From: a phage | Length of the DNA stretch: 64,000 nt | Strand: one strand, 5' to 3' | Sequence record: PZ445517.1 | Part shown: positions 1 through 64,000 of the stretch, one piece after another | Layout: each line of letters starts with the position of its first letter | Numbering within the stretch: the stretch's first letter is position 1 | Translations under genes and position numbers: made by a program | The notes under the pieces: generated by a model | Database searches by the model: none | The model's input: the letters and a program-made list of their open reading frames with translations, nothing else | Told to the model about the DNA's origin: nothing

Positions 1-273
1 TTCACCTTTAGAAGATGCTACCTGCTGCCAAATTTTCGGTGTTTCACCTGGAATATCTTTAACAAACAAGCTTTTAGATTTATACCATTCAAGTTCACGC
101 TGAATGTATTCATCATTAAGAGCGCCAAAAATAAACGGTTCATCTGCTACAAATGATGCGCCAATAATTTCAATAGTTTTAACGCCAGTTTTATCAACTA
201 CGAAATCTTTTTCTTTTAATGCAGTTCCCAAATAAAAACGGATTTCTTCAACTGTCATAGAGTCATTAATCAT
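1..273 (-). CDS. 42: dCMP hydroxymethylase, N-terminal part (gene continues beyond window start)
   Basis: Minus-strand ATG at 271-273 preceded by GAGG; translation MINDSMTVEEIRFYLGTALKEKDFVVDKTGVKTIEIIGASFVADEPFIFGALNDEY matches remembered T4 gp42 N-terminus; open to window edge. Confidence 0.8.
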   Translation of the reverse strand, partial: MINDSMTVEEIRFYLGTALKEKDFVVDKTGVKTIEIIGASFVADEPFIFGALNDEYIQRELEWYKSKSLFVKDIPGETPKIWQQVASSKGE

Positions 274-280
274 TTAAACC

Positions 281-430
281 TCAATTGATACATTCATATT
301 TAACTTGTAACAGTAATAAACCCCAACCTAAAATAATAGTTGGAATCATAAGAGGAACCGTTACACTATAGTATATACTTATTATAATCATCAAGATTAA
401 AAGCAACACTGCTATAATTTTGCTTTTCAT
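281..430 (-). CDS. small hydrophobic membrane peptide (49 aa)
   Basis: ATG at 428-430 overlaps imm stop (ATGA), GAGAAGGA SD; MKSKIIAVLLLILMIIISIYY...; below ORF-track length cutoff. Confidence 0.35.
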   Translation of the reverse strand: MKSKIIAVLLLILMIIISIYYSVTVPLMIPTIILGWGLLLLQVKYECIN

Positions 431-678
431 TCCTTCTCTCTGATGATAATTACTTGATTTGGCTGTGCAGACTTTTTGGTTTCACCCGCAATTGACCAAA
501 TAAATGTAATAAACCAACCAATGATTGACCAGTTAAACAGTAAAGATGTAAAAAAGATTCCTACTGTCGATTTTGACCCACGCATCAAGGCGATGAACCA
601 TGGGAGCATGTATATAATAATAGCCAACACACCTGAAACTAAAACCATAAAAATTGAACCTGCTACTAAAGTTTCCAT
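427..678 (-). CDS. imm: superinfection immunity membrane protein Imm
   Basis: 83 aa, two predicted TM helices, located between 43 and 42 as in T4. Confidence 0.7.
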   Translation of the reverse strand: METLVAGSIFMVLVSGVLAIIIYMLPWFIALMRGSKSTVGIFFTSLLFNWSIIGWFITFIWSIAGETKKSAQPNQVIIIREKE

Positions 679-685
679 GTTTTCC

Positions 686-1066
686 TCACTTAGTCAAATT
701 TTTTACGCATGAATTATAAGAATTTACTACATACTCCATCGGAGCATTTTTACCGGTACGCCATTGGTAATTATTAGCCCAATTTGCCCAAAGTTCAGCA
801 CAGTAGTTTTCAATTTTTTCTTCACGTGTAATTACATCCGAATTACGATATGCTTGAGCAGATTCATCTGGACGAATAGCTTCGTCAAAATTCGCCTGCA
901 TTTGTTCTACTGTTTGCTTTGGAGCTTCTTTATAACACTTGACATTAGGATTATAAAATTTGCTTGAACAGTTTACAATTTTTCCTACATCAGACTGATT
1001 TACTACCGGTCCTTGAGCTACACAACCAGTAAGACCCAATGCAATAACCAAAATAGCGATTTTCAT
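686..1066 (-). CDS. putative lipoprotein (126 aa)
   Basis: Internal ATG 1064-1066 with GGAG SD downstream of early promoter; MKIAILVIALGLTGC lipobox signal; ORF-track start at 1255 lies upstream of the promoter and inside promoter DNA. Confidence 0.6.
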   Translation of the reverse strand: MKIAILVIALGLTGCVAQGPVVNQSDVGKIVNCSSKFYNPNVKCYKEAPKQTVEQMQANFDEAIRPDESAQAYRNSDVITREEKIENYCAELWANWANNYQWRTGKNAPMEYVVNSYNSCVKNLTK

Positions 1067-1094
1067 TTCATTCTCCAAATCCGCGTCAGTTGAT

Positions 1095-1135
1095 AGTTGT
1101 ATAGTACCACGGAAGAACAGAGATGTAAACAGTTT
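1095..1135 (-). promoter_or_regulatory. T4-type early promoter (GTTTAC -35, TGGTACTAT -10, A/T-rich UP region)
   Basis: Plus-strand gtaaac at 1125-1130 and gttgatagttgtatagtaccac block; same motif recurs upstream of many minus-strand genes. Confidence 0.6.
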
Positions 1136-1247
1136 TGTGAAAAAACTTTTAATGAATTCCAGAGGTCCAGAATCATCTATTTTTCCTAAGTATAGATTTA
1201 TATTACTTGTATGAAAAAGGGACCCGGAGGTCCCTAGATTTATTCTA

Positions 1248-3944
1248 TCAGCCAAACAGGAAGTCTAACGAAGCTTTTTCTTCATAGTCCATACCCGCCG
1301 ATTCACACATACCCGCAAGCGGTTTAACAAACGATTTTTGGAACAAAGTTGAGTAGTCAATCCAAGACAGTACATCAGAACGAATTTCTTTTGGAAGTTC
1401 CGTACCCGATGGCCAAGCAATACACTTGTCACCAAATGGATTTCCCTCACGTAATGGAAGAACCATTACTTTATTTCCATCCAAAATTGGAGCTACACCT
1501 AAACCGCTAACAGCTCGACGATAAGTTAGCACCCCACGAATGTGGAACGGGCATTTAAATCCTGGCCAACCTTTATCGTCATATTTCGCTATATCGTTCG
1601 CGGTTTTTACTTCAGCAATAACTTTATAGTCAAGTTGACGATATTCTTTCTCAAAGTTCTTGTAGTATTCTTGGACAGACTCTTCACCTTCCTGAAGAAT
1701 ACGACGAATACTTTCTTCGAGAGCTTCTTGTACTGCTTTTGGTGTTGAACTCTGCTGAGTTTCCATACCCATGATTTTTAGATGTGGTTCAGCAAATCGC
1801 TTATCTTCCATATCATAAACGTTCAGAGCATAACGTTTTTTCGCTTTCCAAAATCCACCAACACCCTTTGAACCAAGCGGAGGACAAGAAATAGCTTCAC
1901 GGTCCATATGCATCAGATGCTCGCGGTTATTCATATAATCACATAACTCACGATATGCAACATCAATCATAGGTTCCATCTTTTTCTTACCGAACTGATT
2001 CATGAATTCAACTAAATCATTTTGTTCTTTAAAGCGGTCAAGACCTACTTTTTCAATAACTTTATCTACACAAACATATACAGAATCAGTATCACCCGCT
2101 GCGATGAAATCTTCGCCATTAGTTCCACACACCTTATTCAGGTATTCATTAATTTTACGAGCAATCCACTGAATACCAACTTGACCAAAAATTGTGATAG
2201 CAGTAGCATTTCGCAAATCATAGTAACGGAAATGAATATTACCAAGAGCACCATAAAGACTGTTGATAAGAATTTTACGGTTTAGCTGATTTGTGTTAGC
2301 AAGTGTAGCTGCTTTTTCACATTCTTCGATCAGACTATTAAGAACAGATTCGGTGTAATTCGATAATTCATTTAAGAAATCATCATTGAACTTAACATAT
2401 CGTTCAACTTCTGGTTTAGTTGAGCGAGACCCTGCACCTTTCATAATAATCTTTTTAATAGCTTCGGCATTCATTTCTTCGGCGAACATTTTCTTTTTCC
2501 AATCTTTACGTTGGAAAAATACTTTAGCGATTTCCTTTGGAATGATACCTTCTTGATGCTTATCATACATCCATCCATTCGGAGAACAAGAATATTCATC
2601 ACTTGGCTTAGGAGCTGTTCCTGCGATATATTCATGAATTGGATGAACTTTAAACTGACCACGAATAGTCTCAGGACTAATGTTAACCTGACGAATAATG
2701 CTAGGATACAGAGACGTCAAGTCAAAACTCATAATGTATCGACGAGCAATCGGTTTAGGTTCAAATACAAATGCACCTGGAAAACTTTGTTTAACGTGCG
2801 AACCTTGTTGAGGAATAACCTTATGTTCACCTTTCAACGAGTTAAAAATAATAGCATCCCAAGTTTTAATAGGACTCATTACACCAGAAAAAGGCATTTT
2901 AGCATAATAAGACATACTTAAAACTAGATCGATAAACCCACGAATTTTATCAATTGCTTGAACTGATTCTACGTCAATGATGTTATAACTAATGTATCGT
3001 TGATGATTAGTCTCACGAAGTTTATTAATAGGACCGTCGTATGGCAATTTACCTTTTTTGGTTTCATGTTGAGCAACTGATTCCAAAGAGAATGATGGCA
3101 AATTAGTAAATGCGAATTTCTTGTACAAATCTAAATAATCAAGAATAGATACGCCATCAATAGAATAAATTTCTTTGCTACCGTACATATTTTGAATTAG
3201 TTTAGATTTTACTCGACCGATTGGAGAGAAGCGTTTCATACTGCGTTCGCCCAGAACCATTTTAACACGATTCATGATATACGGAACGTCAAATCCCTCA
3301 ATATTCCAGCCGGTAAAAATAGCAGGTCTTTTCTGTTCCCAGAGATTAATATATTCCATGAGCATATCACGCTCATTATCAAATGGCATATAAATTACTC
3401 GGTCAAGAATTTCTTGAGGAACTTCATCACCACCTTCACAGTCAAGTTTAGCAGCTAACTTTGCATCCCATTTTGATACTGAACCGTACATTGAATTCAA
3501 CAAATCAAAGACGTAAAAACGGTCGTCAATTGAATCATAATGAGTGATAGCATCAATTTCATATTCTGCTTTCATTGGGTCAGGAAATTTATCACCAGTA
3601 ACCTCAATGTCACAGTTAGCTACACGAACAAATTTTCGGTCATAAACAATTTCTGAACCATATGTATCACTGATATAAGCGAGTTTAAAATCGTTCATAC
3701 CGAGAGCTTCGAGACCGATGTCTTCCATTCGTTTCATCCAATCTCGTGCATCTTTCATTGATGGAAATTTTTGAGGAGCGCAATTTTTACCGTAAATGTC
3801 TTTGTATTTTGATTCTTCCTTACAATGTCTAAACATAGTCGGAAGATATTCTACTTCGCGAGTACGTTCCTTTCCATTTTCATCAATATAACGTTCAACA
3901 ATATTATTTCCGACTGTTTCGATAGAGATATAAAATTCTTTCAT
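1248..3944 (-). CDS. 43: DNA polymerase (family B) gp43
   Basis: 898 aa, same as T4 gp43; exonuclease and polymerase motifs (e.g. YGDTDS); AAGGAA SD before ATG at 3944. Confidence 0.97.
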   Translation of the reverse strand: MKEFYISIETVGNNIVERYIDENGKERTREVEYLPTMFRHCKEESKYKDIYGKNCAPQKFPSMKDARDWMKRMEDIGLEALGMNDFKLAYISDTYGSEIVYDRKFVRVANCDIEVTGDKFPDPMKAEYEIDAITHYDSIDDRFYVFDLLNSMYGSVSKWDAKLAAKLDCEGGDEVPQEILDRVIYMPFDNERDMLMEYINLWEQKRPAIFTGWNIEGFDVPYIMNRVKMVLGERSMKRFSPIGRVKSKLIQNMYGSKEIYSIDGVSILDYLDLYKKFAFTNLPSFSLESVAQHETKKGKLPYDGPINKLRETNHQRYISYNIIDVESVQAIDKIRGFIDLVLSMSYYAKMPFSGVMSPIKTWDAIIFNSLKGEHKVIPQQGSHVKQSFPGAFVFEPKPIARRYIMSFDLTSLYPSIIRQVNISPETIRGQFKVHPIHEYIAGTAPKPSDEYSCSPNGWMYDKHQEGIIPKEIAKVFFQRKDWKKKMFAEEMNAEAIKKIIMKGAGSRSTKPEVERYVKFNDDFLNELSNYTESVLNSLIEECEKAATLANTNQLNRKILINSLYGALGNIHFRYYDLRNATAITIFGQVGIQWIARKINEYLNKVCGTNGEDFIAAGDTDSVYVCVDKVIEKVGLDRFKEQNDLVEFMNQFGKKKMEPMIDVAYRELCDYMNNREHLMHMDREAISCPPLGSKGVGGFWKAKKRYALNVYDMEDKRFAEPHLKIMGMETQQSSTPKAVQEALEESIRRILQEGEESVQEYYKNFEKEYRQLDYKVIAEVKTANDIAKYDDKGWPGFKCPFHIRGVLTYRRAVSGLGVAPILDGNKVMVLPLREGNPFGDKCIAWPSGTELPKEIRSDVLSWIDYSTLFQKSFVKPLAGMCESAGMDYEEKASLDFLFG

Positions 3945-4002
3945 AGATATTCCTTAGTTTATAGCCCGAGTTATTAGGCTCTTGATATATTATACTCCAA
4001 AT

Positions 4003-4021
4003 AAGGGGCCGAAGCCCCCTT
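4003..4021 (-). terminator. GC stem-loop with UUCG-type tetraloop (on RNA GGGGC-UUCG-GCCCC)
   Basis: aaggggccgaagcccctt directly after regA stop, upstream of gene 43 start. Confidence 0.5.
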
Positions 4022-4023
4022 GC

Positions 4024-4392
4024 TTAATTACCAATCGTATATTTAGGAACGAGTTTCCATTCATGTTTTTGCTTAAAAGAAATAACTCGGAAGTTATTAG
4101 TTAAATCTTTCATAAAAGTTCTTTGACCGGGAGCGATTTCAATCAGTCCCCAATCTTCTAACAGCCATGCAATCGAATCACGACGAACTTCATCTTCTTC
4201 TGTCATTTCAACTTGACGGCCATCCATACGAAGCATTTCTTTAAAATGAACGATATAGTATAGTCCTTTTTTCTGAAGAATATGACAGGACTGATACAGA
4301 ACTTTATCTTTATTATTAGCAATTCCCATACGAGTCAAAGTTTCTTTTACTTTCAGAAAATCTTCAGGTTTTTTAAGAGTAATTTCAATCAT
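4024..4392 (-). CDS. regA: translational repressor RegA
   Basis: 122 aa; MIEITLKKPEDFLKVKETLTRMGIANN matches remembered T4 RegA; between 62 and 43. Confidence 0.9.
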   Translation of the reverse strand: MIEITLKKPEDFLKVKETLTRMGIANNKDKVLYQSCHILQKKGLYYIVHFKEMLRMDGRQVEMTEEDEVRRDSIAWLLEDWGLIEIAPGQRTFMKDLTNNFRVISFKQKHEWKLVPKYTIGN

Positions 4393-4393
4393 T

Positions 4394-4957
4394 TTACCAT
4401 TCCAATGCTAGTTTTTTGAGTTGTTTCTGTTCTTTTACGTTCTTAGTCACTTCTTTCAAAAAATCATCCGTGACTAATCCTTTAAGTTCTTTTAATACTA
4501 AAGGAAGTTTTCCATTTTTAGTAAGAATTGATTTATAGTTAATTGCATCATTTGTATTAACTTGATATCGCTTAGCAAGTAACTTAATAATCAATACTTC
4601 GGTGGAATCTTCAACTAGTTTTGCCCATTTACCATATCTTTTACCCCGAGGAACAGCAGCCATCAGATAATTAAAATGGGCTTCATCGCTTAAACCTGAT
4701 CCAATTAAATTCATAGCATATACAGCTGGCATGCACTCTGGAAATTGTGATAATGCATTCTCAACCATGAATTTTGAATAATCTTTTTGAGCAATAGAGC
4801 ATTTAGTTTTATTATTAATAGCTCCAATTATTTCAAAAAACTCATTTTCAGCTTTTTCTTTAAAAGAATCAGCAGCGGATTGGACAGCTGTCCAATCTTT
4901 TGAATACCAAGCAACTTGATGCTCGTTTAATTGAATATCATCTTCAAATAAGCTCAT
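4394..4957 (-). CDS. 62: clamp loader small subunit gp62
   Basis: 187 aa from ATG 4955-4957 (MSLFEDDIQ...), T4 gp62 length; track start is an upstream extension. Confidence 0.85.
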
Positions 4958-4958
4958 A

Positions 4959-5918
4959 TCACTTCCACTGCATTTCACATGCTAACTGAATGAAAAGATA
5001 AGCTAGATGCAATTCAGTATTAGCTGCAATACCATGATACTGATTATTTTCGCCGACAATTTCGTACATACGAATAATACTCTGTGGAGTTACACGTGAA
5101 TAGATTTCTTCAGCAAGTTTACCCACGAACCACGAATAATCGGCTGCATATTTTGGTGCTAAAGCTCTGAGTTGTTTAACATCTTTATTTTTGAGAGACT
5201 CAAGAACATCATCAATAGCACCACGATCGTTAGTAACCAGTGATAAAATACCAGCATCCAAAACACCTTTAGATGAATAACTATCGAGCTCGCCAATAGT
5301 TTTACGAAAATCAGGAAAATTCTTTTTAACCAAAGCTGCTACAACTTTCATATCAGCTATAGCAATTCCTTCATGCTTACAGATTTCGGTCAACCGACGA
5401 ATCATCTGCTTCATCATTTCAATTTTATCTTCATCGGTCGGTTGACCGAATGTGATAACTCGACAGCGTGACTGAAGCGGTTTAATAATACCATCAATAT
5501 TGTTAGCAGTAATAATAATACTGCAGTTTGAACTATAAGCTTCCATAAAGGAACGAAGATGTCGCTGAGATTCTGCTAAACCTGAACGGTCAAATTCATC
5601 AATAACAATTACCTTTTGACGACCATCAAATGAAGCTGCACTCGCAAAATTAGTTAAAGGACCACGAACGAAATCAATTTTACAGTCTGATCCATTTACA
5701 AACATCATATCAGCATTTACGTCATGACACAATGCTTTTGCTACAGTTGTTTTACCTGTTCCTGGAGAAGGAGAATGAAGAATAATATGTGGAATCTTAC
5801 CTTTACTTGTAATAGATTTAAAGGTTTCTTTATCAAAGGCGGGAAGAATACATTCATCGATAGTAGATGGACGATATTTCTGTTCAAGAATGTGTTCTTT
5901 TTCATTTACGGTAATCAT
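4959..5918 (-). CDS. 44: clamp loader ATPase subunit gp44 (AAA+)
   Basis: 319 aa from ATG 5916-5918 with GAGGAAA SD; Walker [11 protein letters not shown]; track start at 5933 is a TTG extension. Confidence 0.9.
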
Positions 5919-5953
5919 AATTTCCTCATTCAAGTTTTAGTGTAAATTATAAA

Positions 5954-5965
5954 GGGCCGAAGCCC
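5954..5965 (-). terminator. UUCG-type hairpin (GGGC-UUCG-GCCC)
   Basis: gggccgaagccc in 45-44 intergenic spacer. Confidence 0.45.
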
Positions 5966-5969
5966 TCTA

Positions 5970-6656
5970 TTAAAAATCGTGGGTGGAATCAGCTTCAAGA
6001 GCTACTACATAATTCGCATGTTCACCTTCAAATTTAGCAGCACCTTGTTTACCTTTTGCCCAAAGCAGAAGTTTATAATTTCCTGGTTGCATTTTCATAT
6101 TTGCCATATTGATAATGAAATTAAATGTATTTTCACCATCGTAATCACCAAGAGTCAAAGAATATTTAACACGGGTCAGAGCAGAATCTTCTACTTTATT
6201 AAAACCGTTAATTACGATTTTACCTTCTTTTACTGTGATAGCAATTGTATCAATCTGCAGACCACGAGATACACGCAACAGCTGTTGAAGGTCTTCAGCT
6301 TTAATTTCAGTAACAACAGATGCTACCGGGAATGGAATTGGTTTATTAGGAGCAACTACTGTACTCGGATCGGCTGCTGGCCAAAAAATTGTTGAACGGG
6401 CATCAGCAATTTTAATATTTCCATCTTCTGACTGGGAAATTTCTGCATCATCATTAACTAGAGACAGAATACCGAGAAAACCGTTCAAATCGTAAATTGC
6501 TACATCAAAATCAATAACGTCAGAAATATTTGCTTCCGCATAAGTTGTACCATTAACTGCGCGAGTCATAATAAATTGACCGGATTTAAGCATAATACCG
6601 GAGTTAATAGTAGCGAAATTTTTAAGCAGAGCAGTAGTATCTTTAGACAGTTTCAT
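5970..6656 (-). CDS. 45: sliding clamp gp45
   Basis: 228 aa, T4 gp45 length and position. Confidence 0.9.
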   Translation of the reverse strand: MKLSKDTTALLKNFATINSGIMLKSGQFIMTRAVNGTTYAEANISDVIDFDVAIYDLNGFLGILSLVNDDAEISQSEDGNIKIADARSTIFWPAADPSTVVAPNKPIPFPVASVVTEIKAEDLQQLLRVSRGLQIDTIAITVKEGKIVINGFNKVEDSALTRVKYSLTLGDYDGENTFNFIINMANMKMQPGNYKLLLWAKGKQGAAKFEGEHANYVVALEADSTHDF

Positions 6657-6711
6657 GTAATTTCCTTCAATTCAAATGAGATTTAATTTTATAACTAATT
6701 TAATAAAGCAA

Positions 6712-7101
6712 TTAACGATTAAAATCAGCCGCAATTGTTTCCGCAACAATTTGAGCAGCAACAATTAGACGTTCATCTGCATTACCACAATAATCATCTT
6801 CAAGGCGTTCACCACATGAAGTCATAATAAATTTAGCACCGGCGTTTAGGGATTCTGTAGTATGTTTGCGCATTAGTTCAATCCATTTATTACTTACTTC
6901 ACGATCGATAGCTTCATAATACGCATGACGAGCAGGTGCAGATTTAATTTTGTTCTGAATAACTTCCATTGCGTTATCAGAAAGAGATAAAACCCATGCT
7001 CGACGAATTTTATTTTGGTTTTGTGGATTTGATTCAGAACGCACGTGTTTTGGCTGAATATCTTTTACGTCAACAGTATAATTCACAGTAATTTTAGTCA
7101 T
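6712..7101 (-). CDS. rpbA: RNA polymerase-binding protein RpbA
   Basis: 129 aa, T4 RpbA length, downstream of 45. Confidence 0.7.
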
Positions 7102-7110
7102 AATACACCT

Positions 7111-7302
7111 TTAGTCATAATAATCAGTAACAGTCCAAGCTTCATTTCTATTGGACATTATTTTTGTATATTCTGCTTTAAATGCATTCCTAAGCATAGA
7201 TTCAGTAACTATATGCTCTTCATTAGAAAAATTATTTCTCAGAATATATCGTTTTATTTCAGGAAAAGTTAATAAATGCTGTCCAGTTGAATATTCTGCC
7301 AC
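7111..7302 (-). CDS. hypothetical small protein (45.2 position)
   Basis: 63 aa ORF in the T4 45.2 position. Confidence 0.5.
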   Translation of the reverse strand: MAEYSTGQHLLTFPEIKRYILRNNFSNEEHIVTESMLRNAFKAEYTKIMSNRNEAWTVTDYYD

Positions 7303-7312
7303 AGTTCCTCCG

Positions 7313-7320
7313 TATAAATA
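7313..7320 (+). promoter_or_regulatory. T4 late promoter -10 box TATAAATA
   Basis: Exact TATAAATA 34 nt upstream of the HNH ORF ATG at 7354, followed by AAGGAT SD. Confidence 0.5.
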
Positions 7321-7353
7321 TGTTTATCACTCGCTGTATCAAAAGGATATGTT

Positions 7354-8070
7354 ATGAATTATAAACTAATTTATGAAAAGTTAATCTCTAATGCTAAATC
7401 TCGAAAACTTGATTGTTATACTGAATCTCATCACATTATACCACGCTGTTTAAATGGCAGCGATGATGCTTCAAACTTAGTAGATTTAACACCAGAAGAG
7501 CACTATGTAGCTCATCAACTTTTAGTAAAAATTTATCCTTCTGAACCAAAATTAGTCTATGCTGCTAACATGATGACAGTTTCTACGAAATACGCTAAAC
7601 GCAACAATAAAACTTTCGGTTGGATTCGTCGTAAACTCTGGGAAATAGAAAAGAATAAAGAATTCTCCCAGGAGACACGAAAGAAAATGTCTGATGCAGT
7701 AGCTAATAAAGCAAGACTAACTTGTCCTCATTGCGGTAAGTCTGGATTAAGCGGGAATATGAATCGTTGGCATTTTGATAACTGCCCAAATCACCCTAAT
7801 CCTAAAGTTAGACCACCAATGTCTAAAGAACACAGAAATAATATCTCAAACGGGCTTAAAGCAATCGTTCTTGAAGAAACATCCTGCGAATTCTGCGGAA
7901 TGATAGGCAAGAAATGCGTTATCGCAGCGCATAGAAATTTCTGCAAGAAAAATCCAAATGGACGCAAGAAAACTGAAAAGACTGGTACTTGCGTCCATTG
8001 TGGTAAAGTTACCACTTTCGGAAATTTATCAAGATGGCATAATGATAACTGTAAATATAAACTTAGCTAA
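7354..8070 (+). CDS. free-standing HNH homing endonuclease with three C-terminal zinc-finger-like repeats
   Basis: ESHHIIPRCLNGSDDASNLVDLTPEEHYVAHQ HNH motif; three repeats of CxxCGK...NxxRWHxDNC; plus strand, opposite to flanking genes. Confidence 0.75.
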   Translation: MNYKLIYEKLISNAKSRKLDCYTESHHIIPRCLNGSDDASNLVDLTPEEHYVAHQLLVKIYPSEPKLVYAANMMTVSTKYAKRNNKTFGWIRRKLWEIEKNKEFSQETRKKMSDAVANKARLTCPHCGKSGLSGNMNRWHFDNCPNHPNPKVRPPMSKEHRNNISNGLKAIVLEETSCEFCGMIGKKCVIAAHRNFCKKNPNGRKKTEKTGTCVHCGKVTTFGNLSRWHNDNCKYKLS

Positions 8071-9751
8071 TCTTAGCTAAACTAAATCTACCAACTTTTT
8101 CCATCTGAATATGCTGACCATATTCTTGTGGGTCATGGTCTTTATGTGAAATTATGAAGAAGTTGGTATCCTTCAAACCATCTAAAATTTTAGCTACATT
8201 TTTAATACCTTCAGCATCAAATGCACCGTCATACACTTCATCAAGAAATAAACAACTTATTTTAACACCTGAAACTTTTTCAGCAATATCACGCCAAGTA
8301 AATAAAAGAGCAATATCAATTCGCGCTTTTTCACCTTGACTGAATGAAGCATAACTAAAATCTTCACGACCACGGGATTTAATTGTCTCATTAAATTCTT
8401 CATCTAATGTAAACACATAATCCGCTTCCATTATTTTAAGATAATGGTTAATCTGCTTATTAAATAATGGAATGTACTTTTTAATAATAGCACCTTTAAT
8501 ACCAGAATCTTTGAGCATATCAGTCAAAATTCCTCGGTGGTATTTTTCCATTACTAAATTAGTTTTTGTCTTAACAATTTTATCAAGTTCTTCTTGAAGC
8601 AGTGCTATTTCATCAGCATGGTCAATAAACTCAGAAGATGCTTTTTCTATAGCTGCTTTAACTTTTTTAGCTTTATCTACTGTCGTGATTAGAGATTGCT
8701 TTTTATTGCGAATATCATTTGCTAACGACTGCTGGGTTTTAATATTATCTCGGTATTCATCAACAAGAACTTTTAAATTATCACGGTGTGTTGAAAGCTG
8801 TTCAAACGAATGCGTACATTCAGAAACTTTATCTTTAATTTTAGAAACAACTTTATCACCGGAACTTAATTGTGACAAGCAGGTTGGACATAATCCACCT
8901 TCGTGATACATATTAATGACTTTATTATACGAGTCAATTTTTGATTTAATTAAAACTGCTTCTTGACCGATTTTATTAAATGCATCAGTCGGGTCTTCAT
9001 CTAAAACAATATTAACTAATCTTTCATTAGCTTCTTCTATTTCCGATTTTAGCGTTCTAGCTTCTTTTGCCAAATCATCATACATATTTTGAAGACGAGT
9101 AAGGTTGTCACCCGTTAATTTTTTCTGGCGTTCAACGTTATCATTATATATTTTAATTTGTTGGATAATACTATCTTTTTTAACATCAAGCACTTGGTTT
9201 TGTGAATTTAATTCACGTATTAGCGCTTTATTAAGCTTATCCATTTCAGCTAATGTTCCTACCTCAAGCAGGTCTTCCACAAGCTTTCTTCGCGCAGGGG
9301 TCGACAAACCCATGAAAGGGGTATACCCTGCTGTACCAAGAACAACAATCTGCTTGAAACTGGCATATGACATTCCGATAAGCTGTTCAAATTCTGCTTG
9401 GAAATCTTTACTGCTGGCAGATTCATTAAGACGTGTACCGTTAACGGTGATTTCGAAAACGTTTGGTTTTTGTCCTCTTTTGATATAGTACTTTTTCTCA
9501 TCATATTCCATCCACAATTCAACTAAAAGTTCTTTCTTATTTGTGCTGTTTATTAATTGACCTTTCTTTACATCACGAAATGGCTTGCCAAAAAGCCCAA
9601 ATGTGATGGCTTCTAACATAGTAGACTTACCACCGCCATTTCGGCCAGTAATAAGAGTTTTTTGAACCTTATCTAATTGAATGTCAATAGGATTTCCACC
9701 TACTGACATTATATTTTGATACCTAACTCGGTTTAGTTTAAAATTCTTCAC
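8063..9751 (-). CDS. 46: recombination nuclease subunit gp46 (SbcC/Rad50-like ATPase)
   Basis: 562 aa; Walker A GRNGGGKST, coiled-coil middle, zinc hook CPTC, C-terminal ABC signature region. Confidence 0.93.
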   Translation of the reverse strand: MKNFKLNRVRYQNIMSVGGNPIDIQLDKVQKTLITGRNGGGKSTMLEAITFGLFGKPFRDVKKGQLINSTNKKELLVELWMEYDEKKYYIKRGQKPNVFEITVNGTRLNESASSKDFQAEFEQLIGMSYASFKQIVVLGTAGYTPFMGLSTPARRKLVEDLLEVGTLAEMDKLNKALIRELNSQNQVLDVKKDSIIQQIKIYNDNVERQKKLTGDNLTRLQNMYDDLAKEARTLKSEIEEANERLVNIVLDEDPTDAFNKIGQEAVLIKSKIDSYNKVINMYHEGGLCPTCLSQLSSGDKVVSKIKDKVSECTHSFEQLSTHRDNLKVLVDEYRDNIKTQQSLANDIRNKKQSLITTVDKAKKVKAAIEKASSEFIDHADEIALLQEELDKIVKTKTNLVMEKYHRGILTDMLKDSGIKGAIIKKYIPLFNKQINHYLKIMEADYVFTLDEEFNETIKSRGREDFSYASFSQGEKARIDIALLFTWRDIAEKVSGVKISCLFLDEVYDGAFDAEGIKNVAKILDGLKDTNFFIISHKDHDPQEYGQHIQMEKVGRFSLAKIS

Positions 9752-9963
9752 AAAAGATTCCTTTTAATGTATCTTTTAGACCATTCTATCATATCATCAT
9801 AATCTAAAAAGTATTCATCAAATTCAGCCATGCAAACAACACCTTGTGCTGCTTTTGATGTGATATAAATTATTCCAACATATCTAGAATCTTCTTCGGT
9901 ATAATCAATATTTGCTATGAATTCATCATTAATGTCAAATGTCGAAAACTTCACAGTATGCAT
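9748..9963 (-). CDS. hypothetical protein (46.1 position)
   Basis: ORF-track ORF trimmed to internal ATG 9961-9963 to avoid overlap with upstream ORF; start uncertain. Confidence 0.4.
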   Translation of the reverse strand: MHTVKFSTFDINDEFIANIDYTEEDSRYVGIIYITSKAAQGVVCMAEFDEYFLDYDDMIEWSKRYIKRNLL

Positions 9964-10198
9964 CCTTAATACAAGATACAGCCATATCTCGTAATGATTT
10001 AGGTGTGTCATTATCTAAAATGTTGAAGTTAAAAGATACAGCCCAGTCAGTGCAGACTGTAACCTTTTTAATACAATTATCTTCAACCTCTAGCGGTTCA
10101 AACCAATATTCAATAATTTCTTTATGACCAATATCATCTTTTACTTCGCATTCAAAATGCTGACTCATCATAACATTTTTAAATTCATCAAAAGTCAT
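9935..10198 (-). CDS. hypothetical protein (46.2 position)
   Basis: 87 aa ORF between 47 and 46. Confidence 0.5.
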   Translation of the reverse strand: MTFDEFKNVMMSQHFECEVKDDIGHKEIIEYWFEPLEVEDNCIKKVTVCTDWAVSFNFNILDNDTPKSLRDMAVSCIKDAYCEVFDI

Positions 10199-11214
10199 TG
10201 TGTTGCCTCTACATATAGCTGATTCGCATATTGAATAAGTGCTTCACGGTCAGAATCAGTGATGTCTGGAATTGCATTAATGTATTCTTCCATCAACGTC
10301 TGAAGAGATTGAACTTCAACTTCTTCACTTTCATCTGACTCGACAGAGTTATCAATTTTTGACACAACTCGTAATGAATGCACAACTTTTTCTAGTTCAG
10401 ATTCGAACTTCGTCAGATTTTTGTCTACCTCAGTTACTATAACACGTACTGATAGATTTGTAAAATCTTTATAGTCAATTTTTCCTTTAAATGGATAATG
10501 AATTCTACGATGCCAGGTAGTATTGTTTGGAATAAATTCCATTCGTTCTGTTTCTGTATCAAACATCCAGAACCCACGAGGGTCATTCTCGTCACCTGCA
10601 GTTAGTGTCCATGGTGTCCCAATATATCTGACGTTAGCAGCCTCAGAGATAGTATGGAAGTGACCAGACCACACTTCTTTATAAGTCTTAAGGAAATCAG
10701 GTTCAAGACCATGAGATTTCATTCCTTTATAAAAATAAAATCCGTTCAGTTCCCAGTGACCAACGCAAAAAGAAGCAGATGAAGTTTTGATGTGTTCAAG
10801 AATTTCACCAGTATTTTCTTCACACATCCAAGGAATTAAATCAATTAAACATCCGTCAAAATCTACTGTAGTAGGCTTATCATACACTTTAACATTAGGA
10901 TATTTAGCCAAAAGCTCAGTAGAGGCATTTGGATGCATTACATTTTTATAGTGGAGATCGTGATTTCCTACAATAGTATGTAATGTAATTCCAGCATCAT
11001 CAAGCGTTTGAACTATTTCACGAGCGAACTCCATAGTTTTATGTGTGATTGCTTTTCGCACATCAAAAATATCACCATATTGAATCCATACAGTAATTCC
11101 ATTTTTCTTAGAATATTCTATCGCTTGCTTAATTCCATCAATTTGAATACCGCGAATCCACTCATCATCGGCTTTAACGCCTAAATGCCAATCACCTAAA
11201 TTTAAAATTTTCAT
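10195..11214 (-). CDS. 47: recombination nuclease subunit gp47 (SbcD/Mre11-like phosphoesterase)
   Basis: 339 aa, T4 gp47 length; metallophosphatase motifs (GDWH, GNHD). Confidence 0.93.
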   Translation of the reverse strand: MKILNLGDWHLGVKADDEWIRGIQIDGIKQAIEYSKKNGITVWIQYGDIFDVRKAITHKTMEFAREIVQTLDDAGITLHTIVGNHDLHYKNVMHPNASTELLAKYPNVKVYDKPTTVDFDGCLIDLIPWMCEENTGEILEHIKTSSASFCVGHWELNGFYFYKGMKSHGLEPDFLKTYKEVWSGHFHTISEAANVRYIGTPWTLTAGDENDPRGFWMFDTETERMEFIPNNTTWHRRIHYPFKGKIDYKDFTNLSVRVIVTEVDKNLTKFESELEKVVHSLRVVSKIDNSVESDESEEVEVQSLQTLMEEYINAIPDITDSDREALIQYANQLYVEATQ

Positions 11215-11377
11215 ATATCAAGAACCGTCATTGAAATGCAAAATAAAATTATTGAAATAAACCCATCTGGTGTGCTAAAGAACCCAATCCAACATGCTCT
11301 AGTGAATAGATAAAATGCAAGAAAAAGTATCACATATCCAAGAAATATCATTATATCAAACTCCGTATAAAGCTAAA

Positions 11378-11389
11378 GGGCCGAAGCCC
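11378..11389 (-). terminator. UUCG-type hairpin immediately after a-gt stop
   Basis: gggccgaagccc followed on the transcript by U-rich tract. Confidence 0.5.
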
Positions 11390-11390
11390 T

Positions 11391-12593
11391 TTATTTTGTA
11401 ATAATGTCAAACTGTTCTTTAAAGCAGAAGCTTGAATCTTGATGCTGATACAAAAATTCATATGCTTTTTCTCGCTCACGGTCATAAAGAGCTCGGTCAG
11501 ATGACAGTTCTTTAATACGTTCAAATGTTGATTCCATATCATTTTCATCAAACCAAATGATACCGCTATCATGCGAGGTCAAAGGAGTATTATCAACACG
11601 GAATTTTAAATTTTCGCCAGTAGATTTCCAAAATACCGGAATTGTTCCACATGCACCAAGCTCGAGATGAGTATATTCTAAAGAACGTTGTAGATATTTT
11701 TTGTCCAACTTACTCAGCTGATAACCAAATCCGGATTTACTCATGCGTTCAAGCATTTCGCTATTTACATAACGGTCAAGAATTTGCGTTGGCAAATTAG
11801 GAGCAATTTTAATTTGGTCTACTTGATGAAGACGATAATACTCGTATGGAATTCCTTTTTCTTTAATAGGAATGAACGCTGGAGAACGTTCCAGACCTTC
11901 CATAATAGTACTTAGTCCTGCAGGTTTAAGATGTTTTTCGTGAAAATCAAACATCTGATAAAAACCTTTCCATGTAGTCGTACGACCAATCCAACGGTTG
12001 ATATTCATGTTAATTTCAGAAACATCTTTCCAGTAGGTTGACCGAACCTTCGCAATATCCATAGGAGGCTGAAAGTTATATACTGTCGGTGCTTCTTCAA
12101 TATCATCAAACAGAGAAACTGTTTCTGGATACCATTCTTTCATCAGAACTTTATTAAAATCGCCATTATCAGAATGACTAAAAATAACATCAGCTCGACG
12201 AACAGTTTCTTCTAATCCCAAATTTCGGCGCAAAGAAAGAGAAGAATGGTCATGTTGATAAACTACAACACGAACAGAAGGTTTAATGTTATCAATAATT
12301 TTTTTATAGTTATTAATAGTGTCTTCTTCAACCGAAGTAGCAGGAACTGAATTGATAATTAGAATATCACAATCATTTACCAGCTTAAGTGTTTTATCAT
12401 ATTCTTTTGCCAATAAAACCGGAATTGAAAATGATTTATAATCATGCGCGCAATTACGAGTAAATGATTTATCTTTAGCATAAACCAAAGTTACTTCATG
12501 ACCATTTTTAATAAACCAATCACGTTGCTCAAGAGAAAATTTAGTTACACCACAACCTTCAAGACCTCGAGCCATAAAAATACATACTTTCAT
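11391..12593 (-). CDS. a-gt: DNA alpha-glucosyltransferase
   Basis: 400 aa, T4 AGT length; N-terminus MKVCIFMARGLEGCGVTKFSLEQRDWFIKNGHEV resembles remembered T4 AGT. Confidence 0.9.
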   Translation of the reverse strand: MKVCIFMARGLEGCGVTKFSLEQRDWFIKNGHEVTLVYAKDKSFTRNCAHDYKSFSIPVLLAKEYDKTLKLVNDCDILIINSVPATSVEEDTINNYKKIIDNIKPSVRVVVYQHDHSSLSLRRNLGLEETVRRADVIFSHSDNGDFNKVLMKEWYPETVSLFDDIEEAPTVYNFQPPMDIAKVRSTYWKDVSEINMNINRWIGRTTTWKGFYQMFDFHEKHLKPAGLSTIMEGLERSPAFIPIKEKGIPYEYYRLHQVDQIKIAPNLPTQILDRYVNSEMLERMSKSGFGYQLSKLDKKYLQRSLEYTHLELGACGTIPVFWKSTGENLKFRVDNTPLTSHDSGIIWFDENDMESTFERIKELSSDRALYDREREKAYEFLYQHQDSSFCFKEQFDIITK

Positions 12594-12643
12594 TTAATAT
12601 CCTCTTTGTTTTGGTTTATTTTACCAAAAATTTATAAAGCAAT

Positions 12644-12663
12644 ATAGGAGCCGAAGCTCCTAT
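12644..12663 (-). terminator. UUCG-type hairpin (GGAGC-UUCG-GCUCC)
   Basis: ataggagccgaagctcctat upstream of a-gt. Confidence 0.45.
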
Positions 12664-12836
12664 CCACATAATACGCCATACAGAGGCTCGTTAGAACTTT
12701 TAAATTTTATGCGCTTATATGTTATAGTTCCTTCTGCTTTAGCTTTATCATGAGACTCTTTAAAGCGTCTCATCATTTCCTCTTTAGAGGAACGAATTTT
12801 ATTATAATCTATTTCAGAAGTCTGGATGTTCATCTT

Positions 12837-13043
12837 TCACAGTTGCCACCATTTTTTGACTTGATAAGAATCAACCCACACTTTCATATTAGGGTCTGCT
12901 CTTACAATAGGAGGATTAACTTCTTTAATTGAACTATCATGGTATTCTTTTTCAGAAATTTTCACACAAAGATGACCATTCAAAGATTCAGTAAATCCTG
13001 CATTAATTTTAAGACGCTTGAATTTTACGTGTGTAAGCATCAA
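12837..13043 (-). CDS. hypothetical protein
   Basis: 68 aa ORF in co-directional gene string. Confidence 0.45.
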   Translation of the reverse strand: MMLTHVKFKRLKINAGFTESLNGHLCVKISEKEYHDSSIKEVNPPIVRADPNMKVWVDSYQVKKWWQL

Positions 13044-13326
13044 TCATATCCTCAATCTGTGATCTAGTAGTCTTCCAAAGAATACTAATGAGTTCATCGT
13101 TATATGGTTGTTTTAGAATATCCCGACTTTTCTTGATAGCATATTCGTATTGAGCAAAATTATTGTTTTCAGCTGCAATCTGAGCGTGCTTATAAAGACG
13201 ATTCAGTTCGCGTTTGTTTTTAGACAATAACTTATTTGCTTTTCTTTCTGCTTCAAGACGGTTCTTTTCTTCAATAGAAGAAATAAGCTTTTCCACTTCA
13301 TCATTAATTTCGGGTTTATCAGTCAT
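13009..13326 (-). CDS. hypothetical coiled-coil protein
   Basis: 105 aa ORF. Confidence 0.5.
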   Translation of the reverse strand: MTDKPEINDEVEKLISSIEEKNRLEAERKANKLLSKNKRELNRLYKHAQIAAENNNFAQYEYAIKKSRDILKQPYNDELISILWKTTRSQIEDMIDAYTRKIQAS

Positions 13327-13327
13327 A

Positions 13328-13573
13328 TTATTTCTCTAATATAAAATAAAAATCATCATCTGTTAAATGATACCGATAGTTTAATTCTACACCATTAGAT
13401 TTAAAAGCGGTATCATACGGATTTTCTGGATCAATATCAATGTCAAGAGCTAAAACTTCCCTGAGATACATTTTAAGTAAATAGGGAATAGCTTCAACTT
13501 CAGGTATTTCTTCCAAGAATCCGGAGAGGTTAATCGTTAGCCTCATATAAAAAATCCAAACTAGGAGAATCAT
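13328..13573 (-). CDS. hypothetical protein (start uncertain)
   Basis: 81 aa ORF; 5' end overlaps gene 55 3' end, true start may be internal. Confidence 0.4.
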
Positions 13574-14087
13574 CTACAACACTTTTCTTTTCAGCCCCCG
13601 GTGTTCTATAGGTTGATTCTTCGTAATGCGTCATTTTATCGTAGATGTCTTGAATAAAAGTTTCATCTACTAACGCAACCATATCGTCGTCACGGCTGTC
13701 ATAGACATTGTGAACGAAGTAACTATATTTCTTTGCAACTTCCTTACGTTCTTTTTTAATACGTTGGACGAATGCATTAAAACAAGCTTGAGTTATATAT
13801 GCATGTGGGTTTTTATATTTCGTTTCATCAAAATTATGAAGCCCCTTAATAGAAGCTTCTATACCATCTGCAATCATTTCTTGTTTCCAAGACTGGGTGT
13901 ATCCTGAAAAGTTGAAACGTTTAGATAAGCCTTCTGCAATAAGCATAATGGCTAATCCGATAGTATCATTCTGACGAACTACTTTATTTGGGTCTTTATT
14001 ATTTGCTAATTCTGTTTTCCAATCAATAATAGCTTGTAAAAGCTCTTTATTGTTTACGTAATTATATTTAGGCTTAGTTTCTGACAT
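13530..14087 (-). CDS. 55: late-transcription sigma factor gp55
   Basis: 185 aa from ATG 14085-14087 with AGAGGTGAAA SD; T4 gp55 length and position. Confidence 0.88.
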
Positions 14088-14165
14088 TTTCACCTCTTAG
14101 CTCAATTCATAGATCTATTATATCATAATATTTGAAGATCTATCTTAAAGCATAGAGGATATCAG

Positions 14166-14435
14166 TTATCTAAGTAAACAGTATGCTTGGAATACTTTTT
14201 CCATCATCTTTTTAAATTCATGAATATCTATATAATGACTAGTTAGATCAGCATGATATAAAAAGTCTAAAAACTTTTCATGTGTGCTAACATATTCGCT
14301 TTCATTTAATTCAGAAACATGGCTTTCCCAATATCCAACACCAGTCTTATTTGGGAAAAATGAAATTTTCATGCATTGATCAACATAGAAAATGCCATAA
14401 TTTTCAATAGTAATAGAAATATTAATAAATTTCAT
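14166..14435 (-). CDS. hypothetical protein (55.x series)
   Basis: 89 aa ORF. Confidence 0.45.
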   Translation of the reverse strand: MKFINISITIENYGIFYVDQCMKISFFPNKTGVGYWESHVSELNESEYVSTHEKFLDFLYHADLTSHYIDIHEFKKMMEKVFQAYCLLR

Positions 14436-14647
14436 ACATTCATCAGCTTAGCCGCTCCAAGAGCTGCATCTAGTGAATCAAATTGGTCAACATATTCAAT
14501 CAATTCGCCGTAATTGGCATATAACCACCATTGGCTAAATTCATACTCAAGGATGAATCCATTTCCTTCAATTTGAGTTAAACCAATGTCATTTGTATTT
14601 ACTTCATACCCAGCGAGACGTAAATCGTTAATAAGAGCTTCGTTCAT
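14432..14647 (-). CDS. hypothetical protein (55.x series)
   Basis: 71 aa ORF, stop/start overlap with neighbours. Confidence 0.45.
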   Translation of the reverse strand: MNEALINDLRLAGYEVNTNDIGLTQIEGNGFILEYEFSQWWLYANYGELIEYVDQFDSLDAALGAAKLMNV

Positions 14648-14649
14648 AA

Positions 14650-14976
14650 TTATACCTTAGTAATTTTCAGGTCTGCAAATTTTTTCTTGCGTTGATTTTT
14701 CATGCGACGAATAGTTTTATCGGAAATTTCATGCTTTTGATAAGCTTTAGATTCTACACCAAAAGCTTTAACATCAAATTCTGACAAGATATATTGAACC
14801 AACAATTCACGGATAGTATTACGTCCAATCTTCTGATCATTCTGTTTCATCGTCTGATGAAGCTCTTTTTCCCATTTATCCAAAATTTGAGGAGTTACAA
14901 TATCGCCTTTTTCTAGCAAAGAAACTACTTTATCATATGCGTAAGAATTGATGGCGTTTTTAATTTGAATAGTCAT
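14650..14976 (-). CDS. hypothetical protein (55.x series)
   Basis: 108 aa ORF. Confidence 0.5.
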   Translation of the reverse strand: MTIQIKNAINSYAYDKVVSLLEKGDIVTPQILDKWEKELHQTMKQNDQKIGRNTIRELLVQYILSEFDVKAFGVESKAYQKHEISDKTIRRMKNQRKKKFADLKITKV

Positions 14977-15014
14977 ACATTATTCTCAATTACGTTAAAA
15001 TTTTATTATCCAAA

Positions 15015-15030
15015 AAGGGCCGAAGCCCTT
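15015..15030 (-). terminator. UUCG-type hairpin
   Basis: aagggccgaagccctt in intergenic spacer. Confidence 0.45.
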
Positions 15031-15229
15031 AGCTAAACTTTTTGGCACCCTTCCAGCCTTCATACATCATTGCGGCTGATATTAATATTGCTCCTGAGCA
15101 ACTTGAATATTTGTGATTCCAAAACCAGTTTAGAAAAACTTCGTCATCAATACCTTGGGCTATCATATTTTCAAAGAACTGACGACGAGCTTCGGCAATT
15201 CGCTGCGATAATTTAGATTCAGGATTCAT
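15029..15229 (-). CDS. hypothetical protein
   Basis: 66 aa ORF. Confidence 0.4.
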   Translation of the reverse strand: MNPESKLSQRIAEARRQFFENMIAQGIDDEVFLNWFWNHKYSSCSGAILISAAMMYEGWKGAKKFS

Positions 15230-15361
15230 TTAAATTTTCCAGTTACCATTTTCATCAATAAATTTAATCCAGTCATTTACTGACCACTTAGTTGTATCAC
15301 CTTTTGGAGTAACATTTAAAGTGTATAACCCCTGCTTAAAAAGCATTCGTTTGATATTCAT
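15230..15361 (-). CDS. hypothetical small protein (43 aa)
   Basis: ATG 15359-15361 with GAGGAAAAT SD; track ORF extended upstream into neighbouring gene. Confidence 0.4.
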   Translation of the reverse strand: MNIKRMLFKQGLYTLNVTPKGDTTKWSVNDWIKFIDENGNWKI

Positions 15362-15368
15362 ATTTTCC

Positions 15369-15662
15369 TCAGCTGTAACGATAACACTCGTTTGATTTAC
15401 GTTTAGCAACTCGTTGAGAAGTATTATAATCAAAATCATCGTCAATGTAAACTGATTTTTTCAACTTTCTTACTTCACCGCGTAATTGACGATTTAGCTC
15501 ATCTTTAACTTCTGAATCAATACCTTTCATTCTACGCCATTTATCTGAGCGAAAAATGTTTTCAACCATATCTTTATGACTTACACCATCAGGAGCTTTA
15601 CGCTTTCCGAAATAGTCATAATCACGTACTTTTAAATCTTTACGACGATACGTTTTACCCAT
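15369..15662 (-). CDS. hypothetical basic protein (97 aa)
   Basis: ATG 15660-15662 (MGKTYRRKDLK...), overlaps upstream ORF stop. Confidence 0.5.
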   Translation of the reverse strand: MGKTYRRKDLKVRDYDYFGKRKAPDGVSHKDMVENIFRSDKWRRMKGIDSEVKDELNRQLRGEVRKLKKSVYIDDDFDYNTSQRVAKRKSNECYRYS

Positions 15663-15831
15663 GGAGTTTAATTTCCTTAGCAACTGAACTAAATACAGCA
15701 CGATCACAAACCATGCGTTTGTTCCATTTAATCACAGTATAATGAACATCTAGATCATCGACTGCTGTAACAATAACGATATGTCCGTTAACACGATAGT
15801 ACTGGTCAATTTTAATCTCTTTATCAACCAT
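15655..15831 (-). CDS. hypothetical small protein (58 aa)
   Basis: ATG 15829-15831 with GAGGAATTGAT SD just downstream of early promoter; MVDKEIKIDQYYRVNGH... Confidence 0.45.
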   Translation of the reverse strand: MVDKEIKIDQYYRVNGHIVIVTAVDDLDVHYTVIKWNKRMVCDRAVFSSVAKEIKLHG

Positions 15832-15855
15832 ATCAATTCCTCAAAGGTAATTCAT

Positions 15856-15894
15856 ATGTTAATAATACCACGGTTTGAACCTGTTGTAAACAAC
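15856..15894 (-). promoter_or_regulatory. T4-type early promoter
   Basis: gtaaacaactttgtgaaaaa (rc GTTTAC plus UP element) and TGGTATTAT -10 on minus strand. Confidence 0.55.
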
Positions 15895-15972
15895 TTTGTG
15901 AAAAATATTTTAGGGAATGATAAGAAAGGAACGATAGCTTAGAATGGTAATATACAGAATGTGAGAAAGAAA

Positions 15973-15985
15973 GGCCCAGAGGGCC
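15973..15985 (-). terminator. GC-rich hairpin (GGCCC-AGA-GGGCC)
   Basis: Upstream of the nrdH stop on the plus strand, i.e. on the minus-strand transcript just downstream of nrdH. Confidence 0.4.
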
Positions 15986-15989
15986 CGTC

Positions 15990-16313
15990 TTAATCTTCTA
16001 TGATATCTCTATCATATCCAAGTGAAATGAGAGTTTCTTTGAAGTGTTTAATGTTCTTTTGTCTAGAATCATTAATGAAAATGACTGGATAACGAATGTT
16101 AAGAGATGTGAATCCAGCGCGTTTAGCAAGAGATACAATCAGTGGACGATCATACTCAATCTTACCGTTATTTGTAAGAACTTTATAGAAAGTAAAAGGA
16201 GCATTGAGCTCCTTTAGAAGTTTTGTAACTGATTGACATCCAGGACAACGACCTACTTCATCTGGAATTCCATAGACTTCAATCTTATTCTTTAAGTTCG
16301 AGTTTTGTTCCAC
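15990..16313 (-). CDS. nrdH: glutaredoxin-like protein NrdH (start uncertain, possibly GTG)
   Basis: CPGC redox motif after beta-strand KIEVYG; GTG at 16311-16313 with AAGGA SD gives 107 aa; the ATG at 16410-16412 would overlap the upstream ORF heavily. Confidence 0.5.
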   Translation of the reverse strand: MEQNSNLKNKIEVYGIPDEVGRCPGCQSVTKLLKELNAPFTFYKVLTNNGKIEYDRPLIVSLAKRAGFTSLNIRYPVIFINDSRQKNIKHFKETLISLGYDRDIIED

Positions 16314-16596
16314 GAGAAATAATTCCTTGGTAAGCCCAATAAGGAGGATTAACAGAATCCTCACCAGAGTTTTCTTCAGGAAAATAAACCTGGATAACAA
16401 ATCCAGACGCATCAAAGGTAAAATAAACCGTAGGTAGTTCACCTAACAATTCGGCACGAGTATTAATTTCTTCGAGATCTCGTTCACGTCCAGCCCAAAA
16501 ACTAGGATTTAGACTACATTCGTAAAAATAATAGTCATTACCGAACATATCAAAACCCTTCCAACTCTCTACCACATACCGCTCAAAACTAATCAT
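16285..16596 (-). CDS. hypothetical protein
   Basis: 103 aa ORF. Confidence 0.5.
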   Translation of the reverse strand: MISFERYVVESWKGFDMFGNDYYFYECSLNPSFWAGRERDLEEINTRAELLGELPTVYFTFDASGFVIQVYFPEENSGEDSVNPPYWAYQGIISRGTKLELKE

Positions 16597-16598
16597 AA

Positions 16599-16814
16599 TT
16601 AAGCCTTTTTATCAAGAACAGAATTCAGTTTGTTAGTAATTTTATCCAGACGCTCATTAAACTCACTAGAAGATAAGCCCTTTTCTGGAGAAATTAAACT
16701 AATAACGAAAAATATAGCAATAAAAGGAATAAGGAAAATAGCTCCAACTGCCATAAACAGAAAGAATGTTACAGTTGTAAGAAAATCAGCTAAACCTTTA
16801 CGAAATTTATACAT
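16599..16814 (-). CDS. small membrane protein
   Basis: 71 aa with central hydrophobic helix. Confidence 0.5.
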   Translation of the reverse strand: MYKFRKGLADFLTTVTFFLFMAVGAIFLIPFIAIFFVISLISPEKGLSSSEFNERLDKITNKLNSVLDKKA

Positions 16815-16929
16815 ATTTTACCCTTAATTAATTAACAAAGCATTGATAAGTACTAAACTATATTGGGAATAAAATTCTGGACCAAAATGAAAAATCATAT
16901 CATTTATAGTATCCATAATGCAATTCAAT

Positions 16930-17400
16930 TTAATCATGTTTCCACACCCCATCGGTATTTGACCAAAGTCGCTGATTATCTGATCCTCGCCACAGCTTTT
17001 TAGTCGGAAGATTTTTCTCATACTTCCCATCAATAATAACATCAACATATTTAAGCATTTCTAGTTGTTTAATATCTTCAAACTTATATCCTGTCCACAA
17101 CCAAATGCTTTTATTGGGATAAAGATTTTTAATAGTTTGAACCACAGAGTGAATCACGTCTCTGTTATCAGGATAAAGAGGGTCACCTCCGGTTATAGTC
17201 AATCCTTCTATATAATCATTATTCAAACATTCAATTAATTGTTCTAGTGTTTCACCAGTGAATGGAACACCATTTCTAGCATTCCATGTTGATTTATTAT
17301 AACACCCTTCGCATTTATGCAAACAACCCGTAACGAAAAGAACTGTCCTGCATCCAGGACCATTAACAAAGCAGCACGGGTATATTCTGTCATAATTCAT
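16930..17400 (-). CDS. nrdG: anaerobic ribonucleotide reductase activase NrdG (radical SAM)
   Basis: 156 aa, T4 NrdG length; CxxxCxxC motif (CLHKCEGC). Confidence 0.9.
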   Translation of the reverse strand: MNYDRIYPCCFVNGPGCRTVLFVTGCLHKCEGCYNKSTWNARNGVPFTGETLEQLIECLNNDYIEGLTITGGDPLYPDNRDVIHSVVQTIKNLYPNKSIWLWTGYKFEDIKQLEMLKYVDVIIDGKYEKNLPTKKLWRGSDNQRLWSNTDGVWKHD

Positions 17401-18229
17401 TTATATATTTCCAATTATAGCCTTCAACACTTTTACGTTCGCCATTTAAACATTTTAAAATATTTCCTTTGCTAGAAATATTAAAATATTTTGCTGCGTC
17501 TGGTATATAATTAAATGTTTTTAAAAGAACACCATCTTTATATGCGCCAAATAAATTAAGAGTATATTTTTCTCGAAGACGCTGATGTTTCCTTTTCATA
17601 ACCTCAGGATTTGCATACGCCAACTTCAATGAATTTCTGTGTTTTTCTTTTACTTCAGGTTTTTGCATTGCTAACTTAGTTAGCCTGGAAATTTTATTTC
17701 TAACTTCGTCAGTTTTCATTGCATTTGACAAATTTAATAAAGTTTTATTTCTAACTTCAGGTTTTTGCATTGCTAACTTAGTTAGTTCTCTATGTCTTTT
17801 TCTAAAATCGTCATCCTTCCATATATTTTTCGATAATTTTGACATAGAGCGGTGAAATAATTCCTTTTCACTGGAATACAATTTAAAAATTTCATCCAAT
17901 TCATCCGCATTAAATCTATCGGTATTCGAGTTTATCATTCTATGAAAGGCATAACACATTTTACTATTGCTTGTTTTAGCTAAATAGTAATGAGCTAACG
18001 CATGGTCATAATATGACAAATTAACAATATTCCATTTATCTGTTTTATATTCAGGAAATATAGATTTGGGAAGCACGTGATGTGCTTCCGTTTTTCCTTT
18101 TATTTTAGGATTATTATAATTTTTTGTTATCAAATCAACATATGACAATAGTAAATCATTATTTTCTTCAAATATTAAAGCTAATTTATCATTCACAAAA
18201 TCGCAAGGATAAAATCTATCATAATTCAT
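17390..18229 (-). CDS. HNH homing endonuclease, mobC-like, wedged between nrdD and nrdG
   Basis: EAHHVLPKS HNH motif, repeated KLAMQKPEV NUMOD-like modules, C-terminal GYNWKY; ATG overlaps nrdD stop (ATGA); first 13 codons mimic the nrdG start. Confidence 0.75.
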   Translation of the reverse strand: MNYDRFYPCDFVNDKLALIFEENNDLLLSYVDLITKNYNNPKIKGKTEAHHVLPKSIFPEYKTDKWNIVNLSYYDHALAHYYLAKTSNSKMCYAFHRMINSNTDRFNADELDEIFKLYSSEKELFHRSMSKLSKNIWKDDDFRKRHRELTKLAMQKPEVRNKTLLNLSNAMKTDEVRNKISRLTKLAMQKPEVKEKHRNSLKLAYANPEVMKRKHQRLREKYTLNLFGAYKDGVLLKTFNYIPDAAKYFNISSKGNILKCLNGERKSVEGYNWKYINEL

Positions 18230-20043
18230 TGGTGTTTAACCCTATGCATGATTTCTTTATTTTTACCGAGATTAAATCCGCGTTCATTCGGATTTCCCAA
18301 ATAACCACATGTTCTTCTTATTGTGTTCATCTTTTTAGGATCAGTTTCTCCACAGATAGAACAAACAAATCCGTTTTCAGTAGGAGTCATTTCATGGGTA
18401 CTTCCGCATGTAAAACACTTATCTACTGGCATATTAACACCAAAATAATCTAAATGCTGTGCAGCATAATCCCACACGGCCTCAAGACCTTTTAAGTTAT
18501 TTTTCATATCTGGAAGTTCAACATAAGAAATGTGACCGCCGGTCGCTATGAAATGATAAGGCGCTTCACGAGAAATCTTTTCAAACGGAGTAATATTTTC
18601 TTCTACTGAAACATGGAAACTGTTAGTGTACCAGCCTTTATCGGTAACATCCTTTACACTTCCATATTTTTCTGTATCGAGTTTACAGAAGCGATAACAA
18701 AGGTTTTCAGCAGGAGTAGAATACAAGCTAAAAGCAAATCCAGTTCTTTCAGTCCACTGTTTAAGACGAGCATTCATTTTAGTTAAAATTTCTCGTCCAA
18801 TATCACGACCTACAAGAATATTCAATTCGTGAATACCAATGTATCCTAGAGACACTGAACTTCTGCCATTTTTAAATAACTCAATTATATCGTCATCAGG
18901 TTTAAGACGAACCCCGAATGCACCTTCTTGGTAAAGAATAGGAGCAACAGTCGCTTTAACTCCTTTTAAGGAACTAATTCTACACATCAAAGCTTCAAAA
19001 CACAAATCCATTCGTTCATTGAACAATTCAACAAATTTCTGTTCATTGAATTGTGTTCCAATATAAGAATCTAACGCGATACGAGGAAGATTCAGTGTTA
19101 CAACACCGAGATTATTACGTCCATCAAGAATTTCATTACCAGTCGAATCTTTCCATACACTCAAGAAACTACGGCAACCCATTGGAGAAACAGGAATAGA
19201 TGAACCGGTGATAGCTTTATTATTCTTAACTGAAATAATATCAGGATACATTCTTTTGCTTGCGCATTCTAGAGCGAGCTGCTTAATATCATAGTTCGGA
19301 TCGTCTTTATAAAGATTAACACCTTCTTCAACGAACATAACAAGCTTAGGGAAAATAGGAGTTATCCCATCACGGCCAAGACCTTTAATACGATTTTTCA
19401 GAATTGCTTTCTGAATCATTCGTTCAGTCCAGTCAGTTCCCGTACCAAACGTAATTGTTACAAAAGGCGTTTGTCCGTTTGAACTAAAGAGAGTATTTAC
19501 TTCATATTCATAAGCTTGGAATGCATCGTATACGTCTTTTTCTGTTTTAGATTGGGCGTAATTCAACGCATCAGCGATTTGCCATTTTTCTGCGTCCTCA
19601 ATATGTTTTGCATAGGTGCGTTTAACATAAGGAGAAAGTACTTTATCTACATTCGCAAAAGTCGTTCCGCCATATTGATGAGAAGCAACCTGTGCAGTAA
19701 TTTGTGCCATAATTGCAGTAGCAACGCCGATTGATTTAGGAGTTTCAATCTGTGCATTACCGAGCTTAAATCCGTTCTCAAGCATTCCTTTTAAATCTAC
19801 TAAACAGCAATTAGTAAATGGAAGAGCAGGGGAATAATCAATATCATGGAAATGGATAATTCCGCTTTCATGCGCTTTCATAATAAAAGACGGGACCATA
19901 TTTTTGGCAATGTGTTTAGACACAATACCAGCCATAAGGTCCCGTTGAGTTGGAAAAACACGAGAATCTTTATTAGCATTCTCGTTTAAAAGGTCTTTAT
20001 TAGTTTTATGAATCAATCCTTCAATTTCTTTTTCAATTGTCAT
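18226..20043 (-). CDS. nrdD: anaerobic ribonucleoside-triphosphate reductase NrdD (glycyl radical enzyme), uninterrupted
   Basis: 605 aa continuous ORF; glycyl radical motif RTCGYLG near C-terminus; no intron. Confidence 0.93.
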   Translation of the reverse strand: MTIEKEIEGLIHKTNKDLLNENANKDSRVFPTQRDLMAGIVSKHIAKNMVPSFIMKAHESGIIHFHDIDYSPALPFTNCCLVDLKGMLENGFKLGNAQIETPKSIGVATAIMAQITAQVASHQYGGTTFANVDKVLSPYVKRTYAKHIEDAEKWQIADALNYAQSKTEKDVYDAFQAYEYEVNTLFSSNGQTPFVTITFGTGTDWTERMIQKAILKNRIKGLGRDGITPIFPKLVMFVEEGVNLYKDDPNYDIKQLALECASKRMYPDIISVKNNKAITGSSIPVSPMGCRSFLSVWKDSTGNEILDGRNNLGVVTLNLPRIALDSYIGTQFNEQKFVELFNERMDLCFEALMCRISSLKGVKATVAPILYQEGAFGVRLKPDDDIIELFKNGRSSVSLGYIGIHELNILVGRDIGREILTKMNARLKQWTERTGFAFSLYSTPAENLCYRFCKLDTEKYGSVKDVTDKGWYTNSFHVSVEENITPFEKISREAPYHFIATGGHISYVELPDMKNNLKGLEAVWDYAAQHLDYFGVNMPVDKCFTCGSTHEMTPTENGFVCSICGETDPKKMNTIRRTCGYLGNPNERGFNLGKNKEIMHRVKHQ

Positions 20044-20513
20044 TTTAAACTCTTTCTAAGCTGCTTCTTAAATGAAGCTATTAATTGTGTTTTAGTGTCA
20101 GATTCATTATATTCAAATCCTCTTTGAAGCATCTCAGCCATCATTTCCTCTTTTCCTAAACGAGAAAATTCCTTTGATTTATCTCCAACGAAGTTAGGGT
20201 GAATATTATTTTGGGTGTAATCGGATTTTAAATAAGTAAGTAAATTTTCTAACCATTCAAGATAATCAACGCCTTGTCCCTTTAAGCCGGAACGATTAAA
20301 TTTGTGCTTCATTTGACCTTCCGCAGCATTGCAAAGATTACAGAGCAATCCACGTACCTTTCCTGCTTTTGGTCCATTTAATTCATGGTCATGGTCAAGG
20401 TGATTAGCTTGAACATCAGGATTTAGTTCTCGTTGGCAAATTAAGCATTTACCATTTTGTGCATTATAAAATTTTTGTTTTTCTTCTTTATATAATTTGC
20501 CAGTCAATAACAT
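20040..20513 (-). CDS. 49: endonuclease VII (Holliday junction resolvase) gp49
   Basis: 157 aa, T4 gp49 length; zinc-binding CxxC...CxxC and HLDHDHELNGPK His-Me finger. Confidence 0.9.
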   Translation of the reverse strand: MLLTGKLYKEEKQKFYNAQNGKCLICQRELNPDVQANHLDHDHELNGPKAGKVRGLLCNLCNAAEGQMKHKFNRSGLKGQGVDYLEWLENLLTYLKSDYTQNNIHPNFVGDKSKEFSRLGKEEMMAEMLQRGFEYNESDTKTQLIASFKKQLRKSLK

Positions 20514-20561
20514 AATAAAACCCTTACCTTAAATAGATAAGGGTATTTATTATTTCAAGTA

Positions 20562-21026
20562 TTAAAACGCTCGGTCAGAAAAAGAAATTTGAGTTTCAAG
20601 CCATTCAATATATTCTGCCGCGGCTTGCATTAAATTTCCTTCATAACCATCGTTATTTTCTTGTGCAGCTAATTTAGCTAATGCATATGAAATGCGTTCA
20701 CCTTGAAAAGCGGCTTTAGGTTTATGAATAACTTGATCAACTCGTTCTACGACCTCTTCAATTTCGCCATTTTCTACTGATTCAGTATTCCACAAGCACC
20801 AATACGTAATTGGCTTATCGTAGATGTTAATAATCTTTCCATCAGAAAGTTCAATTTCAATAATTCCAGTATCAGGTTCTATATCATCTTCGCATTCTTT
20901 TGCAAGTTCACGAACTTTAAAGACAGTACCTGCACTAAGTTCCGGCCAATAATTACACAGCCCTTTATCAGCACGATTAATTCTAAACCACTTATCTACT
21001 GTAATCATGCCCCATCTCCATATCAA
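20562..21026 (-). CDS. hypothetical protein (pin position)
   Basis: 154 aa ORF downstream of 49; identity with Pin not verifiable. Confidence 0.5.
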   Translation of the reverse strand: MIWRWGMITVDKWFRINRADKGLCNYWPELSAGTVFKVRELAKECEDDIEPDTGIIEIELSDGKIINIYDKPITYWCLWNTESVENGEIEEVVERVDQVIHKPKAAFQGERISYALAKLAAQENNDGYEGNLMQAAAEYIEWLETQISFSDRAF

Positions 21027-21131
21027 TTAAGTCATTTATCGTTGGTTCATTATATACTGTTTCTTCATCAGTGTAAACCGGTTCTTCCGGCTCTGGCTCT
21101 ACTGTTTCCCATCTAGCCGCCCACCAAGGTT

Positions 21132-21452
21132 TTATAGCGTAATCCATTCTCGTACTGTCTGAGTTACTACACGTTCACAGGGCTCGACTAGTTCAACAGT
21201 CGGAACTGCATAATACCAGTCAGAATGGTAAGAACCTGAGCGAGATTCATTTACAGACACATGAACGTTATGTTTTGGACTAAAATAAACGCACTGCCGA
21301 TATTGGCATTTGCCATCTTGTACCCAATCTTCTATTTCGATAGGTTTAAGATAATCCGAAAAATCGAAATCATAATTTTCTGAAAATGCATCGTGGTCTT
21401 CGATGATTTCACTCAGAACTGCATCAATATCTAATTTATTTTCAATATTCAT
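21132..21452 (-). CDS. hypothetical acidic protein
   Basis: 106 aa ORF. Confidence 0.5.
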   Translation of the reverse strand: MNIENKLDIDAVLSEIIEDHDAFSENYDFDFSDYLKPIEIEDWVQDGKCQYRQCVYFSPKHNVHVSVNESRSGSYHSDWYYAVPTVELVEPCERVVTQTVREWITL

Positions 21453-21462
21453 TTTTCACCAA

Positions 21463-21657
21463 TTAATTTCGCAATTTATTAAGTTCTTCATAATCAATCC
21501 AGGATTCTAGTCCTGACGGCAAATCAGATTCAATTTCCCAAAGAAGCTCTTCAATTTTCTGAAGACGATCTAATTCTTCAGCTGGAATAGTAACCATTGA
21601 TGGAGTTCTTGATACACTAATATCGTAAATCATATTTACCCCAGTTTGACCATACAA
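21463..21657 (-). CDS. hypothetical protein
   Basis: 64 aa ORF. Confidence 0.4.
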   Translation of the reverse strand: MYGQTGVNMIYDISVSRTPSMVTIPAEELDRLQKIEELLWEIESDLPSGLESWIDYEELNKLRN

Positions 21658-21851
21658 TCACCGTATTTCCACTTAGAAATAGACTTTTCACCATTAGAAT
21701 AATAAACTTCAAGTTTAGCACGATTATTTTTAATTTGAATAACCTTGGCTGTCATCAAAGTTCCATACCCATAGTAAACTGCAACTTCATCACCTACATA
21801 TACCGCGCTTCCGCGGTAATCGTGAATATAGTCAGTTCCTTCGAGCATCAT
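21636..21851 (-). CDS. hypothetical protein
   Basis: 71 aa ORF. Confidence 0.45.
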   Translation of the reverse strand: MMLEGTDYIHDYRGSAVYVGDEVAVYYGYGTLMTAKVIQIKNNRAKLEVYYSNGEKSISKWKYGDCMVKLG

Positions 21852-22111
21852 TTAAAATATTCTCGCAGTTGGTCAAATCCACCAATATGACTTCCATCAG
21901 GAGCAAATACCTGAGGCATTGTCAAGCCGATTTGAGTATCACGACCTAGTTTCGTTAGAAGCTCAGCGATTTTCTCATCATCAAAAACACCTTTTTCCGG
22001 CATAATGTTGATAAATTCAAACGGCTGTTTCTTCACGGTCAAAAGACGTTTTGCATTATCGCAATACACACATTTGTGAATGTTGCTATCATAACCATAT
22101 ACTTTAAACAT
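21848..22111 (-). CDS. nrdC: thioredoxin/glutaredoxin NrdC
   Basis: 87 aa; MFKVYGYDSNIHKCVYCDNAKRLL with CVYC active site matches remembered T4 thioredoxin. Confidence 0.93.
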   Translation of the reverse strand: MFKVYGYDSNIHKCVYCDNAKRLLTVKKQPFEFINIMPEKGVFDDEKIAELLTKLGRDTQIGLTMPQVFAPDGSHIGGFDQLREYFK

Positions 22112-22112
22112 A

Positions 22113-22370
22113 TTATTCCTTAATTCCTAGTACTTGTTTAAAAGTCTCGTCATAATCAAGACTTTGGCCCGTTTGTTCTTTATGTTTGTATATAATATCA
22201 CTTACTTCTGATAGCATATTTTTATATGAACGAGTTAAAGCAGATTTAAGCACGCTGTATCTATCAGGAAATTTACCATGTTCATTATAATAAGCTATTG
22301 CTAATTCACGGACTGCCTTTTCAGCAGTCTCCATATATTCTTTACGCTTGGTCATTTTCTTCTCTGTCAA
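22113..22370 (-). CDS. hypothetical protein
   Basis: 85 aa ORF. Confidence 0.5.
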
Positions 22371-22638
22371 ATCGGTGTTTACAATGACGACATTTATAAC
22401 GAAGATTACTAGTCTGCCAATGAACTAATTGTACCTGTTCAGTACCGCATTCAGGACAATTAGGAACGCTTTTAGAAGCCCTTTCGCGACGTTCAACCAT
22501 AGCCATAATGGCATCCCAAGCTGGAGGTTTAAAATCTAAATCGTCAGTAACTAGCAGTCCTTTATCAAACCCAGCGCATGGAGTCCATTCAGGAAAATCT
22601 GAAGCTTCGGCAATATCTTCTAATAAACGCTTTTTCAT
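22342..22638 (-). CDS. zinc-ribbon protein
   Basis: CPECG...CRHCKH paired CxxC motifs. Confidence 0.5.
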
Positions 22639-23561
22639 TTCAGTACCTCAATAGCATCACGTAAACCATTTGCTTTGGCGGTTAAAGCCTTAATAACTTT
22701 AGTATGCTCTTCAATCTGTTTTTCAACTTCAATCAAACGGGCACTGAGATATTCGCGTTCTTCTTTCATAGTATCATTCCCATGATTGGGCTTTGGCGTA
22801 GATTTAAATTTACTAGGGTCCTTTAACTTAATAACAACTTTAGTTTCAAACAGTGAAAGACCATAATTTGTATTATCATCAAAGGATTCAACTACGTCCA
22901 TTTTAGATAATAACGTGCGAAGATTATAAGTCAAAGAACGAATCGTTTTATTATGTTTATTAGCTTCGCACGGTTTCATATATGGAAGATTTTTATATAT
23001 TTCATGCGGAGCACAAACAATAATTGACAATTCAAATGGTCCATTCTGTGATGATGGAATGAATTTAGCTGTAACCCAATCTTTTACATTTACATTAATA
23101 GTACGGTCATCGCCATGACAAAACAGTCTACGAGAATGCTTAAAAAGCATATTCACGTTATTATTAAATTCATGTGAAAACTCACTAGCAAATTTTTCTT
23201 TACTATTTTTAGAAAACCATTCTTCTAAATAAGTTCTTTTCACGTCATTAATAATATTAAATGTAACAACATTAGCATTTGATACATTAGTCTCAATGTA
23301 GCTTGGATACATAAATTTTTTAACATTATTAACAGCTATCACAGAAGATAGTAATCGGGAACGTTTGAACCACTCTAGCAAAGAACCAAGAGAATGTGAA
23401 TATGCATTTTGTGTATCTTTACAAATATGGTTTTCCCATCCAATATAGTCTAAAAAATCACGAAGAATATTATTGATTACTGCTCTGTGTCCAATCTGAT
23501 AACTACGGTGTTTAGTAATAAGACTGTCAAAATAATCAATATAATGTTTACGAGTTTTCAT
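22635..23561 (-). CDS. paralog family member 1 (C-terminal coiled coil)
   Basis: 308 aa; N-terminus MKTRKHYIDYF; C-terminal heptad-rich helix; one of four tandem paralogs. Confidence 0.6.
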   Translation of the reverse strand: MKTRKHYIDYFDSLITKHRSYQIGHRAVINNILRDFLDYIGWENHICKDTQNAYSHSLGSLLEWFKRSRLLSSVIAVNNVKKFMYPSYIETNVSNANVVTFNIINDVKRTYLEEWFSKNSKEKFASEFSHEFNNNVNMLFKHSRRLFCHGDDRTINVNVKDWVTAKFIPSSQNGPFELSIIVCAPHEIYKNLPYMKPCEANKHNKTIRSLTYNLRTLLSKMDVVESFDDNTNYGLSLFETKVVIKLKDPSKFKSTPKPNHGNDTMKEEREYLSARLIEVEKQIEEHTKVIKALTAKANGLRDAIEVLK

Positions 23562-23613
23562 GTTCTTCTCACTTGGTTAATGATTTATGCTCCGAGCCAT
23601 CCTTGGCTTTAAA

Positions 23614-24645
23614 TTACTTAATTAACTGTAAAGCTTGTTCAAGACGATCCAGGCGATTAACAGATTCTTCCCAAATCTTTTTAGCCTGCTCATATTCTTT
23701 CTGCGCTTTATTAGAAATTTCTAGAACTTCTTTATAAGCTTTTTCTAATGCAATAACTTCTGGACGAATTTCTGCCGGTTCAGGCGAATCATCAAGATTA
23801 TCCATTAGTTCCTCAAGGGTAGTTTCTTCTTTAGGAGTATTCACAATTTCATCACATTTTTGTTGGTAAATTTCTTTATCAGTCGGTGAGTACGCACACT
23901 TTACTTCACGAAGACTAACTACAATTTTATATCCTTCCCAACCGCATATATTCTTAAAAGGATATGTATGAATATTTTCTACTGTTTCCATACAAAGTAA
24001 TGCAGTCTCTAACTGACGAGTTATAGTGCTAGCAATTGAGAAAAATTTATTAATATTCTTTTGGTTAGCGTTTGGTGTAAAAAATCCATAATTCACAAAA
24101 ATAGCTACTTTATTTTCATCAAGCTCATATTCTTTTACGATAATCATATCAGAAGCCAAAGGATGAATTTGACGATAATCGCCATAACATAATTTAGAAG
24201 CTGATTTTAGAATTTGTCCTTTGAAAAGTCTGAAATTACTAATCCAACGACGAGTAAAAATATTCTCAGGGTCTTCTTTATTATTAAGATGATAAGAATT
24301 AACATCACCGAACCAATTATATCCTACTACATCTTTGGTTCGTTTAATTTCTTTCCCAAAATTACCAAGAATATCCCGATTAACCAAATATGAAAGAAGA
24401 CGAGACTCTTTAAAAGTTTTCTTGATAACATCTTTATCTACACGGCTAGAAATTTTACGAATTTCATGAATAAATTTAGTAGAAGAAACAATACTTGCAT
24501 CAACACTATTGAGCCATTGATTGATAATAGAAAGAACGATATTTTGACCAAACATCGGTATAGCTTTATCATCAATAACGCTATTGAATGATTTGATATA
24601 TTCGTTACGAGTCATATTAATCTCCTCATTAGAAAGTAAGAACAT
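23614..24645 (-). CDS. paralog family member 2 (C-terminal coiled coil)
   Basis: 343 aa; same architecture as neighbours. Confidence 0.6.
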   Translation of the reverse strand: MFLLSNEEINMTRNEYIKSFNSVIDDKAIPMFGQNIVLSIINQWLNSVDASIVSSTKFIHEIRKISSRVDKDVIKKTFKESRLLSYLVNRDILGNFGKEIKRTKDVVGYNWFGDVNSYHLNNKEDPENIFTRRWISNFRLFKGQILKSASKLCYGDYRQIHPLASDMIIVKEYELDENKVAIFVNYGFFTPNANQKNINKFFSIASTITRQLETALLCMETVENIHTYPFKNICGWEGYKIVVSLREVKCAYSPTDKEIYQQKCDEIVNTPKEETTLEELMDNLDDSPEPAEIRPEVIALEKAYKEVLEISNKAQKEYEQAKKIWEESVNRLDRLEQALQLIK

Positions 24646-24672
24646 TATACCACATCCTTGTGGCGAAGTAAA

Positions 24673-25698
24673 CTAGTTTAGTGCATTTAGTGCATTGTTC
24701 AGTTTAGAACGTTGCTTTGTCAGATTTTGAACCCTTGACTGAGCTTGTTCTAACACCTTTTCAGCTTCTAGCACTTCATTGGTCGCTTTAACGAGTTCAT
24801 CATCTACTGCCTTAAGAGACTTCTCAATCGCGTCAGCGTGCCATTTTTCTACAGGTTTAAGACTCGGATTTTCAACAGGAAGAAAATTCACTTTATTGAA
24901 TTTCCATGCATCATTATTACCTGAACTATACATCCAAAATTTAGAATCGTTTGATGAGTAATTGGATAAATTTAAATTTAAATTATCTTGCACTTCTTGC
25001 TTTTTCTCTTGCGGGACTTCGTCCTTTCTCAAAAAATCGTATTTAAATGAAACGATCATATCAAGTTCATATGTTGTCGTATCTAACTTAAATCGTTCAA
25101 AACGAGGTAAAATCTTAGATTGAACAGCAGCAACAACATCCATATACTTAAATGCTTCTGTCAACTGTGATTTAAGGCATTCACAAATTGAAAGAGAATT
25201 TTTTGTATTAGGTTTAAAGCTAATTCGTGCAGTTCTATTATTTTCTTTTAACGGTCTTACTTCCATCTGAAGAGTATAACCATCAAATTTCAGATTCTTT
25301 AAGTTAATATCAGAACCTTTTAATCGACTAGCCGTAGACAAAATTTGCTTTAATTGTTTACGGAATAGAGCAATAAATCTCCATTCAAGACGATAATGAT
25401 TTGGATTAAAAAATCCTGTTGATAAATCAACCTTACTCTGACCAACGCCTTGAACAAATAGAGGATTTTTATAATCAATAGTTTTACAGAAATCGGTGAG
25501 CTGCTCACGAGCAGTCATTTGTGTAATATATCCCGCTTTACTAAAATGACGTAACCATTCACTGCTATTCATATACTTAAAGTGAATATCACGATTAACT
25601 TTATCAGGGTCTAAATTATTTTGGCACAAAAATGTCATAACATTACGTGTATAGCTAGCATTACGAACCATATCTTCAATTTGAGAACGAGTTTTCAT
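24673..25698 (-). CDS. paralog family member 3 (C-terminal coiled coil)
   Basis: 341 aa; N-terminus MKTRSQIEDM. Confidence 0.6.
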   Translation of the reverse strand: MKTRSQIEDMVRNASYTRNVMTFLCQNNLDPDKVNRDIHFKYMNSSEWLRHFSKAGYITQMTAREQLTDFCKTIDYKNPLFVQGVGQSKVDLSTGFFNPNHYRLEWRFIALFRKQLKQILSTASRLKGSDINLKNLKFDGYTLQMEVRPLKENNRTARISFKPNTKNSLSICECLKSQLTEAFKYMDVVAAVQSKILPRFERFKLDTTTYELDMIVSFKYDFLRKDEVPQEKKQEVQDNLNLNLSNYSSNDSKFWMYSSGNNDAWKFNKVNFLPVENPSLKPVEKWHADAIEKSLKAVDDELVKATNEVLEAEKVLEQAQSRVQNLTKQRSKLNNALNALN

Positions 25699-25706
25699 GG
25701 TGTTCC

Positions 25707-26615
25707 TTAAGATTTAAGTAAATCAACAATTTTAATTAATTTTTCACGCTCAGATTTAGCTTTACTACTCAGTCCAGATAGTCTGAAAATTTCATCATCA
25801 TATTGCTGAATAGAAATATTCAGCTCTTCAATCTGCTTATTAAAATAATCAATTTGTTCAGAATGTTTTTCGTTACTACGAACTGGTACAGGTTTTGTAG
25901 GCAATTTAGTTGAACTGGATTCATCCGGGCGATAAATTAAAATACAACTTGAACCAATAGGGCATTTTGCACCAGATGAATATTCTAATGTTCCGGCTTC
26001 TTTTAAAACTTCAAAAGCTAAACAGAGATGATGACCCATATTGACATAATCTGTAGAGCGAGCTCTGATGTAATAATCATCTCCGCGAATACTAAATTTA
26101 AAGCATTTAAGGTCTTCTGTATTATTGGTCTTAAAAATCATTTGTTTATCTAGACCTTTAGCTAATCGAGCGCCTAATGCTAATAATCGTCGTTGATTTT
26201 CCCACAAATCCGCAATCATTTGATCAAATGATAATTTCGGCATTAGTCGACCATAAAGGTCGTATCCTTTATTATAATTGCGAAGGATTTCACTCGCATT
26301 AATACGAGACAATGCTCCAATTTTATTAAGGGCTTTCATGATGCGATTAGATAAACCCATTCCAGACCCGTTTGTTCGTTGTAAATGTTTATCTAATCCA
26401 AACCCAATATCAACTTTAAATTTATCTAAAATTTCAGCATGAACATCTCTGTCAATAACATTCAAATCCAAAGTTGGGTTAAATCTATGAAAAAATTTAT
26501 CTGGCTCTCCACGACGAAGTACAGTCCATTCATTCAATTTTTTATTAACTAAAGATTTAATTACTGCATTGACATTATTAATTACGACTGACATATTTTC
26601 CTCACTCAATTTCAA
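25707..26615 (-). CDS. paralog family member 4 (C-terminal coiled coil)
   Basis: 302 aa. Confidence 0.6.
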   Translation of the reverse strand: MKLSEENMSVVINNVNAVIKSLVNKKLNEWTVLRRGEPDKFFHRFNPTLDLNVIDRDVHAEILDKFKVDIGFGLDKHLQRTNGSGMGLSNRIMKALNKIGALSRINASEILRNYNKGYDLYGRLMPKLSFDQMIADLWENQRRLLALGARLAKGLDKQMIFKTNNTEDLKCFKFSIRGDDYYIRARSTDYVNMGHHLCLAFEVLKEAGTLEYSSGAKCPIGSSCILIYRPDESSSTKLPTKPVPVRSNEKHSEQIDYFNKQIEELNISIQQYDDEIFRLSGLSSKAKSEREKLIKIVDLLKS

Positions 26616-26648
26616 TTTTACTAAATACGCAGAATATGATGGAAAAGA

Positions 26649-27011
26649 CTATATAAGCACCACACACACAGATTGAACTAATACCATTCCAAAGAACCAA
26701 ACAATATTATCAAACAATGTCTGTTTTACGTCGAAAGGACGTAAACTTACAGTAATATTATCGCCTTTTTCTATTGATGAATACATCTCTGGGGAAATAT
26801 ATTCGCTAAATCTATAACCGTCATTGAGTTCATATACAGCAATAAACGATAAACTAGATCCCTTTCCTTGAGTTCCTGTAAGGGTATTAACTACAGTAAC
26901 ATCATAATCTTTATAATGCATATAATCATTAATTGCGTAATAACCATATGCAATTACTATACATAAACAACATATCAATAAATTCAATCTTTTAATTATC
27001 AACTGTTTCAT
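26649..27011 (-). CDS. membrane protein
   Basis: 120 aa with N- and C-terminal hydrophobic helices. Confidence 0.55.
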   Translation of the reverse strand: MKQLIIKRLNLLICCLCIVIAYGYYAINDYMHYKDYDVTVVNTLTGTQGKGSSLSFIAVYELNDGYRFSEYISPEMYSSIEKGDNITVSLRPFDVKQTLFDNIVWFFGMVLVQSVCVVLI

Positions 27012-27035
27012 AATAATCTCAGTTAAAAGGGCTTA

Positions 27036-27060
27036 GAACCATTATACCATCCTTGGTATA
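27036..27060 (-). promoter_or_regulatory. extended -10 promoter (TGGTATAAT) embedded in hairpin with AGGA loop
   Basis: Plus ttataccatccttggtataa is an 8-bp inverted repeat; minus strand reads TGGTATAAT about 30 nt upstream of ATG 27011. Confidence 0.35.
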
Positions 27061-27066
27061 AAGCGG

Positions 27067-27594
27067 TTATGCGAGTACCGTCTTTAACCGTTCTTCAAAC
27101 TTCCGAAGAGTATTCTGGCGTTCAGCTCTTTGCTTTTTGTAAGTTTCAATACGCTCTGAAATGAGAGTGTATCGTTCATTTACTGATTCTTTCATAAAAT
27201 CAGGAATTTCACGAGAAGATTTAATCTCGTCAAATTTATCAATAACAGCTTGCTCTTCAGCAATTAAGTTATCATACATCAAAATATCTTTCTTGATGAA
27301 CTCAATATCTTCTTGAGTTACACGAGATAATTTAGATGCTTTATCCTTTTTGTACTGTTCATTAGTATCACGAGACCAGTGTAATGTACGATTTTTATTC
27401 GTATTTTTGTAAATTTCTACAATACCGATCTCATCAATAATAACGATCCAATTCCAACGAGATTTGTAAATTTGTCCTCCATCAACCGTGATTTCACCTC
27501 CGATTGAGATGTCATTAAAGAACTTGCTTTGTGCTTCAGATTTAAATTTACCATCATTGTAGTTTACCAAGTTGAAAATATCTTTAGCATTCAT
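27067..27594 (-). CDS. hypothetical protein (175 aa)
   Basis: ATG 27592-27594 with GGAGG SD; track N-terminal extension is translated promoter DNA. Confidence 0.55.
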   Translation of the reverse strand: MNAKDIFNLVNYNDGKFKSEAQSKFFNDISIGGEITVDGGQIYKSRWNWIVIIDEIGIVEIYKNTNKNRTLHWSRDTNEQYKKDKASKLSRVTQEDIEFIKKDILMYDNLIAEEQAVIDKFDEIKSSREIPDFMKESVNERYTLISERIETYKKQRAERQNTLRKFEERLKTVLA

Positions 27595-27617
27595 TTTCTG
27601 TTCCTCCGTAGTTGATA

Positions 27618-27655
27618 GTTGTATAGTACCACAGAGGAACGGTCTTGTAAACAAC
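27618..27655 (-). promoter_or_regulatory. T4-type early promoter
   Basis: gttgatagttgtatagtaccac ... gtaaac block. Confidence 0.6.
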
Positions 27656-27969
27656 TAAAAGAAACTTCTTTCACAATTTTTTCCACTGAACCACGCGCTC
27701 ACTGCTTTCTTAGTCTCAGGAGCAGTGTTATCCATAAACCATTCAAAGGCAGCCTTTTTATGATTCTGGAGAGCTTCTCGGGCTTTAATCTGCTCACGGT
27801 CTATTAACACTAACATATGAGCCTTTCTTGTCACCAAGGGCTTCTTATGATTCTTGGAGTATTCCCAGTCATTTGTCCAACGCATTGTCGTTGCGAACTG
27901 AAATACTGCTTCTTTAATTTTAATTTCGTAAATTTCACGAGCCTTTGAGTATAACATCATTACCTCCAT
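27655..27969 (-). CDS. hypothetical protein
   Basis: 104 aa ORF. Confidence 0.5.
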   Translation of the reverse strand: MEVMMLYSKAREIYEIKIKEAVFQFATTMRWTNDWEYSKNHKKPLVTRKAHMLVLIDREQIKAREALQNHKKAAFEWFMDNTAPETKKAVSAWFSGKNCERSFF

Positions 27970-28058
27970 TTACCAGTTTAATTCTAGTCATCTTTTTGAT
28001 GGCAGTCCATATAATCTATTTCTGAACTGCCTTTTTGTCATAGAAGGCCTCTTATGAA

Positions 28059-29039
28059 TTATTTCAGAAGAGTAACCTCAGCAATTTCTTCCCAACCATT
28101 TTTGTCGGTCATAATAAAGTCAGCAAGATAAAGAGCAGTACGCAGTGAAACATTGCGTAAACGATTAACATTGACTTTCATCCATGATAATGCTTTATAA
28201 GTTTCTTCATCAGAAAGACCGCGCTTTTGCATCATGTCAGTTGAAAGAATAACATCTTCAACCCTGACCATAATTTCTTCATTAGTGTGAACACCCAAAT
28301 CCAAATAAACCGAGCGGGACACTAATGCTTGTAAGTGTGGGGCAAGTTTAGTACCACGGTCTAATTCGCGGTCAATGTCAACGTTTGTGATAAAAACAAT
28401 CGTTCCTTTAAATTCAAACTCACGCTCAATGCCTTTTTCTTCTAAGTAAGAAGATGCAGTGCTCCAGCAGACTTTACGGGTCTCTCCAGTGTCCAGAGCA
28501 GCTTTCAGAAGATTAAGAATGTCCATATCAGAGAAAACATCCACATCATCAATCAAAAGGACAGAATTCTCTTCACGATTATTCCAAAGCTGCTCATAAA
28601 GACCAATACCAGAGATTTTACCATTAATGCTTTTATATTCAATGTATCCATTATCATTTGCTTTATTTAAAGCTTTATCTAAAGAATACGTTTTACCAAT
28701 ACCTGCTGCGCCAGAGATAATTAATGAACGAATATTTCCATTAATAATACCATTCGTCATCATTCCCATAACATTAAATCTTTTATTAATGCGGGTTTTC
28801 ATATCTTCATATGATTCTTTAACTTCTTCAACTTTTACACCATCATATGAAATATCTGATTTGTAAACCCAAACACCACGACGTTTACCGTCAATTTCAA
28901 CAAAAACTTTACCATCTCCTTGTGCATCTACCGGAGCATTATCTGGGAACCATTCGCCTAAGAGCTCAAAAGTTCCAGAGATTTCTTTACCGAAGTAGAT
29001 ACCCTTATTGATAGTTACAGTTTTCATTTTATTCTCCAA
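28059..29039 (-). CDS. AAA+/P-loop ATPase
   Basis: Walker A GAAGIGKT, Walker B LLIDDVD; 326 aa; own early promoter upstream. Confidence 0.7.
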   Translation of the reverse strand: MENKMKTVTINKGIYFGKEISGTFELLGEWFPDNAPVDAQGDGKVFVEIDGKRRGVWVYKSDISYDGVKVEEVKESYEDMKTRINKRFNVMGMMTNGIINGNIRSLIISGAAGIGKTYSLDKALNKANDNGYIEYKSINGKISGIGLYEQLWNNREENSVLLIDDVDVFSDMDILNLLKAALDTGETRKVCWSTASSYLEEKGIEREFEFKGTIVFITNVDIDRELDRGTKLAPHLQALVSRSVYLDLGVHTNEEIMVRVEDVILSTDMMQKRGLSDEETYKALSWMKVNVNRLRNVSLRTALYLADFIMTDKNGWEEIAEVTLLK

Positions 29040-29057
29040 ATCTGTATCAGTTGATAG

Positions 29058-29095
29058 TTGTATAGTACCATAAAGCTTTATGCTTGTAAACAGTT
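29058..29095 (-). promoter_or_regulatory. T4-type early promoter
   Basis: gttgatagttgtatagtacca ... gtaaacagttttgtgaaaaa. Confidence 0.6.
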
Positions 29096-29120
29096 TTGTG
29101 AAAAAATTTTGAAATAAAAA

Positions 29121-29140
29121 AGGGAGCCCGAAGGCTCCCT
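29121..29140 (-). terminator. UUCG-type hairpin (GGGAGCC-UUCG-GGCUCCC)
   Basis: agggagcccgaaggctccct right after stop of 29142..30155. Confidence 0.5.
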
Positions 29141-29141
29141 A

Positions 29142-30155
29142 TCATTTATAATAACTTCGGTGGTTTTCAAGATAAACCCTCTCAAGGAAGTCATCCCAGA
29201 AACCCATGTCTACTTTTTGCTGCATACCGTTTTTAGAAGCTTCAATGGATGCTGCTTCTACTTGATCGACAACATCTTCCAAAAACTCTTGAACCGTTTT
29301 AAATGGATGTTTACCCAACTTCACGTCGAGAATAAATGGAGCATCTTGGAGTGGATAAACCAAGTCACCAGTTTTGTAAATTTCCAATAGTTGGAGCCCG
29401 CCACGGCAAGCATGACTTAGAGCTTTCCAATCAATGCCTTCATTCGCTTCAGCTTTACGAGCGCGTTCACCATATTCAGCATCAAGTTTATTCAAAGACT
29501 GCTTAAGCTCAATAAGAGAAAGCGTTGTCTGATATTTACGACCCAACACAGTATAGAACGTTTGCGGGCCTGTTTTCTCATGATTATGGAATACCCATTC
29601 GCAGAATTCGTTTTCTGGAAGACGGTGTTTAATATCTGCAATTTTAGTACGACGTTGTCCTTGTGTTCCATCTTCTCGGTAATCAACCCACTGATCGGGG
29701 ATTTGATTAACTACTTTCAATACATCACGCAATGCGGCCAAACGAGAACCCTTAACACCATATTTAGAAGCTTGCTTGCGGACATATCCTAAATAGGATT
29801 TCATGTTAGTCGTATAAAAACGAGAACGATTGTCTTGGATAAATTTCCACACATCAGGTAAATCAGATTTAACCACTAGTTCAGGTGGAGTGTGAAGCAT
29901 ATCCAATGCTACAGTTTCACCATCTGCTGCTAATTTAAAGAAATACTTAAGACTGTATAGTTCATGGTCAATATCATCTTTAGTGTTTTTAGATGATGTG
30001 TTGTTAGTGTTTTTACTCATATGCTCTTTAACATTTCCGATAAGAATATCGCGAGCAGGAGGAACAAAGATTTCTTTAAAATCCACATCAGATTCTGGAG
30101 TAGAAGTTCCATAAAGATGACTACCAAAATAGCTTTTCATTACTGTTTTCATCAT
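29142..30155 (-). CDS. nucleotidyltransferase-fold protein (Pol-beta superfamily-like)
   Basis: N-terminal GSHLYGTSTPESDVDF (GS-x9-DxD) motif typical of minimal nucleotidyltransferases; 337 aa. Confidence 0.55.
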   Translation of the reverse strand: MMKTVMKSYFGSHLYGTSTPESDVDFKEIFVPPARDILIGNVKEHMSKNTNNTSSKNTKDDIDHELYSLKYFFKLAADGETVALDMLHTPPELVVKSDLPDVWKFIQDNRSRFYTTNMKSYLGYVRKQASKYGVKGSRLAALRDVLKVVNQIPDQWVDYREDGTQGQRRTKIADIKHRLPENEFCEWVFHNHEKTGPQTFYTVLGRKYQTTLSLIELKQSLNKLDAEYGERARKAEANEGIDWKALSHACRGGLQLLEIYKTGDLVYPLQDAPFILDVKLGKHPFKTVQEFLEDVVDQVEAASIEASKNGMQQKVDMGFWDDFLERVYLENHRSYYK

Positions 30156-30613
30156 TCAGCCTTATATTCAATAACAGGACATACTTTAGCTTTACGAGCT
30201 TTTAAAAATTCGACGATAATAGACTTCTTGGGTTGAATAGGAGGTAAACCTTTATACGCCCTATCAATATTTTCTACATGTAAAGCATAATCCTTTTTCC
30301 ATTTATAATCTTTATATTTTTCATGCAGTTGTGCAGGAATAACAAATGAACCAATAATAAGTAAAACAAGCAAAATGGCAAGTATAAATGCTGATGGAAT
30401 AAGAGTCCATAAACTACTAAAAATAAGCCAACGTTGTAAACTTTCTGCGCAGATAATAGTTAGACCTGCGAGTATAGTACATCCAAAAACAGAAACGAAG
30501 AATGTAGGAATGGCAATAGACCAAAAATATGCACACAGTGTCTTAGGTCGTTTCCATTCATCATTAAACATTTTGAATAATTTATAATGCCAAGAGCTTT
30601 CATTAATAATCAT
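30152..30613 (-). CDS. membrane protein
   Basis: 153 aa, three to four hydrophobic helices. Confidence 0.55.
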   Translation of the reverse strand: MIINESSWHYKLFKMFNDEWKRPKTLCAYFWSIAIPTFFVSVFGCTILAGLTIICAESLQRWLIFSSLWTLIPSAFILAILLVLLIIGSFVIPAQLHEKYKDYKWKKDYALHVENIDRAYKGLPPIQPKKSIIVEFLKARKAKVCPVIEYKAE

Positions 30614-30615
30614 AA

Positions 30616-31137
30616 TTATCCTTTCATTGAAGGTGTAACAGTTGTTAAATACTTAATCATAGCTTCAGCTTCTGATTTTGATAATGAAATTTCTCCATTG
30701 TTTTGACGAATAGAAATAAAATCAGGGTGACGGTCACCACCAGCTTTCAAAACACACATATAGGTATCAGTTTCATCTTCAATATTTGAAATGATTGAAG
30801 CAGTTCCGCATGAATGCGGTTTTTGATAAATCAATACAGCTTTTCTTCCGCCATTTGACTGTTCATAAACTTTTAATACATCAAACAAATCACTTCTTTT
30901 ATCAATAGCTAAAATGTTATTTTCATCTTCAATGTTAAATCCTTCGGATACTTCATAAAGTGTCACCCATAAATCGTCAATATCAATAACAGCGTTCACT
31001 TTTCCATGACTTTCAAGAGCATGACAAATTTTCTTGATTTCGTCATAACTCATTTTAATAATATCATCTCCTTGAATAAGGAAGATGTCATTTTTAAATT
31101 CAACACGAATTAAACCGCTTCCACTTGAAATAAACAT
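30616..31137 (-). CDS. hypothetical protein, paralog of 31144..31689
   Basis: 173 aa; C-terminus SEAEAMIKYLTTVTPSMKG parallels neighbour DEAIALKTYLDSVIPTMISK. Confidence 0.55.
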   Translation of the reverse strand: MFISSGSGLIRVEFKNDIFLIQGDDIIKMSYDEIKKICHALESHGKVNAVIDIDDLWVTLYEVSEGFNIEDENNILAIDKRSDLFDVLKVYEQSNGGRKAVLIYQKPHSCGTASIISNIEDETDTYMCVLKAGGDRHPDFISIRQNNGEISLSKSEAEAMIKYLTTVTPSMKG

Positions 31138-31143
31138 ATTTCC

Positions 31144-31689
31144 TCACTTTGAAATCATAGTTGGAATGACAGAATCAAGATAAGTCTTTAGCGCAATAGC
31201 TTCGTCTTTGGTAAATGTAACAATATGTGATCGAAAATCGTCAATTTGGCGAATAGTTAAGACATCTCCCTCTTCATAACATTTTGATACATTTAAAAGA
31301 GTTTCATCATTCTGATTGCAAGCGTTAGTAATAATAGCATTGCAATTTTTGAGCCATTTTAAACTATGTTTTCTTTCATTAGAATAATAAAAATATTTAA
31401 TCTTATCTATAAAACTATCCCAATGGATAACTGATAAGCATATTGACTCGCTTTCAATATTAAATCCTGGGCATGAAGAATAAAAATGAATTTTATGCTC
31501 ATCATTAATGCTTACAATTTTATCAGTATAAGGATTTTCAATTTTGGTTAAATGAATGATTTCACTAGGCGTAAAATACAGCATATCGTCTTCTTGTGTC
31601 AAACGATACATATTATTTACTTTTTCTATAGCCAATTCACCAAAAAGTGAACTAACTTCTAATACTAATCGTTTCGCCGCTACCGTCAT
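31144..31689 (-). CDS. hypothetical protein, paralog of 30616..31137
   Basis: 181 aa. Confidence 0.55.
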   Translation of the reverse strand: MTVAAKRLVLEVSSLFGELAIEKVNNMYRLTQEDDMLYFTPSEIIHLTKIENPYTDKIVSINDEHKIHFYSSCPGFNIESESICLSVIHWDSFIDKIKYFYYSNERKHSLKWLKNCNAIITNACNQNDETLLNVSKCYEEGDVLTIRQIDDFRSHIVTFTKDEAIALKTYLDSVIPTMISK

Positions 31690-31817
31690 TACATACTCCT
31701 CTGAATCATATCAATAATGTTGTTCACCAGATTATAAGTAAACATTGGGTAATTATATTGAATCACCACATACACAACAAACAAAACTTTCATTCTCTTC
31801 TCCTTGGCAGTTGACAA

Positions 31818-31854
31818 GATTACTATACCATAACCTTGCCAACTTGTAAACCAT
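31818..31854 (-). promoter_or_regulatory. T4-type early promoter (TGGTATAGT -10, GTTTAC -35)
   Basis: Plus tactataccataacc...gtaaac. Confidence 0.5.
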
Positions 31855-32027
31855 TAAATGACGTTTTCGATAAAATTCTGAAGCTTTGTATGAGCATCAA
31901 CCATGATTTTCATTTCTTCCTTTGCGAAAGCTGTACCTCTTTCACGAGAAGAACATTCATAGTCAGAAACTGCATTAGCATATTCTTCAATTAGCTTCAT
32001 TAAAAACATCTGCTTTTCAGTTTTCAT
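31854..32027 (-). CDS. small protein (57 aa), member of small paralog family
   Basis: MKTEKQMFLMKLIEEYANAV...; below ORF-track length cutoff. Confidence 0.4.
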   Translation of the reverse strand: MKTEKQMFLMKLIEEYANAVSDYECSSRERGTAFAKEEMKIMVDAHTKLQNFIENVI

Positions 32028-32211
32028 TATTCCACCTAATCATTTCAAGATATTGAACTAACTTAGCTTTGGATTTATCCAAATCCTTTTTAGCTGCTTC
32101 TATACCGTCGTATGAATATCCTTCACAATGCTCAACTGCTAATTGATATGAATCTATTTCAATATCACGTGCTAATTTAATGATTTTTTCAAACTGTTCG
32201 CGTGTTAGCAT
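32017..32211 (-). CDS. small protein, member of small paralog family
   Basis: 64 aa, MLTREQFEKIIKLARDIE... Confidence 0.45.
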   Translation of the reverse strand: MLTREQFEKIIKLARDIEIDSYQLAVEHCEGYSYDGIEAAKKDLDKSKAKLVQYLEMIRWNNEN

Positions 32212-32213
32212 AC

Positions 32214-32453
32214 TTAAACTCTCGTATTATGATCGATAATTTCATCAAGAAACATATCTAACGCTTCTACAGCATTATTAACTTTATCTTCAAGTTCTTC
32301 AATACTTTTATTTGCAATGCCTGACGAAAACCAAGCAAAGTCACTAAGTTCCTCATCTGCTTTACGAATTAAAGCTACCAATTCCTTAATTTTATCCGCT
32401 TGTTCGATACTAATCATTATTCCACCACATATGAAAGAGAGAATATTGCACAC
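32214..32453 (-). CDS. small protein, member of small paralog family
   Basis: 79 aa, ...[22 protein letters not shown]... Confidence 0.45.
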
Positions 32454-32605
32454 GCCATGTGAGTTGCAACTTCATCACACATATTATAACGTTTCTTAAG
32501 AAATTCTACAAGTTCTTCACTAGTAACTTCATCCATGTCGACGAAAAAATCACCATTAATGATGACGTAGATATTTCCTTCTTGATTAAGTGCTTCAATT
32601 TTCAT
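32417..32605 (-). CDS. hypothetical small protein (62 aa)
   Basis: ATG at 32603-32605 downstream of early promoter; track extension is promoter DNA. Confidence 0.45.
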
Positions 32606-32627
32606 GATGTTCTCCTCTTTATCCGAT

Positions 32628-32666
32628 AGTTGTATAGTACCACAGCTCAAACGGAAAGTAAACCGG
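32628..32666 (-). promoter_or_regulatory. T4-type early promoter
   Basis: atagttgtatagtaccac ... gtaaac. Confidence 0.55.
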
Positions 32667-32679
32667 TAAAATGAAAAAA

Positions 32680-32695
32680 GTCTCCCGAAGGAGAC
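32680..32695 (-). terminator. UUCG-type hairpin (GUCUCC-UUCG-GGAGAC)
   Basis: gtctcccgaaggagac after stop of 32701..33087. Confidence 0.5.
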
Positions 32696-32700
32696 TAATG

Positions 32701-33087
32701 TTATTCGAGGGAAAGAAGATACTTACTCTGGTAAAACATTCCAGTAATATCATCTATCGTGCTTTGGATGGCTGGAGGCATTTCTTTATAAATGCTGTTA
32801 GATTGGTCTAGTATGTGATCAATCATTTTAATTGTGTCGGTAGGAAGTTTACTGGCATCTGGAATTGAAGGTGTGTATTTTCTACCAGAATACCCCAAAT
32901 ATTGCTCACCAAATTTATCAATCAAATCTGGCAACTCGGAGAAAATAAAATCGTATGCTTTGTGTCTAGCATAACTTTTAGTTTCAAAATGTGCAGAATG
33001 AAAATAAGCTTGTGCAGCCATTAATAAACCTAAGTATTCATCTGCCTTTGAAGGTTTTCCACTTTGTGAAAAGTCGCTGAATTTCAT
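32701..33087 (-). CDS. hypothetical protein
   Basis: 128 aa ORF adjacent to rI. Confidence 0.5.
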
Positions 33088-33377
33088 TCAGTCTCCAATT
33101 TAATGTTCATAATTCTAGCGTATGATTGTGCCATCTCCGCGCCTCGCTCTATACATTCAAAATCAGAAGAGCACGGGTCATTTTTATAGGTCGTTCTCAT
33201 AAAACTATAGAATTGTTCAGACGATTCTACGCTTTTATTTTCAAAAAGCATATAAACGTGCCTAATACCAGATTCCATAAATTTATCAAAATGAGGATCG
33301 ACATTCGCTTCAATCGGTGGAGATAAAACAAATGACAATCCTAGCATGGCAAATAGTGCCGTTGCTTTTAAGGCCAT
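33084..33377 (-). CDS. rI: lysis inhibition regulator rI (antiholin)
   Basis: 97 aa with N-terminal signal-anchor MALKATALFAMLGLSFVLSPP; T4 RI length and position next to tk. Confidence 0.75.
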   Translation of the reverse strand: MALKATALFAMLGLSFVLSPPIEANVDPHFDKFMESGIRHVYMLFENKSVESSEQFYSFMRTTYKNDPCSSDFECIERGAEMAQSYARIMNIKLETE

Positions 33378-33389
33378 AAAGGCCTCCTA

Positions 33390-33602
33390 TCATTTTTGTC
33401 CTGTATTTACTTTATGCCGATGCACGGCCTTAACTTTATCAAGGTATTTTTCAAAATTTCGCAATCTAGTATAGTCTGCCGGAGATTGGTTGAGTGATAC
33501 TTCTCGACGCAAAGCTGAAATGATATTTCCAACTTCCCTACGAATTTCATCTAATTGAAGCACAGTAAGATTGCGAAGTTGCTTTTCAGTTAATTGTAGC
33601 AT
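33390..33602 (-). CDS. hypothetical protein
   Basis: 70 aa ORF. Confidence 0.45.
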
Positions 33603-33644
33603 ATATACCCCTTTAGTTAGATAAACCTATTTATAACTTTTGCA

Positions 33645-34226
33645 CTAACCGAGCTTTTTAGTTAATTCATTCCAATGTTTTCTACACAAAGAAACATAAA
33701 TTTCATCACCAATACAGATTTGATTACCTTCTTTAACTGGTGATCCATCTTCCATTAATCGAGCTGTCATAATCGCTTTTTTACCACAATGACAAACTGC
33801 CTTTAGTTCAATAAGTTTATCTGCAATCGCTAAAAGTTCTTTAGAACCTTCAAATAATTTTCCAGCGAAATCAGTCCTTAGCCCATAAGCCATAACAGGA
33901 ACATTATATGTATCAACAATTCGGCTCAATTGATGCACCTGTTCAGTTTTTAAAAACTGAGCTTCATCTACAAATACGCAATGAATATCTTTTTGTGCTT
34001 CAGCCCATTTATAGAACTCGAAAATATCCATATCATCTGTAATAATATTCGCTTCCTGCTTAATTCCAATGCGAGAAACGACTTCACAGACAGAATCGCG
34101 AGTATCAATAGCAGGCTTAAGAACTAATACACTCATTCCACGTTCTTTATAATTATGTGCAGCAGTCAAAAGAGAAGCAGATTTTCCAGCATTCATTGCT
34201 GCATAAGTAAAAATTAAACTCGCCAT
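33645..34226 (-). CDS. tk: thymidine kinase
   Basis: 193 aa; P-loop AMNAGKS, zinc ribbon CHCGKKA...C; T4 Tk length. Confidence 0.93.
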   Translation of the reverse strand: MASLIFTYAAMNAGKSASLLTAAHNYKERGMSVLVLKPAIDTRDSVCEVVSRIGIKQEANIITDDMDIFEFYKWAEAQKDIHCVFVDEAQFLKTEQVHQLSRIVDTYNVPVMAYGLRTDFAGKLFEGSKELLAIADKLIELKAVCHCGKKAIMTARLMEDGSPVKEGNQICIGDEIYVSLCRKHWNELTKKLG

Positions 34227-34227
34227 T

Positions 34228-34416
34228 TTAGTCCTTAGTTAAATTTTCTAAATATGTTTCTAAATCATTTTCAGCTTTATCGATAGATTTTACTAATTCG
34301 TAATATGTTTCGGCATCTCCATAATCAGAAGATAATTCAAAAGACAAATCCTTTTCTAAACTAATAATTTCACCAACTAAAAATAATATTTCGTTCTTTT
34401 GTTCGCGAGTAATCAT
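34228..34416 (-). CDS. small protein, tandem paralog
   Basis: 62 aa, MITREQKNEILFLVGEI...; similar to next ORF. Confidence 0.45.
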   Translation of the reverse strand: MITREQKNEILFLVGEIISLEKDLSFELSSDYGDAETYYELVKSIDKAENDLETYLENLTKD

Positions 34417-34598
34417 AAGGAATTTATATAATTAATAAGTTCTTGTTCTTTATTATCGAATTCTTTAGAAAGTTCTTCGTACTCGTTTGCATTAAAAGGA
34501 CCGCATTCATCACAAACTTTTTCCAATTCACTATTTTTATCCATAATTTCGTGGATAAGAGAAAAGAGTTTGTCTTTTTGTTCTTTGCTTAGGCTCAT
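34413..34598 (-). CDS. small protein, tandem paralog
   Basis: 61 aa, MSLSKEQKDKLFSLIHEI... Confidence 0.45.
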   Translation of the reverse strand: MSLSKEQKDKLFSLIHEIMDKNSELEKVCDECGPFNANEYEELSKEFDNKEQELINYINSL

Positions 34599-34764
34599 AT
34601 ATTAATTTCCAGAAGTTTTAAAATAATTCGCTTTTGCTTAAATATTTCCACAGTTAAATGATCAGTATCTTTTTGACCAATTCCAATGGCAAAACCTTTA
34701 TTAACAGCGAGTTCAATTAAATTATCAAGTTCACGTAACACTTCATATTGTAACTCAGAACTAT

Positions 34765-34992
34765 TCATTTCGGTTTACCTTCTTTAACGAAATCAGGATA
34801 AGGATAAAATCCTGAATAAAATCCTTCACCTTTATGATTGATGCATCCTTTATTAGAACAATAGCACCAATAATCGAAATCACAAGCCATTTCATCGTTG
34901 CATAAAGCAAAAACAACCGGCCACTTACACTTTTCACAGTGGGCATTTTTAAGAATACTAGTTTGGCTCATAACCATGTAACCTTTAAGCAA
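34765..34992 (-). CDS. Cys-rich small protein
   Basis: 75 aa, multiple CxxC pairs. Confidence 0.45.
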   Translation of the reverse strand: MLKGYMVMSQTSILKNAHCEKCKWPVVFALCNDEMACDFDYWCYCSNKGCINHKGEGFYSGFYPYPDFVKEGKPK

Positions 34993-35180
34993 TATTCTTC
35001 TACATGTTGTTTACGACCTTTCTTATCAATAAAGGTATATTCAACGAATGTTCCAATGTAGTCTTTATCTACATCATGTGGACTATTAATTGGGCATTTA
35101 GTACGGCAAATGCGTTCCCATTGACGAATAATTACTGCTTTGTTTTTAGGATCAAACGGATGCGGGTAATGTACTTTCAT
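34968..35180 (-). CDS. hypothetical protein
   Basis: 70 aa ORF. Confidence 0.45.
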   Translation of the reverse strand: MKVHYPHPFDPKNKAVIIRQWERICRTKCPINSPHDVDKDYIGTFVEYTFIDKKGRKQHVEEYCLKVTWL

Positions 35181-35631
35181 AATCCACCACTATTAAATCA
35201 ATATCAGGAGTAAACATGTCGATTAATTTAGAAACCTTATCCCAATCGCCGCCAGCAATACCACAACCTATGCGTGGAATGTAAATTACCGGTTTAAACA
35301 AAAGGGTTTCTGCCTGTAGATTTAATTCTATCATGCAGTTTACTAAAGCACCATAATCAAGATTAGGACCCGGTTCGTATTGCGTATACAAATTATAGCA
35401 TATACTAAATCCTGTGGGATTATGTTTAAAAACAATAGACATATCGCCTAATTTATCACGAGAACCGTACTCGGTAGTGGTTTTATCTATTTCTAAAATT
35501 TTGGGATAGGCTCTTGCTAATTGACCCGCTACGCCAGAGCCCATTGTGTGGAAGCAATTGCACCCGTGCGCAATAATATTACCTTGAAGAAATAGGGCGA
35601 CAATATCGCCCTTGATATATTTTACAATCAT
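35152..35631 (-). CDS. macrodomain (ADP-ribose binding/processing) protein
   Basis: 159 aa; IAHGCNCFHTMGSGVAGQL and IPRIGCGIAGGDW motifs typical of macro domains. Confidence 0.65.
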   Translation of the reverse strand: MIVKYIKGDIVALFLQGNIIAHGCNCFHTMGSGVAGQLARAYPKILEIDKTTTEYGSRDKLGDMSIVFKHNPTGFSICYNLYTQYEPGPNLDYGALVNCMIELNLQAETLLFKPVIYIPRIGCGIAGGDWDKVSKLIDMFTPDIDLIVVDYESTLPASV

Positions 35632-35975
35632 CTAGTACTCAATCCTCGATTATAAGAATCTACTAAACGGTCAACCATTGAATGACAAGCGGCTTTATCT
35701 TTCTCCTCCGCAACTGAGCATTCTAAGGTATTCCACTTTTTAGCATATCGTTTTAATAATGTATCGTTTTTGTATCTGCTTGATTTATCTCTTTCTCCGT
35801 CTTTATATGCATATATTAATTTCTGTGCAAATTCAGCTTGGCATGCTTTATTTTTCCCACAATAATCTGCCGCAGTGCGGTTTACATATTCTCTAATTTC
35901 CGTATATGATGTATCTGCTGACGCAGAAGCAGAAAATGAAATTAATCCTATACATAAAACCAAAATTTTAGTCAT
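35628..35975 (-). CDS. secreted small protein (vs position)
   Basis: 115 aa with signal peptide; same length as T4 Vs but identity not verifiable. Confidence 0.5.
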   Translation of the reverse strand: MTKILVLCIGLISFSASASADTSYTEIREYVNRTAADYCGKNKACQAEFAQKLIYAYKDGERDKSSRYKNDTLLKRYAKKWNTLECSVAEEKDKAACHSMVDRLVDSYNRGLSTR

Positions 35976-36513
35976 TTACTATTTCCAAAAGTTTATTATT
36001 TTTAAGGTAGTTAGCCTTTTCTAGGACTTCAGAAGCATATTTAGAACCTGCTTTAACATTCCATCCCGAATTATAAGAGGATATTGCTTTTCTTATATCG
36101 CCCTTATGTATATTTAACCAATAAGAAAGTTCAATGTACGCCCAGGAAGCTGAATTGGATCGTTTATTCAACATTCTTTTTATTTCAGCATCAGTCATAT
36201 TATAACCAAGTTCCTTAACTCTCGCTCGCATAGTAGGCAAATAATTTTGGAACATTCCATAAGCGTGATGCTTTGGTTTAGATTTTAAATTAACTCCGCC
36301 AGAGCTTTCTTGCCATAAAATGGCTGCCATTATATGACCTAATCCGCTCTTGTGGATATTTTTATGTGTTTTATATTTTCCATCCTTAGAAAATTGTTCC
36401 CCGAATTGATACGCGTAACGCATGTTATCGAGTTGGACATTACTGAAAGTATGCTCGGAGCTATGTGCCATCATTGAAATGGCCAATAGACCAGCGAGTA
36501 GTGCTTTTCTCAT
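35968..36513 (-). CDS. periplasmic lytic transglycosylase (SLT domain)
   Basis: Signal peptide plus ILWQESSGG...AYGMFQ SLT catalytic motif; 181 aa. Confidence 0.7.
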   Translation of the reverse strand: MRKALLAGLLAISMMAHSSEHTFSNVQLDNMRYAYQFGEQFSKDGKYKTHKNIHKSGLGHIMAAILWQESSGGVNLKSKPKHHAYGMFQNYLPTMRARVKELGYNMTDAEIKRMLNKRSNSASWAYIELSYWLNIHKGDIRKAISSYNSGWNVKAGSKYASEVLEKANYLKNNKLLEIVND

Positions 36514-36520
36514 GCTTACC

Positions 36521-36982
36521 TCATTGAGTTTTAATTACTGCTTTAGAAGCCTTTCCTGGTAAACGACGACTGTTAATAATTGCCATCCTACATTGAAGTG
36601 ACGGGTCTTTGAACTTCTCGTTAGGTTTACAAACTGTAAATCCAAGCCAAAGATTTCCATCTGTGATTTCTAAACGTCCAGGACGATATTCAACCCCATC
36701 AATAAAATCCTCGTCAATGTCAGGACGCGGAGGCATACTCAGGAATTCATTAACTTCTAAAACATGGTCTTTTATTTTATGGAATAATTCAAAAACATAT
36801 GTCTCATCAATCTCCCGCTGAATTGCGCGATCAAGAAGATGCTGAGAATATTTTAGATGAAACGATGAGACCCCTGCTGCTTTTGATGCCTCACGAATCT
36901 CATTGTTAATTTGACGAAACTCCGACTCAAAGTGACGACGAAGCTTATTTCGACGGATAAAAACTTCAGTGTTGATAGTCAT
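36521..36982 (-). CDS. regB: sequence-specific endoribonuclease RegB
   Basis: 153 aa, T4 RegB length; own early promoter with perfect TGGTATAAT upstream. Confidence 0.8.
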   Translation of the reverse strand: MTINTEVFIRRNKLRRHFESEFRQINNEIREASKAAGVSSFHLKYSQHLLDRAIQREIDETYVFELFHKIKDHVLEVNEFLSMPPRPDIDEDFIDGVEYRPGRLEITDGNLWLGFTVCKPNEKFKDPSLQCRMAIINSRRLPGKASKAVIKTQ

Positions 36983-37004
36983 GTTATTCTCCTCTTAACT
37001 GATA

Positions 37005-37042
37005 GAAAAATTATACCACAGTCAAGAGGAAAAGTAAACAGT
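37005..37042 (-). promoter_or_regulatory. T4-type early promoter (TGGTATAAT, GTTTAC)
   Basis: Plus aaattataccaca ... gtaaac. Confidence 0.6.
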
Positions 37043-37362
37043 TATTCTTTAAATCTAATCAATTTATTCATAGACTTTGAAACTTCTGCACGGACCTCAT
37101 GTAGGTTTTTAAGTTGTTCAAGACGTTGCTCATAGTAAGCAATTTCATCTTCTTCGAGACAGTCCTGTGAATCTTCTTTAAGATAACGTGCATAGTCCTG
37201 GAAAGCTTTACGGACTACTTCCTGGAAGTCATCAAGACTTTGAATTTTCTTAGGAGCGGCAGATACACGACGAGGTGCAGTATAATACTCATAACCAAAC
37301 CCTGCACTTAATTGAGCCATTAGTATTTTTCCTCTGGTTGGAACACTGCACGACAAGCCCAC
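37042..37362 (-). CDS. hypothetical protein
   Basis: 106 aa ORF. Confidence 0.5.
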
Positions 37363-37622
37363 ATACTGGCTTCTTTGAGTTTCGTTTTAGCAATATTTAA
37401 CTGATCGAGGCTTTCAGCATAATTCTTCGCGAGTTCATCATCTTCACACTTATCTAGTGCTTCCCAGAATTCATCATATAAAGCATCAAAGATAAGTCCT
37501 AAACGAACTTCAGCGTCTTTGATAGCATTCACTTTACCGATTTTCTCTTCAGTATGCGGCTTATAACCTTTAATGTCTTCAATCATATTTGACTTCCTCA
37601 CCAGTACATAAATCATATTCAA
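37320..37622 (-). CDS. hypothetical protein (start uncertain; vs.4/Acb2 position)
   Basis: 100 aa ORF in the T4 vs.3-vs.5 interval; identity not verifiable. Confidence 0.4.
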
Positions 37623-37800
37623 CTAAACGAATAGGTTCATGAATGCCATATCCCTGAACAGAAATTTCTGTCGTAGGATAAATTCCATCAATATCACCCA
37701 TATTCCACGCTTCGTTAAATTGCTGTTCGCCTGAATTACTAAACCACTCGGCGAAAGCATTTAGCACATCTTTAGAACCTTCAATAATTATCTTTGCCAT
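37579..37800 (-). CDS. hypothetical protein
   Basis: 73 aa ORF. Confidence 0.45.
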   Translation of the reverse strand: MAKIIIEGSKDVLNAFAEWFSNSGEQQFNEAWNMGDIDGIYPTTEISVQGYGIHEPIRLVEYDLCTGEEVKYD

Positions 37801-38162
37801 TACAAACTCTCGGTGAAGGTACGAGCGATAACGTCGCGCTGCTGTTCCGGAGTCAGAGAGTTAAAGCGAACTGCATAACCGGATACACGGATGGTCAGCT
37901 GCGGATATTTTTCCGGATGCTTAACTGCATCTTCCAGAGTTTCACGACGCAGAACGTTAACGTTCAGATGTTGACCACCTTCAACTTTAACTGTAGGCTG
38001 TTGCTCAATTTCAATTTCACGGGCATGCAAACCGTAGAAAATTTCTGGGTCTACAAAAGAGTCCTCTTTAAAGGTTTTAGAGACAATAATTCGTGCTTGA
38101 ATACCATCTTCAAAATAAATAGTACCTTTATGTGTGCCTTCAAGAATTTGATATGCTTTCAT
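37800..38162 (-). CDS. autonomous glycyl radical cofactor (GrcA/YfiD-like, T4 Y06I-like)
   Basis: C-terminal [61 protein letters not shown] with RVSGY glycyl radical motif; DNA visibly GC-richer than surroundings. Confidence 0.8.
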
Positions 38163-38169
38163 ATAAACC

Positions 38170-38499
38170 TCAATTAGAAAATAAATTTATCCAAGATTGT
38201 TCTTTAATTAAAAATGGCTCAGAATCATATGCCATTAAACTCTGTGTGATTAGTCCTTTAAAAGGCCCATCAATAAATTCCATGGTAAAATATGGAATTT
38301 TATTCATTAGCCGTGCATTAGGAGCAGTACATAAAACTCTGCACCCTTTGAATACACCTTTTTGTAATTTGTATTGCTTGGGATAAAATTCGCTCAAAAT
38401 GTTATTTTTTGCCAAAATTTCAAAATGATTCACCAATTTATTTTTAATAGTTTTTGGTGAAAAATAAAGATATTCGAAAAGCTGAGTGTCTGTCATCAT
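38170..38499 (-). CDS. hypothetical protein (109 aa)
   Basis: ATG at 38497-38499 overlapping upstream stop (ATGA). Confidence 0.45.
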
Positions 38500-39083
38500 T
38501 GCATTCCGATTACGAAAAACTGTGGACGAGTAATACCACCAATGCAACATTTAATATTACAGCAGCAGTGTACAGTGTCAATATGGACACTATAAATCTT
38601 ATCCATATCAGGAGATTTGACAGGCTCATCAATTATATATAAAATTCGCGAAAGCTTTAAACCTCTGAACTTGCTTCCTTTATTACCTATAAAACTGCGC
38701 ACAGAATCAGTAAATAAACGAAAACGTATATCATCATTAGAATAACGCGAAAATTCCTTTTTAATGTTATTTGCAGAAATTTTAGCGTAAGCTGAAGTAT
38801 TAGAAAGAACAATAACTGTTCCACCGTCATACAACCAATTAGCGGCAAAATTAGTTACTGCAGTTGATTTACCAGATTGACGTCCACCATCTAGTCGAAG
38901 TGTGCAATACTGCTTAAGTAAGTCTTCAAATGGCGGGATATATTCGTTTTTACAAATTTCTTCTACTCTAGCGTCAGAATGGTGTGTAAAAGCATTCATC
39001 AGGGATAGATAAGGACCAGTTAAAAATGTTCTCATTTTCTTCTCTCTAAATTTGGGCCATTCCATGGCGCATGAATTGTCCAT
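38496..39083 (-). CDS. P-loop-containing hypothetical protein (start uncertain)
   Basis: GGRQSGKSTAV Walker A-like; 195 aa ORF. Confidence 0.5.
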   Translation of the reverse strand: MDNSCAMEWPKFREKKMRTFLTGPYLSLMNAFTHHSDARVEEICKNEYIPPFEDLLKQYCTLRLDGGRQSGKSTAVTNFAANWLYDGGTVIVLSNTSAYAKISANNIKKEFSRYSNDDIRFRLFTDSVRSFIGNKGSKFRGLKLSRILYIIDEPVKSPDMDKIYSVHIDTVHCCCNIKCCIGGITRPQFFVIGMQ

Positions 39084-39188
39084 TTCTGTATTTACCCATT
39101 ACCGCACTTGGGCTCGACCTTATTACAGGTTGGCGGGAATCCCTCACAGAATCATGAGGTCCAGCTTGTTCCCATATTTCTTATTTGC

Positions 39189-39662
39189 TTATTTGAATGA
39201 TTTAACGTACTGAATAGAACCTTTACTATTCACAAAGGCAATTTTACCATTTTTATTATACATGGTAGCAGTACGCTGATAGCCATAAGTTTGTTTACCA
39301 GATTGATAACCAACTAATGCGAAATTATCTTCACCCATTTTATTCTGTTTAGCACGAATACGTTCATGACCATGTGCCATAAGAACCTTAGCATCACCAG
39401 TTGCAATGGATCGACGAGTTTTTTCATCTTCAACTGTATTAACAAAGTCGTCAAATGAATCAAATTTAGCATGAGATTTATTATACAGTTTTCCATCTAC
39501 TGCATAATTATATCCTTGTACATCCATCTCAACTTCTGTACCATCATCCAATACAGCAGTGATTTTCTGACCTTTTTTAAATTTCAAAAGATCAGTAAAA
39601 GATTCAGCAATAATTTGAGAATTAATAGCTGCTTCAGTAATAAATTCTTGATATGTTTTCAT
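39189..39662 (-). CDS. internal protein with capsid-targeting leader (ipII-locus variant)
   Basis: N-terminus MKTYQEFITEAA = T-even capsid targeting sequence; 157 aa. Confidence 0.7.
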   Translation of the reverse strand: MKTYQEFITEAAINSQIIAESFTDLLKFKKGQKITAVLDDGTEVEMDVQGYNYAVDGKLYNKSHAKFDSFDDFVNTVEDEKTRRSIATGDAKVLMAHGHERIRAKQNKMGEDNFALVGYQSGKQTYGYQRTATMYNKNGKIAFVNSKGSIQYVKSFK

Positions 39663-39703
39663 ATGTTTCCTTTAAATGTAAATAGGTCTGAGTATTAGCT
39701 TTA

Positions 39704-40285
39704 TTAAGAATTACCGCGGGCTGCATTAGCAACGGCGTAAGCGTACTGAACATTAGCGTCTTTAAACGTACCTTTAGAGGTATCTAGTTCTGCCTTAAAG
39801 CCGCCTTTAGTCATAACCTCGGCGAATTCTTTACGGAAAGCCATTGCATCAAGGCTTCTCCATGATGATTTGTGCTTGGCGAATTCAAGACCAGCGTAGT
39901 TGACAGCCTTAGCTAATTTATTATCAATAACCCATTTACCAGATTTAGGCACAAACACCGGGCCTTTCTGTTTAGAGAATAGTTTTAAATTCCAGCGACG
40001 AAGGTCACCGTCAGCTTTAACAAAAGCTGCGTCCAAGTTACTAGCAACAACATCTTGAATATGACCAAATTTAAGCCCATCAACTTCAATATTTAAATCG
40101 GTACGCCAGCGAAGTCCTTCCCAAGCGAAGGCTTTAAAGTCGGAAGCCTTTGTAGCTAAGTACCGTTCAATAGGAGCTGTTTTAGGGTCAAAGCCGTTTC
40201 CCGATCGGTAGGTCCACTCATCTTTATTAATGCCTTTGGCCTTTACTACAGAAGCTTCGGCAATAAATTCTTGATAGGTTTTCAT
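39704..40285 (-). CDS. ipIII: internal protein III
   Basis: 193 aa with MKTYQEFIAEA leader; T4 IPIII length. Confidence 0.8.
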   Translation of the reverse strand: MKTYQEFIAEASVVKAKGINKDEWTYRSGNGFDPKTAPIERYLATKASDFKAFAWEGLRWRTDLNIEVDGLKFGHIQDVVASNLDAAFVKADGDLRRWNLKLFSKQKGPVFVPKSGKWVIDNKLAKAVNYAGLEFAKHKSSWRSLDAMAFRKEFAEVMTKGGFKAELDTSKGTFKDANVQYAYAVANAARGNS

Positions 40286-40339
40286 GTGTATCCTTTAAAT
40301 GTAATTATTTTAATTAATAATTTATCTCTTCAAGTAACT

Positions 40340-40378
40340 GTGAATATACTATCACAATTCCAAGAGAAAGTAAACGGC
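40340..40378 (-). promoter_or_regulatory. T4-type early promoter
   Basis: Plus tatactatcac ... gtaaac just after the e stop. Confidence 0.45.
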
Positions 40379-40379
40379 T

Positions 40380-41348
<969 letters not shown>

Positions 41349-41367
<19 letters not shown>

Positions 41368-41711
41368 TCACTCACAAACTCTTTCATTGATTCATTTTCA
41401 ATATAAGACATGTAGCTATTATATTCTTTTAATTGTATTTTGTAATCCTTTTTTCTTTGCCAATTTATTTTAAAATTATCATAATGAAAATATAACATGG
41501 TACCAAAGAATGAAAATAATGAAATAATTTTAGTATAGTGAAGTTCACTCCAAACTTCTGTTATATTTACTGTGCCGTCGATGTTTAAAATAAGACAGTC
41601 AATTAACAATCCAAAAAGACTACCCGCAAGAGCTGCAGCCAACGCCACAGCAAAAATTAAAAATGACTCATGAAGCGAATATTTGACTTTATTTAGTTTT
41701 GGCTTTTGCAT
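41349..41711 (-). CDS. membrane protein
   Basis: 120 aa, two hydrophobic helices. Confidence 0.5.
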
Positions 41712-42106
41712 CGTGATTCCTTAACAAATTTCATAATTTCATCAAATTCATATGCAGCAAGTTTAAGCTGGTGTTCCTTTTTAATCTTTTTACACTGTGC
41801 TTTCCAATCACGTACGCGTTTACGATAATGTCTTCCTTGATACCAGTATCCTACCCAATTTACCGGTACTAATAAAAGTGGAACTACCAATGGAAGAATT
41901 AGCATTAACACAAGTATTTCGCCAGAATCAATATCAGTCATAACATCTAAAACACCTCCAATAATCAATAGAATTACAAATGATATAAGTATAACAGGAC
42001 CTATTAATACATCAGTAGAAATTATCTGACGCTTTAATTCATACTTCAAAGGTTTACTTGGAAGGTATAGTGATGGCTTTGACATATTCTCTACATTCCT
42101 TAACAA
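41693..42106 (-). CDS. membrane protein
   Basis: 137 aa, hydrophobic core. Confidence 0.5.
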   Translation of the reverse strand: MLRNVENMSKPSLYLPSKPLKYELKRQIISTDVLIGPVILISFVILLIIGGVLDVMTDIDSGEILVLMLILPLVVPLLLVPVNWVGYWYQGRHYRKRVRDWKAQCKKIKKEHQLKLAAYEFDEIMKFVKESRCKSQN

Positions 42107-42662
42107 ATTTTTCTAGTAATAAATCGCTTTCAAAACTAGGATTTTCCACTAATTTATCAAAAAGATCATCAACAATAGTTAAGATATTCTTTTTACTAAG
42201 AATACGTTTATTTTCATGCTTCGTTTCAGAATCAACTATAAGAGTAAAGAAATATTTCTTTCCCTGAAATTTTACTGTAGTATCAATATAGAATAAATTT
42301 GACTTTTGTAAGTTACGTTTAAACCATGCGTCACTTAAACTATAAACACCGAGATAATCAAAATCGTCGTTTAAATAACAAACTGTCCATTCAGGAGAAA
42401 TGAAATCAGTAAATTCAACATCAAAATCGCATGTCAATGAATAAATTGATTCAATACTGTTAATAAGTATTCCAGGACGTATTAAAGACTTTTTACCTCT
42501 GGAAAATCTTCCAGAAAGACTTTCATCAGTTTCATATGAAGAACCCCAATAATAATTACGTCCTTCTGCCATACGTTTAAGAGCATTTAGTAATTGGTCT
42601 GGAACATCAACCTGTCTTTGGAACTCTTCAAACATTGAATTGAAATCACTTTGCATTTTCAT
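42054..42662 (-). CDS. hypothetical protein
   Basis: 202 aa ORF. Confidence 0.55.
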   Translation of the reverse strand: MKMQSDFNSMFEEFQRQVDVPDQLLNALKRMAEGRNYYWGSSYETDESLSGRFSRGKKSLIRPGILINSIESIYSLTCDFDVEFTDFISPEWTVCYLNDDFDYLGVYSLSDAWFKRNLQKSNLFYIDTTVKFQGKKYFFTLIVDSETKHENKRILSKKNILTIVDDLFDKLVENPSFESDLLLEKFVKECREYVKAITIPSK

Positions 42663-42681
42663 TCCTATTTACTCCAAGTAA

Positions 42682-42697
42682 TAGGGGCCGAAGCCCC
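42682..42697 (-). terminator. UUCG-type hairpin
   Basis: aggggccgaagcccct. Confidence 0.45.
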
Positions 42698-42703
42698 TTA
42701 TCA

Positions 42704-43296
42704 TTATTTCAGAGAATTAATATATTCCTGAACATCGGCAGAGGTAGTTTCAACCCCAGAAATATTACCATTAAAGGTTTCAACTCGAGCAAGAGTATCT
42801 TCAATATCAACCTTAGTCAGTGCTGCAATTTCAACTACATCATCAGCAGTACTAATTCCAAGTGCATTCGCTGCACGAGTTTCACGGATATATTCCAATT
42901 TAACTGCAAGTTCTTGGCGAGCATCATCTAACTCAACTACTTTCTTGGCGATTTCAATTCGCATTTCAGCATAACCATCAGCTTTAGTAGTCAACTGATC
43001 AGCTGTTCGACGATATAGTAAACCAAGTTTAGCATGCATTGTTACATCTTGACCTTCAGAAAGAAGCTTGCGAATTTCACGCTCTTTTGATTCGGCCTGC
43101 TTATTCTTTTCGACAATAAGTTCACGAATACGCTTTTCTTCGTTAATAGATTTAACGGAAGCAGTTTTTAGGTCTTTAATCTTATCAAGTAGTTTTGCTG
43201 CTGCAGCAGTATACTGTTCTTCAACAGATAGATTTTAGCCATAGCAGAACCAAGTTTAGTGCGAATAAACTCAACAATTTTCTTCAGTGTGTTCAT
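42704..43296 (-). pseudogene. coiled-coil protein gene apparently split by a frameshift (frame A 43168..43296, frame B 42704..43234)
   Basis: Strong start (ATG 43294-43296, AAGGAAA SD) opens 42-codon [27 protein letters not shown]...; a second frame is open from 43234 with no ATG until 43039 and reads natural coiled-coil sequence [20 protein letters not shown].... Confidence 0.45.
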
Positions 43297-43339
43297 AGTA
43301 TTTCCTTAGGTTGATTAAGATTTAAAATCCGTGAGAGTA

Positions 43340-43516
43340 TTATACTCCGGATAGTTTGTAAACTATTTCAACATCGCCTTTTGCTGCTTTATAACCTTCA
43401 GCCCAAGATATAACCGAGTTTTTATCTGAAGATTCAAATTCTGGCATTGGGCTTTCGCCAATGTTCACGCAGTATGTTTCTTCATTTTCGTCGAACCAAA
43501 TAATTAAAGTAGTCAT
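43340..43516 (-). CDS. hypothetical small protein (58 aa)
   Basis: ATG 43514-43516 with GGAGAAATAAA SD. Confidence 0.4.
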   Translation of the reverse strand: MTTLIIWFDENEETYCVNIGESPMPEFESSDKNSVISWAEGYKAAKGDVEIVYKLSGV

Positions 43517-43584
43517 TTATTTCTCCGTTTCTGTATTTGTTTTGATAAGTCTATAATAACACCGTCCTTGGTGTTTGTACACAA

Positions 43585-43848
43585 TTATTTCATATTATTG
43601 AAATATTCTTCTGCGATTTCGTCGTTATCATGGTAAACTTTAGAAGACAGTTTAACATAACCTTCAGCAGTGAACATATTAATCACAACCTTTACAGTAT
43701 ACCACTGACCATCTTCATTACCCATTACTGCGTAAGTTTCAAACATCGGATGATCAGGACCGATAACTTTAATATCATTCACTGTACGACCAAAATCTTC
43801 TGAAACACATTTCATAAAGAAGTTGAACAGTTCGCCGTAATTATCCAT
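43585..43848 (-). CDS. hypothetical protein (87 aa)
   Basis: ATG 43846-43848 with GGAG SD downstream of early promoter. Confidence 0.55.
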   Translation of the reverse strand: MDNYGELFNFFMKCVSEDFGRTVNDIKVIGPDHPMFETYAVMGNEDGQWYTVKVVINMFTAEGYVKLSSKVYHDNDEIAEEYFNNMK

Positions 43849-43887
43849 TTCATTCTCCAAGTTGTTTTTCTGTATCAGTAGTTGATA

Positions 43888-43925
43888 GTTGTATAGTACC
43901 ATGGAAGAATAGGGATGTAAACAGT
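43888..43925 (-). promoter_or_regulatory. T4-type early promoter
   Basis: gtagttgatagttgtatagtaccatgg ... gtaaacagttttgtgaaaaa. Confidence 0.6.
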
Positions 43926-44058
43926 TTTGTGAAAAATTTTTTAAAAAGTTTTGGGGAATTCTAGGGCAGGGAGGGCAATTAAAGGATAGGATAATATATT
44001 ATAAAGGATAGAAACTAAATGATGCCTAGAGAGGCCCGGAAAGGCCTAAATACCAAAA

Positions 44059-44082
44059 AGCCCCGACCAAAAGGTTGGGGCT
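44059..44082 (-). terminator. GC hairpin (AGCCCC...GGGGCU)
   Basis: agccccgaccaaaaggttggggct after stop of 44090.. ORF; related copy at 44615-44638. Confidence 0.45.
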
Positions 44083-44089
44083 AAGAATG

Positions 44090-44564
44090 TTATTTGATTT
44101 GTTTAGCAGACCAAATGCGGTCTTTAATAATTTTTTGGATGTCTTCAACATACTCAAGAGAGTGAGCATGTGGGTTATCTTTGAAACTATAAGCACGAGC
44201 TAGCTTTTGGCCTTCAGTTTTGATTACTAAAAGCTCTTTAAGGATAGCTTCATATTTGGAGATAATTCCTTTAACAATATTTTTTTTCTTGCGTAGCTTT
44301 AGGATCTGCTTTAGGAGCAGGTTTACCTGAAGCCTTTGCAAAAGCAGCGCCAGTAGCAACTAAACTTTTCCAGGCCATACTAACAGCATTCCCCGTAAAT
44401 CCTTCTGCTTTCATATCACGAGCAAATTGGAATCGTGATTCATCGGAAGCATCTTTATAGGAATATTTACCCGCGGCAATGGCAGCTTTTGCAACAGCTT
44501 GAATTTCAGTGCTAGATGCTTCATTTAACACCGCTTCATTTAAAAATTGAGCATATGATTTCAT
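44090..44564 (-). pseudogene. late gene apparently split at an A8 homopolymer (ORF1 44271..44564, ORF2 44090..44359)
   Basis: Minus-strand GAAAAAAAATATTGTTAA: frame 1 ends ...QEKKYC*, frame 2 continues KKKNIVKGIISKYEAIL...; removing one A fuses them into about 157 aa. Confidence 0.45.
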
Positions 44565-44600
44565 CTTATTTCCTGTTTTAATTCGTGGTTTTAATATACT

Positions 44601-44608
44601 TATTTATA
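44601..44608 (-). promoter_or_regulatory. late promoter TATAAATA (minus strand)
   Basis: Plus tatttata about 37 nt upstream of ATG 44564. Confidence 0.4.
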
Positions 44609-44614
44609 CTAAAA

Positions 44615-44638
44615 AGCCCCAACCTTTCGGCTGGGGCT
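44615..44638 (-). terminator. GC hairpin closing the tRNA/small RNA transcription unit
   Basis: agccccaacctttcggctggggct. Confidence 0.45.
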
Positions 44639-44640
44639 AA

Positions 44641-44950
44641 GCCTTGCGGCAACCTTGTCGGGGTTCCACCTGCTAAGGCAAGTGTTTGTACGAAACGCCG
44701 GGATTCGAACCCGGTTATTAAGCAGTTGACGCTACTCAATATTTTTAAAAGGCCATATCTCGACCATATCCGAACGTTCCGTCAAAAACGCTACTCGGCT
44801 TATGGCAAAGATATTTCCTCGAATCGATAATTCGGTGCGCCGTTTCTGCTGTGATATAAGGGGGCATTAGCAGATCGTAAAGATTTGTTAATGCCAGTCC
44901 TTAAACAGGGAACATCAGTCCGACGACTTGCCGGTAGCGACCCGGCTTCT
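44641..44950 (-). ncRNA. possible small stable RNA(s) downstream of tRNA-Arg (analogous to T4 RNAs C/D)
   Basis: About 300 nt without ORF between tRNA-Arg and a hairpin; contains tRNA-like T-arm CCGGGTTCGAATCCCGG and several stem-loops; T4 has species C/D RNAs here. Confidence 0.3.
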
Positions 44951-44954
44951 TGTC

Positions 44955-45030
44955 TGGTCGAGGCAGTAGGGATCGAACCTACGACCCAGGACTTAGAAGG
45001 TCCTTGCTCTTCCTTCTGAGCTATGCCTCG
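44955..45030 (-). tRNA. tRNA-Arg (anticodon UCU)
   Basis: Hand-folded cloverleaf: acceptor CGAGGCA/TGCCTCG, anticodon loop CTTCTAA, T-arm GTAGG-TTCGATC-CCTAC, encoded CCA. Confidence 0.8.
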
Positions 45031-45034
45031 GATT

Positions 45035-45109
45035 TGGCGGACGTGATAGGATTCGAACCTATAACCAATCGCTTAACAGGCGATCGCTCTGCCATTGAGC
45101 TACACATCC
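45035..45109 (-). tRNA. tRNA-Asn (anticodon GUU)
   Basis: Acceptor GGATGTG/CACGTCC, anticodon loop CTGTTAA, T-arm ATAGG-TTCGAAT-CCTAT, CCA encoded. Confidence 0.7.
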
Positions 45110-45113
45110 AAAT

Positions 45114-45200
45114 TGGTGGGGAGTGATGGAGTCGAACCACCCGAGTCGCAATGACAATGGATTTACAGTCCACACCGCTACCTCTACGGGATAACTCCCC
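45114..45200 (-). tRNA. tRNA-Tyr (anticodon GUA), long variable arm
   Basis: Acceptor GGGGAGT/ACTCCCC, anticodon loop CTGTAAA, 15-nt variable arm, T-arm GGTGG-TTCGACT-CCATC; D-arm not resolved by hand. Confidence 0.6.
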
Positions 45201-45209
45201 AAATTAATT

Positions 45210-45284
45210 TGGTGGCCCTGGGTGGAATTGAACCACCATCTGGCGATTATGAGTCGCTTGCTTGAACCTTCCAGCTACAGGGCC
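45210..45284 (-). tRNA. tRNA with CAU anticodon (Ile-lysidine type or Met)
   Basis: Acceptor GGCCCTG/CAGGGCC, anticodon loop CTCATAA, T-arm GGTGG-TTCAATT-CCACC, CCA encoded. Confidence 0.65.
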
Positions 45285-45293
45285 AAATTTTTC

Positions 45294-45779
45294 TTATTTT
45301 ATGTAATATTTATTTAAAAACTTTCTAGCTTGAGTATGGCTAACATTTATAGCGTTTGCATAATTTTTAATAAAACCTCGTTCATCCATATTAAAATTTT
45401 CTAATATTTTTAATCGTCTAATTATCTCATCTTGGCTTAAGGTACTTGCATTATTTTTAGAAATTTTTTCTAAAGACTGCACTGAGTGTTTTCGACCATT
45501 AAAATTAAAATTTTTAGGTTTTGGAGGAAATCTATCATTTAGTCTCGCATCTTTTGTATTTTGATTATTAGTTGCGCAATATATGTTATTTAATGAGTAT
45601 GGTCCTTTATCACCAAAACGACACATACAGTATTCATGACCCTTTCTTCCACGCTTATCATAATTTCCTGTTGATTTCCACCAATTTAACCACTCATCAA
45701 AAGTTAAATTCCATTCAATGTTTCTACGTATAGCAGAATTCCGCTGAGAAATATATTTTGCATAATCTTCTTTCATCAC
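45294..45779 (-). CDS. hypothetical protein inside tRNA cluster with Cys/His-rich nuclease-like segment and C-terminal HTH (possible mobile-element endonuclease)
   Basis: 161 aa; RRNIEWNLTFDEWLNWW...GHEYCMCRFGDKGPYSLNNIYCATNNQN; C-terminal VSHTQARKFLNKY resembles the HTH tail of the HNH protein at 46172..46804. Confidence 0.5.
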   Translation of the reverse strand: MMKEDYAKYISQRNSAIRRNIEWNLTFDEWLNWWKSTGNYDKRGRKGHEYCMCRFGDKGPYSLNNIYCATNNQNTKDARLNDRFPPKPKNFNFNGRKHSVQSLEKISKNNASTLSQDEIIRRLKILENFNMDERGFIKNYANAINVSHTQARKFLNKYYIK

Positions 45780-45823
45780 AAATTTCTCTACTTATTACAT
45801 GCACTAAGCTAAATCAGCAAAAC

Positions 45824-45913
45824 TGGCGGAGGCGATAGGATTTGAACCTATGAGTCGCCGGAGCGACTGCCGGTTTTCAAGACCGGTGCATTAAACCACT
45901 CTGCCACGCCTCC
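45824..45913 (-). tRNA. tRNA-Ser (anticodon UGA), long variable arm
   Basis: Acceptor GGAGGCG/CGCCTCC, anticodon stem-loop CCGGT-CTTGAAA-ACCGG, variable-arm hairpin, T-arm ATAGG-TTCAAAT-CCTAT. Confidence 0.8.
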
Positions 45914-45915
45914 AG

Positions 45916-45989
45916 TCTCCATACAAGGATTTGAACCTTGGACCTCCTGATCCCAAATCAGGCGCTCTACCAAACTGAGCTACACGGAG
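45916..45989 (-). tRNA. tRNA-Pro (anticodon UGG), no encoded CCA; 2 nt from tRNA-Ser (dimeric precursor arrangement)
   Basis: D-arm GCTC-AGTTTGGTA-GAGC, anticodon stem-loop CCTGA-TTTGGGA-TCAGG, T-arm CAAGG-TTCAAAT-CCTTG. Confidence 0.75.
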
Positions 45990-45999
45990 TAAATTAAAT

Positions 46000-46073
<74 letters not shown>

Positions 46074-46078
46074 AAATT

Positions 46079-46165
46079 TGGTGCGAGAAGTGGGACTCGA
46101 ACCCACAAGGAAATCATTCCGCAGCATTTTAAGTGCTGTGCCTTTACCAATTTGACCATTCTCGC
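46079..46165 (-). tRNA. tRNA-Leu (anticodon UAA), long variable arm
   Basis: Acceptor GCGAGAA/TTCTCGC, anticodon stem-loop CAGCA-CTTAAAA-TGCTG, T-arm GTGGG-TTCGAGT-CCCAC, CCA encoded. Confidence 0.8.
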
Positions 46166-46171
46166 TCTATA

Positions 46172-46804
46172 TTATTTATTACGTGAAAAAGATTGTTCTA
46201 TCAATTCTGGACACTTTCGTTCTATCCATTTTCTAGCTTTTTGTGGGCTTATACCTATTATTTTAGCAGCTTTACTAACCCATCCAAATTTAGAATAATC
46301 GATTTTAACTAATTCTTCGTAAATTTCATCAGTTAAAATCTTTTCATTAATATTTACCAGTAAATGATATAATTTATTATCATTAGCAATTTTAATGAAT
46401 CTTTTATAGTTTCCGCCTTTACTTAAACCTAATGAAGTAATTGCAGATGATATAGTAGCCGAATTTAATAATGCGTTTAAAATTTCTTCATCACTAACAT
46501 TATAACGCTTTTTATTATTTTTAATATTTTTACCAGCAAAAGTATCAGTTTGCGAATGGCAATTTGGACATAATAATCTTAAATTTGATTTAAGATGATT
46601 TTTATTATTTCCATCAATATGGTCTAATTGCAGAACAATATGCTTATTTTGCCATTTTGAAATTTTACAAATTGCACACTCATATGGAAAAATATTTTCT
46701 TTTATTATTTTGTCTTTCAGCTTTCCTGTACTAAAATTTGGATGTTTTCCTTCAAAAATTTCAGCTAATTTAGTATCCATAATATAATTCCCAATTATTA
46801 ACAA
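46172..46804 (-). CDS. HNH endonuclease with C-terminal DNA-binding (HTH) domain, directly upstream of tRNA cluster
   Basis: LDHIDGNNKNHLKSNLRLLCPNCH canonical HNH motif preceded by CxxC; 210 aa. Confidence 0.75.
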   Translation of the reverse strand: MLIIGNYIMDTKLAEIFEGKHPNFSTGKLKDKIIKENIFPYECAICKISKWQNKHIVLQLDHIDGNNKNHLKSNLRLLCPNCHSQTDTFAGKNIKNNKKRYNVSDEEILNALLNSATISSAITSLGLSKGGNYKRFIKIANDNKLYHLLVNINEKILTDEIYEELVKIDYSKFGWVSKAAKIIGISPQKARKWIERKCPELIEQSFSRNK

Positions 46805-46890
46805 AGGCTCTCAAACAAGAACCCTTGATGATAGAGGGTATTAATCAGTGCGGTATGAGTTAATAATAACAAATAATTCTTAAAGCATAT

Positions 46891-47184
46891 TTACCATTTA
46901 TGATAATACATATTTACGATGCATTCAAGACCCAAAGGATTCTTGAAAATATCATATTCAAGAGGACCTTTTTCTGTTTCAATAAAGAAATCAAAATTTA
47001 CTGTATTAAATTTACGGTCTTCCTTCACTAATTTAACTTGAGAAGATGAACGGTCAACATAAACCTTTTCAACTTCAAAACATGTTAAAATGCCATAATC
47101 ATCAATCAAGGCTTTAGCTGCTTCTTGATCATATTTATATCCATTTTCAATGGATGATACTTTAGCATAAAGAATCATTATCAA
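46891..47184 (-). CDS. hypothetical protein
   Basis: 97 aa ORF. Confidence 0.5.
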   Translation of the reverse strand: MIMILYAKVSSIENGYKYDQEAAKALIDDYGILTCFEVEKVYVDRSSSQVKLVKEDRKFNTVNFDFFIETEKGPLEYDIFKNPLGLECIVNMYYHKW

Positions 47185-47591
47185 CCTTCATCAACAATAG
47201 TATGAGTATGGGCATTTACGATTTGCCACCAGTCGAAACGATTGGAACCATAATCTGGTTTATTTTCATTCTCTTTAATGATATCACGCAGTTTATCTTC
47301 TGTTTCAGCATACGCAATTAAATCATCATATCCGCCACAAGGATAATAATTATCACCTGCGAATAAAAGAAAATTTACCTTAGATGGATTTACGTAATAA
47401 TGGTCTTTAGGATATTTAGTTCCTCTCCAATCAGTTACTTCAACATAACGGTAAGAAAATCCATTTTTACTTTCAATCCAACTCCACGCTTCAAAAGGAG
47501 TATTAAAAACTTTATCAGGTATTAAATTACCTTCAAAATGAGAAGGATTTGCATAATCCCCGGCATAAACATAATATTCGTTAATACTCAT
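47181..47591 (-). CDS. hypothetical protein
   Basis: 136 aa ORF. Confidence 0.5.
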   Translation of the reverse strand: MSINEYYVYAGDYANPSHFEGNLIPDKVFNTPFEAWSWIESKNGFSYRYVEVTDWRGTKYPKDHYYVNPSKVNFLLFAGDNYYPCGGYDDLIAYAETEDKLRDIIKENENKPDYGSNRFDWWQIVNAHTHTIVDEG

Positions 47592-47777
47592 TTATTCACC
47601 TTTAGAAATTTTATCCATAACAATAGCAATTAAACCAATTAAAAATGCTACTACAAGTGAAAACACATTTTCTGCTGTAGTTAATAATCCGCATATAAAT
47701 CCAACAAACATTGAAAAACTAAAAGCGGAAGCAGAAATTGCAATAGCAACATTTCGAATTAATTCACAACGTTTCAT
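47592..47777 (-). CDS. small membrane protein
   Basis: 61 aa, single TM helix; early promoter upstream. Confidence 0.5.
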   Translation of the reverse strand: MKRCELIRNVAIAISASAFSFSMFVGFICGLLTTAENVFSLVVAFLIGLIAIVMDKISKGE

Positions 47778-47794
47778 TTTATTCTCCTCAGTAG

Positions 47795-47838
47795 TTGATA
47801 GGGTAATAATATCACACTACTACCCTACTGTAAACAAT
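47795..47838 (-). promoter_or_regulatory. early promoter with stem-loop (PeSL-like cassette)
   Basis: agggtaataatatcacactactaccct inverted repeat plus gtaaac -35. Confidence 0.5.
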
Positions 47839-48063
47839 TTATTCAACACCAGCGGCTTTCAAAAGTTTTTTAAGATTGGCAACACCTTGAGCAGAAAATG
47901 TGACCTTGCCACCTTTTTCACTGATAGAACCAACCAATTTAGCAAGTTTATCATTAGGAATTTTTTTAAAATCAGCCAATGTTCCATCAAAGGTTTTTGA
48001 AACAAAAGGCAGTTCATCTTCATGTCTTTTAGCTTCTGCAATAAATTCTTGATATGTTTTCAT
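47839..48063 (-). CDS. internal protein with capsid-targeting leader (ipI-locus cassette)
   Basis: ATG 48061-48063; MKTYQEFIAEAKRHEDE... CTS; 74 aa; track N-terminal extension is promoter DNA. Confidence 0.7.
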   Translation of the reverse strand: MKTYQEFIAEAKRHEDELPFVSKTFDGTLADFKKIPNDKLAKLVGSISEKGGKVTFSAQGVANLKKLLKAAGVE

Positions 48064-48091
48064 TTTAGTTTCCATTTGGATGTTTTGTTTT

Positions 48092-48133
48092 GATAGGGTA
48101 ATAGTATCACTACTAAAACCCCGTGTAAACAAC
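48092..48133 (-). promoter_or_regulatory. early promoter with stem-loop (PeSL-like cassette)
   Basis: ttttgatagggtaatagtatcactac...gtaaacaactttgtgaaaaa. Confidence 0.55.
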
Positions 48134-48148
48134 TTTGTGAAAAATTTA

Positions 48149-48436
48149 TTACAAAAGATTTTTAGCAATAATCTTGAGATGTGCCGCAGAAATGTGTTTA
48201 GCTTTAAACAACGCAGTTTCTTCAGCAGGAGAGATAACGATTGTAGCACCATCCTTTTTAGCAGACCACCCATCGCCTAGGTAAACAGTACCTTTGATTT
48301 CTTCGCCATCAACCAGACTAATCATTGGTTTACCTTCTCGTCCTTTATTTGCTTTAATAACTTCAGAAGTAAGAGTAGCTTCGGTAATAGTAGAAACCGG
48401 GGTAGTTGTAGAAGTAAATTCTTTGAAAGTTTTCAT
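48149..48436 (-). CDS. internal-protein-like gene with MKTFKEF capsid-targeting-type leader
   Basis: 95 aa; N-terminus MKTFKEFTSTT; preceded by repeated promoter cassette. Confidence 0.6.
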   Translation of the reverse strand: MKTFKEFTSTTTPVSTITEATLTSEVIKANKGREGKPMISLVDGEEIKGTVYLGDGWSAKKDGATIVISPAEETALFKAKHISAAHLKIIAKNLL

Positions 48437-48457
48437 TTTATTTTCCTAATTAATTTT

Positions 48458-48499
48458 GATGAGGTAATAGTATCACTACTAAAACCCTATGTAAACAAC
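48458..48499 (-). promoter_or_regulatory. early promoter with stem-loop (PeSL-like cassette), copy of 48788..48829
   Basis: About 110-bp near-identical direct repeat with 48751-48860. Confidence 0.55.
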
Positions 48500-48508
48500 T
48501 TTGTGAAA

Positions 48509-48766
48509 TTATTTTAAATCTTCTAATCGTTTCTTCATCTTAGAACCGTTCTTAGCGATTTCGCCTGCATCAGAGCATAATGCTAAAAGCGCTTTAACTT
48601 TAGTTTGGTCTCCTTTAAAAGATGAAGGATCAACAGCAGCAGCAAGTTCTTTAATACGAGAGAAAAGACGCTCAGCTTCAGCTAAAGCCATTCCAAGCTT
48701 TACTTCCATACCGCGGGAAGATTCAGTAATAGTAGTTTTTGTAGCAAACTCTTTGAAAGTTTTCAT
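48509..48766 (-). CDS. internal-protein-like gene with MKTFKEF leader
   Basis: 85 aa; N-terminus MKTFKEFATKTT. Confidence 0.6.
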   Translation of the reverse strand: MKTFKEFATKTTITESSRGMEVKLGMALAEAERLFSRIKELAAAVDPSSFKGDQTKVKALLALCSDAGEIAKNGSKMKKRLEDLK

Positions 48767-48787
48767 TTTATTTTCCTAATTAATTTT

Positions 48788-48829
48788 GATGAGGTAATAG
48801 TATCACTACCTCATCAGTATGTAAACAAC
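48788..48829 (-). promoter_or_regulatory. early promoter with stem-loop (PeSL-like cassette)
   Basis: gatgaggtaatagtatcactacctcatc inverted repeat plus gtaaac. Confidence 0.55.
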
Positions 48830-48838
48830 TTTGTGAAA

Positions 48839-49523
<685 letters not shown>

Positions 49524-49524
<1 letters not shown>

Positions 49525-50249
49525 TATAGTACCTTTAGTGTATTTTTAATTTTAGAAAAAAGTTCTTCAAGAGAACCATCGTTTGTAATTACTAAATCAC
49601 CATCACGAATTGGCAATCCAGCTTCTGTAATATGTGTATCATTGGATTTTTGACCAGGACGAACTACATGAATTACTGTAGCACCCATCGCCCTAGCCGC
49701 ATCCATTTCATGATCTTGACGAGTATCAGGAACGATATAATAATCATAACCTGAGTTAAATTTATCAAGATAATCTAAAGCAAATAATTTTACCCAATAC
49801 ATGCGGTCGAAGTTATTAACAATCAAATCCGTACCTAGGGCTTGCATCAGACGACGGACTGACCATTGATCTTCAATATTATTTATAACGTCAGCAATCT
49901 TGTTAAATGCTACGAAATTAACTGATTCTTTTCCTTCGTCATCAAAAACAAACACACCTTTAATTGGGCTTTTACTATTAAGATAGCAAAATGCTTGTTC
50001 CATAATAGTAATTACTTCTAATTTAGTCAGATTTAAATTAGTCTCACGATCATAGTCAATTCCTTCAAACTCTTTACGAGTTAAGCAAGGATAGTCAGTG
50101 TTTGCAGCAAATACGCCCCATGCATAAGCCAATGCATCTTTAATAGGACCAGCAAGTTGATATTTAACTGCAGAATAATTATTCATGATAAAATCTGCAG
50201 TAGTATCTTTTCCACTACGCTTTACACCACTTAAAAAGATTAATTTCAT
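49524..50249 (-). CDS. 1: deoxynucleoside monophosphate kinase gp1
   Basis: 241 aa, T4 gp1 length; P-loop GVKRSGKDT. Confidence 0.9.
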
Positions 50250-50298
50250 ATGTTTCTCCTCAAATTTAGTTAAGATTATAACACATGAAACTGAAGCA

Positions 50299-50829
50299 TT
50301 AAACTTCTGCTATAATTTTACCATCTTTTTCTACTTGAAAATACGTATAAGGAATCGTTGCTGTACATACTAAAGCTGGGTCTGAATCTTCAGTGTAGCT
50401 AAATTCTACTTCAGACAAGTCAGAAACCCAAGGCTTATAAAAATTTATTGACATTACAATTTCAGTTTTACTATTATCTAAAATGTAAAGCGTAATGTAT
50501 TCAGGACCTGTTTTTTGGGCAGTATTTTCACCTGTAAGATAGTTGCTAGTTCCTAGCATCCATTCATACATTCCTATCCACGACTTAAGCTCTTCATCAA
50601 CTATAAATCTCACAATGAGTGGGTCGTACTCAAATGTAACACCTGGACGTTGTGCTCGGCCCAGTCCAAACGGCCCAGTCACGGTATCAGTAACAGGTAT
50701 TCTAATTCCTGGAATAGGAACTGATTGAGCATTTAAAGTAAAAGCAGATGTAGTATTACTATGTGGTATTGATACTACAAAGTTAGTTGTATTTGCTTGG
50801 TTAAAAATTTGTTGCAGAGCTTGTGACAT
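50299..50829 (-). CDS. 3: tail completion / sheath stabiliser gp3
   Basis: 176 aa from ATG 50827-50829 with GAGGAAT SD; T4 gp3 length. Confidence 0.8.
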   Translation of the reverse strand: MSQALQQIFNQANTTNFVVSIPHSNTTSAFTLNAQSVPIPGIRIPVTDTVTGPFGLGRAQRPGVTFEYDPLIVRFIVDEELKSWIGMYEWMLGTSNYLTGENTAQKTGPEYITLYILDNSKTEIVMSINFYKPWVSDLSEVEFSYTEDSDPALVCTATIPYTYFQVEKDGKIIAEV

Positions 50830-50935
50830 ATATTCCTCATAATGCTTTATAAATGTTGGTGGTATAATGGGTCTAAGTCCCTTCCATTCAATTCCAATTA
50901 GAACAAACAATAGAAAAGAATGGAAGATAATAGAA

Positions 50936-51760
50936 TTAGATATTTGACCAGACTTTGTTTGCAGAGAAACGTTTTCCTTTTGAAACGAACTGCTGAAGTG
51001 GCATTAACACAACGTTCGCCCAGTCTTTTGGGGCGATTTCAACTAGGCTACCCATGATATTACCGGGTATATATGCCTTAATCATTTGGTCTGCACCCCT
51101 AAATCCTTTCACTTGACTCCAATCAATTTTCAATTTCGTTTTATTAGTAATAGTAGGTGTATTTGCATATTGCTTTAAAAGCTCTTCTAGAAATTGCTGA
51201 CGAGCTTTAGGTGGAATATAGTGCAAGTTCAATCCGTACATTAAATTGTGTTTACCTAAACCAAGGTAAATTATCAAAGGAAATTTATCCCAATAAGGAA
51301 GAGTTTCCTTGTGTTTAGCATCATAAGCAAAAGCATATATTCGTCCCGGCTGCGGGCGAACAACTTTATGTCCTTTTACTTGCTTAATAGTTTCAGCAAA
51401 CCACTTTCTGGTTTTATTATTAATTGCTGCGCCTTCATTACGAATTTTATCACGCAATGTTTGTCTGAATGAATTTATCATAAGCAGTTGTCTTTCTTGC
51501 TTATTGAGTTTATTCATTGGTTTTGATTCAAGCTTTTGAATCTTTTCGGCTGTTTTAATTCCTGAAGCATATTTTGACATTGCCGAAGTAAACGTAGAGT
51601 ATTTGATTCCTCTTTCTTCAGCAAATTGCTTTCCTGTCATTCCTTTTGCTTTGGCCTTTTTGTATTCAAGACCTATCTGAATCCATTTCTTTTCGTTTAA
51701 TGATTGCTTAACCTTTGGAACTTGGGGAGTGCTTTCATTAATTATTTGAAAAATAGCCAT
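50936..51760 (-). CDS. 2: DNA end protector gp2
   Basis: 274 aa, T4 gp2 length and position. Confidence 0.85.
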
Positions 51761-52212
51761 TATGCCCCCTTAAAGCCAAGAGCTCGTAATCCATCTTCTG
51801 TTAGAATTCTAAATTTTATTCCACGCTTTTCAGCTAAAGATTGCGCTGCTTTCCATTTGTCGGTATTAACAGAATATGTATAAATTTCATTCATAAATCT
51901 TTTCTTCGCTGCGGTTGTTAGATGTGCTGGTTTAACCGGCGGTTGTGTTTCTTTTTTAGGTTTTATTTCAATAAAAAATTCTTGTCCAGAAGAATCTTTC
52001 ATCCAAATATCCATGAAGTATCTACGTTTTTTCCCTTCTGCATTACAAAAATAAGGAATTACTGCTGTTTCACTACCCCATGCAATAATTTCTGGATTTT
52101 TATCTAACCATTCAAAAAAGAATTTTTCCCAATTTGATCTATACGTAATTTTTTTAGGGTCACCTCTATATTTTGATATATTTTTAGGAACCCATTTTCC
52201 AGAATATGCCAT
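51760..52212 (-). CDS. 4: head completion protein gp4
   Basis: 150 aa, T4 gp4 length; divergent from gene 53. Confidence 0.85.
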
Positions 52213-52223
52213 TGGATTCTCCT

Positions 52224-52231
52224 TATAAATA
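52224..52231 (+). promoter_or_regulatory. late promoter TATAAATA for gene 53
   Basis: Exact TATAAATA 28 nt upstream of ATG 52260. Confidence 0.6.
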
Positions 52232-52238
52232 GATAATA

Positions 52239-52246
52239 TATTTATA
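52239..52246 (-). promoter_or_regulatory. late promoter TATAAATA (minus strand) for gene 4
   Basis: Plus tatttata 27 nt upstream of ATG 52212; divergent with the gene 53 promoter. Confidence 0.5.
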
Positions 52247-52259
52247 AACAGGAGGGCCC

Positions 52260-52850
52260 ATGCTCTTTACATTTTTTGATCCGATTGAATATGCGGCCAA
52301 AACGGTGAATAAAAACGCGCCGACTATTCCTATGACAGATATTTTTAGAAACTATAAAGACTATTTCAAACGCGCTCTTGCGGGATATCGCTTACGTACT
52401 TATTATATTAAAGGTTCACCACGCCCGGAAGAATTAGCAAATGCTATATATGGAAATCCACAGTTGTATTGGGTTTTATTGATGTGTAATGATAATTATG
52501 ATCCGTATTATGGATGGATTACTTCGCAAGAAGCTGCTTATCAAGCATCTATACAAAAATACAAAAATGTAGGTGGAGACCAAATAGTATATCACGTGAA
52601 TGAGAATGGTGAAAAATTTTATAATTTAATATCATACGATGATAATCCATATGTTTGGTATGATAAAGGCGATAAAGCTAGAAAATATCCTCAATACGAA
52701 GGAGCACTTGCTGCTGTTGATACGTATGAAGCTGCTGTTCTTGAAAATGAAAAACTTCGTCAAATAAAAATAATAGCAAAATCAGACATCAATTCATTTA
52801 TGAACGACCTTATACGTATAATGGAGAAATCTTATGGAAATGATAAGTAA
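52260..52850 (+). CDS. 53: baseplate wedge protein gp53
   Basis: 196 aa, T4 gp53 length. Confidence 0.9.
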   Translation: MLFTFFDPIEYAAKTVNKNAPTIPMTDIFRNYKDYFKRALAGYRLRTYYIKGSPRPEELANAIYGNPQLYWVLLMCNDNYDPYYGWITSQEAAYQASIQKYKNVGGDQIVYHVNENGEKFYNLISYDDNPYVWYDKGDKARKYPQYEGALAAVDTYEAAVLENEKLRQIKIIAKSDINSFMNDLIRIMEKSYGNDK

Positions 52851-54561
52851 TAACCTCAACTGGTTTGTTGGTGTTGTTGAAGATAGAATGGACCCATTAA
52901 AATTAGGTCGTGTTCGTGTTCGTGTGGTTGGTCTGCATCCACCTCAAAGAGCACAAGGTGATGTAATGGGTATTCCAACCGATAAATTGCCATGGATGTC
53001 AGTTATTCAACCGATAACTTCTGCAGCAATGTCTGGAATTGGAGGTTCTGTTACAGGGCCAGTAGAAGGAACTAGAGTATATGGTCATTTTTTAGACAAA
53101 TGGAAAACTAACGGAATTGTCCTTGGAACGTATGGTGGAATAGTTCGCGAAAAACCTAATAGACTTGAAGGATTTTCTGACCCAACTGGGCAGTATCCTA
53201 GACGTCTAGGAAATGATACTAACGTATTAAACCAAGGCGGAGAAGTAGGATATGATTCGTCTTCTAATATTATCCAAGATAGTAATCTAGACACTGCGAT
53301 AAATCCCGATGATAGACCGCTATCAGAGATTCCAACTGATGATAATCCAAATATGTCAATGGCTGAAATGCTTCGCCGTGATGAAGGATTAAGACTAAAA
53401 GTTTATTGGGACACAGAAGGATATCCGACAATTGGTATTGGTCATCTTATCATGAAGCAACCAGTTCGTGATATGGCCCAAATTAATAAAGTTTTATCAA
53501 AACAAGTTGGTCGTGAAATTACAGGAAATCCAGGTTCCATTACAATGGAAGAAGCCGTAGCTTTATTTGAACGTGATTTGGCTGATATGCAACGTGACAT
53601 TAAATCACATTCTAAAGTTGGCCCAGTTTGGAAAGCAGTTAATCGTTCTCGTCAAATGGCGTTAGAAAATATGGCATTTCAGATGGGTGTTGGCGGTGTA
53701 GCTAAATTTAACACAATGTTAACTGCTATGTTAGCCGGAGATTGGGAAAAAGCATATAAAGCCGGACGCGATTCATTATGGTATCAACAAACAAAAGGCC
53801 GTGCATCCCGTGTTACCATGATTATTCTTACAGGGAATTTGGAATCATACGGTATTGAAGTGAAAACGCCAGCTAGGTCTTTGTCAGCAATGGCTGCTAC
53901 TGTAGCAAAGTCTTCTGACCCGGCTGACCCTCCTATTCCGAATGATTCAAGAATTTTATTCAAAGAACCTGTTTCTTCATATAAAGGTGAATATCCGTAT
54001 GTTCACACAATGGAAACTGAAAGCGGTCATATTCAGGAATTTGATGATACCCCTGGGCAAGAACGATACAGATTAGTTCATCCGACTGGAACGTATGAGG
54101 AAGTATCACCATCAGGAAGAAGAACGAGAAAAACTGTTGATAATTTGTATGATATAACAAATGCTGATGGTAATTTTTTGGTAGCCGGCGATAAAAAGAC
54201 TAACGTCGGTGGATCAGAAATTTATTACAACATGGATAATCGTCTTCACCAAATAGATGGAAGCAATACGATATTTGTGCGCGGCGACGAAACTAAGACG
54301 GTTGAAGGTAATGGAACTATCCTAGTCAAAGGTAATGTTACTATTGTAGTTGAAGGCAATGCTGACATTACAGTTAAAGGAGATGCTACCACTTTAGTTG
54401 AAGGAAATCAAACTAACACAGTAAATGGAAACCTTTCTTGGAAAGTTGCCGGGACAGTTGATTGGGACGTTGGTGGTGATTGGACAGAAAAAATGGCATC
54501 TATGAGTTCTATTTCATCTGGTCAATACACAATTGATGGATCGAGGATTGACATTGGCTAA
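52834..54561 (+). CDS. 5: baseplate central spike with lysozyme domain gp5
   Basis: 575 aa; lysozyme segment MAEMLRRDEGLRLKVYWDTEGYPTIGIGHLI; C-terminal VEGN beta-helix repeats. Confidence 0.95.
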   Translation: MEMISNNLNWFVGVVEDRMDPLKLGRVRVRVVGLHPPQRAQGDVMGIPTDKLPWMSVIQPITSAAMSGIGGSVTGPVEGTRVYGHFLDKWKTNGIVLGTYGGIVREKPNRLEGFSDPTGQYPRRLGNDTNVLNQGGEVGYDSSSNIIQDSNLDTAINPDDRPLSEIPTDDNPNMSMAEMLRRDEGLRLKVYWDTEGYPTIGIGHLIMKQPVRDMAQINKVLSKQVGREITGNPGSITMEEAVALFERDLADMQRDIKSHSKVGPVWKAVNRSRQMALENMAFQMGVGGVAKFNTMLTAMLAGDWEKAYKAGRDSLWYQQTKGRASRVTMIILTGNLESYGIEVKTPARSLSAMAATVAKSSDPADPPIPNDSRILFKEPVSSYKGEYPYVHTMETESGHIQEFDDTPGQERYRLVHPTGTYEEVSPSGRRTRKTVDNLYDITNADGNFLVAGDKKTNVGGSEIYYNMDNRLHQIDGSNTIFVRGDETKTVEGNGTILVKGNVTIVVEGNADITVKGDATTLVEGNQTNTVNGNLSWKVAGTVDWDVGGDWTEKMASMSSISSGQYTIDGSRIDIG

Positions 54562-55090
54562 TATACTTCCAATGAGCGCTGATTTAGGAGAATCCATGGA
54601 AGGTTCTTCTATCGACGTCACCTTTACCGCTCAATTAGAAACAGGTGAAACGTTAGTATCTATAAATATAACTAGTTACGAAGAAACTCCTGGGGTTTTA
54701 GTAGAAGAAAATCGCTTATATGGAACATATGAATCTGTGTTTGGATTTGGAAATGACGCATTGAAATATCGTTTAGGCGATGAATTTAAAACTGCTGCTT
54801 CATGGGAAGACCTTCCAACTGATTCTAATACTCAGTTATATTTATGGAAAGCTCCTCAAAATCTCCAGAAGACATTCACTTACGAAGTAACATTAATATA
54901 TGACTACCAAGAACAAAGCGAATCTGGAGGTTCTGGTAGTAATTCTAGGTCATCTTCTGATACTACTGAACCGACAGATCCTCCTGCTCCAGTAAGAAAA
55001 ACACTCGTTAAAAATTATACTAAAACTATAGTTGGAAATTGGAGTCGTTGGGCTAATAAATTGAGAAGCTATGTGTATGAGAGGTCATAG
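54533..55090 (+). CDS. hypothetical baseplate-associated protein (5.1 position)
   Basis: 185 aa ORF between 5 and 5.4; start uncertain. Confidence 0.55.
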
Positions 55091-55384
55091 ATGTCAGGAT
55101 TAAGTTATGATAAGTGTGTTACTGCTGGCCATGAAGCGTGGCCTCCAACAGTTGTGAATGCTACACAAAGTAAAGTATTCACTGGAGGAATTGCTGTTCT
55201 CGTAGCAGGCGATCCAATTACAGAACATACAGAAATTAAAAAGCCGTATGAAACACATGGCGGAGTGACACAACCTAGAACTTCTAAGGTATATGTCACT
55301 GGAAAGAAAGCTGTTCAAATGGCTGATCCAATATCATGCGGTGATACTGTGGCTCAGGCATCATCTAAAGTATTCATTAAATAG
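55091..55384 (+). CDS. 5.4: PAAR-repeat spike tip protein gp5.4
   Basis: 97 aa, T4 gp5.4 length; immediately before gene 6. Confidence 0.8.
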
Positions 55385-55392
55385 GATTTAAA

Positions 55393-57375
55393 ATGGCAAA
55401 TACCCCTGTAAATTATCAATTAACAAGAACAGCAAATGCTATTCCCGAGATATTCGTCGGGGGTACGTTTGCTGAAATAAAACAAAACCTCATTGAATGG
55501 CTTAATGGCCAAAATGAATTTTTGGATTATGATTTTGAAGGCTCAAGATTAAACGTTCTGTGTGACCTTTTGGCTTATAATACGCTGTACATTCAGCAGT
55601 TTGGTAATGCTGCTGTGTATGAAAGCTTTATGCGTACTGCTAACTTACGAAGTTCAGTTGTTCAGGCTGCACAAGATAACGGATATTTACCTACTTCAAA
55701 ATCCGCTGCGCAGACCGAAATTATGTTAACATGCACCGACGCATTGAATAGGAATTACATTACTATTCCTCGCGGAACTCGCTTTTTAGCATATGCAAAA
55801 GATACTTCTGTTAATCCATATAACTTCGTTTCTACCGAAGACGTTATTGCTATTCGTGATAAAAATAACCAATATTTTCCACGTTTAAAATTGGCCCAGG
55901 GACGTATAGTAAGAACTGAAATCATTTATGATAAATTAACACCTATTATCATTTATGATAAAAATATTGATAGAAACCAGGTTAAATTATATGTTGATGG
56001 AGCGGAATGGATTAACTGGACGAGAAAGTCAATGGTTCATGCTGGTTCAACATCAACGATTTACTATATGCGTGAAACTATTGATGGAAACACTGAATTC
56101 TATTTTGGTGAAGGTGAAATTTCTGTTAATGCTTCTGAAGGAGCTTTGACTGCTAATTATATTGGAGGTCTTAAACCTACTCAGAACTCTACGATTGTTA
56201 TTGAGTACATCAGTACTAATGGCGCTGACGCGAACGGAGCAGTCGGATTTTCATACGCAGATACATTAACAAATATAACTGTCATCAATATTAATGAAAA
56301 TCCAAACGATGACCCAGATTTTGTTGGGGCAGATGGTGGCGGTGATCCGGAAGATATTGAGCGTATTCGCGAATTGGGTACTATTAAACGCGAAACTCAG
56401 CAACGATGCGTAACTGCGACTGACTACGATACATTCGTTTCAGAGAGATTCGGTTCTATTATTCAAGCTGTTCAAACTTTCACTGATTCTACTAAACCTG
56501 GGTATGCATTTATTGCTGCTAAACCTAAATCAGGTCTGTATTTAACTACCGTACAGCGCGAAGATATTAAAAATTATCTCAAAGACTATAATTTAGCTCC
56601 TATTACGCCATCAATTATTTCTCCTAATTATCTTTTTATTAAGACTAATTTAAAAGTCACATATGCTTTAAATAAGCTACAAGAATCCGAACAGTGGCTC
56701 GAAGGTCAAATAATTGATAAAATTGATCGCTATTATACCGAAGATGTAGAAATTTTTAACTCATCTTTCGCTAAATCTAAGATGTTGACATATGTAGATG
56801 ATGCAGATCATTCTATCATTGGTTCATCAGCGACAATTCAAATTGTTCGTGAAGTACAAAACTTCTATAAAACGCCTGAAGCAGGTATTAAATACAATAA
56901 TCAAATAAAAGATCGTTCTATGGAATCTAATACGTTTTCATTTAATTCTGGACGAAAGGTTGTAAATCCTGATACTGGTTTAGAAGAAGATGTATTATAT
57001 GACGTTCGTATAGTATCAACAGACCGAGATTCTAAAGGAATTGGTAAAGTTATTATTGGTCCATTTGCTTCTGGCGATGTTACAGAAAATGAAAACATTC
57101 AGCCGTATACAGGCAATGATTTTAACAAATTAGCAAATTCTGATGGACGCGACAAATACTATGTTATCGGTGAAATAAATTATCCGGCTGACATGATTTA
57201 TTGGAATATCGCTAAAATTAATTTAACATCTGAAAAATTTGAAGTTCAGACTATTGAATTATATTCTGACCCAACCGATGATGTTATCTTTACTCGCGAT
57301 GGTTCACTGATTGTATTTGAAAATGACTTACGTCCACAATACTTAACTATCGATTTGGAGCCTATATCACAATGA
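55393..57375 (+). CDS. 6: baseplate wedge protein gp6
   Basis: 660 aa, T4 gp6 length. Confidence 0.92.
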   Translation: MANTPVNYQLTRTANAIPEIFVGGTFAEIKQNLIEWLNGQNEFLDYDFEGSRLNVLCDLLAYNTLYIQQFGNAAVYESFMRTANLRSSVVQAAQDNGYLPTSKSAAQTEIMLTCTDALNRNYITIPRGTRFLAYAKDTSVNPYNFVSTEDVIAIRDKNNQYFPRLKLAQGRIVRTEIIYDKLTPIIIYDKNIDRNQVKLYVDGAEWINWTRKSMVHAGSTSTIYYMRETIDGNTEFYFGEGEISVNASEGALTANYIGGLKPTQNSTIVIEYISTNGADANGAVGFSYADTLTNITVININENPNDDPDFVGADGGGDPEDIERIRELGTIKRETQQRCVTATDYDTFVSERFGSIIQAVQTFTDSTKPGYAFIAAKPKSGLYLTTVQREDIKNYLKDYNLAPITPSIISPNYLFIKTNLKVTYALNKLQESEQWLEGQIIDKIDRYYTEDVEIFNSSFAKSKMLTYVDDADHSIIGSSATIQIVREVQNFYKTPEAGIKYNNQIKDRSMESNTFSFNSGRKVVNPDTGLEEDVLYDVRIVSTDRDSKGIGKVIIGPFASGDVTENENIQPYTGNDFNKLANSDGRDKYYVIGEINYPADMIYWNIAKINLTSEKFEVQTIELYSDPTDDVIFTRDGSLIVFENDLRPQYLTIDLEPISQ

Positions 57376-60300
57376 CAGTAAAAGCACCTTCAGTCACTAG
57401 TCTCAGAATTTCCAAGTTATCCGCAAATCAGGTGCAAGTACGCTGGGATGACGTTGGTGCTAATTTCTACTATTTTGTAGAAATCGCTGAGACAAAAACA
57501 AACTCGGGGGAAAATCTCCCGAGTAATCAATACAGATGGATTAACTTAGGATATACTGCAAATAACAGCTTCTTTTTTGATGATGCTGATCCATTGACAT
57601 CATACATTATCAGAGTAGCTACAGCTGCGCAAGATTTTGAGCAGTCTGATTGGATTTATACCGAAGAGTTTGAAACTTTTGCTACAAATGCTTATACATT
57701 TCAAAACATGATTGAAATGCAATTAGCCAATAAATTCATTCAGGAAAAATTTACTCTTAATAATTCTGATTATGTTAATTTTAATAATGACACTATAATG
57801 GCTGCATTGATGAATGAATCATTTCAATTCAGCCCATCGTATGTTGATGTTTCATCAATAAGTAATTTTATTATTGGTGAAAATGAGTATCATGAAATAC
57901 AAGGTTCTATTCAGCAAGTATGTAAGGATATTAACCGAGTTTATTTGATGGAATCAGAAGGAATTCTATATCTTTTTGAGCGCTATCAACCTGTAGTTAA
58001 AGTATCCAATGATAAAGGACAAACCTGGAAAGCTGTAAAGCTCTTCAATGACCGTGTAGGATATCCTTTATCTAAGACAGTATATTACCAATCTGCGAAC
58101 ACAACATACGTTCTAGGATACGACAAGATTTTCTACGGCCGTAAATCTACTGATGTTAGATGGTCAGCTGATGATGTCAGATTTAGTTCGCAGGATATAA
58201 CATTTGCTAAACTTGGTGACCAATTGCATCTAGGATTTGATGTAGAAATTTTTGCCACTTATGCGACTTTACCAGCGAATGTATACCGCATTGCAGAAGC
58301 TATTACTTGCACCGATGATTACATTTACGTTGTCGCCAGAGACAAAGTTAGATACATAAAAACGAGTAATGCACCTATAGATTCTGATCCATTATCTCCA
58401 ACATATTCGGAAAGACTTTTTGAACCTGATACAATGACTATAACTGGAAATCCTAAAGCAGTATGCTATAAAATGGATTCTATCGGTGATAAAGTTTTTG
58501 CTCTTATTATTGGTGAAGTTGAAACATTAAATGCTAATCCTAGAACATCAAAAATAATTGATTCTGTTGATAAAGGAATATATGTTTTAAATCATGACGA
58601 AAAAACATGGAAAAGAGTTTTTGGTAATACCGAAGAAGAAAGAAGACGTATTCAACCCGGATATGCGAATATGTCAACTGATGGTAAATTAGTTTCTCTG
58701 TCTTCGAGTAATTTTAAATTTTTAAGTGATAATGTTGTTAATGACCCTGAAACTGTGGTGAAATATCAGTTAATCGGTGCTGTTAAATATGAATTTCCAC
58801 GTGAATGGTTAGCTGATAAGCATTATCATATGATGGCATTTATAGCAGATGAAAAATCTGATTGGGAAACTTTTACGCCTCAGCCGATGAAATACTATGC
58901 AGAACCATTCTTTAACTGGTCTAAAAAATCTAACACACGCTGTTGGATAAACAACTCTGACAGAGCTGTAGTAGTTTATGCTGATTTAAAATATACCAAA
59001 GTTATTGAAAATTTTCCAGAAACATCGCCAGATAGATTAGTTCATGAATACTGGGATGACGGCGATTGCACTATAGTAATGCCAAATGTTAAATTCACGG
59101 GATTTAAAAAATATGCGTCTGGGATGCTTTTTTATAAATCTTCTGGTGAAATAATTTCTTACTATGATTTTAACTATCGAGTGAGAGACACGGTTGAAAT
59201 AATTTGGAAGCCAACTGGAATATTTTTAAAAGCATTTTTACAAAACCAAGAGCGTGAAACTCCTTGGTCACCGGAAGAAGAGCATGGATTAGCTGATCCT
59301 GATTTAAGACCATTGATTGGCACAATGATGCCTGATTCTTATTTGCTACAGGATTCTAATTTTGAGGCATTCTGCGAAGCATATATTCAGTATCTTTCTG
59401 ATGGATATGGAACTCAGTATAATAATTTACGAAATTTAATTCGTAATCAATATCCGCGAGAAGAGCATGCATGGGAATATTTGTGGTCAGAGATATATAA
59501 AAGAAACATTTATTTAAATGCTGATAAACGTGATGCTGTTGCAAGATTTTTTGAATCACGTAGCTATGATTTTTATTCTACTAAAGGAATTGAAGCATCA
59601 TACAAATTTCTTTTTAAAGTTCTTTATAATGAAGAAGTTGAAATTGAAATTGAATCTGGGGCTGGTACTGAATATGATATAATCGTTCAATCTGATTCTT
59701 TGACTGAAGATTTAGTAGGACAAACGATTTATACAGCTACAGGAAGATGTAATGTTACTTATATAGAAAGAAGCTATTCCAATGGCAAATTGCAATGGAC
59801 CGTAACTATTCATAATCTTTTGGGAAGATTAATTGCCGGTCAAGAAGTTAAAGCAGAAAGACTCCCTAGTTTCGAAGGCGAAATTATTCGCGGGGTTAAA
59901 GGAAAGGATTTGCTTCAAAATAATATAGACTATATTAATAGAAGTCGATCATATTATGTAATGAAAATTAAATCCAATTTACCTTCTTCCCGCTGGAAAT
60001 CTGACGTTATTCGTTTTGTTCATCCAGTAGGATTTGGATTTATAGCAATTACTCTTTTAACAATGTTTATTAATGTCGGTTTAACTCTTAAACATACAGA
60101 GACTATAATTAATAAATACAAAAACTACAAATGGGATTCTGGATTGCCTACTGAATATGCTGATAGAGTAGCTAAATTAACTCCAACCGGTGAAATTGAG
60201 CATGATTCAGTAACAGGCGAAGCAATTTATGAACCTGGCCCAATGGCGGGTGTAAAATATCCTCTTCCTGATGACTATAATGCTGAAAATAATAATTCAA

Positions 60301-60470
60301 TATTTCAAGGTCAATTGCCGTCTGAACGACGTAAATTAATGAGTCCTCTATTTGATGCATCTGGAACAACATTTGCACAATTTAGGGATTTAGTTAATAA
60401 ACGTCTAAAAGATAATATAGGAAATCCAAGAGACCCTGAAAATCCAACACAGGTTAAAATAGATGAATGA
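57372..60470 (+). CDS. 7: baseplate wedge protein gp7
   Basis: 1032 aa, T4 gp7 length. Confidence 0.92.
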   Translation: MTVKAPSVTSLRISKLSANQVQVRWDDVGANFYYFVEIAETKTNSGENLPSNQYRWINLGYTANNSFFFDDADPLTSYIIRVATAAQDFEQSDWIYTEEFETFATNAYTFQNMIEMQLANKFIQEKFTLNNSDYVNFNNDTIMAALMNESFQFSPSYVDVSSISNFIIGENEYHEIQGSIQQVCKDINRVYLMESEGILYLFERYQPVVKVSNDKGQTWKAVKLFNDRVGYPLSKTVYYQSANTTYVLGYDKIFYGRKSTDVRWSADDVRFSSQDITFAKLGDQLHLGFDVEIFATYATLPANVYRIAEAITCTDDYIYVVARDKVRYIKTSNAPIDSDPLSPTYSERLFEPDTMTITGNPKAVCYKMDSIGDKVFALIIGEVETLNANPRTSKIIDSVDKGIYVLNHDEKTWKRVFGNTEEERRRIQPGYANMSTDGKLVSLSSSNFKFLSDNVVNDPETVVKYQLIGAVKYEFPREWLADKHYHMMAFIADEKSDWETFTPQPMKYYAEPFFNWSKKSNTRCWINNSDRAVVVYADLKYTKVIENFPETSPDRLVHEYWDDGDCTIVMPNVKFTGFKKYASGMLFYKSSGEIISYYDFNYRVRDTVEIIWKPTGIFLKAFLQNQERETPWSPEEEHGLADPDLRPLIGTMMPDSYLLQDSNFEAFCEAYIQYLSDGYGTQYNNLRNLIRNQYPREEHAWEYLWSEIYKRNIYLNADKRDAVARFFESRSYDFYSTKGIEASYKFLFKVLYNEEVEIEIESGAGTEYDIIVQSDSLTEDLVGQTIYTATGRCNVTYIERSYSNGKLQWTVTIHNLLGRLIAGQEVKAERLPSFEGEIIRGVKGKDLLQNNIDYINRSRSYYVMKIKSNLPSSRWKSDVIRFVHPVGFGFIAITLLTMFINVGLTLKHTETIINKYKNYKWDSGLPTEYADRVAKLTPTGEIEHDSVTGEAIYEPGPMAGVKYPLPDDYNAENNNSIFQGQLPSERRKLMSPLFDASGTTFAQFRDLVNKRLKDNIGNPRDPENPTQVKIDE

Positions 60471-61467
60471 TTCAAGTGTTATCTATCGTGCGATAGTTAC
60501 TTCAAAATTTAGAACAGAAAAAATGTTGAATTTTTATAATTCAATTGGAAGTGGTCCGGATAAAAACACTATCTTTATTACATTTGGAAGATCAGAACCG
60601 TGGTCATCAAACGAAAATGAGGTGGGATTTGCCCCACCTTATCCCACCGATTCTGTATTAGGTGTAACTGACATGTGGACTCATATGATGGGAACCGTGA
60701 AGGTTCTTCCATCTATGCTTGATGCAGTTATTCCTCGTCGAGATTGGGGAGATACTAGATATCCGGATCCATACACATTTAGAATTAACGATATTGTAGT
60801 GTGTAACTCAGCTCCTTACAACGCTACCGAATCAGGCGCAGGCTGGTTAGTATATCGTTGTTTAGATGTTCCTGATACCGGAATGTGCTCAATCGAGTCT
60901 TTAACTAATAAGGATGAATGCCTTAAGCTAGGTGGAAAATGGACTCCTTCTGTTAGGTCAATGACTCCTCCTGAAGGTCGAGGAGACGCGGAAGGAACAA
61001 TCGAACCTGGAGACGGGTATGTATGGGAATATCTTTTTGAGATTCCGCCTGATGTATCTATAAACAGATGCACGAATGAATATATCGTGGTTCCTTGGCC
61101 TGAGGAATTAAAAGAAGATCCGACTAGATGGGGGTATGAAGATAACCTCACTTGGCAGCAAGATGATTTTGGATTAATTTACCGGGTTAAGGCAAATACT
61201 ATTCGTTTTAAAGCATACTTAGATTCAGTTTATTTTCCTGAAGCTGCATTGCCGGGAAATAAAGGATTTAGACAAATATCGATAATCACGAATCCTCTTG
61301 AAGCTAAAGTTCATCCAAATGACCCAAACGTTAAAGCTGAAAAGGATTACTATGATCCGGAAGATTTAATGAGGCATTCGGGCGAAATGATTTATATGGA
61401 AAATAGGCCACCTATTATTATGGCAATGGACCAAACAGAAGAAATCAATATTCTGTTTACATTTTAA
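60463..61467 (+). CDS. 8: baseplate wedge protein gp8
   Basis: 334 aa, T4 gp8 length. Confidence 0.92.
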   Translation: MNDSSVIYRAIVTSKFRTEKMLNFYNSIGSGPDKNTIFITFGRSEPWSSNENEVGFAPPYPTDSVLGVTDMWTHMMGTVKVLPSMLDAVIPRRDWGDTRYPDPYTFRINDIVVCNSAPYNATESGAGWLVYRCLDVPDTGMCSIESLTNKDECLKLGGKWTPSVRSMTPPEGRGDAEGTIEPGDGYVWEYLFEIPPDVSINRCTNEYIVVPWPEELKEDPTRWGYEDNLTWQQDDFGLIYRVKANTIRFKAYLDSVYFPEAALPGNKGFRQISIITNPLEAKVHPNDPNVKAEKDYYDPEDLMRHSGEMIYMENRPPIIMAMDQTEEINILFTF

Positions 61468-61472
61468 ATTAA

Positions 61473-61499
61473 GGGAGCCCATGGGCTCCCTTTTTCTTT
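61473..61499 (+). terminator. rho-independent terminator after gene 8
   Basis: GGGAGCCC-ATG-GGCTCCC hairpin followed by TTTTTCTTT. Confidence 0.6.
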
Positions 61500-61506
61500 A
61501 TAAATA
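61499..61506 (+). promoter_or_regulatory. late promoter TATAAATA for gene 9
   Basis: Exact TATAAATA 24 nt upstream of ATG 61531 with AAGGAAA SD. Confidence 0.6.
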
Positions 61507-61530
61507 CTATAAACTCATAAGGAAACCGCT

Positions 61531-62397
61531 ATGTTCATTCAAGAACCAAAGAAATTGATTGATACCGGCGAAATTGGTAACGCTTCTACTGGTGATATCT
61601 TATTCGACGGTGGTAATAAAATTAATAGTGATTTTAACGCAATTTATAACGCGTTTGGCGATCAGCGTAAAATGGCAGTAGCAAATGGCACTGGTGCTGA
61701 CGGCCAAATTATCCATGCTACTGGATATTATCAAAAGCATTCTATCACAGAGTACGCAACTCCAGTAAAAGTTGGCACTAGACATGATATTGATACCTCT
61801 ACTGTAGGTGTTAAAGTTATCATTGAAAGAGGAGAACTCGGTGACTGTGTTGAATTCATTAATTCTAACGGATCGATATCAGTTACTAATCCTTTAACAA
61901 TTCAAGCCATTGATTCAATTAAAGGTGTTTCGGGTAATTTGGTAGTAACTAGCCCATATAGTAAAGTTACTTTACGTTGTATTTCATCTGATAATTCTAC
62001 GTCAGTTTGGAATTATTCTATTGAAAGTATGTTTGGCCAAAAAGAATCACCGGCCGAAGGTACATGGAATATTTCTACATCTGGGTCAGTTGACATTCCA
62101 TTGTTTCATCGTACTGAATATAACATGGCTAAATTGTTAGTTACATGCCAATCAGTAGATGGAAGAAAAATTAAAACGGCAGAAATAAATATTCTTGTAG
62201 ATACTGTTAATTCAGCGGTCATTTCTTCTGAATATGCTGTCATGCGAGTTGGGAATGAAACCGAAGAAGACGAAATCGCTAATATTGCATTTAGTATTAA
62301 AGAAAATTATGTAACAGCGACTATAAGTTCTTCAACTGTCGGTATGAGAGCAGCAGTTAAAGTTATCGCTACGCAGAAAATCGGGGTGGCTCAATAA
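61531..62397 (+). CDS. 9: baseplate wedge / tail fibre socket protein gp9
   Basis: 288 aa, T4 gp9 length. Confidence 0.92.
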   Translation: MFIQEPKKLIDTGEIGNASTGDILFDGGNKINSDFNAIYNAFGDQRKMAVANGTGADGQIIHATGYYQKHSITEYATPVKVGTRHDIDTSTVGVKVIIERGELGDCVEFINSNGSISVTNPLTIQAIDSIKGVSGNLVVTSPYSKVTLRCISSDNSTSVWNYSIESMFGQKESPAEGTWNISTSGSVDIPLFHRTEYNMAKLLVTCQSVDGRKIKTAEINILVDTVNSAVISSEYAVMRVGNETEEDEIANIAFSIKENYVTATISSSTVGMRAAVKVIATQKIGVAQ

Positions 62398-64000
62398 TGA
62401 AACAAAATATTAATATCGGTAATGTTGTTGATGATGGTACCGGTGACTACCTGCGTAAAGGTGGTATAAAAATAAATGAAAACTTTGATGAACTTTATTA
62501 TGAACTTGGTGATGGAGATGTTCCATATTCAGCCGGTGCCTGGAAAACTTATAATGCTTCATCTGGACAAACACTAACGGCAGAATGGGGAAAATCATAT
62601 GCCATTAATACTTCGTCTGGAAGAGTAACTCTACAACTTCCTAAAGGAACTGTTAATGATTACAACAAGGTAATTAGAGCTAGAGACGTATTCGCTACAT
62701 GGAACATCAATCCAGTTACTTTAGTAGCTGCTTCTGGAGATACAATTAAAGGGTCGTCATCATCGGTTGAAATTAATGTTCAATTTAGTGATTTAGAGTT
62801 AGTTTATTGCGCTCCAGGACGTTGGGAATATGTCAAAAACAAACAAATTGACAAAATTGTTAGTTCAGATATTAGTAATGTAGCTCGCAAAGAATTTTTA
62901 GTTGAAGTTCAAGGACAAACTGACTTTTTAGATGTTTTCAATGGAACTAGTTATAATGTCAATAACATCAGAGTAAAACATCGTGGTAACGAATTGTATT
63001 ACGGCGATGTATTTAGCGAAAACAGTGACTTTGGCTCTCCGGGCGAAAATGAAGGCGAATTAGTTCCTCTTGATGGATTTAATATTAGGCTAAGACAGCC
63101 ATGTAATATTGGTGACACCGTTCAAATTGAAACATTTATGGATGGTGTATCACAATGGAGAAGTTCATATACAAGACGCCAAATAAAAGTACTAGATTCA
63201 AAACTAACATCAAAGACTTCATTAGAAGGAAGTATTTACGTTACTGATTTATCAACGATGAAATCAATTCCATTTTCCGCTTTTGGATTAATTCCTGGTG
63301 AACCTATTAATCCTAATTCTCTTGAAGTTCGTTTTAATGGAATTTTACAGCAACAAGCTGGAACAGCTGGATATCCTCTGTTTTTGTGTGAAGGCGCTAA
63401 TTCAGATACGCAAGAAGGATGTATATCTCTTGGCGGCGAATGGAAAGAATCAAACACGGATTATTCTATAGAATATGAAGACGGAAAACCTATCAGTCTT
63501 TTATTTGATAGAAAATTTGAATCCGGCGACATTATCGTTATAACATGGTTCAATAACGATTTAGGAACTCTTTTAGAAAAAGATGACATTATTGAATTAA
63601 CAGATGACCGTTATGTTAGCAAAGGATCATCTACTGAAGTTACTGGTGATGTGGCCTTAACAGATTTTGATAAAATCGGTTGGCCAAATGTTGAAAAAGT
63701 TGATTCTTATACTAGAACGTATAATTCAATATCATCTATTTTCGACAGCATTTATCCTGTTGGTTCAATTTATGAAAATGCTATAAATCCAAATAATCCG
63801 GCGACTTATATGGGATTTGGTTCATGGAAATTATTTGGTAAAGGACGAGTTTTAGTAGGATGGAATGATGATGTTACGGATCCAAACTTTGCTTTAAACA
63901 ATAATGATTTAGATTCTAGCGGAAATCCTTCACATACTGCCGGTGGAACAGTTGGAACAACAACAGTGACACTTGAGAATGCAAATCTTCCTGCGACTAA
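62397..64000 (+). CDS. 10: baseplate wedge / short tail fibre attachment protein gp10, N-terminal part (runs off window end)
   Basis: ATG 62397-62399 overlapping gene 9 stop; open to window edge; position after gene 9. Confidence 0.85.
   Translation, partial: MKQNINIGNVVDDGTGDYLRKGGIKINENFDELYYELGDGDVPYSAGAWKTYNASSGQTLTAEWGKSYAINTSSGRVTLQLPKGTVNDYNKVIRARDVFATWNINPVTLVAASGDTIKGSSSSVEINVQFSDLELVYCAPGRWEYVKNKQIDKIVSSDISNVARKEFLVEVQGQTDFLDVFNGTSYNVNNIRVKHRGNELYYGDVFSENSDFGSPGENEGELVPLDGFNIRLRQPCNIGDTVQIETFMDGVSQWRSSYTRRQIKVLDSKLTSKTSLEGSIYVTDLSTMKSIPFSAFGLIPGEPINPNSLEVRFNGILQQQAGTAGYPLFLCEGANSDTQEGCISLGGEWKESNTDYSIEYEDGKPISLLFDRKFESGDIIVITWFNNDLGTLLEKDDIIELTDDRYVSKGSSTEVTGDVALTDFDKIGWPNVEKVDSYTRTYNSISSIFDSIYPVGSIYENAINPNNPATYMGFGSWKLFGKGRVLVGWNDDVTDPNFALNNNDLDSSGNPSHTAGGTVGTTTVTLENANLPAT

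Follow-up and report, generated by a model that had tools for sequence, protein, structure and literature searches.

The endonuclease gene and its surroundings

The DNA analysed here, called the window, is a stretch of 64,000 nucleotides from a phage (sequence record PZ445517.1). Between its genes 45.2 and 46 lies an open reading frame of the homing endonuclease type, which encodes 238 amino acids on the plus strand and runs from an ATG at 7354 to a stop codon at 8068-8070 (Table 1). The 2-kb stretch of the window that was queried matches Escherichia phage T4_ev240 (LR597657.1, Tequatrovirus) with 100% identity. The deposited annotation of that identical record lists 108 features in positions 1-50000, all on the minus strand save the endonuclease CDS, in agreement with the initial annotation, which had called this the only plus-strand gene in 50 kb. 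To the left are the minus-strand genes 45.2, rpbA, 45, 44, 62, regA and 43, and to the right 46, 46.1, 46.2 and 47, also on the minus strand. Gene 45.2 occupies 7111..7302, hence positions 7303-7353 are the noncoding leader of the endonuclease gene. The initial annotation had given the gene a span of 7303-8070, of which the end is correct; the start is not, 7303 being the base that adjoins the 45.2 start codon. The stop codons of the endonuclease gene and gene 46 (8063-8065) meet tail to tail, with an 8-nt overlap.

The statement that T4 has no gene at this junction proved right, the gap between 45.2 and 46 being a 55-bp spacer in T4 and likewise in T2. A search of positions 6500-9000 against Rfam revealed no group I or group II intron or other known RNA family, the lone match being to RAGATH-8 and far below threshold. 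The open reading frame is a separate CDS between two genes, outside any intron or intein.

Table 1. Coordinates of the features at the endonuclease locus (window positions)
Feature	Position	Strand	Remarks
Whole carrier-specific cassette	7297..8258	.	altered 45.2 start, leader, endonuclease gene, divergent gene 46 3' tail
Rewritten 45.2 translation start	7297..7312	-	GTG and an extra Ala codon, with a GGAGG Shine-Dalgarno, versus ATG in T4/T2
T4 late-promoter consensus TATAAATA (predicted promoter)	7313..7320	+	exact match, 33 nt upstream of ATG
Conserved leader element TCGCTGTATCAAA	7331..7343	+	TYGCTGTATCAAA kept in three genera; possible operator or RNA element
Shine-Dalgarno AAGGA	7343..7347	+	6 nt before ATG; AAGGA also in MX01 and 348Ecol098PP
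Homing endonuclease CDS	7354..8070	+	238 aa, RB32ORF054w type
HNH (beta-beta-alpha-metal) nuclease domain	7354..7653	+	residues 1-100; H26, H27, N41, H50
NUMOD3-like helix SQETRKKMSDAVANK	7660..7704	+	residues 103-117; weak Pfam NUMOD3 match (E 0.13), family alignment, helix in model
Zinc finger 1, CX2CX12HX3C	7723..7785	+	residues 124-144 (CPHCGK..RWHFDNC); hairpin and helix in model
Zinc finger 2, CX2CX11HX3C, diverged	7885..7944	+	residues 178-197 (CEFCGM..AHRNFC); hairpin and helix in model
Zinc finger 3, CX2CX12HX3C	7990..8052	+	residues 213-233 (CVHCGK..RWHNDNC); family-wide finger
Divergent gene 46 3' end	8063..8258	-	last ~65 codons, beginning shortly before Walker B and reaching the stop

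Architecture of the protein

The 238 amino acids form a modular protein whose N-terminus holds an HNH core, followed by a NUMOD3-like helix and then by three zinc fingers of the Cys2-His-Cys kind. The HNH motif that had been read from the translation, E24-S-H26-H27-I-I-P30-R-C followed by N41 and then E48-E-H50-Y-V-A-H54, is present and its key residues are invariant in the family alignment. Across the alignment of 40 homologs the invariant residues are E24, H26, H27, P30, G35, N41, L45, H50, and H54, and the finger 3 ligands C213, C216, H229, and C233 are likewise invariant in the 40-sequence alignment. Three tandem CxxCGK...RWHxDNC repeats had been proposed for the C-terminal part; fingers 1 and 3 have this form and the middle one is a diverged CX2CX11HX3C unit. 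The zinc fingers are a predicted DNA-binding module.

A search of a large protein database returned 2300 homologs, and the protein matches PHROG 655, 'homing endonuclease', with an E value of 7.5e-69. The Pfam HNH profile (PF01844) gives a sub-threshold match, with an E value of 0.007 and 16.9 bits against a curated cut-off of 21.4. When the family profile was compared with the PDB, the HNH motif of EcoKMcrA was matched (E 2.3e-4), as were Cas8-HNH fusions, with residue-for-residue alignment. Only an IscB HNH segment was returned from NCBIfam, at 3.7e-5 and far under the cut-off. An AlphaFold (AF2) model based on the 40-sequence alignment has a pLDDT of 91.4; the fold that it predicts for the HNH motif is a beta-beta-alpha unit, and that for each of the fingers a beta-hairpin followed by a helix. 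Whole-chain fold searches gave no significant match, returning zinc-finger arrays and small HNH cores only, as would be expected for a protein built like beads on a string.

The ratio of non-synonymous to synonymous change (dN/dS) is between 0.03 and 0.22 overall, indicating purifying selection. Comparison of the window with RB51 identified 14 synonymous and 5 non-synonymous changes (dN/dS 0.08), differences among the Tequatrovirus copies being mostly at synonymous sites, and between genera the ratio is 0.12 to 0.22. It is therefore extremely improbable that the reading frame is open by chance, or that it belongs to a decayed pseudogene without a product. Two features would fit such a frame: it runs against the local direction of transcription, and a scan for a sigma-70-type promoter found none. 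Against this, the frame is intact in about 60 genomes, its dN/dS is far below 1, the catalytic and zinc-ligand residues are invariant, and the predicted structure is a confident one. The PHROG 655 match, the 2300 homologs and the low dN/dS together argue that this is not a chance ORF.

Comparison with known endonucleases

T-even phages are rich in free-standing homing endonuclease genes. By its sequence, the protein belongs with the HNH endonucleases of the T-even Mob / I-TevIII type. Its alignment with T4 MobE, an HNH enzyme encoded between nrdA and nrdB, covers the full length of 238 aa at 34% identity (E 7e-34). Both have an N-terminal HNH core and a C-terminal CX2CX12HX3C finger, and both are encoded by free-standing genes that abut a conserved essential gene, which is nrdB in the case of mobE and gene 46 here. 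MobE has NUMOD3-like repeats and one finger, whereas the protein described here has one NUMOD3-like helix and three fingers; two of the middle MobE repeats are replaced by two extra fingers, and finger 3 aligns with the single finger of MobE. The genes also differ in their arrangement, mobE being promoterless and co-transcribed with nrdA, whereas the gene next to 46 is on the opposite strand to its neighbours and has a predicted late-type promoter of its own. MobE nicks nrdB at nt 122-126, some 125 nt inside the gene, beside a conserved motif that is polymorphic in carriers (Wilson & Edgell 2009, PMC2790892), and its nicking and homing have been shown in vivo (PMC2790892).

The second close relative is I-TevIII, from the nrdB intron of RB3. 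Its residues H26, H27, N39, and H48 correspond to H26, H27, N41, and H50, and its two fingers are colinear with fingers 2 and 3 and the KKNPN linker between them (36% identity over 67 aa, E 8e-9). Over 28 aa, zinc finger 1 and I-TevIII finger 2 share 50% identity. The CX2CX12-13HX3C fingers of I-TevIII bind zinc and are required for DNA binding, and the catalytic residues are H26, H27, N39, and H48 (Robbins et al. 2007, PMC1865063). I-TevIII lies in a group I intron and has two fingers; at the gene 46 locus no intron RNA was detected and there are three fingers. I-TevIII works as a dimer, and the double-strand break that it makes has 2-nt 3' overhangs.

I-HmuI, of the SPO1 group, is an HNH nicking homing endonuclease of solved structure that has NUMOD and helix-turn-helix modules and no zinc fingers. 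Like MobA-D, it shares with this protein the plan of an HNH head extended by small DNA-binding modules, which are here zinc fingers. I-HmuI was not among the matches of the PDB sequence and fold searches, and the resemblance to MobA-D is taken from the literature and from the 'similar to mobB' note attached to the RB32 gene. The segD gene of T4 is also a free-standing endonuclease gene that is antisense to the essential genes flanking it (PMC2988022). It differs in belonging to the GIY-YIG family and in having no identifiable promoter of its own, where the HNH gene of the window has a conserved late-promoter consensus; antisense orientation to the neighbours is common to both.

Expression and the leader sequence

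The late-type promoter that the initial annotation had assigned to the gene at 7313-7320 is indeed represented there by TATAAATA. This is a predicted promoter, supported by its position and its conservation and not by motif count, since TATAAATA occurs 11 times in the window with 10.9 expected, showing no enrichment. The cassettes of MX01 and 348Ecol098PP, of the genera Dhakavirus and Mosigvirus, have the same octamer at the same relative position, and phT4A has TTAAATA. Conservation extends to the leader, with tttatc..TYGCTGTATCAAA..AAGGA present in both MX01 and 348Ecol098PP, although the proteins they encode are just 57-64% identical to that of the window. Such conservation of promoter and leader across three genera speaks for a late promoter and a Shine-Dalgarno that are functional. 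Transcription of the gene would start at its own TATAAATA promoter, late in infection, and lead away from the neighbouring early genes. I-TevIII is expressed from a late promoter and intron endonucleases use middle or late promoters (PMC2988022); in bearing a predicted promoter, the gene resembles these intron endonucleases and is unlike the promoterless mobE.

In the simple scan that found no sigma-70 promoter for the endonuclease gene, no intrinsic terminator was found either. When the leader and the convergent junction were folded as RNA, the z-scores were an unconvincing -1.4 to -2.5. A small hairpin, composed of two palindromic TTAGCTAA octamers, spans both stop codons but is not statistically convincing.

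Of 14 positions in TCGCTGAATCAAA, the D-loop coding sequence (F-D-S-A-T, on the other strand) of the T2-type gene 46, 13 agree with the conserved leader element. A pattern of this kind, allowing at most 1 mismatch, is expected 0.68 times per 128 kb, or approximately 0.04 times per 7-kb locus. The match falls within the range for shuffled sequences, the best local score being 12 against a mean of 10.5 (sd 1.3), and it is weaker when the leaders of MX01 (10 of 13) and 348Ecol098PP (8 of 11) are compared with their gene-free relatives. The leader element may be an operator that mimics the homing site, as the operator of I-TevI does, an idea that is presented here as a lead and not as a finding.

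Distribution of the gene

Of 599 phage records matching the region, 60 contain the insert, and a tblastn search identified the same 60 records with at least 95% protein identity. Carriers include RB32, RB33, RB51, and many recent isolates. The Tequatrovirus copies are at least 98% identical to each other and are all in the same T2-type flanks. Records that lack the gene are of two types, T4-type and T2-type, as judged from the junction and the gene 46 3' end, and the gene-free junction is identical in the 7 genomes compared. Both states are present within one ICTV species, Tequatrovirus gee4498, in which G4498 has the gene and WilhelmHis does not. A scan of IMG/VR with the gp46 C-terminus produced 80 dereplicated gp46 loci, which were used only as gene-free comparison alleles; the endonuclease gene is present in none of the 80, which makes it a sporadic gene that is not going to fixation.

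The insertion had been called lineage-specific, a description that does not survive the comparison, as about 60 Tequatrovirus genomes carry the gene and homologs are present at the same site in other T4-like genera. These include homologs in Dhakavirus MX01 (64% identity), Mosigvirus 348Ecol098PP (57%), and Slopekvirus phT4A (42%), with others in three further genomes or metagenomic contigs (59%, 48%, and 47%). In all eight lineages examined, counting the window, the three-finger homologs are convergent with gene 46 at its 3' end, abutting or overlapping it; the lineages named for this count are the window, MX01, 348Ecol098PP, phT4A, P0015, P0020, and P0022. In phT4A, gene 46 is retained as a neighbour, rpbA is not, and the other neighbours differ, which leaves gene 46 as the constant partner of the endonuclease gene.

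The cassette and the divergent tail of gene 46

Junctions were compared between five Tequatrovirus carriers and seven non-carriers using fixed anchor sequences. A global MAFFT alignment of the junction against T4 was misleading, spreading the short spacer over the insert, and the anchored comparison of the flanks was used in its place. On the left, rpbA and 45.2 show no gene-linked difference up to position 7296. At the 45.2 junction, T4 and T2 have ...GAATATTCCATGTTTTTCCTCC and the carriers have ...GAATATTCTGCCACAGTTCCTCC, so that the translation start of 45.2 is rewritten.

On the right, the 3' end of gene 46 is altered over a far longer stretch. The carrier gp46 has the C-terminus ..GRFSLAKIS in place of ..GRFTVMV, and the gene 46 tail of carriers is 74% identical to the T2-type allele (about 26% divergence, as within 8100-8260) and 83% identical to the T4-type allele (17%). 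Beyond approximately 8258-8260 the window is essentially the T2-type allele, with 0 or 1 mismatch per 50 bp. The same pattern is found in the other genera. MX01 differs from its gene-free relative L012 by 65 mismatches in the last 230 bp of gene 46 and then by about 1 per 50 bp, and 348Ecol098PP differs from the gene-free L017 by 54 mismatches in about 200 bp, with almost none thereafter. Thus in the three genera with a close gene-free relative, the gene is accompanied by a patch of approximately 200 bp that is 20-30% divergent. The placement of the insertion between rpbA/45.2 and gene 46 was accurate as to location, but a tie to rpbA/45.2 is not seen; the insertion is bound to the 3' end of gene 46 by the overlapping stop codons and by bringing the last ~65 codons in a form of its own.

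In each of the three pairs, the divergent stretch sets in no more than some 40 nt upstream of the Walker B codons (..LDE..) and continues as far as the stop codon. The sequence ATTCTTGATGA, which encodes I-L-D-E, is present in the nearest non-carriers T2, T4, L012, and L017 and is absent from all five carrier lineages in which the Walker B region was read. It has been replaced differently in each of these, by TTTCTT.., GTGTTG.., ATTATGGAC.., TTCTTG.., and ATCCTG... At the amino acid level, the Walker B residues CLFLDEVYD were considered as a diagnostic marker of immunity and were rejected, being present also in the gene-free L010 and L011. Because the Tequatrovirus copies are all in the same T2-type flanks, the patch boundary that they share could be one historical recombination junction rather than the mark of a cut site.

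A probable homing endonuclease associated with gene 46

Homology to MobE and I-TevIII, the presence or absence of the gene in related genomes, and the divergent patch flanking it all support the initial reading of an opposite-strand, free-standing HNH homing endonuclease gene with a zinc-finger DNA-binding tail between 45.2 and 46. Sporadic presence at one fixed site, together with a co-inherited divergent flank in three genera, is the signature of mobility. The evidence makes it probable that this free-standing gene encodes a homing endonuclease of the T-even Mob / I-TevIII type, specific for the 3' end of gene 46. We infer that the enzyme is active, that it makes a nick or a double-strand break at a cut site of its own, and that the altered tail of gene 46 confers immunity.

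The gene 46 product, gp46, is a Rad50/SbcC-like recombination ATPase. Homing would begin when a carrier co-infects with a gene-free relative and the zinc fingers bind a conserved sequence in gene 46 of the relative. The likeliest site would be the segment encoding Walker B and the D-loop (..TLILDEVFD..), some 170-200 bp from the insertion point, and there the HNH domain would nick or cut the recipient DNA. The phage recombination machinery would repair the damage with the carrier genome as template, so that both the endonuclease gene and the gene 46 tail are copied in, and the substitutions in that tail would protect the carrier from its own enzyme. Intronless homing of this kind has been described for the seg and mob genes of T4 (PMC2988022). 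By analogy, the geometry would be that of MobE, with a cut inside the adjoining gene at a motif that is polymorphic in carriers.

It is also conceivable that the enzyme is an active homing endonuclease with its target outside the Walker B and D-loop segment, be it the spacer that separates 45.2 from 46, the very last part of gene 46 at its 3' end, 45.2 itself, or a more distant sequence. The cut of a free-standing phage endonuclease can lie hundreds to thousands of bp from the gene that encodes it (PMC2988022), the insertion also rewrites the start of 45.2 and the last codons of gp46, and the patch boundary may be a historical one. Such a target is nonetheless quite unlikely, given that 45.2 and rpbA on the left have no gene-linked differences and that, in three independent comparisons at genus level, the patch stops no more than about 40 nt from the Walker B codons.

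The strong purifying selection, and the conservation of the leader beyond its promoter and Shine-Dalgarno, would suit a different history, in which the gene descends from a homing endonuclease, is domesticated or no longer mobile, and has been kept for the exclusion of competitors, for the degradation of foreign DNA, or for the regulation of its neighbours. Carriage by about 10% of relatives, always within the same flanks, would fit vertical inheritance with occasional loss. I-TevI doubles as an autorepressor (PMC2988022), and nucleases of benefit to the host have been documented to arise from homing endonucleases, the two conditions being indistinguishable by bioinformatics alone (PMC10448857). 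However, three genera show tight linkage between the gene and the gene 46 patch, and the position next to one essential gene is strictly kept while the proteins have diverged to 42-64% identity. A linked patch and a fixed position are what homing predicts, and neither is needed by a defence or regulatory protein acting in trans; competitor exclusion, moreover, is the same biochemical act as homing. Domestication is thus an unlikely account of the gene. Regulation, were it the retained function, might take the form of binding to its own leader or of antisense transcription into gene 46.

Within the preferred reading of a homing endonuclease specific for the gene 46 3' end, a more detailed proposal can be made, although it is a doubtful one. 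The clade with three fingers may constitute a homing lineage dedicated to gene 46, whose site is the Walker B/D-loop segment, with the TYGCTGTATCAAA of the leader as an operator that mimics the homing site and allows autorepression in the style of I-TevI. The site is suggested by the patch boundaries in three genera, and the operator by one match, which is not significant by itself. Neither a dedicated gene 46 homing lineage nor an operator mimicking its homing site was described in the papers searched. If the proposal were true, a selfish nuclease would be cutting the gene for the gp46/47 machinery, which processes the breaks for its own homing.

Prior knowledge and significance

The endonuclease gene is already known by annotation and has been labelled in GenBank since the RB32 deposit, where RB32ORF054w is a 'putative site-specific intron-like DNA endonuclease, similar to mobB'; the RefSeq name is 'homing endonuclease'. 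A 2010 review counted two 'mob-like HNH' genes for RB32 (PMC2993671). In the literature searched, no paper was found that names or characterises the RB32ORF054w-type gene, nor were any cleavage, nicking, or homing data found for its protein. With the label of homing endonuclease already in the public records, the analysis adds little that is new overall. What it does describe is a Mob-type enzyme with an unusual three-finger predicted DNA-binding array and a conserved, predicted late promoter of its own, whose candidate target has been narrowed computationally to about 60 bp of gene 46, from Walker B to the D-loop.

The divergent tail that is linked to the gene lies in an essential recombination gene and provides a clean example of local mosaicism made by an element in core genes. 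Those who use gene 46 as a phylogenetic marker should heed this endonuclease-linked mosaic tail.

Gene 46/45.2 junction

In the carriers, that is, the genomes with the endonuclease gene, gene 45.2 begins with GTG and an additional Ala codon in place of ATG (window 7297-7302). The Dhakavirus-like locus L012 lacks the endonuclease, and there the 45.2 start and the gene 46 stop overlap as ATGA (approximately 3000-3010). Genes 46 and 45.2, otherwise translationally adjacent, have therefore been uncoupled by insertion of the endonuclease gene.

Two strongly different alleles of the gene 46 tail, T4-type and T2-type, are also present among endonuclease-free genomes (window 8100-8340 against the T4 and T2 loci, L002 and L087). 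The tail of the carriers is nearer to the T4-type (83%, against 74% for the T2-type). The T4-type tail could be the footprint of past occupation by the endonuclease, followed by its loss.

The overlapping stop codons of the endonuclease gene and gene 46 are spanned by a pair of TTAGCTAA palindromes, each 8 nt long and separated by 2 nt, from which a 7 bp hairpin is possible. At the equivalent position MX01 has another 7 bp hairpin, AAGCCTC/GAGGCTT; neither of the two is present at the stop-codon junction of RB51. Folding z-scores for these hairpins are only -1.6 to -2.5.

Features of the window associated with the junction and with other endonuclease or tRNA loci
Feature	Position	Strand	Context or basis
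Hairpin at overlapping stop codons	8062-8080; 3706-3724 in locus L004		sequence and folding z-scores
Second HNH-type endonuclease gene, 279 aa	17390-18229	minus	between nrdG and nrdD; annotated 'putative homing endonuclease'
'Hypothetical protein' CDS	45294-45776	minus	within or beside tRNA gene cluster (annotation)
'Hypothetical protein' CDS	46172-46780	minus	within or beside tRNA gene cluster (annotation)

Second endonuclease gene

The HNH head of the nrdG-nrdD endonuclease has 34% identity to the product of 7354..8070 (E 2e-4), and its C-terminus has a weak I-HmuI NUMOD-like match (E 2.4e-4). Residues 1-13 (MNYDRFYPCDFVN) are nearly a copy of the start of NrdG (MNYDRIYPCCFVN), which is encoded downstream; this suggests, from the sequences compared, that insertion of this gene left behind a duplicated gene start.

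Other sequence features

Within the endonuclease ORF at the gene 46 junction, TGCTTTA-N13-TATTAT was read directly from the sequence on the minus strand (window 7838-7863). It resembles a MotA-dependent middle promoter and could be a candidate driver of 45.2, rpbA, and 45. A match to the Rfam family RAGATH-8 in the same ORF (7959-7997) was taken as noise: it reached 21.5 bits, far short of the gathering score, 86.7.

phT4A also has one match to the leader-element pattern TYGCTGWATCAAA close to the 5' end of gene 46 (L005 5314-5326), not at the D-loop, and this occurrence is probably due to chance. The two hypothetical CDSs at the tRNA cluster are at the position occupied in T4 by the endonuclease gene segB.

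Follow-up and report, generated by a model that had tools for sequence, protein, structure and literature searches.

A free-standing HNH endonuclease gene at a phage nrdD-nrdG junction is probably a startless cassette that borrows the nrdG start and supplies a re-coded replacement

In the 64,000-nt stretch of phage record PZ445517.1 (the window), the ORF list places nrdD, an endonuclease ORF and nrdG one after another on the minus strand (Table 1). nrdD is matched by Pfam NRDD (1.9e-171 over profile positions 1-562) and by Gly_radical, and the nrdG product by Fer4_12 (9e-49) and Radical_SAM. As an Rfam search of positions 16500-20600 matched no group I intron or other family, nrdD is uninterrupted over its 605 aa, as the first-pass annotation had stated, and since nrdD and nrdG are each complete ORFs without an Rfam match, the endonuclease lies outside any intron or intein. 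Escherichia phage T4_ev240 (LR597657) matches the region at 100% identity.

Table 1. Features of the nrdD-endonuclease-nrdG locus (positions in the window).
Feature	Position	Strand	Basis
nrdD, anaerobic ribonucleotide reductase large subunit, 605 aa	18226..20043	-	ORF list
ATGA overlap of nrdD stop and endonuclease start, as caATGA	18226..18229	-	sequence
HNH homing-endonuclease ORF, 279 aa, intact	17390..18229	-	ORF list, phrog matches
Resident-type copy (upstream) of nrdG codons 1-13, MNYDRFYPCDFVN, forming codons 1-13 of the endonuclease	18191..18229	-	allele comparison
Inferred mobile cassette, 829 nt: endonuclease codon 14 to replacement nrdG codon 13	17362..18190	-	span difference, flanks
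HNH catalytic core, GKTEAHHVLPKSIFPEY...WNIVNLSYYDHALAHYYLA	17978..18097	-	aligns to T4 MobC HNH core
Helical repeat region resembling NUMOD3	17564..17848	-	repeat search; no Pfam model at threshold
C-terminal domain resembling NUMOD1 / I-HmuI, ending GYNWKYINEL	17396..17548	-	sub-threshold Pfam
Overlap of endonuclease stop and nrdG start, ATGAATTATGA	17390..17400	-	sequence
nrdG, anaerobic reductase activase, 156 aa, intact	16930..17400	-	ORF list
Downstream cassette-borne replacement copy of nrdG codons 1-13, MNYDRIYPCCFVN	17362..17400	-	allele comparison
Re-coded tract, nrdG nt 12-30, including Asp10->Cys (GAT->TGC at 17371-17373)	17371..17389	-	alignment
6-bp inverted repeat GTCCTGgatgCAGGAC at nrdG nt 41-56, immediately 3' of the insertion point	17345..17360	-	terminator-like match

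The three genes overlap end to end, and both overlaps are as first described: the endonuclease ATG (18229-18227) overlaps the nrdD TGA (18228-18226), and the endonuclease TGA (17392-17390) falls within the first 11 nt of nrdG, leaving the nrdG ATG 8 nt upstream of that stop codon in a termination-reinitiation geometry. The caATGA at the upstream end is the native overlap of nrdD stop and nrdG start in endonuclease-free genomes; in DalCa and at many metagenomic loci the same caATGA is followed directly by nrdG. Promoter-like sites were found at the chance rate (11 found, 11.1 expected), and the sole notable site of the promoter and terminator scan was a small hairpin. In the inverted repeat beside the insertion point, the pair at nt 42/55 is C-G, T-A or T-G in 47 of 50 related nrdG sequences. 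RNA folds at the endonuclease and nrdG starts were neither of them more stable than shuffled controls, so that a regulatory hairpin was not found at either; the carrier nrdG start is, if anything, unusually open (z = +2.3).

The endonuclease is matched by phrog_655 'homing endonuclease' (7e-37) and phrog_12434 'HNH endonuclease' (7e-15), and its motif EAHHVLP...WNIVNL...DHALAH aligns with the core of T4 MobC as an HNH motif, with H50, H51, N67, H76 and H80 invariant across nine homologues in a family alignment. No Pfam HNH model matched the protein, NCBIfam profiles gave spurious low matches only, and fold searches with the predicted structure returned nothing informative. The NUMOD3-like region contains a 42-nt internal DNA repeat (17642-17683 and 17744-17785), and a metagenomic variant, P0002, is without one of the internal repeats. 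The C-terminal domain resembles PF22083 (21.1 bits, cut-off 27) and PF07453 (17.3 bits, cut-off 22.8) below threshold, and the C-terminal half is predicted, at low confidence, to form helical repeats. Against the Klebsiella-phage orthologue, from which it differs by one in-frame indel, pN/pS is 0.13 (0.23 for codons 14-45); judged by these ratios, the endonuclease is under purifying selection from codon 14 onward. Only eight relatives were found in the protein database. The nearest relative of the protein is a 'mobD'-annotated gene between genes 46.1 and 46 of KIT03-like phages (36% identity), and homology to the nearest paralogue begins at about codon 14. When the window protein was used in tblastn, T4 records were matched via mobD and not mobC among the matches listed. 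Distant homologues in VR7 and DK-13 lie at another locus, between 49.3 and 49.1, and are uninformative on the nrdD/nrdG site.

The first 13 codons of the endonuclease had been read as a diverged duplicate of the nrdG start. That they are a duplicate is borne out: the two 39-nt copies (MNYDRFYPCDFVN and MNYDRIYPCCFVN) match at 30 of 39 nt and 11 of 13 aa, a level reached by none of 200,000 random 39-mer pairs from the window, and a repeat search independently reported them as a 41-nt direct repeat, 78% identical, with a spacing of 829. The distance between the two ATGs is likewise 829 bp, and the 840 bp first given for it is the length of the ORF. Which copy has diverged turned out the other way round, the upstream copy being the unaltered one: overall it matches local endonuclease-free alleles at 38-39 of 39 nt in two genera, compared with 29-31 of 39 for the downstream copy. 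In the window it is identical (39/39) to the nrdG start of the endonuclease-free L048, L050, L054, L055 and L057 and differs at one position (38/39) from that of DalCa; TB004, Ec_MI-02 and ZJUN4 have another variant, identical (39/39) to endonuclease-free L056, and PST and BF15 have a third, that of DalCa. Among Klebsiella phages, Roth67 and SmallBear (Jiaodavirus) have an endonuclease beginning with MNFDRIYPSDFVN, again 39/39 with the nrdG start of a local endonuclease-free phage, KP179. In carriers among E. coli and Klebsiella phages alike, the peptide encoded by the downstream copy is MNYDRIYPCCFVN, whereas local Klebsiella nrdG starts with MNFDRIYPSDFVN; at residues 3, 9 and 10 the downstream copy is thus foreign to the nrdG of Klebsiella phages, and between the genera it shows six synonymous and no non-synonymous differences. 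On these matches the upstream copy is the resident nrdG start, following the recipient lineage, and the endonuclease body from codon 14 together with the downstream copy is foreign, the two travelling together.

The span of endonuclease-bearing alleles exceeds that of endonuclease-free alleles by the same length (1900-1071 = 829), and the comparison of the two supports the earlier proposal that the gene was inserted into the first nrdG codons with the segment duplicated and both starts coupled. The insertion junction could be narrowed to a 10-nt interval, nrdG nt 31-40, as the two copies share TTTGTKAATG. In both genera the flanks are of the local type on either side, and so is nrdG beyond codon 13. 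The element is patchy, occurring in approximately 22 E. coli-group and 10 Klebsiella-phage records of about 837 with the locus; the 22 E. coli-group records hold the same gene in the same position, with protein identities of at least 95%. The junction is empty in more than 570 records (about 576), a pattern of presence and absence at a fixed site among close relatives. Nine of the 32 carrier junctions were inspected, including the second phage genus, and all nine were identical and contained the duplication, which the first-pass annotation had wanted checked in related carriers. Decayed copies also occur, with a frameshift in BF15 and internally deleted endonuclease genes elsewhere. IMG/VR yielded only empty junctions, with no match to a degenerate Cys10 pattern, and a metagenome scan gave ten empty nrdD/nrdG junctions and a distant relative (L047), with no carrier seen.

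Between the genera the endonuclease body has 84.8% nucleotide identity, compared with 73% for nrdD, and a synonymous divergence of 0.51, compared with 0.65-0.79 for nrdD, nrdG and gene 49. The excess similarity of the cassette is thus moderate (pS 0.51 against 0.65-0.79) and, as the 13-codon segments offer about six synonymous sites each, arguments on timing are weak. Crossing of genus boundaries by phage homing endonucleases was called unproven in 2012 (PMC3468402), and the same cassette in Tequatrovirus and Jiaodavirus would be a case bearing on it.

We consider that this free-standing HNH homing-endonuclease gene is probably an 829-bp startless cassette lying between codons 13 and 14 of nrdG. 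The endonuclease frame is in phase with the nrdG initiation region of the recipient, comprising the ATGA overlap and nrdG codons 1-13, and the 3' end of the cassette holds a replacement for those codons, which restores a complete nrdG. The endonuclease would be translated from the captured nrdG start, coupled to termination of nrdD, and synthesis of NrdG would follow through reinitiation where the endonuclease ends. In cassette-free genomes the enzyme would recognise the uninterrupted wild-type 5' sequence of nrdG across the insertion point and cut at or near that point, with the cassette copied in by recombinational repair (intron-less homing). The replacement copy would have to be re-coded, as in nt 12-30 with Asp10->Cys. 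The upstream copy presents wild-type sequence on its left followed by endonuclease sequence, and the downstream copy altered sequence on its left with native sequence on its right; as neither rebuilds the target, the carrier would be protected from self-cleavage and would suffer fewer deletions between the repeats. Both cleavage by the HNH enzyme and its self-immunity are putative. Capture of the start in phase is supported by T4 MobC, an independent fusion of the same kind, placed after nrdG codon 7.

Direct repeats flanking an inserted gene might also suggest a transposon-style insertion with target-site duplication. The probability of this is close to negligible and we rejected it, as the 39-nt repeats carry nine differences and have separate origins, one resident and one foreign, neither a transposase ORF nor terminal inverted repeats are present, and the gene product belongs to the Mob group of phage HNH endonucleases. 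It is improbable, too, that the upstream 39 nt are a mere scar, with the protein lacking the NrdG-like N-terminus and truly starting inside the ORF (at GTG codon 12, or at TTG codon 28 or 33). Paralogues do not conserve the first 13 residues, residues 1-8 are predicted with low confidence, and the open frame of the upstream copy cannot count as separate evidence for translation, since that copy is nothing other than local nrdG sequence. However, the borrowed nrdG ATG is the sole in-frame ATG ahead of the HNH motif and stands in the initiation context native to nrdG, one that has to function in phages without the endonuclease, and neither the GTG nor the TTG codons were seen to have a Shine-Dalgarno-like sequence ahead of them. 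Here the body joins nrdG in phase, as happens independently and at another codon in T4 MobC, and paralogues with about 20 residues before the onset of homology indicate that an N-terminal extension is normal.

The arrangement could instead be old and vertically inherited, with empty genomes arising by repeated precise deletion between the repeats and little or no homing at present, the endonuclease being perhaps inactive or repurposed. Nucleotide divergence of the endonuclease between genera (15%) is near that of the backbone in some nrdG segments, some endonuclease genes are frameshifted or internally deleted, and U5, ESh24 and ERS-1, which combine a wild-type nrdD tail with Cys10 nrdG and are without the endonuclease, have exactly the junction that a crossover within the 11 nt shared at the start of the copies would leave. 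Deletion, however, would mostly give Cys10 or chimeric alleles, and the Cys10 tract is found at only three of about 576 endonuclease-free junctions, those of the same ESh24, ERS-1 and U5 (the last a partial record); Asp10 is present in every other endonuclease-free nrdG inspected, distant ones included. The perfect match (39/39) of upstream copies to several different co-circulating empty alleles would need ongoing exchange, strong purifying selection on the endonuclease argues for continued function, and the synonymous divergence of the cassette is below that of its flanking genes. We therefore regard vertical inheritance as unlikely.

A 41-nt probe found the Cys10 tract in 78 phage records, in 75 of which an endonuclease adjoins it: the window-type HNH, T4-type MobC (in a few mosaic genomes) or SegH, a GIY-YIG endonuclease that reportedly replaces mobC in T6, RB3 and other phages. 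It is possible, if somewhat doubtful, that the tract belongs to SegH, or to an older occupant, as a marker of resistance or co-conversion, and that the HNH cassette arose on or recombined with such a background. The tract of SegH-bearing T6 is 41/41 identical to that of the window, as it is in many other SegH phages; the last 20 or so nucleotides before the nrdG ATG look related in SegH and HNH cassettes (AATTGGA.AT.AT..ATGA); and mosaic genomes join SegH-type nrdD tails, T4-type MobC and Cys10 nrdG. The tract may, on these likenesses, mark another nuclease or a shared 3' junction rather than immunity to the window HNH. Against this, in the three Klebsiella-phage carriers inspected the tract occurs with the HNH gene, the nrdD-nrdG interval showing only a 77-aa ORF and no SegH gene, and it lies 10-27 nt from the insertion point, where a recognition sequence spanning the site would be expected. 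The SegH-marker explanation touches the immunity step alone and not the architecture of the cassette.

SegH occupies the same nrdD/nrdG junction as the window HNH and is linked to an identical Cys10 nrdG 5' tract. Its start is also taken from host-gene codons (ATGCATAGG, the nrdD codons Met-His-Arg) and it also brings a re-coded copy of the displaced gene end. It differs in its catalytic family (GIY-YIG) and in its insertion about 24 nt upstream, in the nrdD tail, so that re-coding falls on the 3' end of the upstream gene, mirroring the arrangement in the window; its stop overlaps the nrdG ATG by 4 nt, compared with 11 in the window. A DNA-binding region common to SegH and the window HNH was considered and rejected, as BLASTP gave weak similarity at the level of repeats (E = 0.14).

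T4 MobC (NC_000866, 42906-43538) is a free-standing HNH gene of the same design at the same nrdD/nrdG junction. Its ATG overlaps the nrdD stop, its first seven codons (MNYDRIY) repeat the nrdG start, and its stop lies in an identical 11-nt overlap with nrdG. Both proteins match phrog_655 and both end GY.WKY..EL, and the initial label 'mobC-like' therefore holds for position and broad family. It does not extend to orthology, which we rejected: similarity is confined to 60 residues of the HNH core (38% identity by BLASTP), the proteins have 210 and 279 aa, and insertion is after nrdG codon 7 in T4 and codon 13 in the window. T4 nrdG also retains Asp10, unlike the window. A review enters MobC as 'not determined', with its target unknown (PMC2988022). 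It describes SegF, SegG, MobE and the 'genes in pieces' of Aeh1 mobE as promoter-less cassettes in nucleotide-metabolism operons, and free-standing phage endonucleases of which some are coupled to the upstream gene, with targets in conserved neighbour genes (PMC2988022). The window HNH can be likened to the intron-less homing of SegF, SegG and MobE as a promoter-less cassette in such an operon; the cases covered there are located between genes or divide one gene into two polypeptides, and neither capture of a neighbour's start nor a re-coded duplicate is mentioned among them (PMC2988022).

A mirror-image precedent with the same logic is provided by the mobile endonuclease ORFs (mORFs) of fungal mitochondria, which form 'gene hybrids' in Allomyces atp6 and in Glomus atp6, atp9, cox2 and nad3 (PMC3630166). 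These too combine an endonuclease ORF, placed in phase within a coding region of the host, with a foreign replacement gene end, the native end being left as a duplicate that corresponds to element-free relatives and the foreign copy differing mostly synonymously (PMC3630166). The window likewise has an in-phase ORF and a displaced gene end in duplicate, one copy native and the other foreign, with mainly synonymous differences in the foreign one. Fungal mORFs replace the C-terminal end, and their native duplicate lies downstream and is often unexpressed (PMC3630166), whereas the window element replaces the N-terminal end, and its native duplicate would serve as the translation start of the endonuclease. 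The enzymes also differ (LAGLIDADG or GIY-YIG in fungal mORFs, HNH in the window), as do the hosts.

A broader reading, which we offer tentatively and hold to be rather less than probable, is that the approximately 60-bp nrdD/nrdG region is an arena in which three or more nucleases, unrelated or only distantly related, compete (the window HNH, T4-type MobC and SegH among them), having arrived convergently at one trick, that Asp10->Cys is a portable immunity, and that the cassette has crossed between Tequatrovirus and Jiaodavirus. If so, the trick would be to insert in the terminal codons of a gene from an essential pathway, seize the start codon of the host and bring a re-coded duplicate, and the immunity tract would have been passed among cassettes, surviving alone in the 'empty but immune' U5, ESh24 and ERS-1.

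Neither the locus, the classical mobC/segH site, nor the ORF is new, some 30 GenBank genomes already labelling the latter a homing endonuclease; the element is a variant of known homing-endonuclease behaviour and no new kind of element. What the comparison adds is its precise anatomy. That anatomy explains both the occasional labelling of the endonuclease as an 'activating protein' by annotation pipelines (UTI-K1) and the mis-annotated nrdG starts of carrier genomes (RB3, PD112). A startless mobile unit would depend on landing in phase behind a host start, with the re-coded spare as compensation, and this would account for the divergence of the duplicate. It also gives an uncharacterised nuclease a concrete candidate target and a natural, putatively resistant allele, and it suggests that the 'replacement gene end' strategy of fungal mitochondria also occurs in phages, at the opposite end of the gene.

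The junction between nrdD and nrdG lies in a region of the window with 100% identity to phage T4_ev240, and is occupied by a 279-aa open reading frame whose ATG overlaps the nrdD TGA (caATGA) and whose own TGA is the final triplet of the first 11 nt of nrdG (ATGAATTATGA). The first 39 nt of this ORF and of nrdG, encoding MNYDRFYPCDFVN and MNYDRIYPCCFVN respectively, matched at 30 of 39 nt. An unguided repeat search also recovered this pair, at a spacing of 829 nt, and 30/39 identity was not reached in any of 200,000 pairs of 39-mers drawn at random from the window. These data bore out the first-pass annotation of an endonuclease between nrdD and nrdG with an N-terminus duplicating the nrdG start, with the distance between the duplicates corrected from 840 bp to 829 bp. 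Also as first annotated, nrdD was a single uninterrupted ORF of 605 codons, and as no Rfam family was found in 16500-20600, no group I intron was detected there.

Coordinates of features in the window and at compared phage loci
Feature	Location	Strand	Remark
gene 49 (endonuclease VII)	20040-20513	minus	
nrdD, 605 aa	18226-20043	minus	uninterrupted; Pfam NRDD over whole profile
endonuclease ORF, 279 aa	17390-18229	minus	
nrdG, 156 aa	16930-17400	minus	Fer4_12/Radical_SAM
first 39 nt of endonuclease (upstream copy)	18191-18229		30/39 nt match to downstream copy
first 39 nt of nrdG (downstream copy)	17362-17400		
42-nt direct repeat in endonuclease gene	17642-17683 and 17744-17785		90% identical
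6-bp inverted repeat	17345-17360	minus	nrdG nt 41-56
SegH start region	L041 (phage T6) 590-710; L034 (RB3) 860-1000		
mosaic junctions	L043 (215Ecol030PP) 780-1580; L035 (BEU50) 880-1600		
SegH with internal deletion	L046 (PD112) 1260-1500		in-frame; 81 aa remaining
frameshifted HNH gene	L061 (BF15) 272-1112		stop at codon 38
empty Cys10 junction	L042 (phage U5, AY262145) 2490-2565		
endonuclease of UTI-K1	L037 2003-2839		
nrdG annotated from internal start	L034 (RB3) 1801-2193; L046 (PD112) 1579-1971		26 codons short
extra ORF, 72-77 aa	L036 (Roth67) 2296-2529; L038 (KP179) 1124-1342		between nrdD and nrdG

The 279-aa protein matched phrog_655 'homing endonuclease' (7e-37) and phrog_12434 'HNH endonuclease' (7e-15), and contains an H-H...N...H...H pattern that was invariant among its few database relatives; its C-terminal third gave sub-threshold matches to NUMOD-type DNA-binding domains, and structure prediction and fold searches of the protein added nothing. 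Described earlier as a mobC-like HNH endonuclease, it aligned with T4 MobC in the HNH core and is not its orthologue: the similarity was confined to 60 residues at 38% identity (279 versus 210 aa). The 'mobC' label of the gene in Yersinia phage PST is positional. The nearest relative, at 36% identity, was a gene between 46.1 and 46 of KIT03-like phages, whose homology to the endonuclease begins at about codon 14. The direct repeat within the endonuclease gene encodes LTKLAMQKPEV twice, and the 242-aa metagenomic protein variant P0002 has one repeat unit fewer; the putative DNA-binding repeats thus vary in number.

A probe for the nrdD/nrdG junction matched 837 records, and the nrdD-nrdG span, measured in a spread of 60, took five values: empty, +829 nt (this gene), +823 nt (the GIY-YIG endonuclease SegH), +622 nt (T4 MobC) and +638 nt (mosaics). 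The gene was carried by 22 E. coli/Shigella/Salmonella/Yersinia phage records and 10 Klebsiella phage records. In empty genomes nrdG begins on the nrdD stop (caATGAATTATGATAGATTTTATCCTTGCGATTTTGT(T/G)AAT followed directly by GGxCCTGG), and it was to these alleles that the first 39 nt of the window endonuclease corresponded (39/39 for L048, L050, L054, L055 and L057; 38/39 for DalCa). Other upstream variants each equalled a different empty allele, those of TB004, Ec_MI-02 and ZJUN4 being that of L056 and those of PST and BF15 that of DalCa. The nrdG start of every carrier inspected was the diverged form, with Cys for Asp at residue 10.

Klebsiella phages of the genus Jiaodavirus provided a second setting, in which nrdG begins MNFDRIYPSDFVN (KP179, KpV477) and a 77-aa ORF sits between nrdD and nrdG; this extra ORF overlaps the start of nrdG (or of the endonuclease) by 29 nt in another frame. 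In the carriers Roth67, UTI-K1 and SmallBear, with 86% protein identity to the endonuclease of the window, the endonuclease opens with the local 39 nt (39/39 to KP179 in Roth67 and SmallBear) and continues DKLSSIFEDD..., and nrdG begins MNYDRIYPCCFVN and is of the local type again past codon 13. From these limits, sequence comparison defines the mobile or at least shared unit as endonuclease codon 14 to replacement nrdG codon 13 (829 nt in the window, 826 nt in the Klebsiella phages), and the 13 codons ahead of it belong to whichever genome hosts it. As both copies contain TTTGTKAATG, the junction could be placed only within nrdG nt 31-40. Between the window and Roth67, nucleotide identity was 84.8% for the endonuclease body (pS 0.51), 73% for nrdD (pS 0.705) and 68.6% for nrdG past codon 13 (pS 0.647), with a pS of 0.787 for gene 49; these figures are compatible with transfer after the genera split, without being decisive. 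The endonuclease pN/pS of 0.13 overall (0.23 for codons 14-45), with one in-frame indel, indicated purifying selection and hence a working protein in both lineages.

The ORF has no in-frame ATG between the borrowed ATG and the HNH motif, and the borrowed ATG has the same initiation context as the nrdG start of empty genomes. The fusion is in phase, as it is, independently, in T4 MobC, which is joined after nrdG codon 7 and ends in the same 11-nt overlap. Taking these three points together, we infer that the endonuclease carries NrdG residues 1-13 at its N-terminus and that its translation is coupled to termination of nrdD (a start at 18229 would give the peptide MNYDRFYPCDFVNDK); NrdG would then be made by reinitiation at its own start, which lies 8 nt before the endonuclease stop. 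Because the nrdG start is duplicated, genes here have been mislabelled: the UTI-K1 endonuclease is annotated 'ribonucleotide reductase activating protein', and nrdG of RB3 and PD112 is annotated from an internal start.

Aligned with empty alleles, the downstream copy differed mostly in nrdG nt 12-30, by GAT to TGC (Asp10 to Cys) and by five dispersed changes, most of which are synonymous; of these five, Phe6/Ile is variable among empty alleles too. Asp10 was present in every empty nrdG inspected, including distant ones starting MNFDRIYNMDVVNG, with the U5-type allele as the sole exception. A 41-nt probe for this Cys10 tract matched 78 records, and almost everywhere among the 60 listed an endonuclease gene adjoined the tract, the neighbours among the matches listed being this HNH gene, SegH or, in the mosaics, T4-type MobC. 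Among about 576 empty junctions, the tract occurred in just three (U5, partial; ESh24; ERS-1), the other roughly 570 being about 90% identical to the probe, which is the wild-type pattern. The SegH phage T6 was 41/41 identical to the window over the probe. The tract may be a SegH feature or part of a shared 3' junction module; in the favoured reading, the enzyme would recognise continuous wild-type sequence spanning the insertion point, and a carrier would present no target: its upstream copy is wild-type in the left half and foreign in the right, and its downstream copy is altered in the left half and native in the right. As re-coding leaves 11 nt as the longest identical run between the repeats, deletion between them should also fall. 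U5, ESh24 and ERS-1 have the allele expected if the endonuclease had been lost by a crossover within the 11 nt with which both copies begin, and a U5-type site is possibly empty but immune.

SegH begins ATGCATAGG, the nrdD codons Met-His-Arg of empty genomes, and in T6 and RB3 16 nt inserted directly before it alter the coding of the nrdD tail, which now ends in KMKEMVKRVKHA and a stop, the C-terminus changing from GKNKEIMHRVKHQ to GKMKEMVKRVKHA; this is the mirror image of the nrdG-start duplication. The RB3 GenBank entry starts the SegH gene 88 nt too late and names it segD. In 215Ecol030PP and BEU50 the order is SegH-type re-coded nrdD tail, native nrdD tail, T4-type MobC and Cys10 nrdG, which suggests that one endonuclease gene displaced another. 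Together with the deleted SegH of PD112 and the broken HNH gene of BF15, these arrangements give the impression of a single hot spot where endonuclease genes have successively invaded, replaced one another and decayed.

Directly 3' of the insertion point, nrdG has a 6-bp inverted repeat, GTCCTGgatgCAGGAC. Its pair at nt 42/55 was C-G in 34 of 50 collected nrdG genes, T-A in 10, T-G in 3 and mismatched in 3, the change being linked to a Thr19/Val19 polymorphism; the repeat could be a conserved hairpin or merely two linked haplotypes. In alignments, nrdG nt 90-300 had two strongly different forms, the window type and the T4 type (about 63% identical). The T4-type middle was 84% identical to, and closer to, Klebsiella-phage genes than to other E. 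coli-phage genes, so that nrdG is itself a cross-genus mosaic, perhaps as a result of co-conversion driven by endonucleases.

Passages of a review of T4 mobile elements describe mobC as uncharacterised, with its target unknown, and present free-standing endonucleases as cassettes that lack promoters and in some cases are translationally coupled (PMC2988022); these passages do not mention the duplicated nrdG start, of which a prior description elsewhere is possible. In fungal mitochondria, mobile endonuclease ORFs sit in phase within host genes and bring a foreign replacement for the C-terminal end of the gene, while the native end persists as a second copy matching that of relatives without the element (PMC3630166). 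The phage cassette follows the same logic in mirror image, at the N-terminus instead of the C-terminus, with the added twist that the native duplicate would serve as the endonuclease's own start.

Follow-up and report, generated by a model that had tools for sequence, protein, structure and literature searches.

The window analyzed here, a 64,000-nucleotide stretch of phage DNA (PZ445517.1), contains four consecutive minus-strand genes positioned between nrdC and nrdC.7. This region is 100% identical to T4_ev240 and, judged by sequence, the genes are nrdC.3, nrdC.4, nrdC.5 and nrdC.6 of a T4-type phage, with names taken from the RB18 and T4 annotations. A preliminary description of the DNA had listed four open reading frames (22635-23561, 23614-24645, 24673-25698 and 25707-26615), all of which are present, and had given their products as 302-343 aa. 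These sizes are ORF maxima, and two of the genes use shorter starts. The nrdC.3 coding sequence is the ORF itself (22635..23561; 308 aa; phrog_1435, E 3.3e-100), and nrdC.5 (24673..25698) encodes a DUF7235 protein of 341 aa (PF23882; phrog_2351). For nrdC.4, we set aside the ORF-maximal start at 24645 in favor of an ATG at 24615 that is preceded by a GAGGAG Shine-Dalgarno sequence, giving a gene of 23614..24615 and a protein of 333 aa (MTRNEY...; phrog_1435, E 4.2e-169). Likewise, nrdC.6 (25707..26594; 295 aa, MSVVINN...; phrog_2257, E 4.8e-153) begins at an ATG at 26594 preceded by GAGGAAAA. The T4, RB18 and T4_ev240 annotations match both chosen starts.

The gap between nrdC.5 and nrdC.4 holds a minus-strand, promoter-like site of the T4-early type (24644..24672), consisting of gTTTACT, 17 nt, and TATAAT with an upstream TG. 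A consensus scan gave 10 of 12 consensus matches and an extended -10, and the upstream ATG of nrdC.4 sits within the -10 box. Given this match, the site probably acts as a promoter.

Each protein had also been described as ending in a coiled coil, and heptad tests support this in all four. The last 42 residues of every protein form unbroken a/d heptads in one register counted from the C-terminus. Out of 2000 shuffles, the observed heptad score was reached by 14 for nrdC.3, 5 for nrdC.4, 0 for nrdC.5 and 5 for nrdC.6. The helix spans residues 267-308 of nrdC.3 (22638..22763; heptad score 0.57), 285-333 of nrdC.4 (23617..23763), about 286-341 of nrdC.5 (24676..24843, with approximate boundaries) and 245-295 of nrdC.6 (25710..25862), all on the minus strand. 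In nrdC.5, a simpler score taken over 28-residue windows is at least 0.7 for windows starting at residues 284-314. AF2 models place helices at residues 285-332 of nrdC.4 and 245-294 of nrdC.6, each preceded by a low-confidence (low-pLDDT) linker. Such an amphipathic helix of 50 residues, standing alone in a model of the monomer, suggests a partner. The C-terminal helix is the most conserved part of the protein within the nrdC.3 and nrdC.4 families, the only two of the four in which tail-over-head conservation is clear.

In addition to the helix, the four proteins share a short motif. The post-hoc pattern [ILM][LF]..[AGS].[RK]L.{1,3}G.{0,1}D has four matches in the six-frame ORFs of the window, one per paralog and none elsewhere. 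These minus-strand matches are LFKHSRRLFCHGDD in nrdC.3 (residues 139-152; 23106..23147), ILKSASKLCYGD in nrdC.4 (135-146; 24178..24213), ILSTASRLKGSD in nrdC.5 (119-130; 25309..25344) and LLALGARLAKGLD in nrdC.6 (137-149; 26148..26186).

Relationships among the four proteins

The preliminary description called the four genes paralogs and proposed an all-against-all alignment as the check. BLASTP used in this way links nrdC.3 to nrdC.4 alone, and the link is weak, at 23% identity across 242 aa with an E of 0.003 that was computed for a tiny database; the Manna allele of nrdC.3 matches nrdC.4 at E 3e-7. Both proteins have full-length profile matches to phrog_1435, and hhalign comparison of their family alignments joins them with a probability of 98.3% (E 2.5e-14). 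When nrdC.5 was compared with nrdC.3 and nrdC.4 combined, hhalign gave a probability of 95.5% (E 1.4e-8) over 235 collinear columns, a score that was raised by two distant nrdC.5 members recovered by exhaustive HMMER. The nrdC.5 family is narrow, with 13 representatives in that search (P0237 among them is a repeat artifact), and its profile found no bridge to the other families. For nrdC.6, hhalign gave no significant match to the others: the best of the pooled runs had a probability of 55% (E 1.2e-4), and P was 0.002-0.05 in the rest. The weak matches always fell on one collinear segment at about residues 50-150. Profiles thus extend the BLASTP pair to nrdC.5 and not to nrdC.6, and the M(K)TR-x-EY N-terminus attributed to the whole group is likewise present in nrdC.3, nrdC.4 and nrdC.5 and absent from nrdC.6. 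In separate hhalign comparisons, we rejected nrdC.8 as a short fifth member (probability at most 0.7%) and Acj61p118 as a relative, finding it unrelated.

Matches to existing families follow the same lines. nrdC.5 matches PF23882 over residues 1-341 (402.8 bits, E 1.4e-120; cut-off 30), and nrdC.3, nrdC.4 and nrdC.6 fall below this cut-off (11 bits for nrdC.3). PF26897 is found on nrdC.4 homologs of 33-98% identity, through which nrdC.4 is placed in that family. PF26899 is found on 105 of 105 nrdC.6 homologs, and nrdC.6 has a full-length match to phrog_2257.

Predicted structures supply the connection to nrdC.6. The AF2 models of nrdC.4 (pLDDT 83.3, pTM 0.69) and nrdC.6 (pLDDT 77.4, pTM 0.65), the two used for fold comparison within the array, have an identical order of secondary structure elements: N-terminal helices, an H-H-h trio, a beta-hairpin, a long helix, a second beta-hairpin, a disordered linker and a helix of ~50 residues. 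In nrdC.4, the shared motif extends over helix 132-140 into the turn that leads to helix 145-148; in nrdC.6, it extends over helix 134-144 into the beginning of helix 147-150 and lies inside the part of the family with the highest conservation. In Foldseek searches of BFVD, the nrdC.4 model matched an nrdC.3 ortholog (E 1.9e-7) and the nrdC.6 protein of JS10 (E 8.9e-5, probability 1.0), and the nrdC.6 model matched eight uncharacterized Straboviridae proteins that nrdC.4 also matched (E 1e-7 to 8e-4); for the nrdC.6 link, TM-scores are modest (0.3-0.5) and rmsd values high, and matches of this kind can be inflated by long helices. As no nrdC.5 model appeared among the matches of the two fold searches, the membership of nrdC.5 is drawn from sequence alone. 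The family claim therefore holds for three members through sequence profiles, and for nrdC.6 through predicted structure, which links it to nrdC.3-5 as a likely structure-level paralog. Absence of pairwise similarity, which the preliminary description named as grounds for giving up the family, would have wrongly rejected most pairs had it been judged by BLASTP alone. We conclude that nrdC.3-6 are an anciently duplicated and strongly diverged array of paralogs built on one plan.

T4-like phages infecting Acinetobacter, Klebsiella, Serratia, Erwinia, Pectobacterium and Yersinia also encode proteins with a similar predicted fold. In Acj61, the phage in which synteny was checked, two BFVD matches agree in length with a pair of neighboring genes that lie between nrdC and nrdC.10, the slot that the array occupies in T4. 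Their products, Acj61p120 and Acj61p121, have no sequence link to the T4 families by hhalign and are joined to them by structure and synteny only. Acj61 is a distant T4-like phage.

Divergence and turnover of the array

Compared with Mosigvirus KMB38, nrdC.3, nrdC.5 and nrdC.6 are 56%, 25% and 32% identical and nrdC.4 is absent, whereas the neighbors nrdD, 49, nrdC, nrdC.8 and nrdC.10 are 78-99% identical. The alleles of nrdC.3 fall into discrete classes of about 93-100%, 60% and 55% identity. A search of viral contigs with nrdC.3 returned two near-identical loci only, and the wider survey was made by tblastn of a phage collection. All four genes keep an intact ORF and a ribosome-binding site of their own across hundreds of phage genomes (554-742 records), and the nrdC.6 family retains ~70 invariant columns. 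At the same time, nrdC.3, nrdC.4 and nrdC.6 are often lost or truncated, as in ACG-C40, Pinarejo, Manna and KMB38. Two natural chimeras, which retain a head and exchange the tail, remain in frame: Manna joins an nrdC.6 head to an nrdC.4 tail, and P0056 carries an nrdC.5/nrdC.3 fusion. These chimeras suggest that swaps of head and tail are tolerated. The selection for variation that had been proposed for the array is thus supported indirectly, through elevated divergence, allele classes, changes in copy number and chimeras.

A proposed counter-defense role

A T4 deletion clone regains plating on E. coli with the ECOR17 Dsr1 when T4 nrdC.5 is expressed (PMC9391042; Srikant, Guegler and Laub, eLife 2022). 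The clone lacked several genes, and it was complemented from a plasmid with the reference-T4 allele, to which the window's NrdC.5 is 94% identical. The preliminary description, which assigned no function to any of the four proteins, was therefore wrong about nrdC.5. The accessible text of PMC9391042 reports no binding, mechanism or single-gene knockout for NrdC.5 and does not name the neighboring genes as its relatives. T4 is viable after loss of nrdC.1-6 (PMC9825161), and OLD is inhibited by the neighbor gp49.2 (PMC13096335), whose gene lies 1.2 kb downstream in the window. The published description and the consensus promoter match point to early timing of the array. The earlier suggestion of anti-defense proteins accordingly holds for nrdC.5 on published evidence; for nrdC.3, nrdC.4 and nrdC.6 we infer such a role from paralogy, early expression, dispensability, fast divergence and location. 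We recognized no enzyme or binding motif and no conserved cluster of catalytic-type residues in the four proteins. Pfam gave nothing beyond DUF7235 on nrdC.5, and searches of PADLOC, NCBIfam and PDB sequences were empty apart from low-score coiled-coil noise, as which we dismissed a BrxC match (E 0.001) and designed helical repeats.

We consider it reasonably probable that the four paralogs are non-essential, pre-late counter-defense proteins with variable heads and oligomerizing coiled-coil tails. Each would consist of a variable head, in which a helical N-terminal region joins an alpha/beta core, followed by a short disordered linker and an amphipathic heptad helix of 42-56 residues. The proteins would be made ahead of the late proteins and be non-essential, and each head would bind and neutralize a different host immune protein. 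The C-terminal helix may form a coiled-coil oligomer, giving higher avidity for immune proteins that are themselves multimeric. In the case of nrdC.5, the target would be the SIR2 NADase Dsr1, which NrdC.5 probably contacts directly, so that Dsr1 would stay off when late phage proteins appear.

Other explanations bear on different parts of this proposal. The one we doubt least, while still judging it unlikely, is that nrdC.5 is the sole counter-defense gene and that the other three are diverged paralogs with unrelated functions in host takeover or housekeeping, or are copies in decay. This would fit the lack of any phenotype for nrdC.3, nrdC.4 and nrdC.6 in the papers retrieved, their frequent natural loss or truncation, and the dispensability of the entire nrdC.1-6 block (PMC9825161). 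Against it stand the intact ORFs and ribosome-binding sites in hundreds of genomes, the strong conservation within families (such as the invariant columns of nrdC.6) and the chimeras that remain in frame; presence/absence variation combined with intact ORFs is the pattern of conditionally useful anti-defense genes. We give a rather small chance to trigger masking, in which the proteins would leave immune proteins unbound and instead bind phage or host proteins that are otherwise sensed, hiding them until assembly.

That nrdC.6 is no paralog at all, but an unrelated neighbor of a three-member family that has converged on its size and C-terminal helix, seems to us very improbable. Its profile comparisons were never significant, it lacks the M(K)TR N-terminus, and its PHROG and Pfam families are separate. 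Against this, it shares its order of secondary structure elements with nrdC.4, the Foldseek match from nrdC.4 to JS10 nrdC.6 and the eight common intermediates, a motif at the equivalent helix pair and an identical heptad register; the weak hhalign matches keep to one collinear segment, and an in-frame nrdC.6/nrdC.4 chimera occurs naturally. A more elaborate version of the counter-defense proposal, which we regard as speculative and improbable, is that the array and its same-slot Straboviridae counterparts form a diversifying cassette of immune-sensor decoys. Here, the head would descend from a virion fold of the tail-terminator-like type and would have been turned into early bait. Before the genuine virion proteins arrive, this bait would fill the sensor domains (structure-recognizing, of TPR type) of proteins such as Dsr1 and Avs; paralogs could form homo- or hetero-oligomers through the common tail, and heads and tails would be newly combined by recombination between paralogs.

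Although no phage has been studied better than T4, most T4 accessory genes still lack an assigned function. Tying nrdC.3, nrdC.4 and nrdC.6 to the anti-Dsr1 gene nrdC.5 makes them three candidate inhibitors of other bacterial immune systems, and their common design of variable head and coiled-coil tail is open to dissection by domain swaps. Should the syntenic position prove to be shared more broadly, the locus could serve as a marker in the search for host-range determinants in therapeutic phages. The anti-Dsr1 activity of nrdC.5 and the dispensability of nrdC.1-6 were shown by others (PMC9391042, PMC9825161); to these, our analysis adds the homology and architecture of the array, its heptad helix, its fast divergence and internal recombination, and the syntenic tandem pair in Acj61.

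Comparison with known systems

Pfam and PHROGs split nrdC.3-6 into three families (PF26897/phrog_1435, PF23882/phrog_2351 and PF26899/phrog_2257). We considered a virion tail terminator (lambda gpU, DUF3168, SPP1 gp17-like or T5 p142) and rejected it on location, inferred timing and dispensability: the genes sit between nrdC and nrdC.7, behind the early-type promoter-like site, and not in the late structural module; none of the four proteins matches a Pfam tail-terminator family. The T-even accessory anti-defense proteins TifA, AdfA, Dmd, IPI and Gp49.2 (anti-OLD) are likewise small or medium in size, non-essential, encoded in variable regions and patchily distributed, but they have no sequence relation to nrdC.3-6, and the descriptions consulted here present none of them as tandem paralogs that share a coiled-coil tail. 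According to PMC11087589, DSAD1, an SPbeta-like-phage inhibitor of DSR2, neutralizes a defense-associated sirtuin NADase by binding. The array proteins have no sequence or fold similarity to DSAD1; the likeness is that of a phage protein acting against a sirtuin NADase, and by this analogy DSAD1 serves as the model for the proposed NrdC.5 mechanism. T4 NrdC.5 itself has its ortholog in the window's nrdC.5, at an equal position and 94% identity, with nrdC.3 and nrdC.4 as sequence-detectable paralogs and nrdC.6 as a probable paralog at the level of structure.

Relationships among the four array proteins

The genes nrdC.3 to nrdC.6 (window 22635-26615, minus strand) had been taken in the preliminary description for a family of four tandem paralogs. 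BLASTP among the four proteins recovered a single pair, nrdC.3 and nrdC.4, at E 0.003 against a very small database and with 23% identity across 242 aa. PHROGs likewise unites these two in phrog_1435 and places nrdC.5 and nrdC.6 each in a separate family, and the Pfam matches are DUF7235 for nrdC.5, PF26897 for nrdC.4 homologs and PF26899 for nrdC.6 homologs. Profile-profile comparison of the family alignments added nrdC.5 to the pair. nrdC.3 matched nrdC.4 with 98.3% probability (E 2.5e-14, 211 columns), and nrdC.5 matched nrdC.3 and nrdC.4 together with 92% (E 5e-7, 149 columns), or 95.5% (E 1.4e-8, 235 collinear columns) using a deeper nrdC.5 profile that included two distant members from an exhaustive HMMER search. 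Additionally, the nrdC.3 allele of Salmonella phage Manna matches nrdC.4 directly (BLASTP E 3e-7). We conclude with high confidence that nrdC.3, nrdC.4 and nrdC.5 are homologs.

By sequence profiles, nrdC.6 did not reach significance against the other three; its best pooled run gave 55% probability (E 1.2e-4, 74 columns), and its weak matches always fell on one collinear segment, about residues 50-150. A motif, approximately hydrophobic-L-x-x-A/S/G-x-R/K-L-x(1-3)-G-x(0-1)-D, is found in each of the four proteins within residues 119-152 and is absent from every other six-frame ORF of the 64-kb window. AlphaFold2 models of nrdC.4 and nrdC.6 place it in an equivalent helix pair, but because it was derived post hoc from these four sequences we treat it as supporting evidence only.

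Predicted structure joins nrdC.6 to the others. The models of nrdC.4 (pLDDT 83.3, pTM 0.69) and nrdC.6 (pLDDT 77.4, pTM 0.65) share one order of elements, namely N-terminal helices, a helix-helix-short-helix trio, a beta-hairpin, a long helix and a second beta-hairpin, and both end in a low-confidence linker and a single terminal helix of roughly 50 residues. A three-strand beta meander between the N-terminal helices and the trio appears in the nrdC.4 model only, with two or three isolated bridge residues at this position in nrdC.6. In Foldseek searches of BFVD, the nrdC.4 model matched an ortholog of nrdC.3 (E 1.9e-7) and, at full length, the protein annotated as nrdC.6 in phage JS10 (E 8.9e-5, probability 1.0). 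Its matches further include about 15 uncharacterised Straboviridae proteins of 300-370 aa, from phages of Enterobacter, Pectobacterium, Acinetobacter, Klebsiella, Erwinia, Serratia and Yersinia. The nrdC.6 model matched eight of the same proteins (E 1e-7 to 8e-4). TM-scores for these matches are modest (0.3-0.5) and rmsd values large, as expected where flexible linkers join domains.

Both models match BFVD entries E5E4A1 and E5E4A2, which correspond by length to p120 (330 aa) and p121 (304 aa) of Acinetobacter phage Acj61. These genes adjoin one another between nrdC and nrdC.10 (locus L010, 3452-5472), and their products have long charged tail helices with an L-x-K-A-L motif. On the models, they are probably a tandem pair with this fold from another subfamily, the Twarogvirinae, and their synteny gives independent support for the fold links. 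That nrdC.6 is unrelated to its neighbors would agree with its subthreshold profiles, but given the fold and synteny we consider this very unlikely; the four-paralog claim thus holds by sequence for three genes, with nrdC.6 very probably in that fold family too but more distantly related. Acj61 also carries adjacent 372-aa ORFs beside gene 40, p076 and p077 (locus L009, 3028-5322), annotated as mutual copies; as far as we looked, this other tandem duplication is apparently unrelated to the array.

The C-terminal heptad-rich helix described earlier is supported in all four proteins. The final 42 residues of each carry an unbroken a/d pattern in a register that, counted from the C-terminus, is identical across the array, and the observed heptad score was attained by 14, 5, 0 and 5 of 2000 shuffles for nrdC.3, nrdC.4, nrdC.5 and nrdC.6, respectively. 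All four tails end in L-x-x-A/I-L/I/V-x-x-L-K or a close variant. Conservation is highest in the tail, and lowest in the alpha/beta core or linker, within the families of nrdC.3 and nrdC.4; those of nrdC.5 and nrdC.6 are conserved more uniformly.

Gene order, starts and transcription signals

ORF names were assigned through the RB18 and reference-T4 annotations. The array is flanked by nrdC.2 and nrdC.7, with nrdC.11 to nrdC.7 upstream and nrdC, pin, gene 49 and nrdD downstream. The ATG of nrdC.4 at 24615 (minus strand; MTRNEY..., 333 aa) has GAGGAG 7 nt ahead. A longer ORF start at 24645 falls inside the TATAAT of a promoter-like site of T4-early type (gTTTACT-17-TATAAT, with upstream TG) that fills the gap between nrdC.5 and nrdC.4. 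nrdC.6 starts at 26594 (minus strand; MSVVINN..., 295 aa), preceded by GAGGAAAA, and nrdC.5 starts 8 nt from the nrdC.6 stop, which AAGGAA overlaps. Just after nrdC.11, AGGGAGCC-TTCG-GGCTCCCT forms a strong, GC-rich hairpin with a run of T residues behind it (29121-29140, both strands), and TTTACA-17-TACTAT promoter-like sites with upstream TG precede nrdC.8 and nrdC.10 (27623-27651 and 29062-29090, minus strand). This hairpin and these sites together suggest that the stretch from nrdC.11 to nrdC.3 is divided into several early transcription units.

Variation of the array among T-even phages

Escherichia phage T4_ev240 matches the 5.7-kb stretch around the array at 100%, and matches to this stretch occur in over 700 records of T-even phages. 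The four proteins are 94-97% identical to those of reference T4, with similar identities in records titled 'Tequatrovirus T4', and the window in this region is not reference T4. The neighboring genes differ as well: nrdD (18226-20043, minus strand) is a single uninterrupted 605-aa ORF where T4 has the I-TevII intron, and two small ORFs resembling RB32ORF081c/082c (21463-21851, minus strand) take the place of gene 49.3; only T4_ev240 matches at 100% in these regions. Adjoining the array, nrdC.2 (22342-22638, minus strand) encodes a 98-aa protein with two CxxC pairs. It shares only 63-66% identity with its counterparts in T4, ECO4 and ACG-C40, against 99-100% for the adjacent nrdC.1 and nrdC, a pattern that looks like a further, sharply bounded allelic replacement.

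By tblastn, 654, 554, 582 and 742 phage records match nrdC.3, nrdC.4, nrdC.5 and nrdC.6, respectively; presence of the array genes therefore varies. The nrdC.5 family is very narrow: a search of 1.84 billion proteins gave 13 representatives at E up to 1e-3, of which just four are genuine and nearly full-length. Among otherwise near-identical Tequatroviruses, nrdC.3 sorts into separate classes of alleles, at about 93-100%, 60% and 55% identity. Against Mosigvirus KMB38, nrdC.3, nrdC.5 and nrdC.6 are 56%, 25% and 32% identical and nrdC.4 is absent, whereas flanking nrdD, 49, nrdC, nrdC.8 and nrdC.10 are 78-99% identical. The slot holds three copies in KMB38 and two in Acj61. On one side of the array, opposite nrdC, are nrdC.10 (28059-29027, with a Walker-A-like GAAGIGKT) and nrdC.11 (29142-30152, annotated nucleotidyltransferase), both on the minus strand and, unlike the array, kept even in Acj61.

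Rearrangements within the array are common. In ACG-C40 (locus L007, 6302-6713, equivalent to about 25496 and about 22776 in the window), a natural 2.7-kb deletion from nrdC.5 into nrdC.3 takes out nrdC.4 entirely and the greater part of both nrdC.5 and nrdC.3; what is left is a 72-aa ORF from the N-terminus of nrdC.5 and a remnant of the C-terminus of nrdC.3. Manna (locus L011, 2715-3752) lacks nrdC.5 and most of nrdC.4 and encodes a natural in-frame chimera of nrdC.6 residues 1 to ~268 with the nrdC.4 linker and C-terminal helix, joined at a QQ..DEI microhomology common to both genes. Another in-frame chimera (P0056) joins nrdC.5(145-273) to an nrdC.3 allele (134-308) at an N-x-V-N microhomology. 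The nrdC.6 of Shigella phage Sf25 (P0058) has an 83-aa internal tandem duplication, Pinarejo keeps nrdC.6 as a C-terminal remnant, and a 173-aa protein (P0231) fuses an unrelated N-terminus to an nrdC.5 C-terminal helix (89% identical). One further database protein, P0236, looks like an assembly chimera.

Known and proposed anti-defence functions

Function had been called unknown, which published work overturns for nrdC.5. Neither ECOR17 nor MG1655 with the dsr1 gene of ECOR17 supports plating of a T4 clone that has compensatory deletions, and nrdC.5 neutralises Dsr1-mediated defence (Srikant, Guegler and Laub, eLife 2022, PMC9391042); that paper gives no mechanism and does not mention the array neighbors as relatives. 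According to a 2026 preprint (PMC12803255), a phage major capsid protein triggers the TPR-type sensor domain of E. coli Dsr1, and related sensors recognise folded virion proteins, tail terminators included. T4 is viable after spontaneous loss of 'nrdC.1-6' (PMC9825161). In the literature searched, nrdC.3, nrdC.6 and DUF7235 are not mentioned, and nrdC.4 appears once, in a genome announcement. Nearby, gp49.2 (21132-21452, minus strand) is 96% identical to reference T4, and T6 Gp49.2 inhibits the OLD defence nuclease (2026, PMC13096335). Since pin (the Lon inhibitor, 20562-21008), gp49.2 and nrdC.5 occur together, the stretch from pin to nrdC.6 looks like an anti-defence-rich island.

The array comprises four paralogs built alike: a head that varies, then a flexible linker, then a heptad tail. 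We propose that these proteins would accumulate early, each head binding a particular immune protein (Dsr1 for nrdC.5) and blocking its activation before late proteins appear. The tail may oligomerise the inhibitor, the paralogs would differ in their targets, and recombination inside the array would reshuffle heads and tails. The proteins might instead mask the trigger; we consider this quite unlikely relative to binding of the immune protein by the head. It is also doubtful that nrdC.5 is the only anti-defence member, even though the published phenotype belongs to it. The anti-defence reading thus stands for nrdC.5 and, because the others share its fold family, makes nrdC.3, nrdC.4 and nrdC.6 three specific new candidates.

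Because the array genes were already annotated and the function of one had been published, the finding does not represent a new kind. What is apparently new is that a single fold family, sharing a coiled-coil tail, takes in four genes that databases divide among three families. Also apparently new is that many Straboviridae have similar predicted folds, the syntenic tandem pair being confirmed in Acj61.

What the first reader, a model, noticed from the sequence alone, without database searches (positions are those of the whole stretch)
35152..35631. Macrodomain protein between tk and vs
The 159-aa product carries the two glycine-rich macrodomain signatures (HGCNCFHTMGSGVAGQL and IPRIGCGIAGGDW). 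Macrodomains bind or remove ADP-ribose; in a phage that itself ADP-ribosylates host proteins, and whose hosts use ADP-ribosylating defences such as DarTG, a phage macrodomain is a plausible counter-defence or regulatory enzyme. I do not recall such a gene as a characterised T4 function.
Basis: partly seen in the sequence, partly recalled or inferred. Interest (0 to 1): 0.55.

Follow-up and report, generated by a model that had tools for sequence, protein, structure and literature searches.

The report
Phage T4 tk.4 (adfM) macrodomain gene
This is the T4-family gene tk.4, a small macrodomain enzyme whose T4 counterpart was recently shown to protect the phage from the bacterial DarTG2 defence, most likely by clipping ADP-ribose off phage DNA; it is real but already known.

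Summary

T4's own record has called tk.4 an "A1pp phosphatase motif" protein for about 20 years. A November 2025 preprint (HIDEN-SEQ) found tk.4 as the single transposon hit on a DarTG2 host. A clean knockout sensitised T4 to DarTG2, and the gene was renamed adfM.

Three details are added here:
- The family is not DarG-like in its active site. DarG and TARG1 have a catalytic lysine. This family has an invariant glutamine there (Q84, 259/259 members), as does Streptomyces SCO6735, a proven thymidine-ADP-ribose DNA hydrolase in which that glutamine is essential.
- PhiKZ "AdfM" is a different, truly DarG-like lineage.
- This allele is only 58% identical to T4 Tk.4, inside a 97-100% identical backbone.

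No biochemistry exists for any Tk.4 protein.

The parts
35152..35631 (-). tk.4 / adfM ORF, 159 aa, a single macrodomain
   Evidence: ORF list. Pfam PF01661. AF2 pLDDT 94.5. Positional ortholog of T4 tk.4.
35518..35568 (-). Motif 1, HGCNCFHTMGSGVAGQL (aa 22-38). H22-G23-C24-N25 is the substrate-binding loop and G31-x-G33 the first glycine loop. N25 corresponds to SCO6735 Asn27, H22 to His24 and G23 to Val25.
   Evidence: Coordinates verified. Across 259 family members: H22 in 252, G23 in 256, N25 in 257. Residue mapping. SCO6735 mutagenesis from PMC9411070.
35380..35394 (-). N80-L-Y-T-Q84 motif. Q84 occupies the position of the catalytic Lys of TARG1 (K84) and DarG (K80), and of the essential Gln85 of SCO6735.
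   Evidence: Alignments. Q84 and Y82 are present in 259/259 family members and N80 in 258/259.
35242..35280 (-). Motif 2, IPRIGCGIAGGDW (aa 118-130), the phosphate-binding loop. G122 and G124 correspond to SCO6735 Gly126 and Gly128.
   Evidence: Coordinates verified. G122 and G124 are each present in 257/259 members. The SCO6735 G128E mutant loses activity.
35628..35631 (-). ATGA overlap of the vs stop codon with the tk.4 start codon, an arrangement typical of translational coupling. A GAGGA/GAG Shine-Dalgarno-like sequence lies just upstream.
   Evidence: Sequence read directly.
35152..35180 (-). 29-nt overlap of the tk.4 3' end with the tk.3 start. The last residues of Tk.4 (STLPASV, pLDDT <50 for 156-159) are read out of frame through tk.3. 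A 13-nt gap relative to T4 puts T4's ATGA stop out of frame, so reading continues into tk.3.
   Evidence: DNA alignment with T4. Model confidence. Translations.
35180..35600 (.). Locally divergent allele cassette. Nucleotide identity to T4 is 44-71% here, against 97-100% in the flanking vs, vs.1, regB, tk.3, tk.2, tk.1 and tk genes.
   Evidence: Sliding-window identity. Pairwise alignment. Protein identity 58%.

Best explanation
The ORF is the tk.4 (adfM) gene of a T4-like phage. It encodes a stand-alone macrodomain ADP-ribosyl-glycohydrolase of the ALC1/TARG1-like class.

Its most likely job is to remove the ADP-ribose that the host toxin DarT2 attaches to thymidine (N3) in single-stranded phage DNA. 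That would keep phage DNA replicable and neutralise the DarTG2 defence.

The active site is of the lysine-less 'glutamine type' described for Streptomyces SCO6735. An invariant Gln84, held in place by invariant Asn25, would position the distal ribose. Hydrolysis would then be started by a water molecule bound to backbone atoms of the H22-G23-C24-N25 loop, rather than by the nucleophilic or catalytic lysine used by DarG and TARG1.

What is shown: the ORF and its motifs, the fold, the class membership, the residue correspondences, and positional orthology to T4 tk.4.

What comes from the literature: deleting T4 tk.4 sensitises the phage to DarTG2; SCO6735 hydrolyses thymidine-linked ADP-ribose on DNA and needs Gln85 and Asn27.

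What is inferred: that this 58%-identical allele does the same job, that the activity is enzymatic removal from DNA, and that the SCO6735 mechanism applies.
For: Fold and class:
- Pfam Macro above threshold.
- AF2 pLDDT 94.5.
- Foldseek gives the same group.

Orthology:
- Same position between vs and tk.3 as T4 tk.4, 58% identity over the full length.

Function of the ortholog:
- T4 tk.4 was the only HIDEN-SEQ hit on a DarTG2 host, and a clean knockout was sensitised.
- T4 lacking adfA and adfN stays DarTG2-resistant, which had predicted a further factor (PMC11825919).

Active site:
- Q84 aligns with TARG1 K84, DarG K80 and SCO6735 Q85.
- Q84 is present in 259/259 family members and N25 in 257/259.
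- SCO6735 cleaves DarT-made thymidine-ADPr on DNA and rescues E. coli from DarT. Its Q85A and Q85E mutants are dead and N27S is nearly dead (PMC9411070).
- hhalign of the family profile against SCO6735: probability 98.6, E=5e-16, 145 columns. Against Mtb DarG: 97.7, E=2.5e-12, 109 columns.

Precedent:
- A different phage macrodomain, PhiKZ gp104, removes DarT2 marks from DNA in vitro (PMC13309987).
Against: - No Tk.4-family protein has been assayed biochemically. The preprint itself only says enzymatic removal 'seems likely'.
- The window allele is only 58% identical to the tested T4 protein.
- The protein is acidic (pI 5.0).
- It lacks the long lysine-bearing 'mobile loop' and the Lys34 equivalent that contribute to DNA activity in SCO6735. 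Position 32 is Ser, and the loop between Q84 and Y93 is 8 residues against 13-14.
- Sequence similarity to yeast Poa1p, an ADP-ribose-1''-phosphate phosphatase, is about as strong as to SCO6735.
- The genetic evidence comes from a preprint and from one DarTG2 system, under particular conditions (M9 glucose, 30 C).
Confidence: 0.72

Rival explanations
1. A housekeeping hydrolase of small ADP-ribose derivatives: an ADP-ribose-1''-phosphate phosphatase like yeast Poa1p, or an O-acetyl-ADP-ribose deacetylase. This is what the database label 'phosphatase' implies. Protection from DarTG2 would then be a side effect or an additional activity.
Against: The labels derive from the old domain name, not from assays. 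The only phenotype on record for tk.4 is DarTG2-specific, and the gene is dispensable on plain K-12. From general knowledge, not tested here, T4 encodes no Tpt1/KptA-type enzyme that would generate Appr-1''-p. The invariant Gln/Asn pair matches the residues needed for DNA-thymidine activity in SCO6735.
Confidence: 0.1
2. An eraser of protein ADP-ribosylation. It would either tune the phage's own Alt/ModA/ModB modifications of host proteins, or reverse a host ADP-ribosyltransferase that targets phage proteins.
For: TARG1 and SCO6735, both close structural relatives, also remove Glu/Asp-linked ADP-ribose from proteins. T4-like phages ADP-ribosylate host proteins (general knowledge; cited in PMC9503650).
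Against: By established knowledge, T4 Alt, ModA and ModB modify arginine, a linkage that macrodomains do not cleave (ARH1-type enzymes do). No protein-level phenotype is reported. The transposon screen found the gene conditionally essential only with DarTG2, a DNA-modifying system.
Confidence: 0.06
3. A non-catalytic antagonist. It would bind and block DarT2 as the DarG C-terminal domain or ICP1 AdfB do, or it would sequester ADP-ribose or NAD-derived molecules.
For: Other anti-DarT factors (AdfA, AdfB) are thought to act by direct toxin binding (PMC11481870). Sharp allelic divergence in an otherwise conserved backbone is what one expects of a protein-protein interface in an arms race.
Against: The protein is only a macrodomain, with no equivalent of the DarG C-terminal DarT-binding domain (159 aa against 338; NCBIfam DarG 28.7 bits against a cutoff of 250). 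All active-site residues are invariant across 259 diverse members, which argues for catalysis.
Confidence: 0.05
4. A reverser of RNA ADP-ribosylation (for example CmdT-type mRNA modification, or phosphate-end or uracil-linked ADPr), or a degrader of ADP-ribose-derived immune signals such as those of Thoeris.
For: Macrodomains of this class act on some RNA-linked ADP-ribose (PMC11833690). Uracil, like thymine, can be ADP-ribosylated (title of PMC13036486). Macro domains are proposed to target cADPR-like signals (PMC9503650).
Against: SCO6735 was inactive on 5'-phosphate, 2'-OH and guanosine RNA/DNA-ADPr in the assays described in the results of PMC11833690, although that paper's discussion states it is active on RNA phosphate ends. 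CmdTAC gives robust defence against T-even phages (abstract of PMC11618068), so tk.4 evidently does not neutralise it. No such phenotype emerged for tk.4 in the screen described.
Confidence: 0.05

Closest known systems
T4 Tk.4 = AdfM (anti-DarT factor Macrodomain), NP_049723; HIDEN-SEQ preprint, bioRxiv 10.1101/2025.11.20.689424
   Same: Same genomic slot (vs | tk.4 | tk.3), same length class and the same single macrodomain. All family-invariant residues are shared (H22, G23, N25, G33, N80, Y82, Q84, P119, G122, G124, W130). The first ~35 nt of the ORF and both flanks are nearly identical at the DNA level.
   Different: Only 58% amino-acid identity. The phosphate loop is IGCGIAGGDW here and IGAGIGKGNW in T4. 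This allele has 4 extra C-terminal residues because a 13-nt gap relative to T4 shifts the frame past T4's stop. The function of this allele has not been tested.
Streptomyces coelicolor SCO6735 (PDB 5E3B) and Bacteroides BT1257 (PDB 2FG1/2AFC): lysine-less ALC1-like macrodomains. SCO6735 is a proven thymidine-ADPr DNA hydrolase (PMC9411070).
   Different: The 'mobile loop' after the Gln is 8 residues here, with no lysines, against 13-14 residues with Lys89/Lys93. The SCO6735 Lys34 equivalent is Ser/Ala. pI is 5.0 against 9.5. Identity is about 26%.
DarG antitoxin macrodomain (T. aquaticus 5M31/5M3E, M. tuberculosis 5M3I)
   Different: The catalytic Lys (FPTK motif) is replaced by Gln84. There is no C-terminal DarT-binding domain. 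NCBIfam DarG equivalog score is 28.7 bits against a cutoff of 250. phmmer gives only E=3e-5 (Mtb) and 1.1 (Taq).
PhiKZ gp104 'AdfM' (anti-darT factor macro), Cell Rep 2026, PMC13309987
   Same: A phage-encoded stand-alone macrodomain that counters DarTG2. Its removal of DarT2 marks from DNA was shown in vitro. It carries the same gene name.
   Different: It belongs to a different lineage. gp104 is truly DarG-like (phmmer E=9e-25 to Mtb DarG, FPTKDNW lysine motif). BLASTP against Tk.4 gives only E=1e-3 over 23 residues. It is found in 276 phage records, against 2,782 for the Tk.4 family. It is imported into the phage nucleus, which T4 lacks.
Human TARG1/OARD1 and yeast Poa1p
   Different: The TARG1 catalytic dyad K84/D125 corresponds here to Q84/A126. 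Poa1p is characterised as an Appr-1''-p phosphatase, an activity not tested for Tk.4.

Membership tests
Macrodomain superfamily (Pfam PF01661) | Profile match above the curated gathering score | tested here: met
   34.1 bits against a cutoff of 22, E=2.8e-8, covering profile positions 2-117 of 118.
Macrodomain superfamily (Pfam PF01661) | Three-layer alpha/beta/alpha macro fold with two glycine-rich loops lining the ADP-ribose cleft | tested here: met
ALC1/TARG1-like macrodomain class (TARG1, DarG, SCO6735, BT1257, Poa1p) | Closer in structure and sequence to class members than to the MacroD, PARG, macroH2A or viral X-domain classes | tested here: met
T4 Tk.4 / AdfM orthologous group | Positional orthology (between vs and tk.3) and full-length homology to T4 NP_049723 | tested here: met
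   Gene order. 58% identity over 155 aa, E=8e-71. Flanks are 97-100% identical.
T4 Tk.4 / AdfM orthologous group | Confers resistance to DarTG2 (loss sensitises the phage) | not testable with these tools
   Shown only for the T4 allele. It needs plaque assays with this allele.
Gln-type (SCO6735-like) thymidine-ADPr DNA hydrolases | Gln at the TARG1-K84 / DarG-K80 position, with the Asn that locks its rotamer | tested here: met
   Q84 corresponds to SCO6735 Q85 and N25 to N27. They are present in 259/259 and 257/259 family members.
Gln-type (SCO6735-like) thymidine-ADPr DNA hydrolases | Extended lysine-bearing mobile loop and Lys34, said to characterise the SCO6735 subclass and to aid DNA binding | tested here: not met
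   The loop is 8 residues (YEPGPNLD) with no Lys, against 13-14 residues. Position 32 is Ser. Tk.4 is therefore a separate short-loop branch, not a member of the SCO6735 subclass proper.
Gln-type (SCO6735-like) thymidine-ADPr DNA hydrolases | Hydrolysis of thymidine-N3-linked ADP-ribose on ssDNA | not testable with these tools
   It requires an enzyme assay. None is published for any Tk.4-family protein.
DarG antitoxin (NCBIfam NF048014) | Equivalog score above cutoff, with the macrodomain plus the C-terminal DarT-binding domain | tested here: not met
   28.7 bits against a cutoff of 250. The protein is 159 aa against a 338-position profile, and only profile positions 2-142 are matched.
DarG antitoxin (NCBIfam NF048014) | Catalytic lysine in the FPTK motif | tested here: not met
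   The aligned residue is Gln84.
DarG antitoxin (NCBIfam NF048014) | Encoded next to a DarT toxin gene | tested here: not met
   The neighbours are vs and tk.3. A bacterial homolog also lacks a DarT neighbour.

The most novel reading that the evidence does not exclude
The name 'AdfM' hides two independent recruitments of macrodomains by phages against DarT2. The Tk.4 family is about ten times more common in sequenced phages than the other, and it would be a distinct short-loop, lysine-less (Gln84) branch with its own catalytic solution.

tk.4 is also a local hot spot of allele replacement: 44-71% nucleotide identity inside a 97-100% identical backbone, with at least two or three allele groups among T4-like phages. 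If that reflects an ongoing arms race, different alleles could be tuned to different DarT variants or other base or ADP-ribose linkages. Alternatively, they could be escaping a host factor that senses or inhibits the macrodomain.
Probability: 0.25. Interest if true: 0.5.

Novelty: already known. Interest (0 to 1): 0.2.

Why it matters
As a discovery it adds little. The gene has been annotated as a macro/A1pp domain since the T4 genome paper era, and its anti-DarTG2 role is now on record.

What remains open is biochemical. Tk.4-type proteins occur in about 2,800 sequenced phage records and in 18,273 protein clusters. They lack the catalytic lysine of DarG and TARG1 and also the DNA-binding loop of SCO6735. 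Showing how they cleave thymidine-linked ADP-ribose, and why their alleles are so divergent within near-identical T4-like genomes, would clarify a widespread phage counter-defence. It would also clarify the catalytic diversity of the TARG1-like macrodomain class, which includes a human disease gene.

Tried and rejected
- I considered that Tk.4 is an 'orphan DarG antitoxin'. I rejected this as a membership claim: the NCBIfam DarG score is far below cutoff, there is no C-terminal domain, there is no catalytic lysine, and there is no DarT neighbour.
- I considered that Tk.4 and PhiKZ gp104 (also named AdfM) are the same family. I rejected this: BLASTP gives E=1e-3 over 23 residues, and gp104 matches DarG at E=9e-25 with the FPTK motif.
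- I looked for ICP1 AdfB as a macrodomain precedent. It is not a macrodomain but a toxin-binding mimic.
- I scanned for sigma-70-like promoters and MotA-box-like sequences upstream of tk.4. Promoter-like sites were not enriched over shuffles (16 found against 19.5 expected), and no MotA-box match lies between vs and regB. Nothing can be said about transcription timing from this.
- I tried to inspect the active-site geometry of the AF2 model directly. Coordinates are not exposed to the script environment, so the residue roles rest on alignments.
- I could not obtain the middle part of the Poa1p sequence from the PDB search output. The residue of Poa1p at the Gln84 position was therefore not determined.
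- I did not attempt dN/dS between the two alleles. The nucleotide divergence (about 45-50% mismatches) is saturated.

Full report
**Observation**

The ORF list shows a 159-codon ATG-initiated ORF at 35152..35631 on the minus strand. Its product carries HGCNCFHTMGSGVAGQL at residues 22-38 and IPRIGCGIAGGDW at residues 118-130.

The window is 100% identical over the 3-kb stretch queried (34000-37000) to Escherichia phage T4_ev240 (LR597657.1), a Tequatrovirus. On the minus strand the gene order is regB, vs.1, vs, this ORF, tk.3, two extra small ORFs, tk.2, tk.1, tk. The ORF is therefore tk.4 and is annotated as such in related phages.

Its ATG overlaps the vs stop codon (ATGA). Its last 29 nt overlap the tk.3 start.

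**It is a macrodomain**

- Pfam PF01661 scores 34.1 bits against a gathering score of 22, E=2.8e-8, and nearly the whole profile is covered.
- PHROG 335 matches at E=2.5e-71.
- An AlphaFold2 model built on 46 homologs has mean pLDDT 94.5 and pTM 0.89. Only the last four residues are disordered.
- Foldseek against the PDB gives TARG1, BT1257, Poa1p and DarG with probability 1.00.

The protein thus belongs to the ALC1/TARG1-like macrodomain class.

**What is already known**

The T4 RefSeq record annotates tk.4 as 'phosphatase; contains A1pp phosphatase motif'. Nolan et al. 2006 reported the A1pp domain in tk.4 orthologs (PMC1524935). The ORF had been sequenced by the time of the early GenBank entry X04567.

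Work on DarTG1 showed that T4 lacking adfA and adfN remains resistant to DarTG2, and it predicted a further factor (PMC11825919).

The HIDEN-SEQ preprint (bioRxiv 10.1101/2025.11.20.689424, 20 Nov 2025) then infected a DarTG2 host with a T4 transposon library. [quoted passage not shown] A clean knockout was sensitised, and the gene was named adfM (anti-DarT factor Macrodomain). The authors state only that enzymatic removal of ADP-ribose from DNA 'seems likely'.

**Active-site analysis**

In a 46-sequence family alignment the invariant residues are H22, G23, N25, C26, G33, A35, D49, G62, N80, Y82, Q84, P119, G122, G124 and W130. I extended this to 259 members, made up of the best 120 clusters at 90% identity plus the best 150 representatives of a search of 1.84 billion proteins. 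Counts were Q84 259/259, Y82 259/259, N80 258, N25 257, G23 256 and H22 252.

Three kinds of alignment place Q84 at the position of the catalytic lysine of TARG1 (K84) and DarG (K80, FPTK motif): HMM-to-sequence, MAFFT and hhalign. TARG1's D125 corresponds to A126. Tk.4 therefore has neither catalytic residue of TARG1 nor that of DarG.

SCO6735 has been shown to cleave DarT-made thymidine-linked ADP-ribose from ssDNA and to rescue E. coli from DarT. Q85A and Q85E abolish its activity, N27S nearly does, and G128E reduces it. The proposed mechanism uses a water molecule held by the backbone of Val25, with Gln85 positioning the distal ribose (PMC9411070).

The Tk.4 equivalents are all family-invariant: H22 (His24), G23 (Val25), N25 (Asn27), Q84 (Gln85) and G122/G124 (Gly126/Gly128).

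This gives a concrete, testable mechanism for the published phenotype. It also shows that a lysine-less macrodomain of this class can do the DarG job.

**Differences from SCO6735**

The 'mobile loop' after the Gln is 8 residues (YEPGPNLD) without lysines, against 13-14 residues with Lys89/Lys93. The Lys34 equivalent is Ser. The protein is acidic, with pI 5.0 against 9.5. Tk.4 is thus a separate short-loop branch, not a member of the SCO6735 subclass proper.

An acidic pI does not exclude DNA activity. PhiKZ gp104 has pI 5.05 and is active on DNA.

**Relation to DarG and to the other 'AdfM'**

Tk.4 fails the DarG membership tests:
- NCBIfam DarG equivalog scores 28.7 bits against a cutoff of 250.
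- There is no C-terminal DarT-binding domain.
- There is no catalytic lysine.
- There is no adjacent toxin gene.

A bacterial homolog (Pelagimonas, 40% identity) is a stand-alone chromosomal gene without a DarT neighbour.

The chimallivirus protein PhiKZ gp104 is also named AdfM and has been shown in vitro to remove DarT2 marks (PMC13309987). It is a genuine DarG-like macrodomain: phmmer gives E=9e-25 to M. tuberculosis DarG, and it has the FPTKDNW motif. It is barely detectable from Tk.4 by BLASTP, with E=1e-3 over 23 residues.

By tblastn the Tk.4 family is present in 2,782 of 50,697 phage records and the gp104 family in 276. Phages have therefore recruited two different branches of the same macrodomain class against DarT2.

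**This allele against T4's**

The window protein is only 58% identical to T4 Tk.4. A sliding-window comparison shows 97-100% nucleotide identity to T4 through tk, tk.1, tk.2, tk.3, vs, vs.1 and regB, but only 44-71% inside tk.4, at about 35180-35600.

Divergence begins directly after a conserved hairpin at the 5' end of the ORF and ends at the tk.3 start.

Among phage records, 313 carry a protein at least 90% identical to the window allele. 224 carry one at least 90% identical to the T4 allele, and a further 159 fall at 80-90% to T4.

This looks like allele or cassette replacement at a counter-defence locus. Whether it reflects functional diversification is unknown. All catalytic residues are retained in both alleles. 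The phosphate loop of the window allele (IGCGIAGGDW) is closer to the family consensus than T4's (IGAGIGKGNW).

**Mechanism and confidence**

- I am almost certain (above 0.98) that this is a macrodomain of the TARG1-like class and the positional ortholog of T4 tk.4/adfM.
- I put about 0.7 on the full statement that this allele protects the phage from DarTG2 by hydrolysing thymidine-linked ADP-ribose on ssDNA, using a Gln84/Asn25 water-mediated mechanism.

Three steps in that statement are inferred:
- the function transfers across 58% identity;
- the protein acts by catalysis rather than by binding;
- the SCO6735 mechanism applies.

The rivals each have little support and are listed with their refutation tests. 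They are a small-molecule ADP-ribose phosphatase or deacetylase, a protein de-ADP-ribosylase, a non-catalytic DarT2 blocker, and an RNA-ADPr or immune-signal hydrolase.

**Verdict**

Interest is low at 0.2. The residual open points are the untested biochemistry of a very widespread lysine-less phage macrodomain, and the marked allelic divergence at this locus.

Noticed in passing
window 35594-35612 (minus strand), codons 7-13 of tk.4: A GC-rich hairpin, AGGGCGAUAUUGUCGCCCU (8 bp; centroid about -12.9 kcal/mol), followed by a U-rich stretch. It sits just inside the tk.4 ORF, immediately downstream of the vs stop. It scores as terminator-like, and a 'terminator' is annotated at this place in phage ECML-123-2. 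The sequence is conserved in T4, and the T4/window allele divergence begins right after it. It may attenuate or stabilise vs transcripts, or mark a recombination boundary.
   Followed up: partly
window 34590-34965 (ORFs 34595..34768 and 34765..34992, minus strand): A ~370-bp segment absent from T4 lies between tk.2 and tk.3. It carries two small ORFs: 57 aa (PHROG 3452) and 75 aa (Cys-rich, PHROG 2306), both of unknown function. The segment is present in 445 T4-like phage records.
   Followed up: partly
window 35180-35600 against T4 NC_000866 60922-61389: tk.4 is a local island of low identity (44-71% nt, 58% aa) in a backbone that is 97-100% identical to T4. At least two or three allele groups circulate among T4-like phages.
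   Followed up: partly
window ~37160-37360: A second break in collinearity with T4 occurs upstream of regB, in the vs.3/vs.4 region. Identity falls from about 95% to gaps.
   Followed up: no
window 35628-35975 (vs, minus strand): The neighbouring gene vs (valyl-tRNA synthetase modifier) was the strongest conditionally required T4 gene in minimal medium in the same HIDEN-SEQ preprint. It is translationally coupled (ATGA) to tk.4.
   Followed up: no
T4 tk.4 (literature; PMC8573959): Laboratory sublines of T4 differ by a missense change in tk.4 (106A->G, Ser36Gly), which lies in the helix following the first glycine loop.
   Followed up: no
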